A DNA stretch of 64,000 nucleotides from Planctomycetota bacterium (GTDB lineage Bacteria; Planctomycetota; B15-G4), in NCBI GenBank assembly GCA_038212275.1, contig JBBQUR010000007.1, positions 160,440 through 224,439 of the forward strand, read 5' to 3'. Positions 1-64,000 of the stretch are shown here, piece after piece (positions within the stretch are counted from its first letter, which is position 1; each line of letters begins with the position of its first letter). Under the pieces are notes generated by a model, which did no database searches, was not told the origin of the DNA, and worked only from the letters and a program-made list of their open reading frames with translations. The position numbers were made by a program, and so were the translations under genes.

Positions 1-201
1 GGGTGTCTCGGTGATGCCGGGCGCCTCGCGATGACTGGAGAGCGGCGCCACCGGCGCAGGTGGCTGCGGGGCCGGAGCGCGTCCGGACGGTTCGGACGCG
101 CGGGCGGCCGGTGCGGGGGCCAGCAGCGCCAAGGTGACAAGGAAGCCTGCGGCGCAGGCGCTGGCGCACGTGGCAGGCACGGAAAACGGGGATGACGACA
201 T
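1..201 (-). CDS. 5' end of a secreted DUF4331-family protein (runs off the window edge)
   Basis: Not in the ORF track. ATG at 201 with GGAG 8 nt upstream reads MSSSPFSVPATCASACAAGFLVTLALLAPAPAARA...SSHREAPGITETP: a signal peptide followed by the SSHREAP motif that typically starts DUF4331 domains. Confidence 0.7.
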   Translation of the reverse strand, partial: MSSSPFSVPATCASACAAGFLVTLALLAPAPAARASEPSGRAPAPQPPAPVAPLSSHREAPGITETP

Positions 202-607
202 GGGTCGGGCTCCGGGAAATCGGGGGGGCGGAGTGCGGGAGTGCTGGCGCGCGCGCCCGGCGGCGTGCCTGCGTGCCAGGCTCTCGCCTTCACTACGCGG
301 CGCGGGCGGTCTCCGGATTCAGGCAGCAGAGGCAGGCGACTCCGCGCGACGGCCGGATCGGCGAAGCGCACGCGCGCGGCCCGAAGCGGAATGAGCCAGC
401 CGACTGTGCACGAAGGCGCGCACCACGTGCAGGCCGCCACGCCCATGACCCGCCTGAGCATCGGCATCGATCCCGGCGACCGACTCAGCCCGCTGTGCCG
501 GTCGCCGAGATCGATTAGCCTCTCCGACGCACCGGCACCCGGGCCGCTCCCGAAGCTGCGGCCCCGGGCATTCGATCCTCCCTCCCCATCCGTCTCGGAG
601 TTGCCCC

Positions 608-2029
608 ATGTCCTTGAACAAGATCCTCAATGGCCTGGCCATGGCCACGGCGCTCGCCTGGGCGACACCCGCGAGCGCCCAGAAGCTCGTCGTGCTTCCC
701 GGCGACGCTTGGGCCGTGGACGTGACGCCCGACGGCAACGTGGTCGTCGGCACAGCCAACAATTTCCAGACCATCAAGGACGGATTCATCTGGCGCTGGC
801 GGGAAGAGCCCGCGCCCACGATCATCCCCGGTGGCGACATGGTGGCCGTCTCGGACGACGGCACCGTGGTGGCCGGCAACATCTTCGATGCGAGCATCGG
901 TCACATGGTCGCCGCGCGCTGGACCGCGGCCACGGGCTGGCAGTCCCTCGGCTGGCTGCCCGACGCGCTGAACTGCACCGACCCGATCGACCCAAGCGCG
1001 GCCTACGACATCTCCGGCGACGGCACGACCATCGTGGGCCTGTCCTGGGCCACCGGTTGCAACGCGCGCGGCTTCCGTTGGACGGCGGCCACGGGCATGC
1101 AGGAGCTTCAGAAATTGACGACCGGCAGCAACCGCTGCTCCGCAATCTCCGGCGATGGATCGACGATGGGCGGATTCGCCTTCGGCGGCTTCTCCGGCCG
1201 TACACCCGCCTACTGGGCAGCGAATACCTCGGGTGCGGTGATCGACTCGACCCTGTCTGGTGAGGTCCACGGCCTCAGCGAGAACGGCAACCTCTCCGTC
1301 GGGACCATGTACTTCAGCGGCCCGGCCTTCAGCGCTTTCATCCGCAATGCGCAGACCGGCGCGATCACGAACCTCGGCCATCTCAATCCCACCTGGGCCG
1401 GAAAGGCCTGGGACATCAGCGAGGACGGCAAGACCGTCGTCGGTTTCGACCTCTATGGCGGTGCGCGCCAGGCCTGGGTCTGGACCGCCAGCGACGGCAT
1501 CATCTCGATGAAAAACCGTCTGACCAACGCGGGCGTCACAAACATCCCCGACCTCTGGACCTGCCTGGCCTGCAGCGATGACGGCAACGTGGTCGTGGGC
1601 GGGGGCGTGAACACCACGGACGTCATCGGCTACATCGCCGAGTTCTCGTCGCCGCAGCCGCAGTGGACGAAGCTCGGCAATGCGCTGGCCGGCTCCGTCG
1701 GCCTGCCCAAGCTCAACGGCACCGGGGCCCTCACTGCCGGAACGCCGACCGCAGTGACCATCTCCAACGCCAAGGCCAACACCCCGGCACTGCTCTACAT
1801 CGGCTTCAGCGCCATGAATGCGCCCTTCAAGCAGGGCGTTCTGGTCCCGAGCGTCGACCTCGATCCCATCGGCTTGTTCCTTCCCGGTAGCGGATCGGCT
1901 GCGTTCCAGTTCACCTGGCCCGCGGGTGTGCCCGCCGGCTTCGATACCTATTGGCAAGTCTGGATCAAGGACTCGGCTGGTCCCGCGGGTTTGGCCGCGA
2001 CCAACGCGCTCAAGAGCACGGCACAGTAA
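608..2029 (+). CDS. Secreted HAF-like extracellular repeat (beta-propeller) protein with conserved C-terminal domain
   Basis: Signal peptide ending ASA; repeats AVDVTPDGNVVVG, AVSDDGTVVAG, AYDISGDGTTIVG, AISGDGSTMGG, DISEDGKTVVG; C-terminal WTKLGNALAG...WPAG...ATNAL domain; GGAG SD upstream. Confidence 0.8.
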   Translation: MSLNKILNGLAMATALAWATPASAQKLVVLPGDAWAVDVTPDGNVVVGTANNFQTIKDGFIWRWREEPAPTIIPGGDMVAVSDDGTVVAGNIFDASIGHMVAARWTAATGWQSLGWLPDALNCTDPIDPSAAYDISGDGTTIVGLSWATGCNARGFRWTAATGMQELQKLTTGSNRCSAISGDGSTMGGFAFGGFSGRTPAYWAANTSGAVIDSTLSGEVHGLSENGNLSVGTMYFSGPAFSAFIRNAQTGAITNLGHLNPTWAGKAWDISEDGKTVVGFDLYGGARQAWVWTASDGIISMKNRLTNAGVTNIPDLWTCLACSDDGNVVVGGGVNTTDVIGYIAEFSSPQPQWTKLGNALAGSVGLPKLNGTGALTAGTPTAVTISNAKANTPALLYIGFSAMNAPFKQGVLVPSVDLDPIGLFLPGSGSAAFQFTWPAGVPAGFDTYWQVWIKDSAGPAGLAATNALKSTAQ

Positions 2030-2149
2030 CCGCTGCCGCGCACGTCCTGTCCCGGAGTCCGGCAGCGGACTCCTTCAACCCCGGGCGCGTCGTCACGGAC
2101 GACGCGCCCGGCTGCGTTGACGCGCCGCCCGATTCCAGGATCGGAGATC

Positions 2150-2380
2150 ACGCGCTGCCCGACCGCCGCGATCCTGCTGCGGTGATTCCTTCCCTGACGT
2201 CGTCAAAGCCGTCGCGGTCGAGATCGCCTGCGCCATCGCCGTCCGTGTCGCCGACACCCGCAACCGAGTCGCCGAACCAGCCGTTGGGCTCACTGCCCTC
2301 GACGCGGTGGATGATCGAAGCGTCGAGGCCCGAGCGTAGTCAGGCCACTCCCGAGAACGTGGCCTTGCCGGCCTCGCCTG
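2150..2380 (-). pseudogene. Degraded FG-GAP/integrin-alpha repeat fragment
   Basis: Minus strand reads GSEPNGWFGDSVAGVGDTDGDGAGDLDRDGFDDV, bounded by stop codons and with no start context. Confidence 0.55.
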
Positions 2381-2446
2381 GAGCGCAGACCCGGGTCCGC
2401 TCACGTCCCCGGCGACACTCGGTCAGGCTCCAGCTCACCTCGCTTT

Positions 2447-2830
2447 TCACCACTCATATCCCGGCGGCGGCCGCGCCGGGTGCCGCACCGGCAAGGCAGT
2501 CGGCAGCCCCAGCGAAATGAGAATCGCTGCCACCACCGCCGCCTGCGTGATCGCCGCCAGGATCACGCGCCGCCCGCCGCAGCCCTCGCAGTGCAGCACG
2601 TCCACGGTGAAGACGCGCTTCCTCAGCGCGGCCCACGGGTAGCGGCGCGCGTGCGGGGCGGCGCAGGGACCACCGCGTCCTTCCTGCCCAGAGCGTAGAG
2701 GCCGCCTCGGGCGCGCCGACCTCCCAGCCCCCGGCACGATCGCCGACCGCAGCGCCGAGGCCGGCTCCAGCACGCCGTGATACGTCAGCAGGTGCGCGCG
2801 CGGCGGAGGCACCAGCGCCGCAAGCTCTGT
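2447..2830 (-). mobile_element. C-terminal remnant of an IS91/ISCR-family (rolling-circle, Y2) transposase
   Basis: LAALVPPPRAHLLTYHGVL...WAALRKRVFTVDVLHCEGCGGRRVILAAIT...ILISLGLP matches the IS91-family C-terminus (YHGV motif, CxxC). The N-terminal part is absent. Confidence 0.75.
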
Positions 2831-3020
2831 CTCGAACCGATTTACACATCTCCCGACCCGCTCGTGGGCCTCATGCTGCACTGTCGATGAACTTCTGTCT
2901 CCCCATTGGAAGACGCTTGAGCGAGCCGTGCGCAAGTTTTGGAGAAACAAGGACTCCGGATGACCCACAGAGCATGCTGGTCCACGGCATCAGGGCGCGG
3001 CGGGCGTGCGCCTCGCTGCC

Positions 3021-3833
3021 TCAGGGCTGCAGCGCTCCCGCAGGCGCGTTCAGCCCCCAGTCGTAGGGGCGATAGCGCACCGGCGCGCCGACGGGCAGCT
3101 TGAGGTCCGGTGCCTGCGTGGCGATCCAGCGCACCGGGTCCGGCGGGAAGTCCTCCGCGTACCACTCGAAGATCTGCGAGAGCACGATCACGCCGTCGTC
3201 CACGTCCACGTTGCTCGGCTCGTGCAGGAAGCGGCTCGTCTGCGCCGCGAGCTGCTGCTGCAGCGCCACGCCGGTGTACGGCACGCGCGCCAGCACCGGA
3301 CAACTGAGGCTCCCGCAGTTCAACTGCATGTGGACGCGCGGATCGTGGAAGCGCCCGCGGATCACGTCGTTCTCGAGGTCGTACAGGTTGATCTCCGAAC
3401 CATCGAGCTGGAAACAAGTGAACCAGAAGAAGTCGTATTTGTGGTCGGCGACGGACTCCAGCCGCGGCCGGCTCAGCACGTTGAAGAGCACGAGAGCGTT
3501 GTAGGCGTTGAGGTAATACGCGAGGCGGTCGTCGTTGGTCGGGTAGCGCTCGGGCGTGGTGACCGGCCCGGTCAGCGCGAGCCGCGCGACGCAGCGCTCG
3601 AGCGGTGCCCGGCGGCCGGCGAGCGCCGCGTAATCGACCCGTCCGTCTTCACCCACGTCGGCAGCGAGCAGCGCGCGCCAGTCCGAATCGTCGGTGGCAT
3701 CGCCTTCCGCCGGCGGCTGCCGGGCGAGGCGCTCCTTCTCCTGCGCCAACACGCCGGCCGGCGCCGTCAGCGTCGTGTAGCAGCCGGTGCCGGACGCGGC
3801 GCACAGCAGTGCCAGAGTGAACAGGCTTCGCAT
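3021..3833 (-). CDS. DUF547-domain exported protein (probable lipoprotein)
   Basis: Signal peptide with GC lipobox-like end; DGRVDY, LAYYLNAYN, DPRVHMQLNCGSLSCP, LSQIFEWYAEDF and YDWGLN are DUF547 hallmarks. Confidence 0.85.
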   Translation of the reverse strand: MRSLFTLALLCAASGTGCYTTLTAPAGVLAQEKERLARQPPAEGDATDDSDWRALLAADVGEDGRVDYAALAGRRAPLERCVARLALTGPVTTPERYPTNDDRLAYYLNAYNALVLFNVLSRPRLESVADHKYDFFWFTCFQLDGSEINLYDLENDVIRGRFHDPRVHMQLNCGSLSCPVLARVPYTGVALQQQLAAQTSRFLHEPSNVDVDDGVIVLSQIFEWYAEDFPPDPVRWIATQAPDLKLPVGAPVRYRPYDWGLNAPAGALQP

Positions 3834-5317
3834 CAGGCCTCCGTCGCGACTCGCGCGCGCAGCTGCTGGTTGGCGGATGGGCGGACGGGCACGCTCGCGT
3901 CAGGGTCGGGCGAACTCGCAGCGTGCGCACGCCGCTGCTGCGCGAGGCTGGCGGCGCGGCGCCGCCCCGTCGCGTTGAAGGCGCACATCGAGACCAACTC
4001 GCCGTCGACCGGCACGCGGAACGTGCACGCGGCGAGGCGCTCGCGCCCGCGCTCCGTGGCCAGCTCATCGGCATCCATGAAGCGGTGTACCACGATCGTC
4101 AACGGGCGCGCCGACCATGCGCGGCGCGTCAGCATCGCGCCCAGCAGTCGCAGGGTCAGGGCGCGCTCGCTCCAGAGCCGGCAGGCCGCGTAGGCCGGCA
4201 GGTCGAGCAGCAGCCGCGGATGGCGCACGAGCCGGCCGCAGAGCCGCGCCAGCGAGACGGCGCGCCGCTCTCCGATCGGGTTGTAACCCGCGAGTCCGCC
4301 GAGCAGCACGCGCTCGATGAACCAGCGGTCGAGGCGCGAGCCCGCGCGCAGCCCCTCGACAACGTGCTGCCGGCCGGCCAGCGTGACGACCAGCAGCGGC
4401 GTGATACTCGTGCAGTCGGCGTGACCGAAGGGCACCGCGCGCGGATCGAGACGGCGACCGATGCCGGCCTCGATGGCCGCCCACAGCGCGTCCGTCTCGG
4501 GCTGCGGCCCTGGCGTCCCGGTGGTGCCCGGCGAGTCGAGGGGTGCCGCGGCGCGGGCAAGCGTCTGGAGGACGCGCGTGCGCCCGACCTGCGCCACGGG
4601 CTGGAAACTGGCCATGCGGTAGACGTCGGCATTCGCGAGCAGCCAGCGCAGCACGTCCGGGACGTCGCCGAGGTTGTCTGGCGTCACGGTGAGCGTGTGC
4701 GCCGCCTGGAGCGGCACGCCGGTGACCGCCCGCGTCCGTCGGAGCAATGCCGCGAACTCCTCGCGCAGCGGATTCAGATCGGCCTCGCGCTGTCCGCGCC
4801 GGAGCCCGCGTCGCCCGTGCTGCGTCGTGTCGATGTGCGTGGCCATCCGTGTCAACCCGCCCTCGCGCACCAAGCGCTCCAGGTACGCGGGGTCGTCGCG
4901 CAGCACCTCGCCATTGGTCATGAGCATCGGGTTGAGCTGCACCGCGCGGCAGTAATGCAGCAGGCGCAGGACGTCCTGCACGGGCAGCAGCGTGAGCTCG
5001 CCGGCCGTGAGCTGCACGTTGCCCCACGGCCCGAGGTGCGCGCGCAGCGCGTCGAGTTGCTCACGCACCTCCGGCCACGGGAGCGGCGGCGTGTCGTTGG
5101 CCTCGGTCCCGAGGTAGCAGGCCGCGCACGTGAACTGGCAGCGCTCCTGCACGCCCCACGTGGCCCCGCAGCCAGCCGTGTGCCGGCCGATGAACTGCCC
5201 GGGTTCTTCCCGCACGCCGGCGGGAAGGTGTGCAGCAGCGGCGGCCACGGCCTCGCGCTCGCCCGGCAGTGCGGGCTCTCTCAGCGCGTGAAGGACTTGG
5301 CGCAACCGGGCGAACAT
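3833..5317 (-). CDS. Radical SAM protein
   Basis: CQFTCAAC (CxxxCxxC), QLTAGE, MTNG; extra C-terminal Cys (HADC; ACTFRVPVDGELVSMCAFN). Start taken at MFARL (5317); stop overlaps the DUF547 start. Confidence 0.85.
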   Translation of the reverse strand: MFARLRQVLHALREPALPGEREAVAAAAAHLPAGVREEPGQFIGRHTAGCGATWGVQERCQFTCAACYLGTEANDTPPLPWPEVREQLDALRAHLGPWGNVQLTAGELTLLPVQDVLRLLHYCRAVQLNPMLMTNGEVLRDDPAYLERLVREGGLTRMATHIDTTQHGRRGLRRGQREADLNPLREEFAALLRRTRAVTGVPLQAAHTLTVTPDNLGDVPDVLRWLLANADVYRMASFQPVAQVGRTRVLQTLARAAAPLDSPGTTGTPGPQPETDALWAAIEAGIGRRLDPRAVPFGHADCTSITPLLVVTLAGRQHVVEGLRAGSRLDRWFIERVLLGGLAGYNPIGERRAVSLARLCGRLVRHPRLLLDLPAYAACRLWSERALTLRLLGAMLTRRAWSARPLTIVVHRFMDADELATERGRERLAACTFRVPVDGELVSMCAFNATGRRRAASLAQQRRAHAASSPDPDASVPVRPSANQQLRARVATEA

Positions 5318-5486
5318 CAGTTGAGGACAGCTCCGCGCGAGACCATACCCAAGCGAGCGCGCGTTGTCCCCACCGGTCCGCCGAATGTGCCCCGCGTCGC
5401 ACGGACCGAGCGTGGCATCCGCCCTCACCCCGCTCCCACCACCGCAAAGGGTTCACCAGAACTCGTCCGATACGCGAAACCTCGGT

Positions 5487-7200
5487 TCACGGCACAGCCG
5501 CGCGAAGCGCGTTGCTGATCGCGAAGCCGCACACTGCTGCCGTGTCGGGAACAACGCACTGGAAGTAGATGCAGAGTCCTGAGGCGCCTGCGGGCCACGA
5601 TGACCAGAGAATCGCGGCTGATCCCGTGCTGGTGGCGATGATGAGGGGGCTGTTCGGCAGGCCGGAAAACGAAGGCACCAAGGTGCCGCACTTGAAGGGC
5701 GTCAGCGTGCTGCCGGTCGAGGCGAACAGCAGCGAGAGCGGCGCAGAAGCTGCATGGGTCAGCTGGATCGAGCCGGCCGAGCCCGCGGTGAGCGGCCCCG
5801 TGCCGGCGAGCAACGGTGAGCCGTTCACGCCGGGGAGGGCATGTCCGAGATCCGTCCACACCGACATCGCTGCGGGTGGCACGCTGGCGATCGTGTCCTG
5901 GATCCAGGTCTGGTGCGCCGACACGCGGGTGAAGATGGTCGGATAGGTCGTCGAAGGCGCTCCCTGATCCAAAGCGTGGAACGACGCCATGCCGACCAGC
6001 GCGGGGGCCCCCGACTCGATGGCGAACAGCGGGCCCTTCACGTCGGCGCACGTCAGGTCCGTCACGCCGATGTGCTCGTCAGAGATGGCCACTCCTGCCT
6101 GACCAGTAGGAGGCAGCCTCGGCATTGGAGACAGCGGTGCCGACCTCGACAGAGAGCAATGGAGCGGGCACCGTGTACCACGGCATGGTCAGCGTCTCGC
6201 CGACGTGGTTGTTCAGCGGGTCGCCCAGTGAGGCAACGGGCGCGGACGTCGGCAAGCCGAGTCCGAGCAGGGCAAGATTGCCGGTCGCCGGGTCCGTGGC
6301 GTCAAACGGAAATGGATCCGGTGGCAACGAGAACGCGATGCTCGTGACCGGAATACACGAGTTGCCGTCGAAGACGACCAGGTCGGAGGCCACCATCCCG
6401 TCCACGTCGAGGCCCACGGCAAGCACCCAGCGCTCATCGATCACGACGCCGTTGGTGATGAATCCCGAACTGGTGGCGGTGGCAGGACGCACCTGGACGA
6501 CGGAAGGCCAGAACGCCGGCGGATAGGTCGGGAGTGAGCTGACACACGCACCGGTCTTGCCCGTATTGAGCAGGACGGTGAGCTTGGCGTAGAGCGAAGT
6601 TGCCACGAGATCGAGGCAGCCGTCTCCGTTCAGGTCACCGACGGCCACCGATTTGGATTGGGCATTCGTGCCGATGCCGAACTTCTTCATGGCCTCGAAA
6701 CTTCCGGTGCCCTTTCCGGGCAGCACGGAGGCGCCGCCCGAGAAGTTTCCCGTCACGATGTCGAGGTTGCCGTCGCCGTCCATGTCGCCCAGCGTCACCG
6801 AAAGCGGCGTGTCGCCGACGCTGACGGTCGACATGGGCCCGAAGTTTCCCGTACCCGTTCCAAGCAGGACGGCAACTCCCTGGGCGAACAGGTAGTTCGT
6901 CGCCACGACGTCAAGGTGTCCGTCGCCGTTCAGATCGCCGAGCGCAACCGAGCGGGGATACAGGCCGGCGTCGAACGTGGCGAGCGATCCGAATCCGCCC
7001 GTGCCTGTGCCAAGCAGGACGGAGATGCTGCTCGCCGCGTCGTTCCCCGTCACGGCGTCGAGCACTCCGTCTTCATCGAGATCTCCCAATGCCATGGAGA
7101 ACGCGCTGGCGCCGACACTCGCGTTCATCGCCGGCCCGAAGCTCCCCGTTCCCGTGCCAAGCAGCGCACTGATGTCGTTCGAGAGGAGGTTCGCCGCCGT
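5487..7200 (-). pseudogene. Disrupted secreted protein: FG-GAP repeats + trypsin-like pseudo-protease + conserved C-terminal domain (frameshift near 6095, 5' end missing)
   Basis: ORF 6079..7128 has GDLDEDG/GDLNGDG/GDMDGDG repeats then trypsin-like IDERWVLA and NLALLGL. ORF 5487..6125 continues in another frame with CADVKGPLF, IFTRVSAHQTWI and WTDLGHAL...NAL. The repeat pattern extends upstream to about 7200 (TAANLLSNDISALLGTGTGSFG) and stops without a signal peptide. Confidence 0.75.
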
Positions 7201-7300
7201 ACGCGTCGTGCGCGATCACGTGCAGGCCCAGCGGCTCCAGCGACGTGACCTGCCCCGCCAGCACCTTCTGCGCGGACATCTGCTCGGGCGGCGCGGCGGC

Positions 7301-7623
7301 GAGGAGTTCAGCCGTGTCATGCAGGCGATCGCCGTGAAGAAACTCCGCACGGCATACCGCTCGCCCTGGATGAATTGCTTCGTCGAGCGCGTGATCGCGA
7401 CGGTACGGCGCGACTGCACCGACTACGTCGTCGCGCTCAACGCCCGGCATCTGGAGCGCATGGTCCGCGAGTACGTCGAGCAGTACTACAACCCCGCCCG
7501 GCCGCACATGAACCTCGATGGCAACTCCCCGATCCCGCGGACGCGCGGGACGGCGCCCGCCGATGAGATCGTCGCGACGCGCGTTCTCGGTGGACTTCAT
7601 CACACATGCCGCCGTGCGGCGTG
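7301..7623 (+). mobile_element. Integrase-core (rve-type DDE) transposase C-terminal remnant
   Basis: RTAYRSPWMNCFVERVIATVRRDC...YYNPARPHMNLDGNSP...RVLGGLHHT: the typical SPxxNxxxER, YNxxRPH and LGGLHH motifs. Confidence 0.8.
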
Positions 7624-7821
7624 GTGTGAAGCGGCTTTCACACATCGCGGTGAGGCCCATGGTCCGTCCACGCGCGCATGTCTCACGTTCGCCAGCCTCA
7701 ACCGTGAATCCGGCACGCGAGTCGAGTGGCCTCTGGCCCGCCCCGCCGACTGTTGGTCGAGCCCGTTTCCACCGCGCGCGAGTTTTGAACCATCACGGCG
7801 TCGCGGTGCGACGCAGCGCGA

Positions 7822-7898
<77 letters not shown>

Positions 7899-7961
7899 GT
7901 CGAGCCTGCGCCCGTGCCCATGACGGTAACCTGCGACGTGCCGGGACGCAGCGGCCCGGCT

Positions 7962-8480
7962 TCAGCGCCGCTCGACCGCAGCCAGCACCTCGGCCCCCTG
8001 CTCGGCCGCGAGCACGAACCAGCGTTCCGCGAACTGCAGGCACGTCGTCTCGAAGAAGTCCTGCATCTCGTTCCAGGGCAACTCGTCCACCGGGAGGGTC
8101 ATGCGCTGCGTGGGCAGGTCCCGGTCGAAGGCCGTGGCATGGCAGGCGGCGCGCACCTGCCGGCGCTCCATGTCGATCTCGATCGAGAACTCGCATCGGC
8201 TGAAGGGGCGGTTGGCGCGACCGCGACGCTGCTCGGGATCAAGCGGCATGCAGAGGCCCAGCCTCCACGCTCCGGAATCCATGCGTCGGACCGGCCGCAG
8301 CGCCGGCAGCGTCTCGTGCAACGACTGCAGGCAACCGAGCAGCCGCTCCTGCACCTGATCCAGAATGGCCAGCGACTGCAGCGCTTCGCTGGTGTACGGC
8401 TCGTGGGAACGCTGCGCCTTCCGGGCAAGGCGCACGTCGCGCAGTTCCTTCATCCGGCGGGTCAGGTCCTCGGCAGACAT
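7962..8480 (-). CDS. Hypothetical protein
   Basis: ATG 8480 (MSAEDLTRR) with GGAG upstream; normal globular composition. Confidence 0.65.
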   Translation of the reverse strand: MSAEDLTRRMKELRDVRLARKAQRSHEPYTSEALQSLAILDQVQERLLGCLQSLHETLPALRPVRRMDSGAWRLGLCMPLDPEQRRGRANRPFSRCEFSIEIDMERRQVRAACHATAFDRDLPTQRMTLPVDELPWNEMQDFFETTCLQFAERWFVLAAEQGAEVLAAVERR

Positions 8481-8968
8481 TGCGGATCTCCGTATCGGGG
8501 GCGGTGGACATCCAGGAACGCGAGGACGCACGCCGGAATCCGCAACCTACAAAACACGGGGTTTCCGCAGGCGGAACCGCGTCCCGGGAGCTGGCGCGGA
8601 TCGAGCGCTCTCGTGCGCGTCCCGCCCGCCCTGAAGTCCTGAGAGTTCAGGGACATGCCGCGCAGCGTGAAAAAGAGGAGGCCATCGGCATGAGCCGATG
8701 GCCTCCTGGTCTCCTCGACGTGCCTGACGCAACGAGAACCGCCAGGCCCCACTCGCCACCTGGAAACCGGCGCTGCCCACTCGGAGGATGCGTGGACCGC
8801 GCTGAGCCAAGCCACCACAGCCCGGCTCACCCACTTACGCGACATGGGTCGCGAGAGTCCGCAGTGCAAGATGCGTTCACCGCGGAATGGATCGCGGCCG
8901 GCCTTGCACGGCTGGAGGCGTCGCAGCGTCGCTGGTCAGAGTGGAGCAGCGGTCGCTAGGATGCGCTC

Positions 8969-10918
8969 GTGACCGAGCGCACTCGACACAGGTTGGCCGC
9001 CGCGGGACTCGCGCTGCTCCTCATCGTGGCGCCGCTGGCACTGATCGAGTGGGGATTGCGCATCGCCGGCCGCGGCCCCCCGCCGATGCCCTCGCCTTTT
9101 CCGGACGACCCAGCGCTGGGCGCCGACGGAAGCGGTGCGCTGCCCGACGTCGAACTGTTCTACAGGCTGCGGCCCGATGCCCGGTTCCTCGGCTACTACC
9201 GCATCAATTCCCTCGGCGCCCGTGGCCCCGACGTGCTGCCCGCGCGCCGGCCGGGCACCCTGCGCGTCGTGTGCACGGGAGACTCGTCCACCTTCGGCCT
9301 CGGCGTCCCGGAGGACCGCGCGTGGCCCTTCGTGCTGAAGCGACTTCTCGACGCCGCAGTCGGCGACCTGGTGGAGGTGGAGGTCATCGACTCGGGTGTG
9401 CCGGGCTACACCTCGACGCAGAATCGCGTGCAGGTCGAGCGCGACCTGCTGGCATTGCAACCGGATGTCGTCGTATGGATGCCGATGGGCCACAACGACA
9501 ACGTGCGAGTCGAGGGGCGCGACGATGGAGAAGCTCTGGAGTACCGTCGCAGCCTCGCCTTCCGCCTCTCGCGTCTCGCCCTTCCCCGCGCCCTGGGCCT
9601 GAACGCCGACGTGGCGACGCCAGCAGACGCCGATTCGAGGGGACCTGCCGGGGCCGATCAGGAGCACATGCGCCCGCGTGTTCCGCTGCCGGCCTTCGAG
9701 CAGAACCTGCGCGCAGTGGCCATTGCCTGCGCCAACGCCGAAGTCCCGCTGCTGCTCGTCGTGCCGCCTCACGGAGAGGTGCTGCGGGAGCGCGCGCCCG
9801 AAGAGGCGGCGACTGAAGGCATCGTGCTGCGTGTTGCCGACGAACTGCATGTGCCCATCGCCGACCCGCGCGCCTCGCTGGCCGCGCTCGGTGCGCGTCC
9901 ACTCTTCCCGGATACCGTGCACCCGAGCCCTGATGCACACGCGGTCATCGCGTGGCACGTGTTCGAGAGCCTCGCTGCGCCCGGCATGCTCCCGTGGCCT
10001 GCAGGTCGTGACGGCTTCGCGCGCGCGTGGATCGGAGCGCATCGCGACGGGCTCGCCTCGCCGGGACGTCTCCAGGCCCTGCTCGATCCGACGGCCCCGC
10101 CTGACTGGCGCGAGCTGCTCGCAGCCATGCGCGGTGCCGCACCGGATGAGCACGACGTGCCGCCGGAGCTGCTGCAGCTCGACCCGCTCGATGGCTCGCG
10201 TCGCAGTCCCTACGATCTCGGGCGCCTGCTGCTCGCGGACGCGGCGGACAGCACGGCGGAACTCGAGGCTCGAGTGGCGGCGTTGCGTGAGCACGTCACG
10301 CCGACGGATGACCTCGCGCTGCTGCTCTTCGCGTCGGGCGTCGACGCTTCGAGGCAGGGACCCGCCCCTGCGCCGGATGCGCTGCTCGTCGCGCGCGCCC
10401 TGGCCGCTCGAGATGCCTTTCTCGGCGCGCACGCTCAGCTCCACGACGATCGCCTCGACGAAGCCAGGCGCCTCGCCCTCGCTGGCGACACGCCCGGCGC
10501 GCTGGCGCTGGTCGAACAGGTGCTGGCGTTGAACCCGGGATGCGCGGAGGCCTACGAGGTGCGCGGCTTCGCCCTCGAGCGCTCGGGCAATCGCAAGAGC
10601 GCGCTGGAGGCCTACGCGATCGGCAGCCAGCTCGAGCCCGACTCCACCACCGGCCTCTTCCTGCTCGGGCGAACGACGCTGCAGCGCGGCGATCCGGAAA
10701 CCGCCGTCACCTGCCTGGAACGCGCCCTGCAACTCGACCCGGCACACAAGCTGGCGCGCCTTGCACTCATCCACGCCCGGTTGCGCCAGAACCTGCCCGA
10801 CGAGGCGGAGCAACAGTTGCGCACGCTGCAACGGGTCGGTGTCGGTGATGTCGCCGACGTGCCCGCGCTGGAGGCGGCCATCGCCGAAAAGCGGGCCGCG
10901 CTGGCCGGGGCGCGCTGA
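8969..10918 (+). CDS. Membrane-anchored SGNH/GDSL hydrolase-fold protein with C-terminal TPR repeats
   Basis: N-terminal TM helix; blocks GDSSTFG, GVPGY, GHND, DTVHP; TPR-like helices (ALALNPGCAEAY, ALQLDPAH). Confidence 0.85.
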   Translation: MTERTRHRLAAAGLALLLIVAPLALIEWGLRIAGRGPPPMPSPFPDDPALGADGSGALPDVELFYRLRPDARFLGYYRINSLGARGPDVLPARRPGTLRVVCTGDSSTFGLGVPEDRAWPFVLKRLLDAAVGDLVEVEVIDSGVPGYTSTQNRVQVERDLLALQPDVVVWMPMGHNDNVRVEGRDDGEALEYRRSLAFRLSRLALPRALGLNADVATPADADSRGPAGADQEHMRPRVPLPAFEQNLRAVAIACANAEVPLLLVVPPHGEVLRERAPEEAATEGIVLRVADELHVPIADPRASLAALGARPLFPDTVHPSPDAHAVIAWHVFESLAAPGMLPWPAGRDGFARAWIGAHRDGLASPGRLQALLDPTAPPDWRELLAAMRGAAPDEHDVPPELLQLDPLDGSRRSPYDLGRLLLADAADSTAELEARVAALREHVTPTDDLALLLFASGVDASRQGPAPAPDALLVARALAARDAFLGAHAQLHDDRLDEARRLALAGDTPGALALVEQVLALNPGCAEAYEVRGFALERSGNRKSALEAYAIGSQLEPDSTTGLFLLGRTTLQRGDPETAVTCLERALQLDPAHKLARLALIHARLRQNLPDEAEQQLRTLQRVGVGDVADVPALEAAIAEKRAALAGAR

Positions 10919-10940
10919 GCCGGGGCGCTGCACGCTCCCG

Positions 10941-12365
10941 TCAGGCGGGCACCACGCCGGGGACCCCGCGAAGCACGCCCCGCGTATCGACGATGAGCCG
11001 CGCCGAGCGGGCCACGAGCGCCCAGTCGATGGCCGCGTGGTCCGTGGCGATCAGCACCACGTCGTACGCAGCGAGACGCACCGCATCCAGCGGCACGGAG
11101 CGGAGCGCGGCCAAGGGCTGCGATACCGGCAGCCCTCCATGAGCGGCCGGAACCGCCGGCACGTGCGGGTCGTGGTATTCGGCGTGAGCCCCGGCTTTCA
11201 GGAGCAAGTCGAGGAGCCGCAGGCTGGGGCTCTCGCGCACGTCGTCGATGTCGCGCTTGTAGGCCAGTCCGAGCACCAGCACGCGCGCACCCGAGAGCAG
11301 GTCGCCCTGCGGCACGACATCGTCCGGCTCACGGCGGGCGGCCAGCGCTTCGCGCGCACGCGCGAGCACGTAGTCCGGCATCGCGCGATTCACCGCGCCG
11401 GCCAGCGCGATGAAGCGCGCCTCCTGTCCGGCCTCGCGCGCCTTCCAGGCGAGGTAGTAAGGATCGATCGGAATGCAGTGACCGCCCCATCCGGGGCCCG
11501 GCCGGAATTCCTGGAAGCCGAAGGGCTTCGTCGACGCTGCGTCGATCACCTCCTGGATGTCGATGCCCATCGCCGTGAGCAGCATCTTCATCTCGTTGAC
11601 CATCGCGATGTTCACCGCGCGGTAGATGTTCTCGAGCAGCTTGGCGGCCTCCGCCACCTCAGCGGAGCTCACCGGCACGACGCGCTGCAGCACCGCGCCG
11701 TAGAGCGCCATGGCCGCCGTGCGCGACGCCTCGTCGAGGCCGCCGACCAGCCGCGGGATCGTTTCGGTGGACATCGGCCCGCGGCCAGGATCCTCGCGCT
11801 CCGGCGAGAAGGCGACGAAGACGTCGCGCCCGCAGACGAGCTCCGGGCCGGCGGCGCCGAGCGCAGGCGTGCGCGGGGCAGTCAACGCGGGCAGAAGCAC
11901 CTCGCGCGTCGTGCCGGGATAGGTGGTGGATTCGAGCACCACCAGCTGCCCCGGGCGCAGCGTCGCCGCGACGGCCGCTGCGGCGGCGCGCACGTCCGCC
12001 AGGTCGGGCGCGTCGCCCGGCCCGAGCGGCGTCGGCACGCAGATGAGGACTGCGTCGGCCTCGCCGAGGCGCGAGGCGTCGGTGGTTGCCGCAAAGCGCT
12101 TCGTCGCCAGCAGCGTCGCGACGAAGTCCGCCCCGAGGTGATGGTGCGGCGCTTCCCCGCGCTGGAGCTGGCCGATGCGGCTCTCGTCGCGGTCGATGCC
12201 GAGCACGCGGAATCCGCCGCGCGCGAAGGCTCCCGCGATGCCCAGTCCCACGTAGCCGAGCCCGACCACCGCCACGACGGCCGTCCGCGCCTCGATACGC
12301 GCGAGCAGCGACGCCAGCGCGGCGCCGGACTCGGGTGCCGGCGAATCGTGTGCGTCATGCGGCAT
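10941..12365 (-). CDS. UDP-N-acetylhexosamine/nucleotide-sugar 6-dehydrogenase (WbpA/WecC family)
   Basis: GLGYVG, ICVPTP, ESTTYPGTT, FSPEREDPG, KLLENIYRAVNIA, PGPGWGGHCIPIDP, GLAYKRDIDDVRESP. Confidence 0.92.
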   Translation of the reverse strand: MPHDAHDSPAPESGAALASLLARIEARTAVVAVVGLGYVGLGIAGAFARGGFRVLGIDRDESRIGQLQRGEAPHHHLGADFVATLLATKRFAATTDASRLGEADAVLICVPTPLGPGDAPDLADVRAAAAAVAATLRPGQLVVLESTTYPGTTREVLLPALTAPRTPALGAAGPELVCGRDVFVAFSPEREDPGRGPMSTETIPRLVGGLDEASRTAAMALYGAVLQRVVPVSSAEVAEAAKLLENIYRAVNIAMVNEMKMLLTAMGIDIQEVIDAASTKPFGFQEFRPGPGWGGHCIPIDPYYLAWKAREAGQEARFIALAGAVNRAMPDYVLARAREALAARREPDDVVPQGDLLSGARVLVLGLAYKRDIDDVRESPSLRLLDLLLKAGAHAEYHDPHVPAVPAAHGGLPVSQPLAALRSVPLDAVRLAAYDVVLIATDHAAIDWALVARSARLIVDTRGVLRGVPGVVPA

Positions 12366-13749
12366 GCAGCAGCTCCCGCCCCTTGTGCATCGCCCGCTCC
12401 CAGCGACCGGAGACGTACAGCGCGGTGACGCCAGCCGCTTTCAGCGCCGCACTCACGAGGATCGCGATCCACACGCCCTGCAAGCCCCAGCCGAGCCCCA
12501 GCGCGAACAGCCACGCGAGCGGAATGCGGAGCGCGTTGCCTGGAATCGAGATGGCCACTGTACGCGCGGTGGACCCTGCGCCTGCCATCGCGTCGCTGTA
12601 GACCGTCTCAAGGGCCTGAGGAATCTGGCACAAGGCCATGATCCGGATGTAGCCGGACGCGATCTCGATGATCGCCGGGTCGCTCGTGTAGATGCCCGCG
12701 AGCTGCCGCGCGAACAACGCCATGCACGTCCCCGTGCCCAGCATGATCACCGAAGCCATCGCCGTGCCGACGTGACCGGCGCGCCGCGCGCGCACGAAGT
12801 CGCCGCCGCCAACCGCATGGGCGCACACGATGCCTGTCGCCGCGCCGATGCCGAGAAGCATCATGAACGAGATGCTCTCCACGCCGCGGAAGCCGATGCC
12901 GTACGCCCCGTAGGCATCCTGGCTGAAGCGGCCGACGACCTGCAGGATGAAGACCCCCACCAGCGCATAGAGCAGCGTGGACGCACCGGCCGGCAGTCCG
13001 ACGCGCAGGATCTCCCGCACGACGCGGGCATCCCAGCGATAACTCCTGCGCTCGAGAAGCGGCGCGAACCCGTAGCGGCGCACCATGAGTCGCAGCCCGA
13101 GCACGCTCACGAGCAGGCGCGAGATGCCGGTCGCGATCGCGGAGCCGACGACTCCGTGCCCCGACAGCGACAGCACCGTGCCGCCGAGGTGCAGCTCGTG
13201 CGGCAGCACCAGCACCCAGTTCAGGCCGGCATTCACGAGCATCGCGAGGCACTGCAGCTTGAACGGCGTGGCCGTGTCGCCCAGCGCCTGGAAGGAGAAG
13301 TCGAGAATGGGCTGCAGGAACAGGAAGGGCATGAACAGGAAGAGCGTGCGCAGGAAGGACGTGGCCTCGGCCACGACGTCCGGCGCACCGCCCATGAACG
13401 AAAGGATCTCCGGCGCGAAACTCCAGACGAGCACGGTGAACGGCACCACGACGCGCAGCGCGAGGCCGATACCCTGCGCCAGCGCGAGGCACGCGCCGTC
13501 GCGCTGCCCCGCGCCGATGCGTCGCCCCACGAGCGACTGCGTGCCGCGAGCGTGCACGAGCACCACGCCGAACGTGGCGATCTGCACCATCATGAACAGG
13601 CCCAGCGCATTGCTCGCGGTCGGCGAGACCTTGCCCAGGAAGTAGACGTCGATCTGGTTGTAGGCGTTGGGCAGGATGAAGGAGAGCGCCGCCCATGGCG
13701 CGAGCCGGCCGATGGCGCGCAGGATCGGCTCGTCCTTGCCTTCGCTCAC
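12355..13749 (-). CDS. MATE-family transporter (possible flippase)
   Basis: About 12 hydrophobic segments; IDVYFLG, QALGDTATP, GVVGSAIAT, ILRVGLP, WGLQGVW. GTG start at 13749 preferred over the ORF-track start. Confidence 0.85.
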   Translation of the reverse strand: MSEGKDEPILRAIGRLAPWAALSFILPNAYNQIDVYFLGKVSPTASNALGLFMMVQIATFGVVLVHARGTQSLVGRRIGAGQRDGACLALAQGIGLALRVVVPFTVLVWSFAPEILSFMGGAPDVVAEATSFLRTLFLFMPFLFLQPILDFSFQALGDTATPFKLQCLAMLVNAGLNWVLVLPHELHLGGTVLSLSGHGVVGSAIATGISRLLVSVLGLRLMVRRYGFAPLLERRSYRWDARVVREILRVGLPAGASTLLYALVGVFILQVVGRFSQDAYGAYGIGFRGVESISFMMLLGIGAATGIVCAHAVGGGDFVRARRAGHVGTAMASVIMLGTGTCMALFARQLAGIYTSDPAIIEIASGYIRIMALCQIPQALETVYSDAMAGAGSTARTVAISIPGNALRIPLAWLFALGLGWGLQGVWIAILVSAALKAAGVTALYVSGRWERAMHKGRELLHAA

Positions 13750-13771
13750 GCTCGGGAGGGCGGGCAGCGGC

Positions 13772-14425
13772 TCAGCGGCCGCGCGGCGCGCCGTCCTTCG
13801 ACTGCTCCGCGGAATCCGGCGGCGTGGTGTCGGGTCCGCTCGCACCGAGACCCAGGCCGATGATCCCGGCCTTCTCCCCGAGGTGCCAGATCAGGCGCAC
13901 GTCGGAGCGGGTCACGTACTCGAGGTGCATCACCAGCCGCTCGGTCGACCAGCCCGGCTTCAGCTCGGTGCTCGGCAGTGCGACGCCCTCCGTGCCGTCC
14001 ACGAGGAAGAAATGCAGCGCGCCACCCAGCGACACCGTGAAGCCCATCCGGTAGCTGGCCGGCTTGAACGTGTGGTCTCCCGCGCGCAGCGTCACGCCGG
14101 ACTTCAGCATGAGGCCCTGCGCGAGGTGGGACATCACCTGCAACTGGTGCAGGCCCAGGGCATCCATGCCCTCGGACTCCTGGTAGCGCGCGAGGTCCGG
14201 ACCGATCTGGCGCTGGTCCAGGCGCAGCTCGAGCGCGGACTGCGGCAGCGTGAGCGTGATCGAACAGGTCGGATCTTCGTTGGGACCTGCCGGCGCCGGC
14301 ATGAACGCGAGCGACACGGCCAGCACGATGCCCGCAAGGAGCACACACGCCACCGGCCCGGAGTTGCTCCGAAACATGCGCTGGAACCTGGGCTGGAACC
14401 TGGGCTGGAACCTGGGCTGGATCAT
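13772..14425 (-). CDS. Hypothetical exported protein
   Basis: 3' part of ORF 13772..15826; hydrophobic signal-like segment VACVLLAGIVLAVSLAF followed by a globular domain. Start is 14425 or 14377. Confidence 0.6.
   Translation of the reverse strand: MIQPRFQPRFQPRFQRMFRSNSGPVACVLLAGIVLAVSLAFMPAPAGPNEDPTCSITLTLPQSALELRLDQRQIGPDLARYQESEGMDALGLHQLQVMSHLAQGLMLKSGVTLRAGDHTFKPASYRMGFTVSLGGALHFFLVDGTEGVALPSTELKPGWSTERLVMHLEYVTRSDVRLIWHLGEKAGIIGLGLGASGPDTTPPDSAEQSKDGAPRGR
14381..14420. repeat. 12-bp tandem repeat (CTGGAACCTGGG x about 3.3; encodes QPRF repeats on the minus strand)
   Basis: ctggaacctgggctggaacctgggctggaacctgggctgg. Confidence 0.85.
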
Positions 14426-14518
14426 GGGCTGCGGACCTCCGGCTTCGTGAAGCGTGCTCCGCGGGGAAGCTCGCTCCGCAGGATGCCGGGATTGTAGACG
14501 CCACCCGGGACCGGAAGA

Positions 14519-15871
14519 ATGGCCCCGATGAACGCTCGTGCTCGCATCGCCGTCGCCGGAGGCGGGCCCTCGGGCCTGATGATCGCGCGGCTGCTGGCGC
14601 AGGACGGCCACGAGGTGGAGGTCTTCGAGGCCAGCGACGGCATTGGGGGCCTGTGCCGCTCGCGCGTGGTCGAGGGCCACGCCTTCGACCTGGCGGGCGG
14701 CCACATCATGTACACGCGCGATCGCCGCGTGGCCGATTTCTGGACGGAGCTCTTCGCCGACGAGCCCTGCGTGGTCACCGAGCGACGCGCCGCCATCCTG
14801 CACGCGCGCGACTGCTGGGTGACGTACCCGTTCGAGAACGCCCTGGGCGAACTTCCGCTCGAGCACAACCTGCAATGCACCGAGGGCGAGATCCGCGCGC
14901 ACCTGCTCCGCGAGCACGTCCCGCCGCCGCGCGATTTCGACGCGTGGATCGAATGGAAGATGGGCGCGGGCATCGCGCAGCACTTCATGCGCCCCTACAA
15001 CCGCAAGATCTGGAAGGCCGACCTCTCGCAGGTGAGCACGGCGTGGATCGCGGACCGCGTGCCGGACGCGCCGCTCGAGGACATCCTGCGCGCATCGCTG
15101 GGACAGACGACGGCCGGCTACACGCACCAGAGCAGCTTCCGCTACCCGCTGCACGGCGGTTTCGCCGCGATTCACGAGCGCATCGCCGCGCCCATCGCGG
15201 ACCGCATCCGGCTGCGCCACCGCGTCGAGCGCATCGAAAGCACCCGCGACGGCGGCTGGCTCGTGGACGGCACGCGCTGCGATCACGTCGTGAGCACGGT
15301 GCCTCTGCACGTGCTGCCGAAGCTCATGCCCGGCCTGCCCGCCGACGTGGCCGGCGCGGCGTCCGCCCTGCAGTACCGCGGCGTCGCGGGCTACCTGTTC
15401 GGCGTCTCGATGCGCGACGTGCGTCCGTTGAGCTGGGTCTACCTGCCGCACGCGTGGCAGGGGCCGGCCAATCGCATCACCTACCTGAGCAACTACAGTC
15501 CCGGCAACGCGCCGGCAGGCCGCGGCTCGATCCTCGCCGAGGTCACCTACGAGCCGGGCCGCGAGCCGGACGTGTCGCCCGCGGGGCAGCGCGCGCTGGC
15601 GCGGGCGCTCGCCGACGCAGGCATCCTTCATCTCGAGGATGTCACCGTGATGGATGCCGCGCTCAACCCGGTGAGCTACATCCTCTACGATCTGGACTTC
15701 GAGGCGAAGCGCAACGCGGTGCTGGGCCACCTCGATGCGCTCGACGGCTTCCACGCGCTCGGGCGTTTCGGCCGGTACGAGTACCACAACAGCGATCAGT
15801 GCCTCGCGCAGGCCTTCGATCTGCACGCCCGCCTCGCGCCTCTCCTCGCACGCGGCGGAGGCCCGGGCTGA
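14519..15871 (+). CDS. FAD-dependent oxidoreductase, UDP-galactopyranose-mutase/protoporphyrinogen-oxidase-like
   Basis: GGGPSG Rossmann fold, GGLCRS, FDLAGGH, YPFEN, PYNRKIW, FRYPLHGG, GRFGRYEYHNSD. Confidence 0.8.
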   Translation: MAPMNARARIAVAGGGPSGLMIARLLAQDGHEVEVFEASDGIGGLCRSRVVEGHAFDLAGGHIMYTRDRRVADFWTELFADEPCVVTERRAAILHARDCWVTYPFENALGELPLEHNLQCTEGEIRAHLLREHVPPPRDFDAWIEWKMGAGIAQHFMRPYNRKIWKADLSQVSTAWIADRVPDAPLEDILRASLGQTTAGYTHQSSFRYPLHGGFAAIHERIAAPIADRIRLRHRVERIESTRDGGWLVDGTRCDHVVSTVPLHVLPKLMPGLPADVAGAASALQYRGVAGYLFGVSMRDVRPLSWVYLPHAWQGPANRITYLSNYSPGNAPAGRGSILAEVTYEPGREPDVSPAGQRALARALADAGILHLEDVTVMDAALNPVSYILYDLDFEAKRNAVLGHLDALDGFHALGRFGRYEYHNSDQCLAQAFDLHARLAPLLARGGGPG

Positions 15872-16839
15872 TGGCCGAATCCCCGCTGGCGGGCAGGGTG
15901 TCGCTCGTGATCCCCACGCTGAACGGCGGCGAGCTGTTCGGGCGCGCGCTCGACATGTGGCGCTCGCAGCAGGGCGTCGGCACGCTGGAGATCGTGGCGC
16001 CGGACAGCGGCAGCCGTGATGGCACGCAGGACCGGCTGCGCGCGGCCGGCGCGCGGACCATGTCCATCCCGCCGAGGCAGTTCAATCACGGCGAGACGAG
16101 GAATCGCGCGGTCTCGGCGACGAAGACCGAGTTCGTCCTGCTGTCGGTGCAGGATGCGCTGCCGCTCGCGCCGGATGTCGCGGCCCGGCTCGTGCAGCCG
16201 CTCGCGGACGACCCGTCACTCTGCGCGACCTTCGGGCGCCAGCAGCCGCGCGCCGACTGCCATCCGGTGCTGGCCGCGCGCATCGGCGCGTGGGCCGGCG
16301 GCAGCGAGCCGGTCGTCCAGTCCCTCGGCGAACGCACGTGGGACGAACTCTCCCCGATGGAGCGGCTGCAACTCGTGCGCTACGACCACGTCATCGCCTG
16401 CGTGCGACGCAAGGCGTGGGAGACGCTGCGTTTCGAGTCGGCCTCCTTCGGCGAGGACGTCCGCTGGGCGACGCGGATCATCCGCGGCGGCGGCGCCATC
16501 GCCTTCGTGCCAGGCGCCGTCGTGGAGCACAGCCACAACCGCAGCGCCTGGGACGAAGCGCGGCGCATCTACTGCGACCACCGCAACCTTTCGCAGCTCC
16601 TGGGGCTGGTCACGGTGCCGCGGCGAAGCCTCATCAAGGTCAACGTGACGGCGGCGCGCGCACACTATCGCGGCCTCGTCGAGGCGCACCCCGACGTGGA
16701 CGCCACCACGCGCGCGCTCTGGCTGCGCTGGTCCGATGACCTTGCCCTGTACGAGAACTGGGCGCAGTACCTCGGCGCCAATCTGTCCCGGGCGGCATGG
16801 TTCGCGCCGGTGGACGCCTGGCTGCGCCGGGGGATCTGA
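15871..16839 (+). CDS. Glycosyltransferase family 2 (rhamnosyltransferase-like)
   Basis: VSLVIPTLNG, DSGSRDGT, FNHGETRN, VQDA, FGED, VEHSH; TGATG coupling to the upstream gene. Confidence 0.88.
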   Translation: MAESPLAGRVSLVIPTLNGGELFGRALDMWRSQQGVGTLEIVAPDSGSRDGTQDRLRAAGARTMSIPPRQFNHGETRNRAVSATKTEFVLLSVQDALPLAPDVAARLVQPLADDPSLCATFGRQQPRADCHPVLAARIGAWAGGSEPVVQSLGERTWDELSPMERLQLVRYDHVIACVRRKAWETLRFESASFGEDVRWATRIIRGGGAIAFVPGAVVEHSHNRSAWDEARRIYCDHRNLSQLLGLVTVPRRSLIKVNVTAARAHYRGLVEAHPDVDATTRALWLRWSDDLALYENWAQYLGANLSRAAWFAPVDAWLRRGI

Positions 16840-16963
16840 CTCCACGCGCGGAACGCGGCACCCTTGCCGGCACGTCCGTTCGACAACCTCGCGCCGCCAT
16901 GCAGCGGCACCCCCCGCCGCCGACGCTTGCCCGGTTGCCGTCCGCGGGAGACGATGAGGGTCC

Positions 16964-18910
16964 ATGTCCGCCCGCCGAATCGTCATCCTGTTGCTCCTGG
17001 CCGGCGGCCTGACGGCGCTCATCCTCGGCCGGGTCTACGCCAACCCGCCGCGCACGGTGGTGCTGATCTCCATCGACACGCTGCGGCCCGAGCGACTCGG
17101 CGTCTATGGCGGCCAGCCCGGCACCTCACCGAACATCGACGAACTGGCGAAGACTTCGGTGGTGTTCGACCAGGTGCTCGCGAACTCGCCGTGGACGCTG
17201 CCCTCCCACATGACCATGCTCACCGGGCTCGATCCGGTCGCGCACGGCGTGCGCCGGGATGGCTACCACTTGTCCGGGCGCGTGACGACGCTGGCCGAGG
17301 CTCTGCGGGACGCGGGCTTCCGTACCGGAGGGTTCACCGCGGGCGGCTTCGTGGCCGCTCGATACGGCTTCGGCGAGGGCTTCTCCGTCTACCGCGAGAG
17401 CTACGAGCCACCCGGCGGCGGCGCGAGCGGGTTTTCGCGCATCCTTCCCGAGGCGCTCGAGTGGCTCGGACGGAGCCGGCAGGACACCTTCCTCTTCCTG
17501 CACACCTTCGACGTTCACGCGCCTTACGACACCTGCGACCCGGAGACGCTGGCGAGCTTCCGCAGCCGGCCCGTGAAGGACGGTGCCGATGACTACCAGC
17601 TCCACCGGCTCTCGTACCTCTACCAGCAGAACAAGATGCGTGTCACGGAATACGCGCGCATCGGCGAGTTGCTCAACGACTACGACGCCGGCGTTCACAT
17701 GGCCGACGCGGGCGTGGGTCAGGTCATCGAGGCGCTGCGCGCCACCGGGCGGCTGGACAACGCGCTGATCATCGTCACGTCGGACCACGGCGAGTCCTTC
17801 GCGGATCACGGCGTGCACATCGGCCACGGCATCGGCCTCACCGACGACGAACTGCACGTGCCGCTCCTCATGCGGCTGCCGCACGATCAGTTCGCGGGCA
17901 AGCGCATCGGCACGCTGGTCGATCTCGTGGATCTGGCCCCCACCGTGCTCGACGTGATGGGCGTTCCCGCGCCGCACGAGATGGCCGGTGAAAGTCTCGC
18001 AAAGCTCGCGGCCGGGACGCCGCGCCACCGCGATTACGTGATGGGCCTCTCGCAGAACACGGAGGCATGCTTCCTCGTGCGCGACGGCTTCAAGTTCATT
18101 CTGTCGCCGTCGATTCCGCCCATGGACATCGCCAAGCGCCACCTGGGGCCGATGACGCCCGACGCACCGGGCGCCGATCCGGGCGATGAATACGAACTCG
18201 GCCACGACCCGAAGAACCCGATCCTGCTGCACTACGACGTCGCGGGCGATCCGCTCGGCATCCGCGACGTGCTGCTCGACGTCCCGCAGCTTTACGACCG
18301 GGCCAAGGATCCGCAGGAGCGCGACAATCTCTGGAAGCAGGACCCGAAGCGCGTCGAGGTGATGTCCGGCTTTCTCAAGGAGCTGTACCTGAGCTCCGCG
18401 CAGGTGCACAAGGACCTTGACGACGGCCTGGCGCCTGAGCCGGTGGACCCGCACGTGCAAACGGCGCTCTCCCAGCTTGGTTACCTCGCAGCCGCGGACG
18501 CGACCGAGCAGCGCGCCAACTACGACCAGCTGCCGATCGCGCTGCGCGCGCCGTTGAGCAAGCCCTACGAGCCTCCGGACACGGGTGAGCTCATCGAGGG
18601 CGACCAGGCCGCGCAGTTCACGCGGCGCCGGATCGAGGACGGCGACGTGCCCCCGGACACGGTGCAGCGCGCGCTGCAATCGATCGGCAACAAGTACGTG
18701 GCGTGGGCCGTGAAGAATCCGGACTGCATCGCGCGCGTGCGCTGGCGTGTCGAGGCGCTCACGGAGCTGGCGCAGAAGGCCGGCGTCGAGCTGGACATGG
18801 ACCTGTGGCGCAAGCGCTTCTTGTCGCTCGAAGCCAAGGTGGCGAAGGAGCAGCATCAGGTCGCTCCACCGCCGGCTCCGCTGCAGGATCCCCCACCGGA
18901 TCCACGATGA
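16964..18910 (+). CDS. Membrane-anchored sulfatase/alkaline-phosphatase-superfamily protein (Thr at the nucleophile site)
   Basis: ISIDTLR, SPWTLPSHMTMLTG, HTFDVHAPY, TSDHGE, HVPL, DLAPT. Confidence 0.85.
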   Translation: MSARRIVILLLLAGGLTALILGRVYANPPRTVVLISIDTLRPERLGVYGGQPGTSPNIDELAKTSVVFDQVLANSPWTLPSHMTMLTGLDPVAHGVRRDGYHLSGRVTTLAEALRDAGFRTGGFTAGGFVAARYGFGEGFSVYRESYEPPGGGASGFSRILPEALEWLGRSRQDTFLFLHTFDVHAPYDTCDPETLASFRSRPVKDGADDYQLHRLSYLYQQNKMRVTEYARIGELLNDYDAGVHMADAGVGQVIEALRATGRLDNALIIVTSDHGESFADHGVHIGHGIGLTDDELHVPLLMRLPHDQFAGKRIGTLVDLVDLAPTVLDVMGVPAPHEMAGESLAKLAAGTPRHRDYVMGLSQNTEACFLVRDGFKFILSPSIPPMDIAKRHLGPMTPDAPGADPGDEYELGHDPKNPILLHYDVAGDPLGIRDVLLDVPQLYDRAKDPQERDNLWKQDPKRVEVMSGFLKELYLSSAQVHKDLDDGLAPEPVDPHVQTALSQLGYLAAADATEQRANYDQLPIALRAPLSKPYEPPDTGELIEGDQAAQFTRRRIEDGDVPPDTVQRALQSIGNKYVAWAVKNPDCIARVRWRVEALTELAQKAGVELDMDLWRKRFLSLEAKVAKEQHQVAPPPAPLQDPPPDPR

Positions 18911-20400
18911 CGCCGGCCTGCCGCGCGTCTCTTGCCGCGGTGCTGCTGGTACTGGCGACCGTCTTCGCCTGCATGCCATCGCCGGCGATCCGTCCGGAAG
19001 CGCCGCGCACGGTGCTGCTGCTCGCCTGCCGCAGCTTCGATGGCAGCGATCGCGTGGCTCGTGTGCTCGACGACATGGCGCGCGCCACGGACGTGTTCGG
19101 CGACACGCGTTTCGTGGTCGACAGCCCGCCCGACGGCCGCTCCGAATCCCTGCCGGCGCTGCTCGCCCGGCACCCTGAGGCTTCCGTGGCGATCGCGATC
19201 GTCGGAGACCTCTCGCTGCTCGACGGCGTCGATCCGTCGCAGCCGCCGCACGCCTCGGGGCGCCTCACGGATCGCGTCCTCCGCAAGGACGCACTGCTCG
19301 AGCTGCTGGATCACCTCGAGCAGACGGCGCGCGCACAGGACACGGCGCTGATCCTCGCCAGCGCGCCGCTCGGCCGTCAGGCGCGCGTCGAAGTGCCCGA
19401 ATTGCTCGCGGTCGCGGAACTGGTGAGCAAGCGCGGGGCTCACATCGACATGGCCGGGCCGTTCATCGCGCTGGAGCCGGCGCTGCTCTTCGGCAACGGC
19501 CTCGATCTGCTCGACGAGTACGGGCACGACGCATTCGCGCGAGTCCTCTTCGAGCAATGCCTGGTCGACGATGGGCCGATTCCGGCGCGCAACGCCGCCG
19601 AGCGCTCGGCGCGCCTCCAGGCCCGCGCGCTGGCCGCCTTTCACGCCGACCGGCAAGCTGAGTTCGCGGAGCTGGCCGCGCTGGCCCTCGGCGACGGGGC
19701 ATCCGGCCCGGCCACCGCCGCCGCGCCTGCCAGCCCGCGGCACGCCGCGCGACTTGCAGCCATCGCGTCGGCGCGCGATGGCCTGGTGGCTGCGACGCCG
19801 CGCTGGAACGCCATCGCCGGCAGTGCAGACGACGTGCCCGGCCTCGCACTCGGCCGGGCGCTGGTGCGCACCCTGCCGCAGGGCGACGGCGCCGCGGTGC
19901 GCGACACGACCGAGTCCGTCACGTCACCGGGCGAAACTTTCGAGGCCGAACTCGTCGCGGCGATCGACGCCTTGCGGCAGACGGTCAGCCCCGCGCGCGA
20001 ACTGGCCACGCGCTGCGTAGAGGAGCACCCCGAGCGGCTGCCCGCATGGCTCGTGCTGCAGCTCGTCTCGCTGGCGCTCCCGCCGATCCAGGACGTGCGC
20101 GGCGAGGCACGCCGTCACATCGGCCTCTGCCCGCAAGACGCCGTGCCCGAGGCCCTGCTCACGAGAGTCTTCCGCCAGTGGCCGAACCCCGTCGACGATC
20201 TTCCGGCGCTGCTGCTCGCGGAGCGGCCGTGGGAGGACATGTCGCCGACCGGCCCGGTGCTCGAGATGGCGCGACGGCGTGCCGCGCTGGGATACGTCGA
20301 TCACGCGCTCGAGGTCCTGCGCGACGGCTTGAAGGGACTGCGCGTCCCGCCGAGCTGGGAGCTCGAAAGGCAGCGCATCGACGCGCTTCCCCGCCCGTGA
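18907..20400 (+). CDS. Hypothetical exported protein (possibly degenerate SGNH-like fold)
   Basis: ATGA overlap with the sulfatase-like gene; N-terminal hydrophobic helix; LFGNGLDLLDEYGH loosely recalls SGNH block V. Confidence 0.55.
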   Translation: MTPACRASLAAVLLVLATVFACMPSPAIRPEAPRTVLLLACRSFDGSDRVARVLDDMARATDVFGDTRFVVDSPPDGRSESLPALLARHPEASVAIAIVGDLSLLDGVDPSQPPHASGRLTDRVLRKDALLELLDHLEQTARAQDTALILASAPLGRQARVEVPELLAVAELVSKRGAHIDMAGPFIALEPALLFGNGLDLLDEYGHDAFARVLFEQCLVDDGPIPARNAAERSARLQARALAAFHADRQAEFAELAALALGDGASGPATAAAPASPRHAARLAAIASARDGLVAATPRWNAIAGSADDVPGLALGRALVRTLPQGDGAAVRDTTESVTSPGETFEAELVAAIDALRQTVSPARELATRCVEEHPERLPAWLVLQLVSLALPPIQDVRGEARRHIGLCPQDAVPEALLTRVFRQWPNPVDDLPALLLAERPWEDMSPTGPVLEMARRRAALGYVDHALEVLRDGLKGLRVPPSWELERQRIDALPRP

Positions 20401-20432
20401 TGCCCCGTGATGCCCCGTGATGCGCCCATGAT
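20392..20432. repeat. 10-bp tandem repeat (GCCCCGTGAT) in the convergent intergenic gap
   Basis: cgcccgtgatgccccgtgatgccccgtgatgcgcccatgat. Confidence 0.7.
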
Positions 20433-20489
20433 GCGCATGCCGGGTGATGAGTTGCCGAGGCACCGAGGCAAGCACCTCGGCGTCGCGAC

Positions 20490-21524
20490 TCAGCCGCCGA
20501 GCTGATTCATCTGGGCGTGGCCATGCCCGGCGTGGACCGGGGGCTTCACGCGGCGAAGGAAGTCCAGCGCCTCGGCGAGGCCGCCCTCGATCGTGCCCGG
20601 ATCGCCGTCGCGCACGAGGTCACGGACGGTCACTTCACCTCCCTCGAAGAGGCAGCTTCGCAACGTGCCGTCCGAGGTGAGGCGCACGCGGTTGCAGGTC
20701 TCGCAGAACGGCATCGAAATGGCGGCGATGATGCCGACGCGCGCTCCGGTCGCAGCGACCGTGAACGTATCGGCTGGCCCGCTGCCGCGCGGACGGGGCA
20801 GCAGCGGAGCGTGCGCCGCGATGCGCGCCCGGATCTCGGACAGCGGCACGGGCTGCGCGCGGTGCCCGTAGTCGTTGCTGGTCATCGGCATGAACTCGAT
20901 GAAGCGCTGCTCGAGGCCTCGCGCCGCCGCGAAGTCCAGCATCGCGGGGATCTCGTCGTCGTTGATTCCGCCCATCACGACCATGTTCAGCTTGGTGGCC
21001 CGGAAGCCGACGGCGAGCGCCGCATCGATGCCGGCGAGCACGGCAGGAAGACCCGGCCGCCGGGCAAGACGCAGGAATCGCTCCGCCTGCAGCGTGTCGA
21101 GGCTGATGTTCAGGCGGTCGAGCCCCGCATCGCGCAGCTCCTGCGCCTGCTGCGCCAGCAGCATGCCGTTGGTGGTCATGACCACCTTCGGACTGGACGG
21201 GATCGCCTTGAGCATCGCCACGAGGCGCGAGATGTCGCGCCGCACGAGGGGCTCTCCGCCCGTCAGCCGGATCTTGTTCACCCCGTGTGCGACGAGCACG
21301 CGCGCGACCGCGACAATTTCCTCGTAGCGGAGCAGCCCCTCGTGCGGAAGGAACTCCTGCTCCTCCGGCATGCAGTACTGGCAGCGCAGATTGCAGCGAT
21401 CCGTGACGGAGACGCGCAGGTAGGTGATCGCGCGGGCGGGTCCCGGTGCGCCTGAAGCCCCACCGGCGAACCCGGCCGGGGCCGATCGCCATGCGGGTGG
21501 CTCGTCGATGTGGATGGGCGGCAC
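20490..21524 (-). CDS. moaA: GTP 3',8-cyclase (molybdenum cofactor biosynthesis)
   Basis: YLRVSVTDRCNLRCQYC, RLTGGEP, NISLDTL, RFIEFMP, FCETCNRVRLTSDGTLRSCL, C-terminal GG. Confidence 0.95.
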   Translation of the reverse strand: MPPIHIDEPPAWRSAPAGFAGGASGAPGPARAITYLRVSVTDRCNLRCQYCMPEEQEFLPHEGLLRYEEIVAVARVLVAHGVNKIRLTGGEPLVRRDISRLVAMLKAIPSSPKVVMTTNGMLLAQQAQELRDAGLDRLNISLDTLQAERFLRLARRPGLPAVLAGIDAALAVGFRATKLNMVVMGGINDDEIPAMLDFAAARGLEQRFIEFMPMTSNDYGHRAQPVPLSEIRARIAAHAPLLPRPRGSGPADTFTVAATGARVGIIAAISMPFCETCNRVRLTSDGTLRSCLFEGGEVTVRDLVRDGDPGTIEGGLAEALDFLRRVKPPVHAGHGHAQMNQLGG

Positions 21525-21661
21525 GCGGCACGCTCCTTGGAGGCGACAGGCGTCAGCACTCTACCAAGGAGCGCGACGCGCCGTGCCGGCGGGGCTCGCC
21601 GTGCCGGCGCGGCTCCTGCGAGCGGCCGACACGGCGTCGGATCAGGCTCCGGCGCGTCGGG

Positions 21662-22915
21662 TCAGATGTAGTCTTCGAGTTCCTGGAGCAGCCGCGGCTT
21701 CTGCAGCTTGCCCAGCGCCTTCACCTGCATCTGGCGGACGCGCTCGCGCGAGACGCTCATCGTCGCGCCGATCTCGTCCAGCGTCCGGGGTTCGGTGCCG
21801 CCGAGGCCGAAGCGCATCTTGAGGATGTCCCGCTCCTGGGCGGTGAGGTTGCCGACGAGCACTTCATCGAGACGGCGGCCGAGCATGCGCAGTTCGGCGG
21901 CCGAGATCGGCCGACTCTCGTCCTCCTCGGCAGCGATCGTGGAGCCGAATGAGCTCTCGTCGTCGCCCAGCGTGGCGTCCAGCGAGAACCACGAGCGATC
22001 CGTCTCCATGAGGCGTGCAGCGGCCTCCATCGAGGAGTCGAAATGCCGGCTCACGTCCCGGAGGTCCATGTCGCGCTGATTGCGCGGCAACTTGCCCTCG
22101 CGACGCAGGCGGCGCATCTTCTGCTGCACGTAGTTGGGCACGCGCACGATGCCGCGGTTGGCAGTGATCATGCGCTCGATCGCCTGCCGCACCCAGAAGG
22201 CTGCGTAGGTGCCGAAGCGAACGTCCTTGCGCCAATCGAACTTCTCCACCGCGCGGATGAGCGAGGCATTGCCTTCCTGGATCAGGTCCATGACGGGGAT
22301 CCCGTAGGTCCGGTAGGCCGACGACATGCCGATCACCAGGTAGAGGTTGCGCTCGACGCAATGGCCGCGGATGCGGTTGTAGTCGGCGCAGGCCTGCTGG
22401 AGCGGCGCGCCCAGGGCGGGGCACGGCAGCGAGACGAGCTTGCCGCTCTTGTGCGGCTTCAACGTCGTGAGCGCCTTGTCGAGCGCGCGGCAGTTGGCGC
22501 TGCGCAGCACCAGGTCGCGCGTTTCGGCAGGGAGCTTCAGGGCATCGACCTCGCGCTCGAGGCGCGCACGCACGAACTCGAGCCGCCGCGCGAGGATGGA
22601 CTCCTCCAGTCGCGTGAGGCGCGGGAGCGTGCGGACGGCGTCCGCGTACATGTTGAAGTGATCCGTGCCGGCCGCCGCCTGAGCGAGCCCCGACAGGTCC
22701 AGCGAGTGGTCGAGGAGGTCCGGGCGTTCCTCGGCATCGACGACCACGACGCCCAGGAGGCCACGCAGCAGCGCCGTGAACTTCGATTTGGTTCGGCAGG
22801 CCTCGAGGAGGAGCCGATCCAGGCGGTTCCACGGGATGGTCCGCAACTCGCGCGCCTCGTGCATGACGCGGCGCTTCTCGGTGGCGGTGTAGGCGATCAG
22901 GGCTTCCTTCTTCAT
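21662..22915 (-). CDS. Sigma-70 family RNA polymerase sigma factor (group 2/3-like alternative sigma)
   Basis: Region 1.2 (LPRLTRLEE), region 2 DLIQEGNASLIRAVEKFD and FGTYAAFWVRQAI, region 4 TLDEIG...SRERVRQMQ; GGAG SD before ATG 22915. Confidence 0.92.
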   Translation of the reverse strand: MKKEALIAYTATEKRRVMHEARELRTIPWNRLDRLLLEACRTKSKFTALLRGLLGVVVVDAEERPDLLDHSLDLSGLAQAAAGTDHFNMYADAVRTLPRLTRLEESILARRLEFVRARLEREVDALKLPAETRDLVLRSANCRALDKALTTLKPHKSGKLVSLPCPALGAPLQQACADYNRIRGHCVERNLYLVIGMSSAYRTYGIPVMDLIQEGNASLIRAVEKFDWRKDVRFGTYAAFWVRQAIERMITANRGIVRVPNYVQQKMRRLRREGKLPRNQRDMDLRDVSRHFDSSMEAAARLMETDRSWFSLDATLGDDESSFGSTIAAEEDESRPISAAELRMLGRRLDEVLVGNLTAQERDILKMRFGLGGTEPRTLDEIGATMSVSRERVRQMQVKALGKLQKPRLLQELEDYI

Positions 22916-22931
22916 GCGACTCCGTCCTTGG

Positions 22932-23546
22932 TCAGGAAGACTGGACATCAACGGCTTTCAACGTGGCTGCCTCGAGGAGGCTGCTCAGGCAATCGGGCAT
23001 GGCATGCCCCGACGCATCCGCGAGACATGTGATGCAGTCCGCGTCGTAAGGCTTTCCGTGGCACCCGTCGCACAGGCCGATGCAGCGCCTCGCCGCTTCG
23101 AGCTCCGCGAGAAGCACCTGCTGCTCCGCGATGCGCTCGCGGATCCGTTCCTCGCGCAGCTGAAGGGACCGGGCCATTCCACCCATGCCGTCGAGTGCCG
23201 ACGGGCTGCCGTGCAGGGCGCGCTGGATCTCGACGATCTCGTCCAGCGCAAAGCCGGCTTGCTTGAGACGCAGGATGCCCCGGGCGGCCCGTACGTGTTC
23301 ATCGCCATAGACCCGCATGCCCCCCGAGGTGCGCCGGGCAGGCGGCAGCAGACTCCGCTCCTCCCAGTAGCGCAGCGCACGCGTGGTCAGGCCGAGACGA
23401 TCCGCCAGTTCGCCGATCTTCACGAGGTGCCCATCGGCGGCTCCATGCCTCATCGACCCGACGACCGAGGACTCGGACGGGTCAAGCTCCGACGGTTGCG
23501 CCGGCAAGGGGGGAGTGATCCGCTTTTCGTTGCGGGGAGCATTCAT
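22932..23546 (-). CDS. MerR-family transcriptional regulator with Cys-rich C-terminus
   Basis: KIGELADRLGLTTRALRYWEERSLL...RTSGGMRVY wHTH; C-terminal CIGLCDGC-x8-CITC-x11-C. Start uncertain (23546 or 23630). Confidence 0.88.
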   Translation of the reverse strand: MNAPRNEKRITPPLPAQPSELDPSESSVVGSMRHGAADGHLVKIGELADRLGLTTRALRYWEERSLLPPARRTSGGMRVYGDEHVRAARGILRLKQAGFALDEIVEIQRALHGSPSALDGMGGMARSLQLREERIRERIAEQQVLLAELEAARRCIGLCDGCHGKPYDADCITCLADASGHAMPDCLSSLLEAATLKAVDVQSS

Positions 23547-23679
23547 CGGAGCCTCGTCTCTGCGGAAAGGAGTGCCGTGGACCTCGGCATATCGAGCAAA
23601 CCGCTGTCCACTTGCAGCCGTTGTGGGCATGTCGCCAAAGGCTAGCGATGCATTCCGTACACGTCAACCATCATGCCCG

Positions 23680-23790
23680 TTTTGACACACGGGCGACATA
23701 ACGACTTAACAAGTTTAAATACAACGGGTTGCGGCACTTGTACTGCGACATGGCAGCAATGTTTGAACGATATTTATCTAGATATCTTTT
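23680..23790 (-). promoter_or_regulatory. AT-rich promoter region upstream of merR-sigma, with imperfect palindrome GATATTTATCTAGATATC
   Basis: Marked drop in GC content; dyad at 23769-23786. Confidence 0.45.
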
Positions 23791-23999
23791 CGGGCAACCA
23801 TGCGCCGCGGGGCCGTCGATGCGCTGCTTGGATTGGCTCAGCAGGGCAGAGGTTTCCGATTCGCAAGCACGTGCGGGCCGCCAGTGAGGCAGTCAGCGTG
23901 TCGATCGCCCCTGCCGGCGAGGCACCCACGAGGGTGCGCCGCGCCCGATCGGGAATGCCCCCGCAGCGGCTCGTCGGCCGGCTCCGCCGGCCCGGCGAC

Positions 24000-24452
24000 T
24001 CAGAGCGCCATCACCTGCAACACGAGGTGATACGCGCCGAGGGCGAAGTAGAAGGCAAATCCCACGCCCAGCGCATAGCGCGCCGGACGGAAGGTCTTGT
24101 GCAGCATCACGAACAGCAGGCACAGGCCCGAGAGGACGCCCTTCGCGATCACGAAGAACATGCCGCCCTGGTCGATCATCCACTGCGCCACCGGGTTCAG
24201 CTCTTCGCCACCCTTGCCCAGGTAGATCAGCGTGGAGACCGAGTCCACCACCGTGAGGGCGAAGAAGAACAGCAGCAGCAGCACGAGCCGAGGGCTGTAC
24301 ACGTCGACGTAGATGTTCTCGGTCTCGCCGTCTCGCCGCCCGGAACGACGACGCCCGCCGAAGAAGGTGTAGCGGGAGAGCATCGGGGTCGCGCGGCGCC
24401 GACGATCCGGGCCACGCGGCGGCAGTTGCTGCTCGGAGGGCGCGCTATCCAT
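24000..24452 (-). CDS. DUF5658-family small membrane protein
   Basis: LTVVDSVSTLIYLGKGGEELNPVA...FVIAK motif after Arg-rich RRRATPMLSRYTFFGGRRR; GGAGG SD. Confidence 0.8.
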   Translation of the reverse strand: MDSAPSEQQLPPRGPDRRRRATPMLSRYTFFGGRRRSGRRDGETENIYVDVYSPRLVLLLLFFFALTVVDSVSTLIYLGKGGEELNPVAQWMIDQGGMFFVIAKGVLSGLCLLFVMLHKTFRPARYALGVGFAFYFALGAYHLVLQVMAL

Positions 24453-24584
24453 GGCCTCCCTATCGGCGCGCACGAGCCGGAACTTGCATCGGTCATCGGG
24501 AAGCTGGGCGGGTGCCTTGAGTGAGGCGCGGGCCCCACCCAGCCACGGTGTCACCGCCACACCGCGTTCCATTAGACTCCAGCC

Positions 24585-26264
24585 ATGCTCCGCCGGCTGG
24601 TACCGCATGCGCTGGTGCTCCTGGCAGCCCTGCTGGCCTGCTGGCCCGCCATGCGGGGCTCCTTCGTCTACGACGACGAGTACTACGTCGTGCGCAATCC
24701 GGCCGTCTCCGGTGATGGTTCCGCCTGGAGCGCCCCCCTCGGCGCCCCAAGCCAGGCCTTGTGGCGGCCACTGACCGTGGCCACCTTCGCTGCGCAGTGG
24801 GACGGTTCGGGCGACGCTGCGCCCTTCCGCGCCGCAAACTTCGCATGTCATGTGCTCGTGGCCCTCGCCCTGCTCGAGCTCGGCCTTGCGCTGGGACTCG
24901 GCGTCGGGGGCAGCCTGGCGGCGGCCCTCCTCTTCGCGGTTCACCCCGTGCACGCGGAGGCCGTGGCATGGGCCTCGGGCCGCGCCGAACTGCTTGCGGC
25001 ACTCTGCGTGCTGCTCGCGTGGCGCGCCCATCTGTCTCGCGCGACCGGCGCCCCACTGGCCGCAGCGGTGCTGCTCGCCGCCGGTCTGCTCTGCAAGGAG
25101 AACGCCGCCCTCGCTCCGCTGCTCTTCGCCACCGTCGATGGCGCACGCCGCAACGTGCGACCCGTCCCGTGGAGGCGCCTCGCGCTGCTGGCCGCGGTCG
25201 TGCTTGCGGCCGTCACTGTGCGCTCCGTGGTGCTTCCGCAGGCGCTGCCCGGGGACACGCCCTTCGGCGACGTGTCCCTGCCGGCCCGCGGGCTCGTGGC
25301 CCTGAACATCCTGGGACGCGCCTGCCTGCTCCTCGCATGGCCCGAGCCGCTGCGCGTCTTCTATTCGAGGCAGGAATTCATCGGGCTGCAGGCGCTGTGG
25401 TGGTTGGTGGCCGTGGCATGGCTGATGCTTGCCGTCGGCTTGCGTCGCCGCCAGCCGCTCGCGGCCGCGGCGTTGCTCTGCGTGCCGCTCGCGTTGATCA
25501 CGGTGCTGAACATCGTGCCCATCGGCGCCACGTTTGCGGAGCGCTTCCTCTACCTGCCATCGGCGCTGGCTTGCCTTGCGGTGGGAGCCATGCTTGCCGC
25601 TCGCGGTCGCACCGAGCTGCGCAGCGGCGCCGGCCTCGGCGTCAGTGTCCTGCTGCCAGCGCTCGCGCTGCTCATCGCCGTGCCCATGTGCCGCAGCGCC
25701 ATGGCCGTGTTTCACGACGATCTCACGCTCTGGGCGCACGCGGCTGCCGTTGCGCCGGAGGTCGCTCACGCCCGCTACAACCACGGCTATTTTCTCGACG
25801 CTGCGGGCCGCCACACGCCCGAAGATCGCGACCGACCCGGCGCCGCCGAGGAACTGGAGGAGTCGCTGCGCCTCGATCCGCGGCACCGTTACGCAGGCTA
25901 CGCGCACCAGATTCTCGGCAACATCGCGCTGCAGGGGCGAGGCCGGCGACTCGCGGACCCGACCGCCGCCGCGCATCACTATCGAGCGGCGCTGGAGCGC
26001 ATGCCCGAGCTGATCGAGGCACGCATGAACCTGGCCAGCCTGGCTCTCTCGGCGCCGACCGTCGTGGATCGCGACGAGGCGATCGAGCTGCTCACCGGCG
26101 TGAGCATCGCCTCCGGAGCCACGGCAGAGCAGCGGGAGGAGGCCCAGCTCATGCGATTGCAGCTGCTTGCGCCCGAGCCTCCGGCATCCGACGCGGACTC
26201 GGAGGATGCCGCGACGCCGGAGCCGCCTTCGACGACGGGAACATCGTCACCCGCAGGGTCGTGA
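24585..26264 (+). CDS. TMTC-like GT-C membrane glycosyltransferase with TPR tail (putative protein O-mannosyltransferase)
   Basis: FVYDDEYYVVRNP, WRPLT, LFAVHPVHAEAVAWASGRAE, LLCKE, AERFLYLP, C-terminal TPR-like helices. Confidence 0.85.
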   Translation: MLRRLVPHALVLLAALLACWPAMRGSFVYDDEYYVVRNPAVSGDGSAWSAPLGAPSQALWRPLTVATFAAQWDGSGDAAPFRAANFACHVLVALALLELGLALGLGVGGSLAAALLFAVHPVHAEAVAWASGRAELLAALCVLLAWRAHLSRATGAPLAAAVLLAAGLLCKENAALAPLLFATVDGARRNVRPVPWRRLALLAAVVLAAVTVRSVVLPQALPGDTPFGDVSLPARGLVALNILGRACLLLAWPEPLRVFYSRQEFIGLQALWWLVAVAWLMLAVGLRRRQPLAAAALLCVPLALITVLNIVPIGATFAERFLYLPSALACLAVGAMLAARGRTELRSGAGLGVSVLLPALALLIAVPMCRSAMAVFHDDLTLWAHAAAVAPEVAHARYNHGYFLDAAGRHTPEDRDRPGAAEELEESLRLDPRHRYAGYAHQILGNIALQGRGRRLADPTAAAHHYRAALERMPELIEARMNLASLALSAPTVVDRDEAIELLTGVSIASGATAEQREEAQLMRLQLLAPEPPASDADSEDAATPEPPSTTGTSSPAGS

Positions 26265-26533
26265 CCGCGCGATGCGAGGTGGATCACCCCGTGAATCGGA
26301 CTGTGGGCCGGGTCGCGCGTGCTGTAGAACGGGATCATCTCCTCGCGCGAACGACCCAGCCACAGGCCGCCTCAACGACCGATGGTGCCCACCATGATGC
26401 ACGGTACGCGCACCTCGAAGTCGTCGCGCGACGACTTCCAGACGCCGACTCGCCCGGTCCGCGCCGTCGCGCCAGGCCAGCCGCACGCCGAAGCGACTGC
26501 CGGTCCGCTCGACCACGCCGACAGGATCGCGTC

Positions 26534-27538
26534 ATGACCTCGGCCACGGTGCTGATCGTGAACTTCAACGGCGGCGCCCTGCTGGCGCGCTGCCTGGAGA
26601 CGGTGCTCGCGCAGCAACCTCCGCCCGCGGAGATCGTGGTGGTGGACAACGCATCGCATGATGGCTCCGTCGCCACGCTCCCCGAAGGCGTCCGCCTGGT
26701 TTCCATGCCTCGCAATGCCGGCTACTCCGCTGCCGTGAACGCCGGGCTTGCCGCCACCACGGCGCCGTACGTCCTCATGCTGAACCCCGACACGGAGTTG
26801 TTTCCCGGGTGCCTCGCGGCCGCCGTCGCCGCACTGCACGCGGACTACGAACTCGGCTCGGTAGCCCCGCGCGTGCTCCTCGCGGCCGAGCCGACGCGCC
26901 TGGATGCCATCGGCATCGGTCTCACGTCCCGCTTCTCGCAACTCAACATCGGCCACGGGCGGCTCGACACGGACGTACCGGCCGAACCACGTACCGTGCT
27001 CGGGCCGCTGGGCGGCGCGGCCCTCTGGCGCCGTCGCGCGCTGAAGCAGGCCGGTCTCTTCAGCGAAGACTTCTTCCTCTACTGGGAGGACGTGGACATC
27101 GCGCTGCGCGTGAACCGCGCCGGCTACACGTGCCGCACGGTGCCGACGGCGCGCGTGCTGCACCACGGCAGCGCGACCATCGGGCGCGGCTCCATCACGA
27201 ACGTGTTCTACATGCTGAGGAATCACGCACCGTGCCTGCTCGGCGCGCTGCCCGGTCCGCTGCTGCGCAACCGCTGCGTCTGGCTGATCCTCGCGCCGAT
27301 GCGCGCCGCCGTGCTCCACGGCCGCCGCGGACGGCCCTTCACCGCGATCGCCGGCCTGCTGTGCGGCTTCGCGCTGTTTCCCGCCGCCTACCTGCGCCGA
27401 CGCCGCCTCACCCGGAGCGGCACCAGCCGCAAGGCCGCCGACCGCATCGCCGCGCTCATGGCCGCCACCGACGCCGACCGGCTCGCGATGAAAGCCGCGG
27501 AACGGGCCCTGCGCGCTCCGCACGGACATGGCGCATGA
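26534..27538 (+). CDS. Glycosyltransferase family 2 (WbbL-like)
   Basis: IVNFNG, VVDNASHDGS, NAGYSAAVN, LNPD, FFLYWEDVD. Confidence 0.9.
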   Translation: MTSATVLIVNFNGGALLARCLETVLAQQPPPAEIVVVDNASHDGSVATLPEGVRLVSMPRNAGYSAAVNAGLAATTAPYVLMLNPDTELFPGCLAAAVAALHADYELGSVAPRVLLAAEPTRLDAIGIGLTSRFSQLNIGHGRLDTDVPAEPRTVLGPLGGAALWRRRALKQAGLFSEDFFLYWEDVDIALRVNRAGYTCRTVPTARVLHHGSATIGRGSITNVFYMLRNHAPCLLGALPGPLLRNRCVWLILAPMRAAVLHGRRGRPFTAIAGLLCGFALFPAAYLRRRRLTRSGTSRKAADRIAALMAATDADRLAMKAAERALRAPHGHGA

Positions 27539-28776
27539 GATTTCTCTCCGTCGCAACCTTCGCGTGGCCCGACCACTACGGCGGTGCGGAGCGCGTCATC
27601 GGCGAGGTGGCGACCCGCCTCGTGCAACGCGGGCACGAGGTCACGCTGCTGACGTCGTGCATCGACGGCCTGCCCGAGCGCGAGTTGCGCGACGGCGTGC
27701 AGGTGCGGCGCTACGCCGTGGACCGCGCTTCGCCGGTGCGCTTCTACCGCAGCGTGTTCGCCGGCGTGCGAGAGGCGCTGCGCAGCGGCAGCCTCCCGCC
27801 GCACGACGTGCTGCACCTGCACCAGATGCTCTCCGGCGTGGCCGCCGTCGCGCCGGGCCTGGGTCGTCACGGCACGGCAGGCGGCGGCGCCGTCATCGGC
27901 AGCTTCTACGCACCGTACAACGAGGAGTACCTGGCGCGCTTCCGTGACGGCCACGCCGCAGGAGACGTGCCGTGGTCCGCGCGCGCCGTCTCCGCGGTGC
28001 TGCGCCACGGCGACCGGGCGCTGCTGCGGGCGAGTCGGCAGGTCGTGGTGCTCTCGCGCTTCTCTCTCGGCCAGGTCGCGGGGCTGCTGCCGTCGGCTGC
28101 CGCGCGCACCACGATTGCAGCGCCCGGCGTGGACCTCGTGCGCTTCACGCCGGCTCCCGATCGCACGGCGGCACGTGCGGCAGCCGACGTGTTCGGCCTG
28201 CCATCGGACGGCACGCCCCTGCTCCTCTCGGTGCGACGCCTCGTGCCGCGCATGGGCCTTGCCGACCTGATCGAAGCCGCAGCCATCCTCGGCGCGCGCG
28301 GCGTACGCTGTCACGTCGCGATTGCAGGCACGGGTGAAGAACGCGACGCACTGGCGGCGCGCGCAGCGGCCGCGGGGCTCGCGGGACGCTGCAGCTTCCT
28401 CGGTCGCGTCGCGGAGGAGCGCCTGCCCGAGCTGTACCGCGCCGCGTCGGCCTTCGTGCTGCCGACGCGCTGCCTCGAAGGCTTCGGCATGGCGACGGCC
28501 GAAGCGCTGGCGAGCGGCCTGCCCGTCGTGGCGACGGAGGTCGGCGCGAATGCGGAGCTGCTGGCGGGCGTCTCCGGGAGCGCGCTCGTGCCGCCGGCCG
28601 ATCCTGCCGCACTTGCCGATGCGCTGACGCCGCTGCTCACCGACCTCGACGCCGCCGCCCGTGCCGGTCGCGCCGCGCGGGCGCACGCCGAGGCCCGGCT
28701 CACCTGGAACGGCCACATCGATGCCGTGGAGCAGGCCGGCGAACGCGCGCTGGCCGCCGCGGGAGCGGGCAAGTGA
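27535..28776 (+). CDS. Glycosyltransferase family 4
   Basis: GGAERV, RLVPRMG, EGFGMATAEALASGLPVV; ATGA overlap with the upstream gene. Confidence 0.9.
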   Translation: MRFLSVATFAWPDHYGGAERVIGEVATRLVQRGHEVTLLTSCIDGLPERELRDGVQVRRYAVDRASPVRFYRSVFAGVREALRSGSLPPHDVLHLHQMLSGVAAVAPGLGRHGTAGGGAVIGSFYAPYNEEYLARFRDGHAAGDVPWSARAVSAVLRHGDRALLRASRQVVVLSRFSLGQVAGLLPSAAARTTIAAPGVDLVRFTPAPDRTAARAAADVFGLPSDGTPLLLSVRRLVPRMGLADLIEAAAILGARGVRCHVAIAGTGEERDALAARAAAAGLAGRCSFLGRVAEERLPELYRAASAFVLPTRCLEGFGMATAEALASGLPVVATEVGANAELLAGVSGSALVPPADPAALADALTPLLTDLDAAARAGRAARAHAEARLTWNGHIDAVEQAGERALAAAGAGK

Positions 28777-29852
28777 AGATCGTCGCGCTCACGCGCACGT
28801 CGGCGCGAGGGCCGTCTTCGCGCTACCGCATCGAGCAATACCGTGAAGCACTCGCCGCGGAGGGCCTGCACGTGGAGACGGCGCCGCTCTTCGGCGACGG
28901 CTGGTTCGCGCTCCTCGAGTGGCGCCGGACGCCGCTGCGCGCGCTCGGCAAGGCCTTCTACAGCGCGGCGCGGCTCCCGGTGCGCGCCGTCCAGGCGTTC
29001 GCCGCGGCCACCGGCGATGCCGATCTCGTGCACATCGAGCAGCAGCTCTTCCCGTACCTGCCGTGGGCGCTCGAGTCGCTCCTCTGGCCGCGGCGCAAGC
29101 CGGTGGTGCTCGAGTTCGACGACGCGATCTTCCTCACCTTCGCCCACCGTCGGAAACTGGAGCGGGCCTGCGCGCGGGCCGACCTCGTCATCGTCGGCAA
29201 TCGCTTCCTCGCGGAGTTCGCGACGCCGCATGCCCGCCGCGTGACGGTCATCCCCACCACCGTGGACGTGGCGCGCTACAAGCATGCCCTGCGCGCACCC
29301 GACGGCGTGCTGCGCGTCGGCTGGATCGGGCTGCGCTACAACTTTCCGTACCTGTCCCGGCTGGTGGGTCCGCTGGCGCGGCTCGCCGCGGAGGGGATGG
29401 CCGTGGAGCTGCGCATCATCAGCAGCGCGGCCCCGGAGCTGGGGGCGGAGGCTGCCGGTTTCCGGGTCGTGCACCGCCCCTGGAGCGAGGCGGGAGAGGC
29501 GGCGGAGATCGCCGCCTGCGACGTGGGCGTCATGCCCCTGCCCGACAACGACTGGGCCCGCGGAAAGTGCGGCCTCAAGCTGCTCCAATTCATGGCAGCG
29601 CGACTGCCGGTCGTGGCCAGCCCGGTCGGATTCAACCGGGAACTGATCGAGGACGGCAGGAACGGGCTGCTCGCAGCCGATGAAGACGGGTGGGAGTCGG
29701 CCTTTCGTCGCCTCCATGATGATCCCGCCCTCGCAGGCCGGTTGGGAGCTGCGGGCCACCGCACCGTCGAAGAACAGTATTCTCTGCAGATCGGAACACG
29801 ACTCGTGTCGGATTCGTATCGCCAACTCCTCGCCCGCGCCGCTCACCCGTGA
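28773..29852 (+). CDS. Glycosyltransferase family 4
   Basis: SSRYR, EFDDAIF, DVGVMPL...GKCGLKLLQFMAARLPVVASPVG. Confidence 0.9.
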   Translation: MKIVALTRTSARGPSSRYRIEQYREALAAEGLHVETAPLFGDGWFALLEWRRTPLRALGKAFYSAARLPVRAVQAFAAATGDADLVHIEQQLFPYLPWALESLLWPRRKPVVLEFDDAIFLTFAHRRKLERACARADLVIVGNRFLAEFATPHARRVTVIPTTVDVARYKHALRAPDGVLRVGWIGLRYNFPYLSRLVGPLARLAAEGMAVELRIISSAAPELGAEAAGFRVVHRPWSEAGEAAEIAACDVGVMPLPDNDWARGKCGLKLLQFMAARLPVVASPVGFNRELIEDGRNGLLAADEDGWESAFRRLHDDPALAGRLGAAGHRTVEEQYSLQIGTRLVSDSYRQLLARAAHP

Positions 29853-30937
29853 TGTCCCACCTCCAGCCTGCCGACGTGATCTGGTACTGCCTCGCCTTCT
29901 TCACGGCGCTGGCGCTCGTGCTGTTCGTGACGCCGCTGACGATCCAGATCGCGACCGCGTTCCGCATCCACGACACGCCGGACGGACGGCTCAAGAAGCA
30001 CACGCGCACGACGCCCTACCTCGGCGGCCTGGCCGTGGCCGCGGGCTTCGTGATCAGCTTCAGCCTCTTCTCCACGAAGGACACGCTGGACTATCGAGGC
30101 CTCGGAATCCTCGCGGGCAGCTTCATGATGGTGCTGCTCGGCCTCTACGACGACCTCGTCAACCTGCGGCCCTCGGTGAAGTATCTGGGGCAGCTGCTCG
30201 CCGCCGTGGTGCTCTACAAGGCCGGCGTGCGCGTGCAGCTCGTGGCGCTCGACTGGTGGGGCAATCTGGCGCTCACCGTGCTCTGGATCACGGGCATCAC
30301 GAACGCGTTCAACATCATCGACGTGATGGACGGCGTTTCGTCGGGCGTGGCCTGCATCGCCGCGCTGTTCCTGTTTCTCATCAGCGTGCTCATCGGCAAG
30401 GATCCGCTCGTGCCGTTCCTCGCCATCACGCTGGCCGGGGCGCTGGTGGGCTTCCTGCGCTTCAACTTCACGCCGGCGCGCATCTTCCTCGGCGACACGG
30501 GCAGCATGTTCATCGGCTTCCTGATGGCCGCGATGTCCATGCTGGTGAGCTACTCGGGGCGCAACCAGTTCGCGGTGCTGACTCCCGTGGTGCTGCTTGC
30601 CGTGCCGATCTTCGACACCGTCTTCGTGGCGGTGCATCGCGCGCGCAAGGGCATCCCGTTCTTCCGCGGCTCGCCCGATCACTTCGTGCTGCGCGTCAGT
30701 CACTCCGGCGCCGGCGTGCGCCGCACGGTGCTGGGCACGTGGGCCTGCTGCACCGCGCTCGGCGTCGTGGCGCTGCTCATGGTGTTCGGCCCGCATGAGC
30801 TCGTGCCGTGGTTGATCGGTGCGACGCTGGTCGGCGCGCTGGTCGCCTTCGCCCTGCTCTCCCGGCTGCCGCCGCCTGGCGCCGCCGCACCCGCGGCGAC
30901 CCCGGCGCGATTGCGCGCACCACTGCGACGCGGCTGA
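29852..30937 (+). CDS. Polyprenyl-phosphate N-acetylhexosamine-1-phosphate transferase (WecA/TagO/MraY family)
   Basis: KKH...TPYLGGLA, GLYDD, NAFNIIDVMDG, NFTPARIFLGDTGS, PIFDT. Confidence 0.92.
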   Translation: MSHLQPADVIWYCLAFFTALALVLFVTPLTIQIATAFRIHDTPDGRLKKHTRTTPYLGGLAVAAGFVISFSLFSTKDTLDYRGLGILAGSFMMVLLGLYDDLVNLRPSVKYLGQLLAAVVLYKAGVRVQLVALDWWGNLALTVLWITGITNAFNIIDVMDGVSSGVACIAALFLFLISVLIGKDPLVPFLAITLAGALVGFLRFNFTPARIFLGDTGSMFIGFLMAAMSMLVSYSGRNQFAVLTPVVLLAVPIFDTVFVAVHRARKGIPFFRGSPDHFVLRVSHSGAGVRRTVLGTWACCTALGVVALLMVFGPHELVPWLIGATLVGALVAFALLSRLPPPGAAAPAATPARLRAPLRRG

Positions 30938-32226
30938 TGGCCTCCCCCGCCGTCGCGACACTCCTCGCTCGACTTCCGCCGCCGCCACAGCGCGAGCTCC
31001 TCCCGGGGCGACACGACGAGGTGGCGGGGCCCGCGGTCGCGGAACGGTTTCTCGGCCAGCTCGAACCCGTGGACCACTCGATCCTCGTGCTCGTGCTCGG
31101 CCTGGGTCTCGACCTGGGCAGCGTTTCCTACGTGCTGCAGCTCGATCCGTCCATCGTCGCGTGGCGCCTGCGCCGCACGCTGCTCTCCGGACCCGAGAGC
31201 GTGGCCCCGGCGGCGCTCGAGTCGGGCGTGACGCAGTGGTTGCGAAACCGCTCGGGCGACGCGGCCGGCGACGGTCGGTCCGGCGGCAAGGAGGGCACGA
31301 TCGCCGCGCGCTTCTTCGCGGACTTCTCCGCCGACGCCCGCGAGCGCCTCGAGGTGCGGCTCGACAGCCACGACCAGGAAGCCTCGACGGCCACCCGTCG
31401 CCCCGGGCTGGGCATCGGATCGCTCGTGCTCATCCTCGTGGCGGCAGCCGGCTTCATGGTCTACGGCGCGGTGCGCGACGTGAATCCGCTGTGGCGCGGC
31501 ATGGCGCTGGTGCGACAGGCCGACTTCAACGCCGCACGCGACTCCTTCCAGGAACTCGGCGCGCTGCCCGAGGGCCGCGCGTGGATCGCCATCACCTGGC
31601 TCGCGGAAGGCGACTTCGACCACGCGCTCATGGTCCTGGCGGAGCCTGGCGCTACCAGGTTCCTCGGCGAATTCCGGCCGATGGACGCGCCGCTGCCCGG
31701 CGTCGACTTCCATCCGGGCAGCCACGCGCTGCTGCCGCGCGGCCTCAGCGCCGATCCGCGGCCTCCCTTCGTCTACATCGCGGACGGCGCCACGACACTC
31801 ACGCTCGACCTGAATCCGGACGAGCCGGGCCGTGCACGCAAGGTGAGCCGGAAGCTTCCGGGCGACGGCACCGCCACGGGCGTGACCGTGCTCCCATACC
31901 CCGACGAGTGGCCCGATCTCCCGGAAGGCGTCGTGCTCTGGGACGTGCAGGGCGCCGAGACGGAACCGACGTCCGTGTCGTTGCTGCCGAGGGACGCACG
32001 CCGCGAGATCACGCTGCACGCGACCGCACGACTCACGCACGAGATCCCGCTGCCGGCCCGCGAATTCCTGCGCGCGCAGTACGACCTGCGGAACGGTCTT
32101 CTCGTGCAGGCCGCGGAGCATGTGGCCACGCTTGCCGGACTCTTCCCGGATGCTGCCTATCCTCGAGAGACTCTCGTGCGGATCGGCGCCGCTCTCGGAG
32201 TCGACCCGGCCGTGCTGGTTCGGTAG
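30937..32226 (+). CDS. Hypothetical bitopic membrane protein with sigma-region-4-like N-terminal HTH
   Basis: TGATG coupling; LEPVDHSILVL...GLDLGSVSYVLQLDPSIVAWRLRR; one TM helix (LVLILVAAAGFMVY); helical/TPR-like C-terminal part. Confidence 0.6.
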   Translation: MASPAVATLLARLPPPPQRELLPGRHDEVAGPAVAERFLGQLEPVDHSILVLVLGLGLDLGSVSYVLQLDPSIVAWRLRRTLLSGPESVAPAALESGVTQWLRNRSGDAAGDGRSGGKEGTIAARFFADFSADARERLEVRLDSHDQEASTATRRPGLGIGSLVLILVAAAGFMVYGAVRDVNPLWRGMALVRQADFNAARDSFQELGALPEGRAWIAITWLAEGDFDHALMVLAEPGATRFLGEFRPMDAPLPGVDFHPGSHALLPRGLSADPRPPFVYIADGATTLTLDLNPDEPGRARKVSRKLPGDGTATGVTVLPYPDEWPDLPEGVVLWDVQGAETEPTSVSLLPRDARREITLHATARLTHEIPLPAREFLRAQYDLRNGLLVQAAEHVATLAGLFPDAAYPRETLVRIGAALGVDPAVLVR

Positions 32227-32258
32227 CCTGCCGACCTCCCAGCGGGGCAGCTCAGCGC

Positions 32259-33635
32259 ATGGTCGTGATCCTCGGTGCCGGCCTCGCCGGCCTCTCCGCC
32301 GCCTGTCATCTGGGAAGCGCCGAGACGTTGATCGTGGAGCGCCACGACGAGGTCGGCGGCCTCTGCCGTTCGTTCCGGGAAGCCGGCTTCACCTTCGACT
32401 GCACAGGCCACCTCCTTCACGTGAAGGACCCGGAGCTGCGGCGCTGGGTGCAGGAGCTGCTGCCTGACGGCTGGGTGAACCTGCAGCGCAGCGCGTGGAT
32501 CGCCTCGCACGGCGTGCTCACGCCCTACCCGTTTCAGGCCAACACCGCGGGCCTGCCGCTCGACGTGCGCCTCGACTGCCTGCTCGGTTTCATCGAGACG
32601 CTGCGCGACCGCCATCGCCTGGCCGCGCCTGCACTGCCCGAGCTGCGCCCCCTCGAACCCGCGCTTCCCTTCCTCGCGCTGGCCGGCGCCGCGGCGCCCG
32701 ACGAGCCGAGTTTCCTCGCCTGGATCCACGCCACGTTCGGCGCGGGCTTCGCGCGCCATTTCTTCGAACCCTACAACCGCAAGCTCTTCCAGCGCGATCT
32801 TTCGGAGATCACGGCGGACTGGGTGAGCTGGAGCATCCCGCGGCCCGAACTCGCCGACGTGCTGCGCGGCGCCATCACGACCACCGACAAGTCGTTCGGC
32901 TACAACCCCGAATTCCTGTATCCCCGCGAAGGCGGCATCGACAGGTTGCCGCGCGCCATCGCACAGCGCCTGCCGCGCGGCGTCCTGCGCACGGGCGTCA
33001 CCGTCACGGCTCTCGACGCCGGCCGGCTGCGCGTGACACTCGACGGCAGCGAGACCGTCGAGGGCGACAGCGTGCTCTCCAGCCTGCCGCTGCCCGCGCT
33101 CGCGCGCCTCACCACCGACCTGCCGCCGGCGCTGCGCGAGGCGTCGCGCGCGCTGTCGCACGTCTCGGTGCGAGCCGTGAACCTCGGCGTGCGCGGCCCG
33201 CCGCCGCATCCCGACGCCCAATGGATCTACGTGCCCGACGCAGCCACGCCGTTCTATCGCGTGGGCCTGCCTTCCGCACTGACGCCTGCCATGGCGCCGG
33301 AGGGTCACCATGCGCTCACGGCAGAGATTTCAGCGCTTCCCGGCACGCTGCCGCCGCCGGACGCGAGCATCGCGCAATCGATCGACGCGCTCATCGCGCT
33401 CGGACTGCTGCGCGATCGCGCCGACGTCGTCCACACACACGTCGTGGACATTCCCGAGGCCTACGTGGTCTTCGATCGCGAGCGACGTCGCGTCCTGCCC
33501 GAGCTGATGCGCTGGTACGTGCGGCGCGGCGTCGTGCCGCTCGGCCGATACGGCGCGTGGGACTATCTGTCCATGGAGGACTGCCTCCGGCACGGTCGGC
33601 AGGCAGCCGCGTGGGTGGCGCGGCGGCGCGCATGA
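32259..33635 (+). CDS. Second FAD-dependent UGM/protoporphyrinogen-oxidase-like oxidoreductase
   Basis: GAGLAG, GGLCRS, FDCTGHLLH, YPFQ, PYNRKLF, FLYPREGG, GRYGAWDYLSMED. Confidence 0.8.
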   Translation: MVVILGAGLAGLSAACHLGSAETLIVERHDEVGGLCRSFREAGFTFDCTGHLLHVKDPELRRWVQELLPDGWVNLQRSAWIASHGVLTPYPFQANTAGLPLDVRLDCLLGFIETLRDRHRLAAPALPELRPLEPALPFLALAGAAAPDEPSFLAWIHATFGAGFARHFFEPYNRKLFQRDLSEITADWVSWSIPRPELADVLRGAITTTDKSFGYNPEFLYPREGGIDRLPRAIAQRLPRGVLRTGVTVTALDAGRLRVTLDGSETVEGDSVLSSLPLPALARLTTDLPPALREASRALSHVSVRAVNLGVRGPPPHPDAQWIYVPDAATPFYRVGLPSALTPAMAPEGHHALTAEISALPGTLPPPDASIAQSIDALIALGLLRDRADVVHTHVVDIPEAYVVFDRERRRVLPELMRWYVRRGVVPLGRYGAWDYLSMEDCLRHGRQAAAWVARRRA

Positions 33636-34810
33636 CCCGCGGCATCGAGCCGGTGCCCGTGGTGCACGTCATCACGCAGCTCGAGCTCGGCGGCGCGCAG
33701 CAGAACACGCTGCACACGGTGGCGTCCCTCGACCGCAGGCGCTTTGCGCCGCGGCTCGTGTGCGGCCCAGGCGGCCTGCTCGACGACGACGCGCGCGCGC
33801 TGCACGACGTGCCGGTGCACTTCCTGCCGGACCTGGTGCGACCGGTGAGTCCCTGGCGCGACCTCGCCGCGACCTCCGCGCTGGTCGCGCTGCTCACGCC
33901 GCTCGCGGCGCGCGGGCCGGTCATCGTGCACACGCACAGCAGCAAGGCCGGCATCGTCGGCCGGCGCGCGGCGCAGCGGGCGGGCTGCGCGCCCGTCGTG
34001 CATTCGGTGCACGGCTTCGGGCACGCGGCGCTGCCGGCCGGACCGCTGCGCGCACTGGGCCTGCTGCTCGAGCGCCGCATGGCGCGCTGCACCGACTCCT
34101 TCCTGTGCGTGTCGCAGGCGAGCATCGAGCAGGGCCGCGCGCTGCGGCTCTTCGGCAACCGGCCCGTGCACCTGGTGCGCAGCGGCATCGATCTCGCGGA
34201 GTTCGCGCGCGCCGACGCGCTGCGCGCCGCGGCGCGCGCGGAACTCGGCCTGGCGGCCGACACGCCGGTCGTCGGCATGATCGCGTGCCTCAAGCCGCAG
34301 AAGGCGCCGCTCGACTTCGTGGAGCTGGCAGCTGCGGTGGCGGCCGCCCGGCCCGACACGCGCTTCTTCATCGCAGGTGATGGCGCCTTGCGCGCCGCCG
34401 TGGAGGCCCGCCTCGCGCACCACGCGCTGTCGGCACGCTGCGCGCTTCTCGGCTGGCGCCGCGACGTGCCCGCACTGCTCGGTGCGCTCGACGTGCTGGT
34501 GCTCACGTCGCGCTGGGAGGGCCTGCCGCGCGTGTGCCCGCAGGCCATGGCTGCCGGCCGGCCCGTCGTGGCCACGGCGGTGGACGGCACGCCGGAAGCC
34601 GTCGTGAACGGGCGCAACGGTTTCCTGATCCGGCCGGGCGACACAGCCACCGGAGCGGCCCGCGTGCTCGAGCTTCTCGACGACCCGGCGCTGCGCGCGC
34701 GCTTCGCGGCGGCGGGCCGAGCCGCCGTCTCCGAGTTCAGCGAGGAGCGCATGGTCGCCGATCAGGAACGCATCTACACTGAACTGCTCGCGTCGGTCGC
34801 CAGCCGCTGA
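33632..34810 (+). CDS. Glycosyltransferase family 4
   Basis: HVITQLELGGAQ, HTHSSKAG, KPQK, SRWEGLPR...AMAAGRPVVAT. Confidence 0.9.
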   Translation: MTRGIEPVPVVHVITQLELGGAQQNTLHTVASLDRRRFAPRLVCGPGGLLDDDARALHDVPVHFLPDLVRPVSPWRDLAATSALVALLTPLAARGPVIVHTHSSKAGIVGRRAAQRAGCAPVVHSVHGFGHAALPAGPLRALGLLLERRMARCTDSFLCVSQASIEQGRALRLFGNRPVHLVRSGIDLAEFARADALRAAARAELGLAADTPVVGMIACLKPQKAPLDFVELAAAVAAARPDTRFFIAGDGALRAAVEARLAHHALSARCALLGWRRDVPALLGALDVLVLTSRWEGLPRVCPQAMAAGRPVVATAVDGTPEAVVNGRNGFLIRPGDTATGAARVLELLDDPALRARFAAAGRAAVSEFSEERMVADQERIYTELLASVASR

Positions 34811-34867
34811 CGTCTCCGCCGGAGCGAGTTCCCGGTGACGCGCCCCATCCCGGACGGAAAGCCTTCG

Positions 34868-37588
34868 ATGCCTTCGCACCCGTTTCCTGCCGCCCGTCGT
34901 CTCACGGATCCGCCCCGCGACGCGACACTGCGCGCGCCGGGCGCGCGCGTGGCGGTGCTCGCATCCCTGCTCCAGCTCTTCGGCGCGTCGCTTGCCTTGC
35001 CATCGCTCGGCCTGGCGCTTGCACTTCCCTTCGCGTTGCCGGCCTGCGCGTCCTATCCGACCCTCGTGAAGGACGGAATGCCGCTGCCCACGGAGAACTG
35101 GATCTCGGAGGAGGATGAAGAGGAGTCCTCCGAGAGCCGCAAGAAGTGGTTCGAAGAGTTGCACCGCTCCGCACCGGACGTCGACTGGAGGCTCATCGAG
35201 CGACGCAACGGCGAACAGCAGCGCGAGAAGCGCAACCAGCTCGCGAGCATGGCCGCAGTCTCCACCCGCTGGAGCGAGGTCGGCAGCCGCAACCAGGCCG
35301 GGCGCATGCACGTCGTCGCCATGGCGCCGGACGGGCAGTCGCTCTACGCCGGCTCGGCGCTCGGCGGCGTGTGGCACGGCACGCTCGACGGGCACGACTG
35401 GACCCCGCTGGGCGACAACATCTACGGCGGCGCGCATTTCCTTGCCGTGGTTGCGGGTGCGCAGCCCGGCGCCCCCGACGTGGTGCTGCGCGCCACCGAG
35501 GACGGCCTCATCCACGTCACGCGCGACAACGGCGCGACCTGGCAGCAGCCCACCGGCGTCAACGCCGTGAATTCCGTGCGACGCGCGCTCGTGCGCGCCG
35601 ACGGCAGCGGGACGATCTTCCTCGTCGCGCGCTACGCCGACACCTTCGGCGTGCAGCGATGGGCGCTGTACCGCTCCACCGACGCCGCGCTGTCCTTCCA
35701 GCGCGTCTTCATCATCGGCACGGCGGCCGGCGATGCGTGGGTCTCGCGCACCGGTCCTTCGCCCGTCTGGGTGCTGACCGGGAACAAGCTCCGCATCAGC
35801 AACAACGACGGCGACACCTTCACCGACGTCTCGTCGCTGCCCGTCACCACGACGGCCGGCGAGCTGGCAGGCAGCGAGGCCGGCGCGCCGCGCTTCTGGG
35901 CGGCGCTCGACGTCGGCGGCACGCGCACGCTGTATCGCTCGGACAATGCGGGCCTGAACTGGAGCTCGGTCACCCAGCTGACCGACTACTGGACCGGCTC
36001 CGTGAACGCCTCGATCGTGAACGCGGACCTCGTGGCGTACGGGGGGCTGGAATGCTTCCGCAGCGCCAATGCGGGCGCCAGCTTCACCAAGGTCAACACC
36101 TGGTCCGACTACTACGGCGACGTGGTCAACAAGCTGCACGCGGACATTCCCGGCATCGACGTGCTGCCGAACGGCGCGGGCGGCGAGTTCTGGTACGTGG
36201 ACACCGACGGCGGCCTTTTCCTCTCGACGAACGGACTCGTCAGCGTGACCAACCTCTCGCTGAACGGGCTGCGCGTGAGCCAGTACTACACCACGCTCAC
36301 GTCGGCTGCGAACCCGCTGCACGTCGTGGCCGGCGCGCAGGATCAGGGCTACCAGCGCGCTTCGGCGGCGTCGTCCGATCCGGGCGGCACGCTGCTCGAC
36401 TTCGCGCAGATCATCAGCGGCGACTACGGCCACGCGACGTCGGGCGACGGCACGCACGCCTTCGTGTACTCCGTCTACCCGGGTTTCGTGCTCGTCCAGA
36501 AGGGCGAGGGACTGCCGCAGCTGTATCAGGTCGATTTCCCTTCCGCCGAAACCTACAGCTGGCTGCCGTTCATCCTGGCTGATCCGCTCAACAACCAGCG
36601 CTTCTTCTTCTGCGCGTCGCACCTGTACCGCTATGTGAAGTCGGGGCCGTCGGCGTGGATCCCGTCGCAGTGGTCCACGCAGAACTTCGCGGCCGGCAGC
36701 GGCGAGCACCTTGCTGCCCTGGCGTACTCGCCGCTCGACAAGCTGCGCATGTACGGAGTCACGAACAACGGGCGCTTCTTCCGCAGCAGCGACCAGGGCG
36801 TCACGTGGGCGCAAGGCACCGGCAGCGGCCCCGGGCCGCAGTACCTGTACGGACAGGCGATCGTCGCGAGCAACCAGGACATCAACACCGCGTACGTCGG
36901 CGGCAGCGGCTACAGCAACCCGGCCGTGTGGCGCACCACCGATGGCGGCGTGACCTGGCAACCGTGGAGCGACGGCCTTCCTGCCACGCTCGTCTACTGC
37001 ATGGCGCAGGCGCAGGACGGCAGCGGCGCGCTCTTCGCCGGGACCGAACGTGGCTGCTTCCGCCGCGACCCGACCTCCGCGGCGTGGGTGGACATCACGA
37101 GCAACGAGGCGCCGATCACGGTCTACTGGAGCGTGGAGTCGGTGCCGTCCAGCCACGTGATGCGCTTCGGCACCTACGGTCGCGGCATCTGGGACTACAG
37201 CCTCGACGACCCGTGTACCTACGAGGCCCACGGCACCGGCCTGGGCGGCAGCAACACCGTGGTGCTCGACAGCGGCTCCACGACCCACATCGGATCGACG
37301 CACACGCTGAACATCAGCGGCGCGCCGCCGTCGCTGGCCGGGGCGCTGCTCTACTCGCCCTCGCCGGCGAGCATCCCCTTCAAGGGCGGCACGCTGCTCG
37401 TCGACGTCGGCCTGCTGCTTCAGATCCCCGTCTCCACCAACGGAAGCGGCGCGGCCAGCCTGCCGCTCGCGATCCCGAACGACCCGCTGCTCGTCGGATT
37501 TCCGCTGAACTTCCAGGCGGCCTTCAAGCAGGGTCCGAGCGGCCCGTGGGCGTTCAGCAACGGGCTGACGGCGACGCTCTGCCCCTAG
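34868..37588 (+). CDS. Secreted BNR/Asp-box (VPS10/sialidase-like) beta-propeller protein with C-terminal beta domain
   Basis: Repeated SxDxGxTW boxes (TRDNGATW, SDNAGLNW, SSDQGVTW, TTDGGVTW), LHAD, GAQDQG, TYGRGIW; long signal/lipoprotein-like leader. Start uncertain. Confidence 0.82.
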   Translation: MPSHPFPAARRLTDPPRDATLRAPGARVAVLASLLQLFGASLALPSLGLALALPFALPACASYPTLVKDGMPLPTENWISEEDEEESSESRKKWFEELHRSAPDVDWRLIERRNGEQQREKRNQLASMAAVSTRWSEVGSRNQAGRMHVVAMAPDGQSLYAGSALGGVWHGTLDGHDWTPLGDNIYGGAHFLAVVAGAQPGAPDVVLRATEDGLIHVTRDNGATWQQPTGVNAVNSVRRALVRADGSGTIFLVARYADTFGVQRWALYRSTDAALSFQRVFIIGTAAGDAWVSRTGPSPVWVLTGNKLRISNNDGDTFTDVSSLPVTTTAGELAGSEAGAPRFWAALDVGGTRTLYRSDNAGLNWSSVTQLTDYWTGSVNASIVNADLVAYGGLECFRSANAGASFTKVNTWSDYYGDVVNKLHADIPGIDVLPNGAGGEFWYVDTDGGLFLSTNGLVSVTNLSLNGLRVSQYYTTLTSAANPLHVVAGAQDQGYQRASAASSDPGGTLLDFAQIISGDYGHATSGDGTHAFVYSVYPGFVLVQKGEGLPQLYQVDFPSAETYSWLPFILADPLNNQRFFFCASHLYRYVKSGPSAWIPSQWSTQNFAAGSGEHLAALAYSPLDKLRMYGVTNNGRFFRSSDQGVTWAQGTGSGPGPQYLYGQAIVASNQDINTAYVGGSGYSNPAVWRTTDGGVTWQPWSDGLPATLVYCMAQAQDGSGALFAGTERGCFRRDPTSAAWVDITSNEAPITVYWSVESVPSSHVMRFGTYGRGIWDYSLDDPCTYEAHGTGLGGSNTVVLDSGSTTHIGSTHTLNISGAPPSLAGALLYSPSPASIPFKGGTLLVDVGLLLQIPVSTNGSGAASLPLAIPNDPLLVGFPLNFQAAFKQGPSGPWAFSNGLTATLCP

Positions 37589-37757
37589 AGCGACGCCCTG
37601 CCCCCCGGAGGCGGCGCGCTTCTGCCATGGCACTTGTCATGGCCTTTTAAGAACCTCTTAGGTGCCCTGTGAACGCCCGCGCCTCCTCTGGCGGCATGGT
37701 GGTGACGCGTCGCCGAAGCGACCGCCGCAGGGCGCGATGAGCGGGGCGGAGCGGCGT

Positions 37758-37791
37758 GTGCAACTTCGTGCGACTTCGTGCGACTTCGTGC
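37758..37791. repeat. 10-bp tandem repeat (GTGCGACTTC x about 3.4)
   Basis: gtgcaacttcgtgcgacttcgtgcgacttcgtgc. Confidence 0.85.
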
Positions 37792-37832
37792 GGCGTGACG
37801 GCAGGAGCGGGCCGGGGGCGCGGGCCCCTTGC

Positions 37833-37885
37833 TTTTGAGATCAACTCTCATTACAAAACCGCCCCACGTTGCGTGTCAGTCTCAA
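37833..37885 (+). promoter_or_regulatory. Fur/iron-box-like inverted repeat upstream of the porin operon
   Basis: TGAGA-tcaac-TCTCA dyad (37836-37850) in an AT-rich patch, plus a second half-site GTCTCAA at 37879-37885. Confidence 0.55.
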
Positions 37886-37904
37886 TTCAGGACCTTCCCG
37901 AGCC

Positions 37905-39395
37905 ATGCCCACTGTCCCCCGCGCCCTTTGCAACCCCCGCCCCGTCCAAGCCCGCCACGACTTCGGCCGACCGCCGACACGTCTCCCGGGGCCAGCCGCG
38001 CTGGCGCTCCTGGTACTGGCGCTGGCGCTGGCGCTGCCGACCCACGAAGCCCGGGCCCAGCAGACGCAGGAGGGCGACAAGGCGGCGCAGGACGCGGCGC
38101 AGCAGGCCGCCGCGCAGTACGAGGCCATGCGCCTCCAGATGGAGACGCTCACCCGCCAGGTCCTGGACCTGCAGCGCACGACCGCCGAGCTGCAGCAGGA
38201 GCTGAAGGAAGCGCGCTCCGCGGGAGCCGCGCCGTTCCCGGACCCCGACGAGTTCTACATCCCGCGCCTCGCCCGGGACTTCGAGGCCACGGGGCTGCCG
38301 GACAACTTCGGGAGCACCTACACGAAGCCGTACCTCACGAACCTCGGCAAGCGCACCTACCTCGGCGGCTACATCGACCTCGAGTTCAGCGACACCGCCG
38401 GCAGCAAGGACAAGTCCTTCGACCAGCCGCACTTCGTGCCGTTCATCTACGCCGACGTCTCGGAACGGGTGAAGGTGTCCACGGAGATCGAGTTCGACAA
38501 CGGCTCCGAAGTGGAAGTGGAGTTCGCGCAGATCGACTACCTCTTCAACGAGGCCGCCAACCTGCGCGCCGGCATCCAGCTGTTGCCGCTCGGCAAGTTC
38601 AACGAGGTGCATGACTCCCCCATCCAGGAGCTGACCGCGAGGCCGCTCGTGGACCGCTACATCATTCCCACCACGCTGAGCGACGTGGGCATCGGGCTCT
38701 ACGGCAATCTGAGCGAGGAGACGAGCTACCAGTTCGCGGTCACCAACGGCTTCAAGGGCCTGCTCAACAACGGCAGCAATGCGATCACCACCTCCGAGGG
38801 CCTGAAGAACGCGGCGCCGCAGGCCGACGAACTGGCCGAGCCCTACGAGAACATCAACAACAAGTTCGCGTACACGCAGCGCGTGGCGTGGCAGCCGGAG
38901 CTCGGCATGGAGTTCGGCGCCTCGGCGCTGTTCGACACCTACGACGAGGCAGGCAAGAACTCGCTCAGCATCTACGCGCTCGACGCCACCGTGGACGGCA
39001 AGGCGGTGGACTACCTGCCCGACGCGATGCAGCTGCTCGGCGAAGCCGCATGGGCGGACGTCGAGCGCGACGCCTTCGCGCACGACAGCGGCGTGGCGGG
39101 CGACATGAGCGGCTGGTATGCGCAGGCCAACTGGCGCGTGGACCCCGAATGGCTGACCCGCTGGAAGCAGGACGGCACGCTCGAGCAGGATGCGCACTTC
39201 ACCTTCGTGACGCGCTACGACGCCGTGATGCTGGATACCTACAACATCAACCGGACCACGTTCGGCGTGAACTTCCGCCCGAACGAACACGACACCGTCT
39301 TCAAGCTCGACTACCAGTTCAACAGCGACAGCGGCTCCGACGCCGGTCTCAACGATTCCAACGCCCTGCTCTTCTCGGTGGCGACCTACTTCTGA
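37905..39395 (+). CDS. Outer-membrane beta-barrel (porin-like) protein with N-terminal coiled coil
   Basis: Signal peptide ending ARA-Q; coiled coil; alternating amphipathic strands (LGGYIDLEF, TEIEFD, EVEFAQIDY, VFKLDYQ); terminal VATYF BAM-type signal. Start uncertain. Confidence 0.8.
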   Translation: MPTVPRALCNPRPVQARHDFGRPPTRLPGPAALALLVLALALALPTHEARAQQTQEGDKAAQDAAQQAAAQYEAMRLQMETLTRQVLDLQRTTAELQQELKEARSAGAAPFPDPDEFYIPRLARDFEATGLPDNFGSTYTKPYLTNLGKRTYLGGYIDLEFSDTAGSKDKSFDQPHFVPFIYADVSERVKVSTEIEFDNGSEVEVEFAQIDYLFNEAANLRAGIQLLPLGKFNEVHDSPIQELTARPLVDRYIIPTTLSDVGIGLYGNLSEETSYQFAVTNGFKGLLNNGSNAITTSEGLKNAAPQADELAEPYENINNKFAYTQRVAWQPELGMEFGASALFDTYDEAGKNSLSIYALDATVDGKAVDYLPDAMQLLGEAAWADVERDAFAHDSGVAGDMSGWYAQANWRVDPEWLTRWKQDGTLEQDAHFTFVTRYDAVMLDTYNINRTTFGVNFRPNEHDTVFKLDYQFNSDSGSDAGLNDSNALLFSVATYF

Positions 39396-41224
39396 ACGCG
39401 CGCGCACTCTCGCTGCTGTTTCCCGCGCTGATGGCGCTGGCGCTGCTGGCCGAGGCGCCACGCGCCCAGGACGACAGCGCGACCGTCTACCTGGACAAGC
39501 GCGCGGCGCTCGAGGCCGTGTTCCCGCACGCCGCGCGCGTCGTCGAGCTGCGGCACCTGCTGTCGGCCGGCGAGGCCGCCGCGATCGAGGCGCTCACCGG
39601 CAGGAGACTCGACGAGGGCGGCTTCTTTCTCTACGCCGCGTTCGGTGCGCCGGGAGCCGGCGCGGAGCCGCTCGTCGGCGAGGAGCCCACGGCCTGCGCG
39701 GTCATCGTCGCCGAGGTCGGCAAGGTGCGGCCCATCACGCACATCGTCTCGGTGAAGCCCGACGGTACGGTGGGCCGCGTCGCGGTGATGATCTACCGCG
39801 AGAGTCACGGCGCCGATGTCGCCTCCGAGCGCTTCATGGCGCAGTACGCGGGCAAGTCGCTCGCCGATCCGCTGCGCATCGACCGCGACATCATCAACAT
39901 CGCGGGCTCCACGCTGTCAGGTCACGCGATCTGCCGCGGCGTGCGCAAGGCGCTGGCCGTGGTGCAGGTCGTGCTGCGAGACGTCACGCCGGCCGAGCGC
40001 GCGGCGCTGCTCGCGGGCGGCGTCGACGTGACGCCGGAGCCGGGCGCGTCCGACCGCCCCGAGGACACGACGCGCGTGGAGCGCCTCGCGCCAGGCCGGC
40101 TGCGTGCCGAGCGCGTCATCATGGGCAGCGCCTGCAGCATCGAGGCCTACGCCTTCGGCGTCACACCTCCCCGGGACGCCGCGAGTGCCACGGAAACGAC
40201 CGGCGCGACGAGCGCCGCGGGCACATCGGACACATCGAGCGCGACGAGCGCGACGCCCTCCGTGAGCAGCGCGCTCGCGACCGATGCAGCCGCCGAGCCG
40301 ACGCTCGAAGCCGCGCTGCGCGCTGCGCTCGACGAGATCGCTCGCTGGGACGCCGTGCTTTCCGACTGGCGGCCGGACACGCCGCTCTCGCGTCTCAACG
40401 CAGCACCCGTCGGCGAGGCGCAGCCGCTCGACCCCGACCTCGAGGCGTGGCTCGCGGACAGCGCGCACTGGCACGAGCTCACCGGCGGCGCCTTCGATCC
40501 CTCGGTGGGCGCGCTCGTCGCCGCGTGGGGCCTGCGCACGCAGGCTCCCTCACGGCCCACGCCCGACCGGCTCGCGCATGCGCTCGCAAACAGCGGCTGG
40601 ACGCATCTGCACCTGGATGAAGCGGCCGGCACCGCACGCCGCGACACGGACGACCTGACCCTGGACCCCGGCGGCTCGGGCAAGGGCTGGGCGCTCGATC
40701 GCGCGGCGGAGGTGCTGCGCGCGCGCGGCGTGCGCAGCGCGCTGCTCTCCTTCCGCAGCACGCTCCTCGCGCTCGACGCGCCGCCGGGCGAGCCTGGTTG
40801 GAGCGTGCCGGTCGTCCACGACGGCAGCGGCCGTACGGAGGAACTCGTGTCGCTGGTGCAGGGAGCCCTCTCGGTGAGTGGCGGCGGCTTCTCGGTGTTC
40901 GACGACGTGCCGACTGCCGGCGCGGAGGGCAGCGCTTCCGGTGACGCCGACGTTCCTGTACGCCGCGGACACGTGATCGATCCGGAAAGCGGCGTGCCGG
41001 TCGAAGCCGGCCGACTCGCATGGGTGCAATGCGAACACGCGGCCGGCGCCGACGCACTTTCGACGGCGCTGCTCGTGAGCGGCCCCGCGCTGCCCGCCGT
41101 GCCAGGAGCCCGCGGCGCATTCGTCGCGCACGCCGACGCGGCGGTCGAGGCGTGGCCCGCGCCAGCGCCAGCGCCAGCGCCAGCGGGAGCGCCAGCGGGA
41201 GCGGACAAGGATCGCCGCCCGTAG
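39392..41224 (+). CDS. Exported FMN-binding domain fused to ApbE FAD:protein FMN transferase
   Basis: FMN_bind: EVGKVRPIT...IYRESHG...DIINIAGSTLS. Ser/Thr/Ala linker. ApbE: IMGS, LSDWRPDTPLSRLN, TGGAFDPSVG, DPGGSGKGWALD, SVSG, HVIDPESG, ADALSTA. Start is CTG 39392 (CTGA overlap) or ATG 39431. Confidence 0.88.
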   Translation: MNARALSLLFPALMALALLAEAPRAQDDSATVYLDKRAALEAVFPHAARVVELRHLLSAGEAAAIEALTGRRLDEGGFFLYAAFGAPGAGAEPLVGEEPTACAVIVAEVGKVRPITHIVSVKPDGTVGRVAVMIYRESHGADVASERFMAQYAGKSLADPLRIDRDIINIAGSTLSGHAICRGVRKALAVVQVVLRDVTPAERAALLAGGVDVTPEPGASDRPEDTTRVERLAPGRLRAERVIMGSACSIEAYAFGVTPPRDAASATETTGATSAAGTSDTSSATSATPSVSSALATDAAAEPTLEAALRAALDEIARWDAVLSDWRPDTPLSRLNAAPVGEAQPLDPDLEAWLADSAHWHELTGGAFDPSVGALVAAWGLRTQAPSRPTPDRLAHALANSGWTHLHLDEAAGTARRDTDDLTLDPGGSGKGWALDRAAEVLRARGVRSALLSFRSTLLALDAPPGEPGWSVPVVHDGSGRTEELVSLVQGALSVSGGGFSVFDDVPTAGAEGSASGDADVPVRRGHVIDPESGVPVEAGRLAWVQCEHAAGADALSTALLVSGPALPAVPGARGAFVAHADAAVEAWPAPAPAPAPAGAPAGADKDRRP

Positions 41225-41269
41225 TCGGCAGCGACACCGGAAAGCCCGCTGCGGCATGATGTCCAGCTG

Positions 41270-41869
41270 ATGCATTACCTCACGCGACAACGCCTGCACC
41301 TCTCGCGCTTCCATCCGCTGATGAAGGTGCTGCTCTCGCTCTACATCCTGAGCGTGGCCGGCGGCGTCTGGGTGGCCACGCTCAAGTACACGGACCGCGC
41401 GAGCTGGTCGTCGGAGGGCGCCAGCCTCTACATCGCGGGCAGCGCTCCCGGCAGCGGCGCGGGAAGCCCGGAGGCCGACCCGTTCCGCGACCCGCTGGGT
41501 GGCACGGCGGAAGGCATCGCCAGCGTCGAAGGCCTCTCGCGGCGGCAGCTCATCGACATCGTGCATCCGCACCTCTTCACCGTGCCCATCGTGCTCTTCA
41601 TCCTCGGGCACCTGCTGCACCTCACGCGCCTGCCCGACAAGCTGAAGCTCGCGATCAACGCCGGCGCCTTCCTCTCGTTCTTCGCCACCTTCCTGCTGCC
41701 CTTCGCGATCCGTTCACAGGCCACGCTCGCCCCGCTGATGATCGCGTCGGGCAGCGTGATGCTGCTGAGCTTCGCGCTGCTGTGCATCATCCCGCTCTGG
41801 GAGACGTGGCTCGGCAAGCCGGGCGCGCACGACTTCGACGCGCTGCCGCGGCGGGAGCCGAAGGCCTGA
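41270..41869 (+). CDS. Four-TM membrane protein with intramembrane His residues (candidate heme-b/metal-binding)
   Basis: TM1, an acidic/Gly loop, then VHPHLFTVPIVLFILGHLLHL and two further TM helices. Confidence 0.7.
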   Translation: MHYLTRQRLHLSRFHPLMKVLLSLYILSVAGGVWVATLKYTDRASWSSEGASLYIAGSAPGSGAGSPEADPFRDPLGGTAEGIASVEGLSRRQLIDIVHPHLFTVPIVLFILGHLLHLTRLPDKLKLAINAGAFLSFFATFLLPFAIRSQATLAPLMIASGSVMLLSFALLCIIPLWETWLGKPGAHDFDALPRREPKA

Positions 41870-41948
41870 CCCTCCCGCGATGCGCAGAGGCGTTCGCGCA
41901 CGACGTGCTTCGCTCCTCCGGATCACGCACGGCGACCGCCGCGTCGCT

Positions 41949-42329
41949 TCAGCCCAGCCCGATGCGGTCCAGCCCGTCCTCGTCGAAGCCCAGGCAGTGG
42001 CCCAGCTCGTGGAACAGCGTGATGCGGATCTGCTCGCGCAGTTCCTGGCGCGTGTCGCAGGAGTCCTCGAGCGGGCCCTGGAAAATGTAGATCACCGCCG
42101 TCTCGGGCGGCGCGTCGGTGCTGTTCCACTGCGCCATCGGCGGGCCGACGAAGAGGCCCATGAGGTCGTCTGCCTCGCCGTCGTCGCCCACGGTGTCCAG
42201 CAGCTCGTCGCTCGGCCACGGGTCCACCACCACCGGCACGAAGTCGAGCACCTCGCGGAACACGTCCGGCAGCGACGCGATCGCCGCCTGCAGCTCCTTG
42301 TCGAACTCGCGCTCCGACATCCGCACCAT
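41949..42329 (-). CDS. Minimal zincin-like metallopeptidase family protein
   Basis: DLMGLFVG, IYIFQGPL, ITLFHELGHCLG (HExxH). Confidence 0.85.
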   Translation of the reverse strand: MVRMSEREFDKELQAAIASLPDVFREVLDFVPVVVDPWPSDELLDTVGDDGEADDLMGLFVGPPMAQWNSTDAPPETAVIYIFQGPLEDSCDTRQELREQIRITLFHELGHCLGFDEDGLDRIGLG

Positions 42330-42378
42330 GCGCCGGAGGATAGCGAACAAGGCCACCGCGCGGCGTAGCCTGTGCAAC

Positions 42379-43727
42379 ATGATGACCGGCGAAGAGCCCC
42401 ACGCACTCCCGCCCTCCGCAAGTCCGGACCCGCCACGCGCCGACCGCCTGCCGCGCGCCGTGCGCGTGCTGGGCTGGGTGTCCTTCTTCGCGGACATCTC
42501 GTCGGAGATGGCGTATCCGCTGCTGCCGCTTTTCGTGGTTGGCGCGCTGCACGCGCCCGCCACGACGCTCGGGCTCATCGAAGGACTCGCAGCCGTGCTC
42601 ATCGCGGTGCTCGCGTTCTGGTCCGGGCGCAGCAGCGATCGCACGCGGCGCCGCCTGCCTGCCGTGCGCTGGGGCTACGGCCTGCCCGTCGTCGGCAAGG
42701 CGCTCATCGCACTGGCGACAGGCTGGCCCGTCGTGCTCGCGGGCCGGCTGGTGGATCGCGTCGGCAAGGGCCTGCGCGGCAGCCCGCGCGACGCACTCAT
42801 CGCCGACGCGACGCCCGCCGCCATGCGCGGCCGCGCCTTCGGCTTTCACCGCGCGATGGACACGGCAGGCGCCTGCGTCGGCGGTCTGCTCTCCGCGGGG
42901 CTGCTGATGCTGCTCACCGACGACGGCACCGCGCCGGCCTCCGTGCTGCGCCTGATCTTTGGTGTGGCCGCCACGCTCGGCATCGCGGCCTTCGCGCTGA
43001 CGTGGCTGCTGCGCGAGGCGCCGCCTGTCGGCGCCATGACTCCGGCGCACGGCCCGACGGCCGTCGCCGCAGCAGCGCGACCGGCAGCGGCGGCTGGCTC
43101 AGTCGTTGCTGCGTGGCCGGCGGACAGCGCGGTGAGCCGACGTGCGTTCGCGGTCACGCTTGCGGTGCTGGCCGTGTTCGCGGTGGCCAACAGCAGCGAC
43201 GCCTTCCTGCTGCTGCGCGCGTCGGGGCTTGGCCTCTCGCCGCAGGCCGTGGTGCTCGCGTGGACCGGCGCGAATCTCGTCTACGCTCTCCTCGCCTATC
43301 CGGTCGGCAGGCTCAGCGACCGCGTCGGCCGCTGGTTGCCGCTCTCGCTCGGCTGGGCGTTGTACGCCGCGGTCTACGTCGCCTTCGCCTTCGCGGACGA
43401 CGCGGGCAGCGAGTCGTCGCTCGCCGCGTGGTGCCTGCTCGCGGTCTACGGCGCGCACCTCGCGCTCGTGGACGGCGTCAGCAAGGCGCTGCTCACGGAC
43501 ATCGCCGCACCCGCGCGGCGCGGCGCGCTGCTCGGCATGGCCGCGATGGTGACAGGCCTCGCGTCGCTGGTCGGCAGCGTCGCCGCCGGCTGGTTGTGGG
43601 ACGCCTCGGGCCCGCGCGCCGCGCTGCTCCTCGGAGCCGGCGCAGCCGTGCTCGCACTCCTGCTGCTGCCGCTCGCGCGGCGCGCGGCTGCCGCCGCGCG
43701 CAGGGAGATGTCGACGTCCACGCGCGG

Positions 43728-43731
<4 letters not shown>
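42379..43731 (+). CDS. MFS transporter
   Basis: SFFADISSEM, GRSSDR, DRVGKGLRGSPRDALI, GRAFGFHRAMD, GRLSDRVGR; 12 TM helices. Confidence 0.9.
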
Positions 43732-46840
<3,109 letters not shown>

Positions 46841-46884
46841 CGGGTCTTCCTGTGCGGGGTGCGGACAAGCTTGCGAGGAAATAT

Positions 46885-46926
46885 TGCATCATAGTGCATT
46901 GACAAGCGCAAGCGGCGCAGTATGTT
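46885..46926. promoter_or_regulatory. BoxR/BzdR-type operator TGCA-N6-TGCA next to a sigma70 promoter for boxR
   Basis: TGCAtcatagTGCA at 46885-46898; TTGACA at 46899-46904; TATGTT at 46921-46926 (16-nt spacer). A minus-strand TATGAT lies inside the operator. Confidence 0.75.
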
Positions 46927-46932
46927 GCCCGA

Positions 46933-47676
46933 ATGCGACCAGAACACATCCTCGACGAAATCGGTCGGCGGCTCTGCAAGGCACGCGAGGAGAGCGGTCT
47001 CGCGCTCGGCGAGCTGGCCAGGCGCGCCGGCCTCTCGCGCCGCTACCTCTCCATGGCGGAGGCCGGCCAGGCCAATCTCTCCCTGCTCAAGCTTGCGGGG
47101 CTCTCCGTCGCCCTCAAGATCCCGCTGCGCGACCTCTGCGACATCGACCTCGGACGCGCGCCCGAGTTGCGCGTGTCGCTGCTCGGCCTGCGCGGCGCGG
47201 GCAAGACCACCGTGGGCAAGGTGCTCGCGCATGTGCTCGAGGTCCCCTTCTTCGAACTCGACCAGCTCGTCGAGGACCGCGCGGGCCTGCGCCTCTCGGC
47301 GATCTTCGAAATCCACGGCGAGCGCTTCTATCGCGAGCAGCAGCGCGGCGCGCTCGAGGACTGGCTCGCGGCGCACGGCAGCGGCGTGCTCGCCACCGGC
47401 GGCTCCATCGTCAACGACGACGACACCTTCCAGCGCCTGCGCACCACCTGCCGCACCGTGTGGCTGAAGGCAGCGCCCGATGAACACTTCCAGCGCGTCG
47501 TCGATCAGGGTGACCTGCGCCCCATGCGCGGCAATCCCAAGGCGATGAACGAACTGAAGGCGATCCTCGCCGCACGCGAGCCGAAGTACGGACTCGCGGA
47601 CCACGCCGTGCTCACCACCGGCAAGTCGCCGCAGCAGATCGCCGACGAGATCGCCGCCTGGGTCAACTCCGGCTGA
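46933..47676 (+). CDS. boxR: Benzoyl-CoA-sensing transcriptional regulator (XRE HTH + shikimate-kinase-like domain)
   Basis: LARRAGLSRRYLSMAEAGQANLS HTH; LLGLRGAGKTTVG, LATGGSIV, RVVDQGDLRPM; divergent from boxCB. Confidence 0.9.
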   Translation: MRPEHILDEIGRRLCKAREESGLALGELARRAGLSRRYLSMAEAGQANLSLLKLAGLSVALKIPLRDLCDIDLGRAPELRVSLLGLRGAGKTTVGKVLAHVLEVPFFELDQLVEDRAGLRLSAIFEIHGERFYREQQRGALEDWLAAHGSGVLATGGSIVNDDDTFQRLRTTCRTVWLKAAPDEHFQRVVDQGDLRPMRGNPKAMNELKAILAAREPKYGLADHAVLTTGKSPQQIADEIAAWVNSG

Positions 47677-47745
47677 GCGCGCGGGCGCGCTCCACCGGCG
47701 CGCTCCACCGGCGCCGTGGCCGGCGCCGTGGCCGGCGTCACGACC

Positions 47746-48270
47746 TCACCAGCGGAGCAGTTGGCGCCGGTGCCGCCACAGGTGCATGACGGCATGCTCG
47801 AGCAGCATGTCGGGGTCGTAGGTCGGGCCCCAGCGCACCTGGAAGGTGATGCGTCCGATCGTCTCCTCGTCCGCTCCGTGCAGTCCGTCCAGTGCGCCTT
47901 CCGTGTATTGCAACGCATCGCGCAGCAGCGGGCGCACGTCGTGCGGTGCGGCCGGCACACCCGGCGGCAGCACAAAGGCCTCGATGAAAGGCAGGCCGCG
48001 CGCCTTGCGGATGTAGTCGGCGTAGCGTCGCGCGGCGGCACAGACATGCGCGCAGACGGCGCGCGGCGAACGCGTGTTCGCGTCGGGGCCTTCGCGCTCG
48101 ACGGCCCATGAGGGCGCGTCCAGCAGCTCCACCACGTCGCAGAAGGCCTCCGCGGCGCGCGCATATTCGTCCATGAGCGCACCCATCGCGCCGGGCACGC
48201 CGGGTGCAAGCAACCAGCGGGCGGCCACGGCGTCATCGCTCGTGCTTCGGTCGCGAGTCGGAGAGGTCAT
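47746..48270 (-). CDS. DinB-family protein
   Basis: SPRAVCAHV and LLEHAVMHLWRHRRQ His motifs of the DinB four-helix fold. Confidence 0.8.
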   Translation of the reverse strand: MTSPTRDRSTSDDAVAARWLLAPGVPGAMGALMDEYARAAEAFCDVVELLDAPSWAVEREGPDANTRSPRAVCAHVCAAARRYADYIRKARGLPFIEAFVLPPGVPAAPHDVRPLLRDALQYTEGALDGLHGADEETIGRITFQVRWGPTYDPDMLLEHAVMHLWRHRRQLLRW

Positions 48271-48300
48271 CGGGAAACTCCTTCGAGAGGCGCGCTGGTC

Positions 48301-49191
48301 TCAACCGAGGACGACGAGTTGTGCGTCCTGCCTGCCGGTCGCCACCCGCGTCGCCCGCCGCGCGAGTTCGGCCAGCGCGCGCGCGCCGAGGTCGCCGAGG
48401 TCGGCCGTGTGCGCGTTCACATAGAGCTCCACGTGCTGTTGCAGCACCGCGTCGTCCAGTTCCTGCGCGTGGCGGCGCATCGTGAGCAGCGCTTCGGCGG
48501 GATGCGAACGCGCATGGGCCAGCGAGTCGCGCAGCGCCGCGCAAAGGCGTGCGTGGACATCGGCGCCGAAGGCGTCAGCCAGGTCGCGCCGCGCCAGCAA
48601 CCCGCCCAGCGGCACCGGCCCGCCGGTGAGTGCCTCCCAGCTCGCGCCGAGATCCTCGAGCAGCGACAAGCCGCAGGCCTCGTAGGTGAAGCGCCCCTCA
48701 TGGATGGCCACACCCGCGTCGGCCTCGCCACGCGCCAGAGCCGGCATGATCGCGTCGAAGCGCACCTGCCTCACGATGGCGGAGGCCGACACGGAAGGCA
48801 GGCCCGACGGCGCGGGTCGTTCGAAGAACTCCGGGTGCAGGCAGCGCAGCAGCAGCGTGGCCGTCGTGCCATCGCCGGGACAGAGCACGCTGCGCGGCGG
48901 ACCGTGCAGCCCGGGCCGCGCGAGCAGCACCGGCCCGACGCCGAAGCCGAGTGCCGAGCCGACGCGCAGCACGCCGAAACGCCCCGCAAGCGAGAGCGCC
49001 GTCGCGAAACTGGCCTTGCCGACCTCCAGCGAGCCGGCCGCCAGCGCCTCGTTCAGATCCTGCACGTCGGCCAGCTCGAAGCGCAGCGACAGGCCACGCA
49101 TGTCGACGGCGCCGGTGAGCAGCCCGTGGAAGAGGAAGGTGTCGTTCGGGCAGGTCGAAAGCCCGACGCGCAGCGGAGGCGGCGCGCTCAT
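48301..49191 (-). CDS. mqnD: 1,4-dihydroxy-6-naphthoate synthase (futalosine menaquinone pathway)
   Basis: GLSTCPNDTFLF, GSALGFGVGP, IHEGRFTY, PVPLGG, HAQELD...HVELYVN. Confidence 0.92.
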   Translation of the reverse strand: MSAPPPLRVGLSTCPNDTFLFHGLLTGAVDMRGLSLRFELADVQDLNEALAAGSLEVGKASFATALSLAGRFGVLRVGSALGFGVGPVLLARPGLHGPPRSVLCPGDGTTATLLLRCLHPEFFERPAPSGLPSVSASAIVRQVRFDAIMPALARGEADAGVAIHEGRFTYEACGLSLLEDLGASWEALTGGPVPLGGLLARRDLADAFGADVHARLCAALRDSLAHARSHPAEALLTMRRHAQELDDAVLQQHVELYVNAHTADLGDLGARALAELARRATRVATGRQDAQLVVLG

Positions 49192-49916
49192 CGCGGCAAT
49201 CCCGGCGGGAACAACGGCGGCGACGCGAGCAGCGCCGGCAGCACGGCGAGCAGCGCGGCGCTCGCGCCGTCGAGGTCCCAGGCCGCCATGTCGCGCTGAC
49301 CGGCCACATTGCTGATCGCGCGGACGCAGGCCAGCGGCACGCCCGCGCGAGCGCACGCGACCGCGACGGCCCAGCTCTCCATGTCCTCCGCGAGCACCTC
49401 GGGGTGCCGCGCGCGCCACGCAGCTGCGTCGGCCGCGGAAGCGCTGGCCGCAGCCACGCTCCCAAGCACGCCTTGCACGGCGCCGTGTACAGCGCGATTC
49501 GCATGGCCGTTCGCAGTGGAGGGCGCGACGTCCGTCGCGGTGGAGCACACGACGGCGGCAGGGATCGGCAGTGCGGCCAGCGGCAGCAGATCCTGGTCGA
49601 TCAGTTCGCGCTGCAGGCGCATCTCGCCGAGCGACAGGAAGCTTGCACCGTGCCCCGCACCGATGGCCTCGTTGCGCACGGCGCTTCCCACGACCAGCGT
49701 GCCGACAGGCGCGAGGGCCGGGTCGCGCGTGCCGGCAACACCGACGAGCAGCACGTCGCGCACGTCTCCGCGAGCGAGCCGTTCAGCCGTGAGCAGCCCG
49801 GCGCGCAGCAAGCCGACGCCGCACGCAAGCAGCTCGGCGCCGGGCGGCAGGTCGCGCGCCCCGGGCATCAGCCGATCGACCTCGAGCGCCGACGGAATCA
49901 GCAGCAGGCGCGTCAT
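49188..49916 (-). CDS. mqnB: Futalosine hydrolase
   Basis: PNP/MTAN fold (CGVG, LLVGVAG, EDMES, RAISNVAGQRDMAAW); coupled to mqnD. Confidence 0.8.
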   Translation of the reverse strand: MTRLLLIPSALEVDRLMPGARDLPPGAELLACGVGLLRAGLLTAERLARGDVRDVLLVGVAGTRDPALAPVGTLVVGSAVRNEAIGAGHGASFLSLGEMRLQRELIDQDLLPLAALPIPAAVVCSTATDVAPSTANGHANRAVHGAVQGVLGSVAAASASAADAAAWRARHPEVLAEDMESWAVAVACARAGVPLACVRAISNVAGQRDMAAWDLDGASAALLAVLPALLASPPLFPPGLPR

Positions 49917-50635
49917 CGCGTGGAGGCCAGCAGGTCCTTCAGTCCGGGCGGCGGGAAGCGGCCGATGTTGCCTCGGTCCACGCGCACCACGAGACGGCGC
50001 TGCGACTGCGGCTCGCGCCCGCCGAGCACGAGCACCGTCGTGCGCCGGAATCCCGGCAGGCTCTCCGCGGCGTCCACCTGCCGGGCCACCACGGCGAGGA
50101 GTTCACCCACCGTCGGTTCCTGAAGCTGCAGGCCGACCACGAAGGGGCGTACGCCGTCGCAGCCGCGCACGAAGTCGGCGACGGTGGCCGAGGCCTGCTC
50201 CACGTCGACATCCCGGATCAGCACGCCCCACGCCCGGTGCAGGCTTTCGTCGGGATCGGAGTCGCCGGGCGTGGCGCCGGGGGAAGGCGCTTCGATCGCT
50301 GCCGGGCCGCCGGGGGCGCCCCCATCGGCGGCGGACGCGGACCGGCGCGGCTGGAGCAGTGCGCTGGCATGGCCGCGCGATCGGAGCGCGCGCACCTGGT
50401 CCGGGCCGAAGGGCGCCAGCGGCTCCTCATCGGCCGGCGCCCACTGGAGGAGCGCTCCGGGCCAGCGGCGGACCGCGGCCTCGGCCGCGGAGGCGTCCAG
50501 GCCCGGGACATCCAGGATCACGAGCCCCGGCACCGTGGTCCGCCCGACGTGCGCCTCCAGCTGCTGGATCGACAGCATGCCCGCCAGAAGGATGAGCGCC
50601 ATGAGGAGGAGGATGTGCCACAGACGGAACTGCAT
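49913..50635 (-). CDS. Hypothetical membrane-anchored protein
   Basis: N-terminal hydrophobic helix; ATGA overlap with mqnB. Confidence 0.55.
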   Translation of the reverse strand: MQFRLWHILLLMALILLAGMLSIQQLEAHVGRTTVPGLVILDVPGLDASAAEAAVRRWPGALLQWAPADEEPLAPFGPDQVRALRSRGHASALLQPRRSASAADGGAPGGPAAIEAPSPGATPGDSDPDESLHRAWGVLIRDVDVEQASATVADFVRGCDGVRPFVVGLQLQEPTVGELLAVVARQVDAAESLPGFRRTTVLVLGGREPQSQRRLVVRVDRGNIGRFPPPGLKDLLASTR

Positions 50636-50833
50636 CCGGTCATGCTAGCCCGGCAGGCGGCCGTCGCGGTGCCCCCGCAACCTTGATCAATTGTCGCTTC
50701 TCTGGTTGAATTGGCAGTTTCCATCTCTGCCCGAAACTTTCCATGCTCCGGCAGGCGTCGTCACGCGACGGCCCTCTGTCCGGCGCACACTTCCCGACCC
50801 GGTCCCGACAGCGGGACCAAGACGAGACCTGCC

Positions 50834-52951
<2,118 letters not shown>

Positions 52952-52974
52952 GCGCGAGCCTGCGCTGCTCGCGT
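52952..52974. terminator. GC hairpin between convergent fusA and kinase genes
   Basis: CGCGAGC-N7-GCTCGCG stem right after the fusA stop; no U-tract. Confidence 0.35.
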
Positions 52975-52988
52975 GCGGTCGGCCCCGC

Positions 52989-54584
52989 CTACGGCGTGGT
53001 CGGCCCTGCCGACGGCGTGGTCAGCGTTGACGGCGCTGACGGCGTTGGCGCCGTTGCGGCGGGCGTCTCCGCCGACTTGCCCGGCAGCAGGACGGCCTGC
53101 CCGCGGATGAGCAGGTAGAGGTCGCCGCTCACCGGCACGAGCAATGCCGGCGGGTCGACGACGGCCGCGACCGGCACGGCCCCGCGGTCGCCCTGTGCGA
53201 GCAGGTGTGAAGCGATGACGCTCATGCGGCGGTTGACCTCGCCCATGAGCGTGTCGCGTTCCTGAACCGCCTTGCGCGACACCAGCACCTGCTGGAGGCT
53301 CTGCAGCCCGCCGTAGAGACCTCCGGTGGCCACGCCCGCGGCGAAGGACTTGAGCGATTCGGTGTCGCCCAGTTGCGCGAGCTGTCCCCACACCCAGGCG
53401 TAGTTCTCGTTGATCATCGACGTGGTCAGCTGCTGCTGCTGCACCAGCTCGGTGATCCTGGCCGGGTCCTGCTGCGCCGCGGCGGCCTGGATCTTCTCGT
53501 TGAAGGTGTCCTGGATCTGGCCGATTTCTTCCACGTGCTTGCGCTGCACCATGGATTCGGCCTTTGCGCTGTCGACTTGCTGCGTCTGCTCCTTCTTGGT
53601 GCTCAGCATGCCGGCGGCCCAGGTGCCTCCACCGATCAGCAGCGCGAGGAGCAGACCCCAGGCCACGGGCTCGCGATGACGGCGCGCCGAACGCAGCGCC
53701 CGACGCAGCAGACCGATGGGCTCTGCGGAGATCGGCTCGCCGTCGAGGAACGCAGTCAGGTCGTGCGCGAACTCCAGCGCCGACGGGTAGCGGAGCGCCG
53801 GGTTCTTCTCCATCGCATGCAGGCAGATGGTGTCGAGGTCCGGCGGCACGCGCGACTCGAAGCGGCGGGGCCGGCGCGGATCCTCGCCCAGGATCTTGCG
53901 CACGATCTCGTGCGGCGTCTCGCCCTTGAAGGGCTGCGTGAGCGTGAGCAGTTCGTACATCGTCACGCCGAGCGAGTAGACGTCCGAGCGGTGGTCCACC
54001 GCGCCGCGCCGGCTGTCCGCCTGCTCGGGAGACATGAAGTAGGGCGAGCCTGCGAAGTCGCCGGTGCGCGAGATGTCGAGCGCGCCGCCTTCCATCTTGG
54101 CCAGCCCGAAATCACCGAGGCAGGGCTGGTCGTTCTCGTCGAGCAGGATGTTCGATGGTTTCACGTCGCGGTGCACGATGCCGCGGTCGTGCGCCTGCTG
54201 CAGGCCCTCCGCGATGCGTGCGATCACCTCGGCCACGCGACGGAAATGGCCCTTGGGCGGCGAGCCGAGCGTCTTCAGCGAGGCGATCTCGTCGGCCAGC
54301 GTGCGCCCGTGGCCCACGAGGCGCTGCGCGATGTAGAAGTCGTCCTTGTCCTGCCCCCAGGCATAGACCGAGACGATGGCCGGATGGTCGAGGCGCGCGG
54401 CGGCCCGTGCCTCGCGCTCGAAGCGCGAGATCTGGTCCTGCGTGTGGATGAGCTGGCGAAAGAGGACCTTGACCGCCACGGGGCGATCGAGACTCAGCTG
54501 GCGCGCCCGATAGACGACACCGAATCCGCCTCGTCCGATCTCCTCGATGATCTGAAAGTCACCGAGACGGTCGGGAGTTGCCAT
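52989..54584 (-). CDS. Membrane Hanks-type Ser/Thr protein kinase
   Basis: IGRGGFGVVY, VAVK, HRDVKPSN, DFGLA, GSPYFMSPEQ, SDVYSLG; TM helix and coiled-coil C-terminus. Confidence 0.93.
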   Translation of the reverse strand: MATPDRLGDFQIIEEIGRGGFGVVYRARQLSLDRPVAVKVLFRQLIHTQDQISRFEREARAAARLDHPAIVSVYAWGQDKDDFYIAQRLVGHGRTLADEIASLKTLGSPPKGHFRRVAEVIARIAEGLQQAHDRGIVHRDVKPSNILLDENDQPCLGDFGLAKMEGGALDISRTGDFAGSPYFMSPEQADSRRGAVDHRSDVYSLGVTMYELLTLTQPFKGETPHEIVRKILGEDPRRPRRFESRVPPDLDTICLHAMEKNPALRYPSALEFAHDLTAFLDGEPISAEPIGLLRRALRSARRHREPVAWGLLLALLIGGGTWAAGMLSTKKEQTQQVDSAKAESMVQRKHVEEIGQIQDTFNEKIQAAAAQQDPARITELVQQQQLTTSMINENYAWVWGQLAQLGDTESLKSFAAGVATGGLYGGLQSLQQVLVSRKAVQERDTLMGEVNRRMSVIASHLLAQGDRGAVPVAAVVDPPALLVPVSGDLYLLIRGQAVLLPGKSAETPAATAPTPSAPSTLTTPSAGPTTP

Positions 54585-54680
54585 GGCGACCTCTCCGCTT
54601 CCGACCCGAACTGCCACCACCTGGAACGCGACACCGCGCAACGGCGCCGCGTCAGCCCTTGGACGGCAGCTCCGCGCGAA

Positions 54681-55967
54681 TCACTTCTCGCGCTTGTCGA
54701 ACGCCGCCAGGAACTGCTCGTTGGTTCGCGTGTCGCGGACCTTGGCCATGAGGAGTTGCATAGCCTCCACGGGATGCATCTGCGACATGACCCGGCGCAA
54801 CAATACCACCTTGCGATAGACGTCGGCCGGGAGCAGCAACTCTTCCTTGCGCGTGCCGGAACGGTTGATGTCGATGGCCGGCCAGATGCGCCGCTCGGCC
54901 AGTTCGCGCGACAGCACCAGCTCCATGTTGCCGGTGCCCTTGAACTCCTCGAAGATCACGTCATCCATCCGGCTTCCGGTCTCGATCAGCGCGGTGGCCA
55001 TGATGGTCAGCGAGCCGCCGTTCTCGACCTTGCGAGCCGCGCCGAAGAAGGCCTTCGGCTTCTCGAGCGTGCGGCTGTCCACGCCGCCCGACAACGTGCG
55101 GCCGCTGTTGCGGATGGTCGAGTTGTAGGCGCGCCCGAGTCGCGTCAGCGAATCCATGACAATGAAGACGTCGCGACCGGCCTCCACGAGCCGCTTGGCG
55201 CGCTCGATGGTCAGTTCGGTCACGCGCGTGTGCCGGTCGGCCACCTCGTCGTTGGTGGACGCAATGACCTCGCCGTTCACGTTGCGACGGAAGTGCGTGG
55301 CCTCTTCGGGGCGCTCGTCCACGAGCAGCACGATGAGGTGCGTGTCGGGGTAGGCCAGGCTGATGCGGTTGGCGATCTGCTGCAGCAGAATGGTCTTGCC
55401 GGAGCGCGGCGGCGCCGTGATCAGGCCGCGCTGGCCCTTCCCGATGGGCGTGATCAGGTCGAGCACGCGCATGTTCTGCGTGGCGCCGTTGTCGCCCTCC
55501 ACCGGCTCGCCACCCTCGAGCACGAAGCTCTCGGTCGGGTCGATCGACGTGAGCTGCTTGAAGATCGGCAGAGCGTTGGCGGCCTCGGGGGTCAGTCCGT
55601 CCACCGTCCTCACATCGACCACCGTTGATTTGCCGCGGACTCGCTCGGTCCACGCCACGATTTCGGTGCCCGGGCGCAGGTTCAAGGAGCGCGTGAGGGA
55701 GGCCGGAAGATACGGATCGGTCTCCTCGGGGACGTAGCTGGTCTGGATGCTTCGCAACCAGCCCTGCCCATCGGGCATCAGCTCGAGCACGCCGTTGGCT
55801 TCGATCCGCTGCTGCGGCCCGAAAGGCACGTCCTCGGCTCGGTTCTGCGACTGGGGCTGGCCATGGCCGCCCTGTTGCCACGGGGGGCCGCCACCACCGG
55901 GCCGGCCTCCGCGACCCCGACGACGGCGACCACGGCGGGAACGCTGCTTGATCTGTTCCTGGTTCAA
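54681..55967 (-). CDS. rho: Transcription termination factor Rho
   Basis: GVLE...DGQGWLR, PIGKGQRGLI, APPRSGKT, DERPEE, DSLTRLGRAYN, FFGAARKVENGGSLT, FEEFKGTGNME; TTG start with GGAG SD. Confidence 0.95.
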   Translation of the reverse strand: MNQEQIKQRSRRGRRRRGRGGRPGGGGPPWQQGGHGQPQSQNRAEDVPFGPQQRIEANGVLELMPDGQGWLRSIQTSYVPEETDPYLPASLTRSLNLRPGTEIVAWTERVRGKSTVVDVRTVDGLTPEAANALPIFKQLTSIDPTESFVLEGGEPVEGDNGATQNMRVLDLITPIGKGQRGLITAPPRSGKTILLQQIANRISLAYPDTHLIVLLVDERPEEATHFRRNVNGEVIASTNDEVADRHTRVTELTIERAKRLVEAGRDVFIVMDSLTRLGRAYNSTIRNSGRTLSGGVDSRTLEKPKAFFGAARKVENGGSLTIMATALIETGSRMDDVIFEEFKGTGNMELVLSRELAERRIWPAIDINRSGTRKEELLLPADVYRKVVLLRRVMSQMHPVEAMQLLMAKVRDTRTNEQFLAAFDKREK

Positions 55968-56283
55968 AACGACTGTCTCCGGAGGGGGCCTCCTCGCAGG
56001 GCCCAGGCGCCTCGTCGCAAGGCGGGCCACCGGAAGCCTGCAGCGTGCAGGCTCGGGGCGGCTCGACCGTCACGGCGACGGCGGTGCAAAGTGCAGGAAT
56101 CCGGGCGCGACGATCACGTCCGGGCGCCCCGATGGATCTCGAGGCGGGGTCGCGGCGAGGCCTGCGACCGATAGGCCAGCGACTCCGCGCCTTGCGCCGT
56201 GAGCCTCCAGCCACTTTCCGGGGAGTATTGTCGCCCAACGAACGGTGGTTGCCAAAAGGAATTTCGGACGGCACAAGATTTCC

Positions 56284-57402
56284 ATGCACTCCGGCACCTC
56301 TCGACAGGCGACCTGTCCCGCGACGGCGGACTCGCTCGGCCGGTGCCCCGGAGCCCATGAAGACCGCGAGCCGGGCACGTGCTGCGAGCGGTTTCGCCGC
56401 CGGAATCGAGGCTGGCCGTTCCGATGGGCCGCGGCCGCCACGCTGCTGTTTGCAGGCTGTTCCGGCCCGTCGATGCCGCCGACGCCTGCCGCGAAAGGCT
56501 GGGAAGCGCAGCTTGCCGAAGCCCAGGTCGCGCGAGCCGAAGCGCAGGCCGCGCGGGTCTTTGCGGCCCCGGCACCCGATCCGGCCGACCCGCCTCCCGA
56601 CGGTCCCAACGCCGCGCGCGAGGCCGCCCGGCAGGAGGCCCGCACCGCGCTCGCCACCGCCAGGCGCGCCGCGCATCCCGCAGCGAGCGCCCGCGCACTG
56701 CTGCTGATCGGACGCCTCGACGGCGACGTCGGCGCCTTGACCGAGGCGCTCGCGATGTTCGATGGGCTGCACGACACCCGGGGCGCCATGGAGGCTCGCC
56801 TCGAACTGGCCAGCGAAGCCATCCGGGCCGGCCAGGCCGCCGCCGCACTGAGCTGGCTGGCCCCGCTGCCCAACGATCCCGCCGCCCTTCCGCCCGGCGA
56901 CTCGTCGGCGACGCGCGTGCTGATCGCGCAGGACGCCGCCCGCATCAACCACCTCTGCGCGGCGGCCCAACGCCTTGCCGGAAACCCGGACGAGGCCCTG
57001 CGCCGCGAGCGACAGGCCAGCCTCGCGCTGAGCCTGGCGCCGGACAACGAACTGCTTTCACTGAGGCGCGCGGTCGCCCAATGCCTGGCCGACGACCTCG
57101 CCAGGGCCACCGAATTCCAGCGGGCGCTCGAGCAGCACGCGCGGGCCGCCGCCATGGCGCGCCTCGAGCGCGATCGCCACGCGGAACTCGCCGCCCTGTC
57201 CGGCCTCTGCGGCGACCTCGCGGGACTCGGGCGCTTCAAGGACGCGGCAGACCAGTGCACGCGCGCCATGGCCCTGGCGCAGGAACTGCAGGACAAGGCC
57301 CGCTCGCGCGAGCTCGCGCGCGCCGGGCTGGCGTTGCTCGGCGCACTTGGCGAGTCGCACGAGACGACCCGCTGGCAGGCCTTCGACGCCGCAGCGCGCT
57401 GA
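56284..57402 (+). CDS. Hypothetical helical-repeat (TPR-like) lipoprotein
   Basis: WAAAATLLFAGC lipobox followed by Ala/Leu-rich helical repeats. Start uncertain. Confidence 0.55.
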   Translation: MHSGTSRQATCPATADSLGRCPGAHEDREPGTCCERFRRRNRGWPFRWAAAATLLFAGCSGPSMPPTPAAKGWEAQLAEAQVARAEAQAARVFAAPAPDPADPPPDGPNAAREAARQEARTALATARRAAHPAASARALLLIGRLDGDVGALTEALAMFDGLHDTRGAMEARLELASEAIRAGQAAAALSWLAPLPNDPAALPPGDSSATRVLIAQDAARINHLCAAAQRLAGNPDEALRRERQASLALSLAPDNELLSLRRAVAQCLADDLARATEFQRALEQHARAAAMARLERDRHAELAALSGLCGDLAGLGRFKDAADQCTRAMALAQELQDKARSRELARAGLALLGALGESHETTRWQAFDAAAR

Positions 57403-57535
57403 TCGGTAAGGTGTCGCGCCACGGGCGCCCGGCGGCGGGTGCTCGCAGCGGACGCACCACGGATCATGCGCGTGCCGGCACGGCGCCTCTCGGCGCCGCG
57501 CGCCGGTGAGGCGCTCCCAGACTGGAGACTTCCCG

Positions 57536-58300
57536 ATGAACAAGCTGTGCGCAGACGCCGGCCTGGCCGTCGCCGACATCCCGGATGGCGCCACGCTCAT
57601 GGCGGGCGGCTTCGGCCTGTGCGGCATTCCCGAGAAGCTCATCGCCGCGCTCGTCGCGCGCGGCACGAAAGATCTCGTCGTCATCTCGAACAACTGCGGC
57701 GTCGACGACTTCGGCCTCGGACTGCTGCTGCGCGCGCGGCAGATCCGCAAGATGGTCAGCACCTACGTCGGCGAGAACAGGAATTTCGAGCAGCAGTTCC
57801 TCGGCGGCGAGCTCGAGGTCGAGCTGGTGCCGCAGGGCACCTTCGCGGAGCGCATCCGCGCGGGCGGCGCCGGCATCCCGGCCTTCTACACGCCCACCGG
57901 CTTCGGCACGCAGGTCAGCGACGGCGGCCTGCCCATGCTCTACGGCCCCGGCGGAAGCGTGAGGAAGGCCTCGCCAAAGAAGGAAACGCGCGAGTTCGGC
58001 GGACGGCAGTACGTCCTCGAGCACGCGCTCACCGCGGAGTTCGCGCTCATCAAGGCATGGAAGGCCGACGAAAGCGGCAACCTCGTGTTCCGCAAGACCG
58101 CGCGCAACTTCAGCCCGATGATGGCCGCTGCCGCGAAGGTCACCATCGCGGAGGTCGAGCAGATCGTGCCGGTCGGCGCGCTCGACCCGGACAACGTGCA
58201 CGTCCCGGGCATCTTCGTGCAGCGCGTCGTGCTGGGCGAAGGCTACGAGAAGCGCATCGAACAGCGCACCACACGCAAGCGGGAGGCCTCGCATGCTTGA
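57536..58300 (+). CDS. 3-oxoacid CoA-transferase subunit A (ScoA/PcaI/AtoD family)
   Basis: [44 protein letters not shown]. Confidence 0.93.
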
Positions 58301-58952
58301 GCGCGAACAGATCCTGCGCCGCGCCGCCCGGGAGCTGCGTGACGGCCAGTACGTGAACCTCGGCATCGGCCTGCCGACGCTCATCGCCAACTGCATCCCC
58401 GCGGGCATGTCCATCACGCTGCAAAGCGAAAACGGCATGCTCGGCATCGGGCCCTTCCCGTTCGACGACGAGGTCGACGCCGACCTCATCAATGCGGGCA
58501 AGCAGACCATCAGCGAGACGCCCGGCTGCAGCTATTTCAGCAGCTCGGACAGCTTCGCGATGATCCGCGGCGGACACATCGACCAGTGCTTCCTCGGCGC
58601 GATGCAGGTCTCGCGCGACGGCGACCTGGCCAACTGGATGATCCCCGGCAAGATGATCAAGGGCATGGGCGGCGCGATGGACCTCGTGGCCGGCGCGCGG
58701 CGCGTGGTGGTCACGATGGAGCACTGCGCCAGGGGCAACGAGCCGAAGATCGTGGAGCGCTGCACGCTGCCGCTCACCGGGGTGCGCGTCGTCCATCGCA
58801 TCATCACGGACCTGTGCGTGCTGGACGTGCGTCCCGGCCGACCGCTGCTGCTCGTGGAGGTGGCTCCGGGCCACACCGCCGACGACGTGAAGCAGCGCAC
58901 GGCCTGCGAGATCGAAGTCCCCCGGGGTGCGCTCGCCATCATGCAGGCGTGA
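58293..58952 (+). CDS. 3-oxoacid CoA-transferase subunit B
   Basis: [14 protein letters not shown] (catalytic Glu), [24 protein letters not shown]. Confidence 0.93.
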
Positions 58953-59353
58953 TGGAGCCGACCGCGCCGATTCTCTTCTACGACGGCTCGTGCGGGCTCT
59001 GCGATCGAGCCGTGCAGTGGTGCCTGCGCCACGACCGGCGAGGCGTGCTGCGCTTCGCGCCGCTGCAAGGCCCCACGTACGCGGCGCTCTCGATGCCCGG
59101 CAAGCCGGCAGCGCTGGACACGCTGGTGCTGCTCGAGGACGGCGCCCTGCACCTGCGCAGTGACGCGGTGCGGCGCATCGCGCGGCACGCGGGCGGCCCG
59201 TGGTCGGCGCTCGCCCGGTGCGCCGGCGTGTTCCCTCGCAGATTGCGTGATGCCGCCTACGACTTCGTCGCGCGCCGCCGGCTGCGCTGGTTCGGCGCCG
59301 CGGATGCCTGCCGCGTGCCGGACGCCTCGGTGCGCGCGCGCTTCCTGCCGTAG
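58952..59353 (+). CDS. DCC1-like thiol-disulfide oxidoreductase (DUF393)
   Basis: FYDGSCGLC, FAPLQ, RSDA, YDFVARRR. Confidence 0.88.
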   Translation: MEPTAPILFYDGSCGLCDRAVQWCLRHDRRGVLRFAPLQGPTYAALSMPGKPAALDTLVLLEDGALHLRSDAVRRIARHAGGPWSALARCAGVFPRRLRDAAYDFVARRRLRWFGAADACRVPDASVRARFLP

Positions 59354-59391
59354 CCACTCCGGAGGGCGGAGGCCCGGCGGCAGCGCACCCG

Positions 59392-60246
59392 TCAGTCCCG
59401 CCCTGTCGCGTCGCCGAGGCGGGCCGCAAGCAGCCGGAGCTGTTCGCGAAGCGTCGCCACCTCGGCCTCGAGCGCGCCGACGCGCATCGCCAGATCGGTC
59501 GAGTCGCCCGAAGCGCGCGAAGCGGTCGGCGACAGGACGCCGGACCTCAGCCCGGTCAGCGTCGGCACCACGGCGCCCGGCGCCGAAGCGCCCTCGTGCG
59601 ACGGAGGCGCCGCGTGCATCGCGCCCCTCCCCGGAACGTGAGCGTGCCCCGCGGCGATCTCCGCCGCGATGCGGGCCGCCTCCGGCCCGACATCAGGCCG
59701 GGAGGCCGAACCCGCCGACCCGGAGGCCGCGCTGACGCCGTGCGCCGGCGCGAGCAGCTGAGCCCAGCGCGGATAACGCTCGCCCGAACGTCGGGCCTGC
59801 TGCACGACAAGGCCGTTGCGGGCCAGCGCATCCAGCGCAGCCTGCACCGTCTCGGGCGTGGCTGTCGCCTGCATGCGCTCCACGCGTCGCGTCAACTCGT
59901 TCGGCTGCTGCGACCCGCGCACGAGCAATTCGGAAAGGACGGCCAGGCCGAGCGGCTCGAGGTGCAGCGTGCCGCCCGCCCGCTGCCGGTACTTCTCGAC
60001 GCGCTGTCCAGCCAGCTGCACGAACTCCACGAGCTGCGCCACGCGCAGTCGCAGGATCGCCTGTTCGACCTCATGCTCGGAGACGGACATCTCCGGGTCC
60101 CGGTTGCTCTTCTGGTTGCAGCCGGTCACCAGCGCGTGGAGCGACAGGGGGTACTGGTCGGGGGTCGTGAACTCCTTCTCGATGAGCACGCCCAGGATGC
60201 GCGCCTCGAGCAGGTCGAGCTGGATGGCGAGTGACATGTCGCGCAT
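59392..60246 (-). CDS. YceH/DUF480 family protein
   Basis: EARILGVLIEKEFTTPDQYPLSLHAL...CNQKSNRDP; C-terminal coiled coil. Confidence 0.9.
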   Translation of the reverse strand: MRDMSLAIQLDLLEARILGVLIEKEFTTPDQYPLSLHALVTGCNQKSNRDPEMSVSEHEVEQAILRLRVAQLVEFVQLAGQRVEKYRQRAGGTLHLEPLGLAVLSELLVRGSQQPNELTRRVERMQATATPETVQAALDALARNGLVVQQARRSGERYPRWAQLLAPAHGVSAASGSAGSASRPDVGPEAARIAAEIAAGHAHVPGRGAMHAAPPSHEGASAPGAVVPTLTGLRSGVLSPTASRASGDSTDLAMRVGALEAEVATLREQLRLLAARLGDATGRD

Positions 60247-60362
60247 GGTAGCAGCCCGACGCAGGACTCCGGCGGGCCTCGCGACACGCGGAACGCGTCA
60301 CGACGTTTGCTAATGTGCGCGTGCCCGATGGGCATCGCACGGCAGTGCACAAGGAGTGGGCA

Positions 60363-60677
60363 ATGAAGAGGGCCGCACGCGGACATCCTGCGACGCGCAC
60401 CCGCCTTGCGTTCGGTGCCGCGGTGGCACTCACCGCTCTGGCGACCGCGTGCGGCAGCAGCCGCGCCGCTCCGTACTTCCACGACGGCAGCGTGGCGACG
60501 CTCGAAGAGGCGGTGACACTCATGGCCGGGGGCGGACTCGCCAACCCGCACCTCAGCACCGACAAGCTGAAGCCGGCAGGCCTCTCGCCCGCGCAGATCG
60601 CCGATCTGATCGAATTCCTGAAGTCGCTCGACGAGCCGTGCAACCTGCCTTCCCCGCCGCTGCCGCCCGGCGCATGA
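60363..60677 (+). pseudogene. Lipoprotein signal fused to the C-terminal tail of a di-heme cytochrome c peroxidase (internally deleted)
   Basis: AAGGAG SD; LTALATAC lipobox; APYFHDGSVATLEEAV...LSPAQIADLIEFLKSL; no CxxCH. Confidence 0.65.
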
Positions 60678-60690
60678 GGGAGTCGCGCTG

Positions 60691-61758
60691 ATGGGCGCAG
60701 CACGGGCGCGCGGCAAGGCCGTCAAGCCGCTGCGCGTTCTCGCGCTCATGCACAAGGACCTCGTGCCGCCGCCCGACCCCGCGTCCGCACCTGAAAAGGA
60801 GCGCGAACGCTGGCAGTGCGAGCTCGACATTCTCGGCGCGCTGAAGAAGCTCGGCCACGAGGCGCGCGCTCTCGGCGTGCAGTCGGACCTCGGCGTGATC
60901 CGCGAGGCCATCGAGGAGTGGAAGCCCGACATCGCCTTCAACCTGCTCGAGGAGTTCGACGGCGTCTCCGTCTACGACCAGCACGTCGTGTCCTTTCTCG
61001 AGCTGATGCGCAAGCCGTACACCGGTTGCAACCCGCGCGGCATGACGCTGGCGCGCGACAAGGCGCTCACCAAGCAGATCCTCGCCTGGCATCGCATCCG
61101 CGTGCCGGGCTTCAGCGTGTTCCCCGTGCGACGCAAGGTGATTCCGTCGCGCCGGCTGACCTATCCGCTCATCGTGAAGTCCGTGAGCGAGGAGGCCTCG
61201 CTCGGCATCTCGCAGGCATCGATCGTGCACGACGCCGCCAAGCTCAAGGAGCGCGTCGAGTTCGTGCATGCGCAACTCGGCACCGATGCCATCGCGGAGC
61301 AGTACATCGAGGGGCGCGAGCTCTATGTCGCGCTGATGGGCAATCAGCGCGTGACCGGCTTCCCGATCTGGGAGATGTTCTTCGCGAGTCTTCCGGAGAG
61401 CACGGCGCCGATCGCCACCGCGAAGATGAAGTGGGACAAGAAGTACCAGGAGAAGATCGGCCTCACGACCTCGGCGGCCAGGGACCTGCCGCCCGCGCTC
61501 GACCAGGCCATCCGGCGCACCTGCCGGCGCACCTACCGGGCACTCGGACTGTCCGGCTACGCACGCCTCGACCTGCGTCTCACGGCGGACGGCCAGGTCT
61601 ACGTCATCGAGGCCAATCCCAACCCGAACATCGAAGTTCAGGAGGACTTCGCCGCCTCCGCAAAGGCCGCCGGATTGACCTATCCGAGGCTGATCCAGCG
61701 CATTCTGAAGCTCGGGCTCGACTGGCACCCGGAGTGGTCGGCGCCGCGCGGCAGCTGA
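60691..61758 (+). CDS. D-Ala-D-Ala-ligase-like ATP-grasp enzyme
   Basis: FNLLEEF, PYTG...DKAL, PLIVK...EEASLGIS, EQYIEGRE, GYARLDLR, IEANPNP. Confidence 0.85.
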   Translation: MGAARARGKAVKPLRVLALMHKDLVPPPDPASAPEKERERWQCELDILGALKKLGHEARALGVQSDLGVIREAIEEWKPDIAFNLLEEFDGVSVYDQHVVSFLELMRKPYTGCNPRGMTLARDKALTKQILAWHRIRVPGFSVFPVRRKVIPSRRLTYPLIVKSVSEEASLGISQASIVHDAAKLKERVEFVHAQLGTDAIAEQYIEGRELYVALMGNQRVTGFPIWEMFFASLPESTAPIATAKMKWDKKYQEKIGLTTSAARDLPPALDQAIRRTCRRTYRALGLSGYARLDLRLTADGQVYVIEANPNPNIEVQEDFAASAKAAGLTYPRLIQRILKLGLDWHPEWSAPRGS

Positions 61759-61979
61759 ACCCGGCGAGCCGTCCGTCGGTTCCCGGCGCGTGCACAGGTC
61801 GTCGACTCCGGGACATCGCAGCACGCCGCCTCGCCGGGGCGCAGTCGGACGCGCGCGTCCGAATTGCGTGACATGCGGGAAAAGTCCGCTAGAATGGTCC
61901 CCTGCCGGCACGCAAGCGGCGCACCGGGTCGCGGCATCCGCCGACGCCTGGTGCCGCGCGCGCTCCTTGGAGACTCGCC

Positions 61980-63890
61980 ATGAAACCGTTGCTCCACTTC
62001 GGGACTCTCGGCCTGCTGTTCCTCGCGGCGTTCGCCGTGCCTGCAGCGCGTGCCGACCAGCCGCTCGACGAGCACGCGCCGTTCGGCGTCATCCAGTTCT
62101 CGCCCGGCGAGGCATGGATCGATCTTCCGTATGCGCTCGGCGAAAGCTGGAGCGCCACGCTCGCCGTGCTCACGGAGCTGAAATATCCGGTGCACGTGGA
62201 CGCGACCTACGTGGAGACGAACGGCCAGATCCGCGTCGCGGACCTCTGGGTGGCCGTCGAGCCGCACGGCTCACGCGATGCGAGTTACACGCGCATCCGC
62301 ATCGCAGTCGACGCGGGCCAGGACGAATACACCCAGGTGCGCGCCGAGGTCATCCTCGATGCGGTCGCCACGCGACTCGCGCCCGCGCCGGCTCCCGCGC
62401 CAACCCCGGCGACGACGTCCGCGCCGGCGACTGCACAGCCGCAGATCGAGTACGCCCCGCAGCCGCTCGACCCCGCCGTGCAGGACATCTACACCGGCTC
62501 GTACGCGGACACTGCGGCCGAGACGGCCATCTACAACACTTACAACACTTACAACACTTATGACTCGTACGGTTCGTACGGTTCGTACGGCTACTCCAAC
62601 CCGTACTACAACTGCTACGCGTACAACGCGCCCTACTGCGGTTATTCGCCTTACGGAAACGCCTGCAACGTTCATTATCCGTACGGAGGCTGGTACGGCG
62701 GCTACTACGCCTCGCCCAACTACAACACGTGGGCCTACGCCTCGTCGGGCTACGGCTATGGTTTCGGCTTCGGCTACGGGTCTGGCTACGGCTGCAATCC
62801 GTGGTGGAACTCCGGCTACTGGGGCAACTCCTGCGGAAGCTACGGTTACCCGTGGGGCGGTTGCGGCAGCAGCATCGTCGTGGTGTTCAACGACGACGAT
62901 GATGACGACAACAACTGCAACAACGACAATGGCAACAACGACAAGAACGAGTCGAGTTTCGGCGACGACGTCGTGGAGAGCAGCGGCAACAGCGCCAAGG
63001 GCGACGCAGCGACGGCATCCGGGGCATTGACCAGCCGCACGCCGAACGGCGGCCAGCTCGTGCAGGACACGCCGACCACTCCGATCGGCAGCAAGGCCGA
63101 CACGCGCGGCGTCGGCTTCCCCCGCATCACGGTCACGCACCGCGAACGGAACGATGTCGCGACGCGCTTCGATCCCCGCACGACGGTCACCCGCACCGTC
63201 GACACCCGCACCGTCGCCAGCGCGAGCACGGGCCGTCGCGAGACCGGCGCACAGCGCGAGGCTCCGACCTCGAGCCGGCCCGAGATCAGGTCGACTCTGC
63301 CGCGCGTGGTGGCCACGGGAAGCTCGGCGACTCGCTCCACCACCCCGACGTCCGGCCGAGTCGTGCGCATGAGCAGCCCTTCGTTCACGCCGGGCTTCGC
63401 GGGCGTCACGCCCGGCGTGCCGCGGCCTGCGATGGTGGTCGGTGGCACGACCGTCGCCACTCCGGTGGCCTACTTCCCGTCGCGCAGCGGCAGCAACGCC
63501 CCGTTCGGCGGCGCGCCTGTGCCGGTCGCCACTCGCACGACGGGCAGCATCGGGTCCGCGCCCGTGACCTCATCACCGGGCATGGTCTCCATTCCCATCG
63601 CGCCGCGTTCCTCGCCCCCCACCCTCGCCCCGGCGCCACGCAGCGGCGTTTCCGCCTACTCGCCGCCGGTTGCGACTCATCCGATCAGCGCTCCGCCTTC
63701 GGTGGCCCGGCCGCCGTCGATCTCCGCGCCGGCGCCCCGGCCCGTGTCGGTGCCGTCCTTCGGCGGCAGCTCGGGACGCGTGAGCACGGGTTCTTTTGGT
63801 GGCGGCGCGTCGGTCGGCCCGAGCGCCGGCCGCTCCGCCGGCGCTTCGGCAGGCACCTCGTCGAGCAGGGGCGGTCGCGGCCGGCCCTGA
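61980..63890 (+). CDS. Secreted low-complexity protein (Tyr/Gly-rich, Asp/Asn-rich and Pro/Ser/Thr-rich segments)
   Basis: GGAG SD, signal peptide ending ARA-D, small globular domain, then YNTYNTYNT, GYGYGFGFGYG, DDDDDDNNCNNDN and a long PST-rich tail. Confidence 0.75.
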   Translation: MKPLLHFGTLGLLFLAAFAVPAARADQPLDEHAPFGVIQFSPGEAWIDLPYALGESWSATLAVLTELKYPVHVDATYVETNGQIRVADLWVAVEPHGSRDASYTRIRIAVDAGQDEYTQVRAEVILDAVATRLAPAPAPAPTPATTSAPATAQPQIEYAPQPLDPAVQDIYTGSYADTAAETAIYNTYNTYNTYDSYGSYGSYGYSNPYYNCYAYNAPYCGYSPYGNACNVHYPYGGWYGGYYASPNYNTWAYASSGYGYGFGFGYGSGYGCNPWWNSGYWGNSCGSYGYPWGGCGSSIVVVFNDDDDDDNNCNNDNGNNDKNESSFGDDVVESSGNSAKGDAATASGALTSRTPNGGQLVQDTPTTPIGSKADTRGVGFPRITVTHRERNDVATRFDPRTTVTRTVDTRTVASASTGRRETGAQREAPTSSRPEIRSTLPRVVATGSSATRSTTPTSGRVVRMSSPSFTPGFAGVTPGVPRPAMVVGGTTVATPVAYFPSRSGSNAPFGGAPVPVATRTTGSIGSAPVTSSPGMVSIPIAPRSSPPTLAPAPRSGVSAYSPPVATHPISAPPSVARPPSISAPAPRPVSVPSFGGSSGRVSTGSFGGGASVGPSAGRSAGASAGTSSSRGGRGRP

Positions 63891-64000
63891 TCGAGCACTC
63901 CTCCGAAACGTGGGGGCGGCGGCGCGCTGTCGCCGGCCCCCCCGCCCGTCCCCGCGCGCCGGGGGCCCGGGGGCAGGGGGCGTCACACAACGCGGGGCCC

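Follow-up and report, generated by a model that had tools for sequence, protein, structure and literature searches.

Electrons can leave the cytoplasm by way of flavinylated periplasmic proteins, a route recognised only recently. ApbE attaches FMN to Thr or Ser in [S/T]GA[S/T] motifs. According to the available parts of two papers, the known flavinylation systems require a membrane electron-transfer partner (PMC8238504, PMC11334425). Some form iron-assimilation clusters that contain PepSY-like/FoxB or MsrQ-like proteins, or P19-FTR1 with an FMN-binding gene (Meheust et al. 2021, eLife, PMC8238504; Huang et al. 2024, mSystems, PMC11334425). Mining of apbE clusters also yielded DUF4405 and FezC, small membrane cytochromes b for which heme binding has been shown; FezC was modelled as a homodimer (PMC11334425). 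ApbE fused to its own substrate is also found in trypanosomatid fumarate reductases, which the available text describes as eukaryotic enzymes of the cytosol or glycosome in which ApbE, at the N terminus, is joined to fumarate reductase (PMC12052999).

We analysed a 64-kb stretch of DNA from an uncultured planctomycete (the window), in which three co-oriented, tightly packed genes all lie downstream of the dyad TGAGA-N5-TCTCA. The unit shares with the iron-assimilation clusters, as far as the available text of the two papers goes, an ApbE, an exported FMN_bind acceptor and a membrane partner, together with ties to iron transporters and Fur and a proposed role in periplasmic iron reduction (PMC8238504, PMC11334425). 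Measured against the same text, its membrane partner falls outside the published NapH-, MsrQ-, PepSY-like, DsbD, Nqr/Rnf-like, DUF4405 and FezC classes, a dedicated porin is a core member where the known clusters have a TonB-dependent receptor, and, unlike in those clusters, acceptor and ApbE are on one polypeptide. The available text of neither paper contains the words porin, fusion, fused or Planctomycet. We found no description of a porin, FMN_bind-ApbE and four-transmembrane-helix (4-TM) unit in the literature and, as the original prediction had supposed, no characterised system there matched the trio.

We give an even chance to the following reading: the trio is a conserved operon, likely repressed by Fur, that encodes a predicted periplasmic flavin-based ferric reductase unit supplying ferrous iron to FeoB. 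This reading draws on comparison of gene order, family co-occurrence, the apparently intact ApbE domain, the invariant acceptor Thr and the operator-like dyad shared with fur-feoAB. The features of the locus are as follows.

37829-37857, plus strand: promoter-like region, with a -35-like TTGCTT (37829-37834), a -10-like TTACAA/TACAAA (37851-37857) and the dyad in the spacer
37836-37850, no strand: operator dyad TGAGATCAACTCTCA (box 1), a probable Fur-type box, kept in relatives; a second genomic copy lies between fur and feoA
37870-37884, no strand: box 2, TGCGTGTCAGTCTCA, weaker, with 2 mismatches; 34 bp from box 1, centre to centre; weak alone
37905-39395, plus strand: porin gene, 496 aa, with signal peptide, coiled-coil helix (residues 57-105), 16-strand barrel and C-terminal F
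39392-41224, plus strand: gene of the exported FMN_bind-ApbE fusion, 610 aa from CTG 39392 or 597 aa from ATG 39431
39470-40036, plus strand: RnfG/NqrC-type FMN_bind acceptor domain (residues about 27-215 of the fusion)
39911-39913, plus strand: codon of Thr174, the predicted FMN acceptor in NIAGSTLS; this Thr is invariant in 37/37 aligned domains
40307-41086, plus strand: ApbE (FAD:protein FMN transferase) domain (residues 306-565; Pfam 157.8 bits)
41270-41869, plus strand: gene of the 4-TM inner-membrane protein, 199 aa, family PF27139 (Aq_1264_TM)

The original prediction of co-oriented, closely spaced genes behind the dyad was borne out at every coordinate. The porin open reading frame opens at TTG 37869, and ATG 37905 is the likely start. 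Its stop codon overlaps CTG 39392, which is in frame with the fusion gene, as CTGA. We suggest that the fusion starts at this CTG, which would give a proper signal peptide; the database gene call starts at ATG 39431. A gap of 45 bp separates the fusion gene from the 4-TM gene.

The first product, expected to be a beta-barrel ending in F, is a porin by profile, fold and C-terminal aromatic residue. It scores 22.9 bits against Pfam Porin_O_P (PF07396), which is borderline but above the cut-off of 20.9. Its AlphaFold model has 16 strands and a long N-terminal helix (mean pLDDT 78.4). Foldseek matched this model to OmpU, OmpC, Omp32 and OprP (E 7e-13 to 6e-11), with probability 1.00 for OmpU, OmpC and OprP. 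The protein ends ...SVATYF, and the last residue is F or Y in 28/28 porin homologues. The 16-strand fold and C-terminal aromatic residue are shared with OprP/OprO-type and general trimeric porins (PDB 2o4v, 6ehb, 2j1n); it stands apart from both by the long N-terminal coiled coil and by invariant residues of its own (Arg, Asp, Glu and Lys). Iron may enter through this porin.

The fusion consists of the FMN_bind domain, a Ser/Thr-rich linker and ApbE, in that order. Its ApbE part matched positions 12-248 of the 266-position Pfam profile (PF02424), and phmmer matched the fusion to 13 solved ApbE sequences (best E 4.4e-17). FMN_bind (PF04205) scored 20.7 bits on the protein (residues 113-188), just below the 22-bit cut-off, and 24.9 bits in a six-frame genome search; stand-alone FMN_bind homologues score 27-44 bits. 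It is the only FMN_bind domain that Pfam detects in the genome. The acceptor motif NIAGSTLS occupies residues 169-176. The motif core reads AGST in this protein; 14 other fusions have AG[AS]T or SGAT, and 22 stand-alone proteins have the canonical SGAT. The flavinylation motif is present throughout, with the same acceptor Thr. Acceptor motif and ApbE thus both appear intact by sequence on one exported polypeptide, as foreseen, and the fusion may flavinylate itself at Thr174. It differs from the trypanosomatid type in being bacterial and exported, with FMN_bind first and ApbE last.

The third product is assigned to PF27139 through its homologues: 79/80 of them, up to 92% identical, carry this precomputed label, and PF27139 makes up 99-100% of the nearest Atlas clusters. 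The N terminus is predicted to lie inside (N-in), and the structure model is confident (pLDDT 87.4). No PepSY, MsrQ, NapH, Nqr/Rnf-type or DsbD partner was found in the operon with Pfam, which agrees with the first reading of the DNA. PepSY_TM (PF03929), a family in which paired His bind two hemes b, was rejected as an identity, with no hmmscan hit at E <= 0.1 and an hhalign probability of 0.5% against 12 planctomycete PepSY_TM proteins. DUF4405 (PF14358) was also rejected: hmmscan gave no hit, and hhalign gave 5.2%, with 28 aligned columns over TM2. For MsrQ/Ferric_reduct, NapH-like (Fer4_5), DsbD and Nqr/Rnf subunits, the 4-TM protein and the porin had no Pfam or NCBIfam hit, and neither did the fusion, apart from an rnfG match at E 0.087 to its FMN_bind part only. 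The 4-TM protein resembles DUF4405 and FezC in being a small helical protein beside flavinylation genes whose transmembrane histidines are most conserved. However, the available text gives DUF4405 six helices and four central His (PMC11334425), whereas in the 4-TM family, with its four helices, the two invariant His share a single helix, and homology to DUF4405/FezC was not detectable by hmmscan or hhalign. One Ferric_reduct-type gene and one Fer4_5-type gene are on other contigs of the genome, so other electron donors are possible.

The original prediction proposed a heme-b electron donor with four His, H99-P-H101 ... H114..H117, in one helix. All four do lie on one predicted helix, TM2, where H99 and H101 occupy the periplasmic end and H114 is close to the cytoplasmic one. 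Among 73 homologues, H99 and H101 never vary (73/73), H114 is present in 64/73 (88%) and H117 is not conserved. The most conserved TM2 residues include H99, F103, P106, F/L110 and H114. Because the conserved His sit on one helix only, a heme-b site needs an assumed dimer. With the model as query, Foldseek gave no match at E <= 0.001, and VIA-align recovered nothing but generic four-helix bundles (Z <= 8.5) and no cytochrome fold. Neither sequence nor fold connects the proposed heme-b donor with known membrane cytochromes.

These data bear on a different assignment, in which the system does take up iron but the 4-TM protein is its metal-binding inner-membrane part, either a ferrous permease or a receiving site. 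Iron would enter by the porin, be reduced by the flavoprotein and be imported by the 4-TM protein, with electrons from elsewhere. An acidic residue with HxH at a membrane edge is a typical metal-site pattern. The family-wide invariant is an HxH at the periplasmic membrane edge, preceded by E/D in 61/73 homologues, and one subfamily has a third His close by on TM3. The missing similarity to cytochromes (Foldseek, VIA-align, hhalign) points the same way, as do paralogous fusions that adjoin transporters, not cytochromes: FeoA-FeoB in one case (genome G266; locus L109), and in three genomes (L110-L112) a P-type ATPase on one side, with thioredoxin-like and encapsulin genes on the other. However, a 199-aa four-helix bundle is unlike any known metal transporter, and this assignment leaves the flavin with no electron source in the operon. 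H114 and the basic residues conserved on both membrane faces (position 19 in 73/73, 126 in 65/73, 148 in 42/73) would fit cofactor binding equally well or better. We regard this assignment as unlikely, and retain electron transfer to the flavin as the preferred role.

The link to iron comes from the dyad. The window contains one copy, against 1.10 expected by chance, and the 4.65-Mb genome contains two exact copies, against 0.8 (base composition) to 2.1 (first-order Markov) expected. The frequency of the dyad alone is no more than chance; its significance is that it is conserved and well placed. Of 12 related loci, 6 have an exact dyad 5' of the porin gene, and all 12 have one with <=2 mismatches. 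In these relatives a second box often follows 25-38 bp downstream of the first. The elements around the dyad may form a promoter: a consensus scan did not flag 37829-37857, and the layout of TTGC/TTGA, dyad and TAcaa-like element also occurs at 15 boxes in related loci. The sole other exact dyad in the genome lies 42 bp past its sole FUR gene and about 50 bp ahead of feoA-feoB, which likens the locus to Fur-repressed feoAB operons. Its TGA-N9-TCA geometry is similar to that of the 7-1-7 Fur box TGATAAT-N-ATTATCA; the half-site here is TGAGA, not TGATA, which makes it a candidate Fur box. FUR is directly upstream of the cluster in 4/25 metagenome loci by Pfam scan, and directly 5' of the porin-fusion pair in genome G213; FeoB adjoins the cluster in 1/25 (L082).

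We infer iron control and a flavin-based periplasmic redox role with good support, because the dyad is kept in all these relatives and shared with fur-feoAB, and because Fur genes, FeoAB, and a P-type ATPase with encapsulin flank related clusters. The dyad common to both operons strongly suggests the iron regulation that had been predicted. The operon is likely to be repressed by Fur when iron is plentiful and on when iron is short. The Fur family also includes PerR, Zur and Mur types, and under a Fur-family regulator the unit could perform periplasmic redox chemistry with a different target, for example the repair of peroxide or oxidative damage, or another metal (copper or manganese). AhpC/Redoxin or thioredoxin-like genes flank the cluster in six loci (L052, L053, L060, L110-L112), a methionine sulfoxide reductase gene adjoins another (L030), and the available part of a recent paper links a PepSY_TM protein to copper delivery (PMC13038864). 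Against this, the operator is common to feoAB, beside the only FUR gene of the genome, and FeoB and FeoAB adjoin the L082 and L109 clusters. Such a target is quite improbable, and iron remains the preferred one.

Gene neighbourhoods support a conserved unit. Seventeen planctomycete loci were fetched, of which L006 and L007 were left out as lacking upstream DNA. The order porin, fusion, 4-TM gene was kept in 15/15 related loci with enough DNA, and their flanking genes differ, so the trio is self-contained. We also scanned 80 metagenome loci of a distant 4-TM subfamily, the largest (about 30% identity). An FMN_bind gene, confirmed by Pfam, lies upstream of the 4-TM gene in 56/80, directly in 41 and with a porin gene between in 15. 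The other loci were too short (14), ambiguous (8, of which 5 had a porin at the contig edge) or without FMN_bind (2). The link also shows in two distant family members that carry ApbE on the same polypeptide, joined directly by an additional hydrophobic stretch. Across planctomycete and metagenome loci, homologues of the 4-TM protein thus co-occur with FMN_bind almost without exception, as the original prediction required. The fusion also occurs without a 4-TM gene, with a BNR protein instead in genomes G232 and G128 and an unrelated membrane protein in G213. PF27139 is present in 89/301 sampled planctomycete genomes, and one of its subfamilies in at least 393 confirmed metagenome stretches. 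Least probable, and very much so, is that the 4-TM protein stands outside the redox chain as a flavinylation accessory that docks ApbE at the membrane or supplies periplasmic FAD: the two direct ApbE fusions speak for it, and ApbE requires periplasmic FAD for which no exporter is evident in the operon, but none of the 80 loci has ApbE within 6 kb although the 4-TM gene neighbours FMN_bind, invariant His is not an obvious trait of a flavin exporter, and a four-helix protein is small for an FAD carrier.

In the preferred reading, a ferric reductase unit feeding FeoB, iron shortage would derepress the operon and a small ferric chelate would enter the periplasm through the porin. With FAD as donor, the ApbE half would load FMN onto Thr174 in an FMN_bind domain, either its own or that of a neighbouring molecule. 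The flavin would receive electrons from the membrane (quinol pool or cytoplasm) by way of the 4-TM protein, perhaps through a heme b that H99/H101 and H114 bind in a dimer. The reduced flavin would then turn Fe(III) to Fe(II), which FeoAB, under the same operator, would import. The original interpretation is supported in part: the data favour the conserved unit, the intact motif and ApbE, and the iron link. Conservation of all four His does not hold, and heme binding finds no support.

Somewhat short of an even chance, in our judgment, is a broader proposal. Periplasmic proteins flavinylated by ApbE may have in Aq_1264_TM a new kind of electron conduit in the membrane, or a metal site coupled to redox; in this lineage the flavoprotein carries its own transferase and would modify itself. 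Together with the dedicated porin, Aq_1264_TM may provide TonB- and siderophore-independent reductive iron uptake, a pathway that would be common among uncultured Planctomycetota and other bacteria of soil and sediment. The acceptor-transferase fusion is a compact test object for ApbE specificity, and for a phylum with few studies of regulation TGAGA-N5-TCTCA is a candidate Fur box. If the reading is true, the unit would add a membrane partner from an uncharacterised family and a dedicated porin to flavin-based iron reduction, and would assign a function to Pfam family PF27139.

Three co-oriented genes follow the TGAGA-N5-TCTCA dyad, and the window features discussed here are as follows.

37836-37850: dyad, candidate Fur-type operator
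37905-39395 (likely ATG start): porin gene, co-oriented with the other two, 496 aa
from 39392 (putative CTG start): FMN_bind-ApbE fusion gene
41270-41869: 4-TM gene, co-oriented with the porin and fusion genes, 199 aa, 45-bp gap after the fusion gene

The porin has a signal-peptide-like N terminus and ends in ...SVATYF, and a C-terminal F or Y is present in 28/28 aligned homologues. It narrowly passes the Pfam Porin_O_P model (22.9 bits versus a cutoff of 20.9). An AlphaFold model with 28 homologues as input (mean pLDDT 78.4) contains a long predicted helix (residues 57 to 105) and 16 beta strands. Foldseek matched this model to OmpU, OmpC, Omp32, and OprP (E 7e-13 to 6e-11, probability 1.00). 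The frame of the fusion gene is open from well upstream, and CTG 39392 overlaps the porin stop as CTGA. We infer that the gene starts there, because this CTG is the only start that gives a signal peptide, whereas the database gene call uses ATG 39431 (597 aa). The fusion protein consists of an RnfG/NqrC-type FMN_bind domain, a Ser/Thr-rich linker, and a full ApbE domain, in that order. The FMN_bind domain (residues 113 to 188) scores 20.7 bits with Pfam, slightly below the cutoff of 22, and 24.9 bits in a six-frame search. The ApbE domain (residues 306 to 565) scores 157.8 bits with Pfam, and solved FAD:protein FMN transferases match it with E values down to 4e-17. The acceptor threonine is invariant in the 37/37 aligned FMN_bind domains; stand-alone proteins have the canonical DxxxSGAT, the fusions have AG[AS]T or SGAT, and the window's fusion has NIAGSTLS, with Thr174. 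The fusion could plausibly flavinylate itself. Its FMN_bind domain is the sole one that Pfam detected in the 91%-complete genome. The genome encodes one further ApbE domain, which is next to or joined with a 3-keto-disaccharide hydrolase domain. At this second site (locus L018, G000:C8:89117-92983), one long open frame holds ApbE and the hydrolase (DUF1080-type) domain; this may be a further case of an ApbE fusion or an ORF drawn too long.

We found about 55 protein clusters with the fused FMN_bind-ApbE architecture over at least 88% of the query, and all the named ones come from Planctomycetota. Scanning one genome per species, we found 17 loci of the trio's 4-TM gene, labeled Planctomycetota or Phycisphaerales except for one "bacterium" record and one Pseudohongiellaceae MAG. 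The fusion gene lies upstream of the 4-TM gene in all 15 of the 17 loci that have DNA there, and the order porin, fusion, 4-TM gene is found in 12 far-reaching loci and in one more with a partial porin. Chance adjacency of the three genes is ruled out by this conserved order. The coordinates, family assignments, and gene order bear out the three co-oriented genes behind the dyad described in the original prediction. The genes flanking the trio vary by locus and include glycosyltransferases, BNR proteins, amine oxidases, phosphatases, and response regulators. Because these flanking genes differ, the trio appears to move as a self-contained block. In the window, judged by translation only, the ORFs at 43728-45191 (-) and 45143-46840 (-) may encode benzoyl-CoA oxygenase component B and a dihydrodiol lyase of the Box pathway. 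A PepSY_TM gene did not replace the 4-TM gene in any of the eight planctomycete loci examined. In one locus (L105, G213:C10), FUR, porin, and fusion genes are followed at 3284-3940 (-) not by the Aq_1264_TM gene but by one for a hydrophobic protein of 219 aa; this protein is unrelated, with no Pfam match and an hhalign probability of 0.2% to the 4-TM family.

We also scanned the metagenomic context of one distant 4-TM subfamily (motif THFHLF), which is about 30% identical to the window protein. The 80 loci kept were distributed as follows.

41/80: 4-TM gene immediately preceded by a homologue of the window's FMN_bind domain
15/80: FMN_bind homologue upstream, with a porin gene between it and the 4-TM gene
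14/80: upstream DNA too short to judge
8/80: ambiguous context upstream of the 4-TM gene, 5 of them with a porin at the contig edge
2/80 (loci L097 and L099): FMN_bind homologue absent upstream of the 4-TM gene

Pfam confirmed the FMN_bind domain adjoining the 4-TM gene (148 neighboring proteins, 25 long loci). The predicted co-occurrence of 4-TM homologues with FMN_bind held in 15/15 planctomycete loci, as the fusion, and in 56/80 metagenome loci. None of the 80 loci had ApbE within 6 kb, and therefore the transferase used in the THFHLF subfamily must be encoded elsewhere in the genome. In this comparison, the FMN_bind-ApbE fusion characterizes the planctomycete branch. Two distant 4-TM family members (P0106 and P0137) are themselves fused to ApbE via an extra hydrophobic segment. 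In four Fur-linked metagenome loci (L033, L042, L055, and L060), the 4-TM gene is followed by one for a conserved 323- to 348-aa protein with no Pfam match, which may be an additional member of the system in that lineage.

The original prediction described the module as putatively iron regulated. The dyad is not enriched in the window (1 match versus 1.10 expected) or in the genome, where it has 2 exact copies; base composition predicts 0.78, and ten first-order Markov simulations gave about 2.1. We take its weight to rest on placement, not count. With at most two mismatches, the dyad is found upstream of the porin gene in 12/12 related loci (exact in 6), even where protein identity is only about 40%. 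In these loci, a second box is frequent 25 to 38 bp downstream of the first, and the boxes have a -35-like TTGC/TTGA on one side and a -10-like TAcaa on the other. The genome's other exact copy is 42 bp past the stop of the sole FUR-family gene, and feoA-feoB, where Pfam verified FeoA and FeoB_N, follows it after about 50 bp. In its TGA-N9-TCA geometry, the dyad is similar to the 7-1-7 Fur box, from which it differs by a symmetric change of T to G and A to C. A dyad weight matrix gave seven sites above 14 bits over the genome; the iron-linked ones are the trio operon and feoA only, and the remaining sites lie ahead of FG-GAP and methyltransferase genes or of genes for unknown lipoproteins. This genome-wide search did not yield a wider regulon. 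The 15-mer TGCGACGTATTCGCA has two copies, at G000:C8:3173 and 3772 (a distance of 600 bp), both in one divergent intergenic region beside two unknown exported proteins.

Neighboring genes point to iron as well. A FUR gene is directly upstream of the cluster in 4/25 metagenome loci, with FeoB adjacent in one, and FUR is immediately 5' of the porin-fusion pair in the planctomycete genome G213. Together with the dyad in the relatives and at fur-feoAB, these neighbors support the predicted iron link. Comparative evidence gives good support to the operon structure, the family assignments, and the iron link. In genome G266 (locus L109, G266:C58), a paralogous FMN_bind-ApbE fusion is followed directly by a FeoA-FeoB fusion. 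In genomes G087, G032, and G169 (loci L110 to L112), a paralogous fusion is flanked on one side by a P-type ATPase gene (HMA_2) and on the other by genes for a thioredoxin-like protein and a Linocin_M18 encapsulin. These four loci have neither the porin nor the 4-TM gene, and they may be further flavin-linked iron systems. L109, from a 41%-GC planctomycete, has an exact dyad at 6463-6477; it precedes the paralogous fusion-feoAB genes by about 800 bp and lies in a stretch without an ORF of at least 60 aa. In the window, a 12-bp unit (GCGACTTCGTGC-like) is repeated in tandem about three times at 37757-37795, about 40 bp upstream of a hairpin and the dyad. The hairpin (37814-37829) is GC rich, is followed by a T-rich run, and is directly 5' of the dyad; this terminator-like element may be where transcripts of the preceding BNR/sortilin-like gene (34835-37588) stop. 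An Rfam scan of 37400-42100 found no riboswitch (sole match at chance level, E 0.77).

The 4-TM protein is predicted to have four TM helices with the N terminus inside; its periplasmic loop is acidic, and its cytoplasmic loops are basic. We assigned it to PF27139 (Aq_1264_TM) indirectly, from the precomputed label on 79/80 homologues and the nearest Atlas clusters. Searching 1.84 billion representatives with a family profile retrieved 358 members at E <= 0.001, and the family is present in 89/301 sampled genomes of the phylum (67/190 of the high-quality ones). About half of the planctomycete profile matches span only profile positions 71 to 176 or so (TM2 to TM4), inside longer open frames, suggestive of a related family whose N-terminal part differs. 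The confident monomer model (pLDDT 87.4, pTM 0.82) matched no specific fold: Foldseek found nothing at E <= 0.001, and the VIA-align matches were all generic helical bundles (Z <= 8.5). The family profile found no solved structure below E 0.9, and the ESM Atlas gave no usable match once PF27139 was excluded. With hhalign, the probability was 0.5% against PepSY_TM and 5.2% against DUF4405, the latter over 28 columns with the two TM2 histidines aligned.

The histidines on which the predicted heme role drew are conserved in part. Among 73 diverse family members, H99 and H101 are invariant and H114 is kept in 64, but H117 is not conserved. E/D96 (61/73) and W180 (67/73) are also kept, and so are basic residues on either side of the membrane (position 19 in 73/73, 126 in 65/73, and 148 in 42/73). 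The most conserved TM2 positions include H99, F103, P106, F/L110, and H114, with a spacing of i, i+4, i+7, i+11, and i+15. This conservation pattern fits two cofactor sites along one helix. Both putative sites are on one helix, and therefore bis-His heme ligation would need a dimer. The main rival is a metal-binding or transport role, with the protein acting in the inner membrane as, for example, a ferrous-iron permease or a receiving site; a metal site at the periplasmic edge would explain the conservation pattern just as well. We regard an electron-conduit and heme role as the best single reading, still unproven.

The window's genome has no PepSY_TM match at E <= 1e-10 and no DUF4405 match at E <= 1e-6, and its one Ferric_reduct-type and one Fer4_5-type gene are both on other contigs. 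Membrane partners described for ApbE-flavinylated proteins are NapH-like, MsrQ-like, PepSY-like, DsbD, Nqr/Rnf-like, DUF4405, and FezC, several of them tied to iron assimilation (Meheust et al. 2021, PMC8238504; Huang et al. 2024, PMC11334425). The words porin, fusion, fused, and Planctomycet are absent from both papers; the eLife supplementary tables could list such clusters unnamed. Full-text literature searches returned no description of such a unit, and aq_1264 was not found in the literature searched. We class the trio as a variant within the flavinylation-associated extracytosolic redox systems for iron assimilation. Particular to it among these are a membrane partner of an uncharacterized family and a dedicated porin, and, in the window's trio, the fusion of acceptor and transferase.
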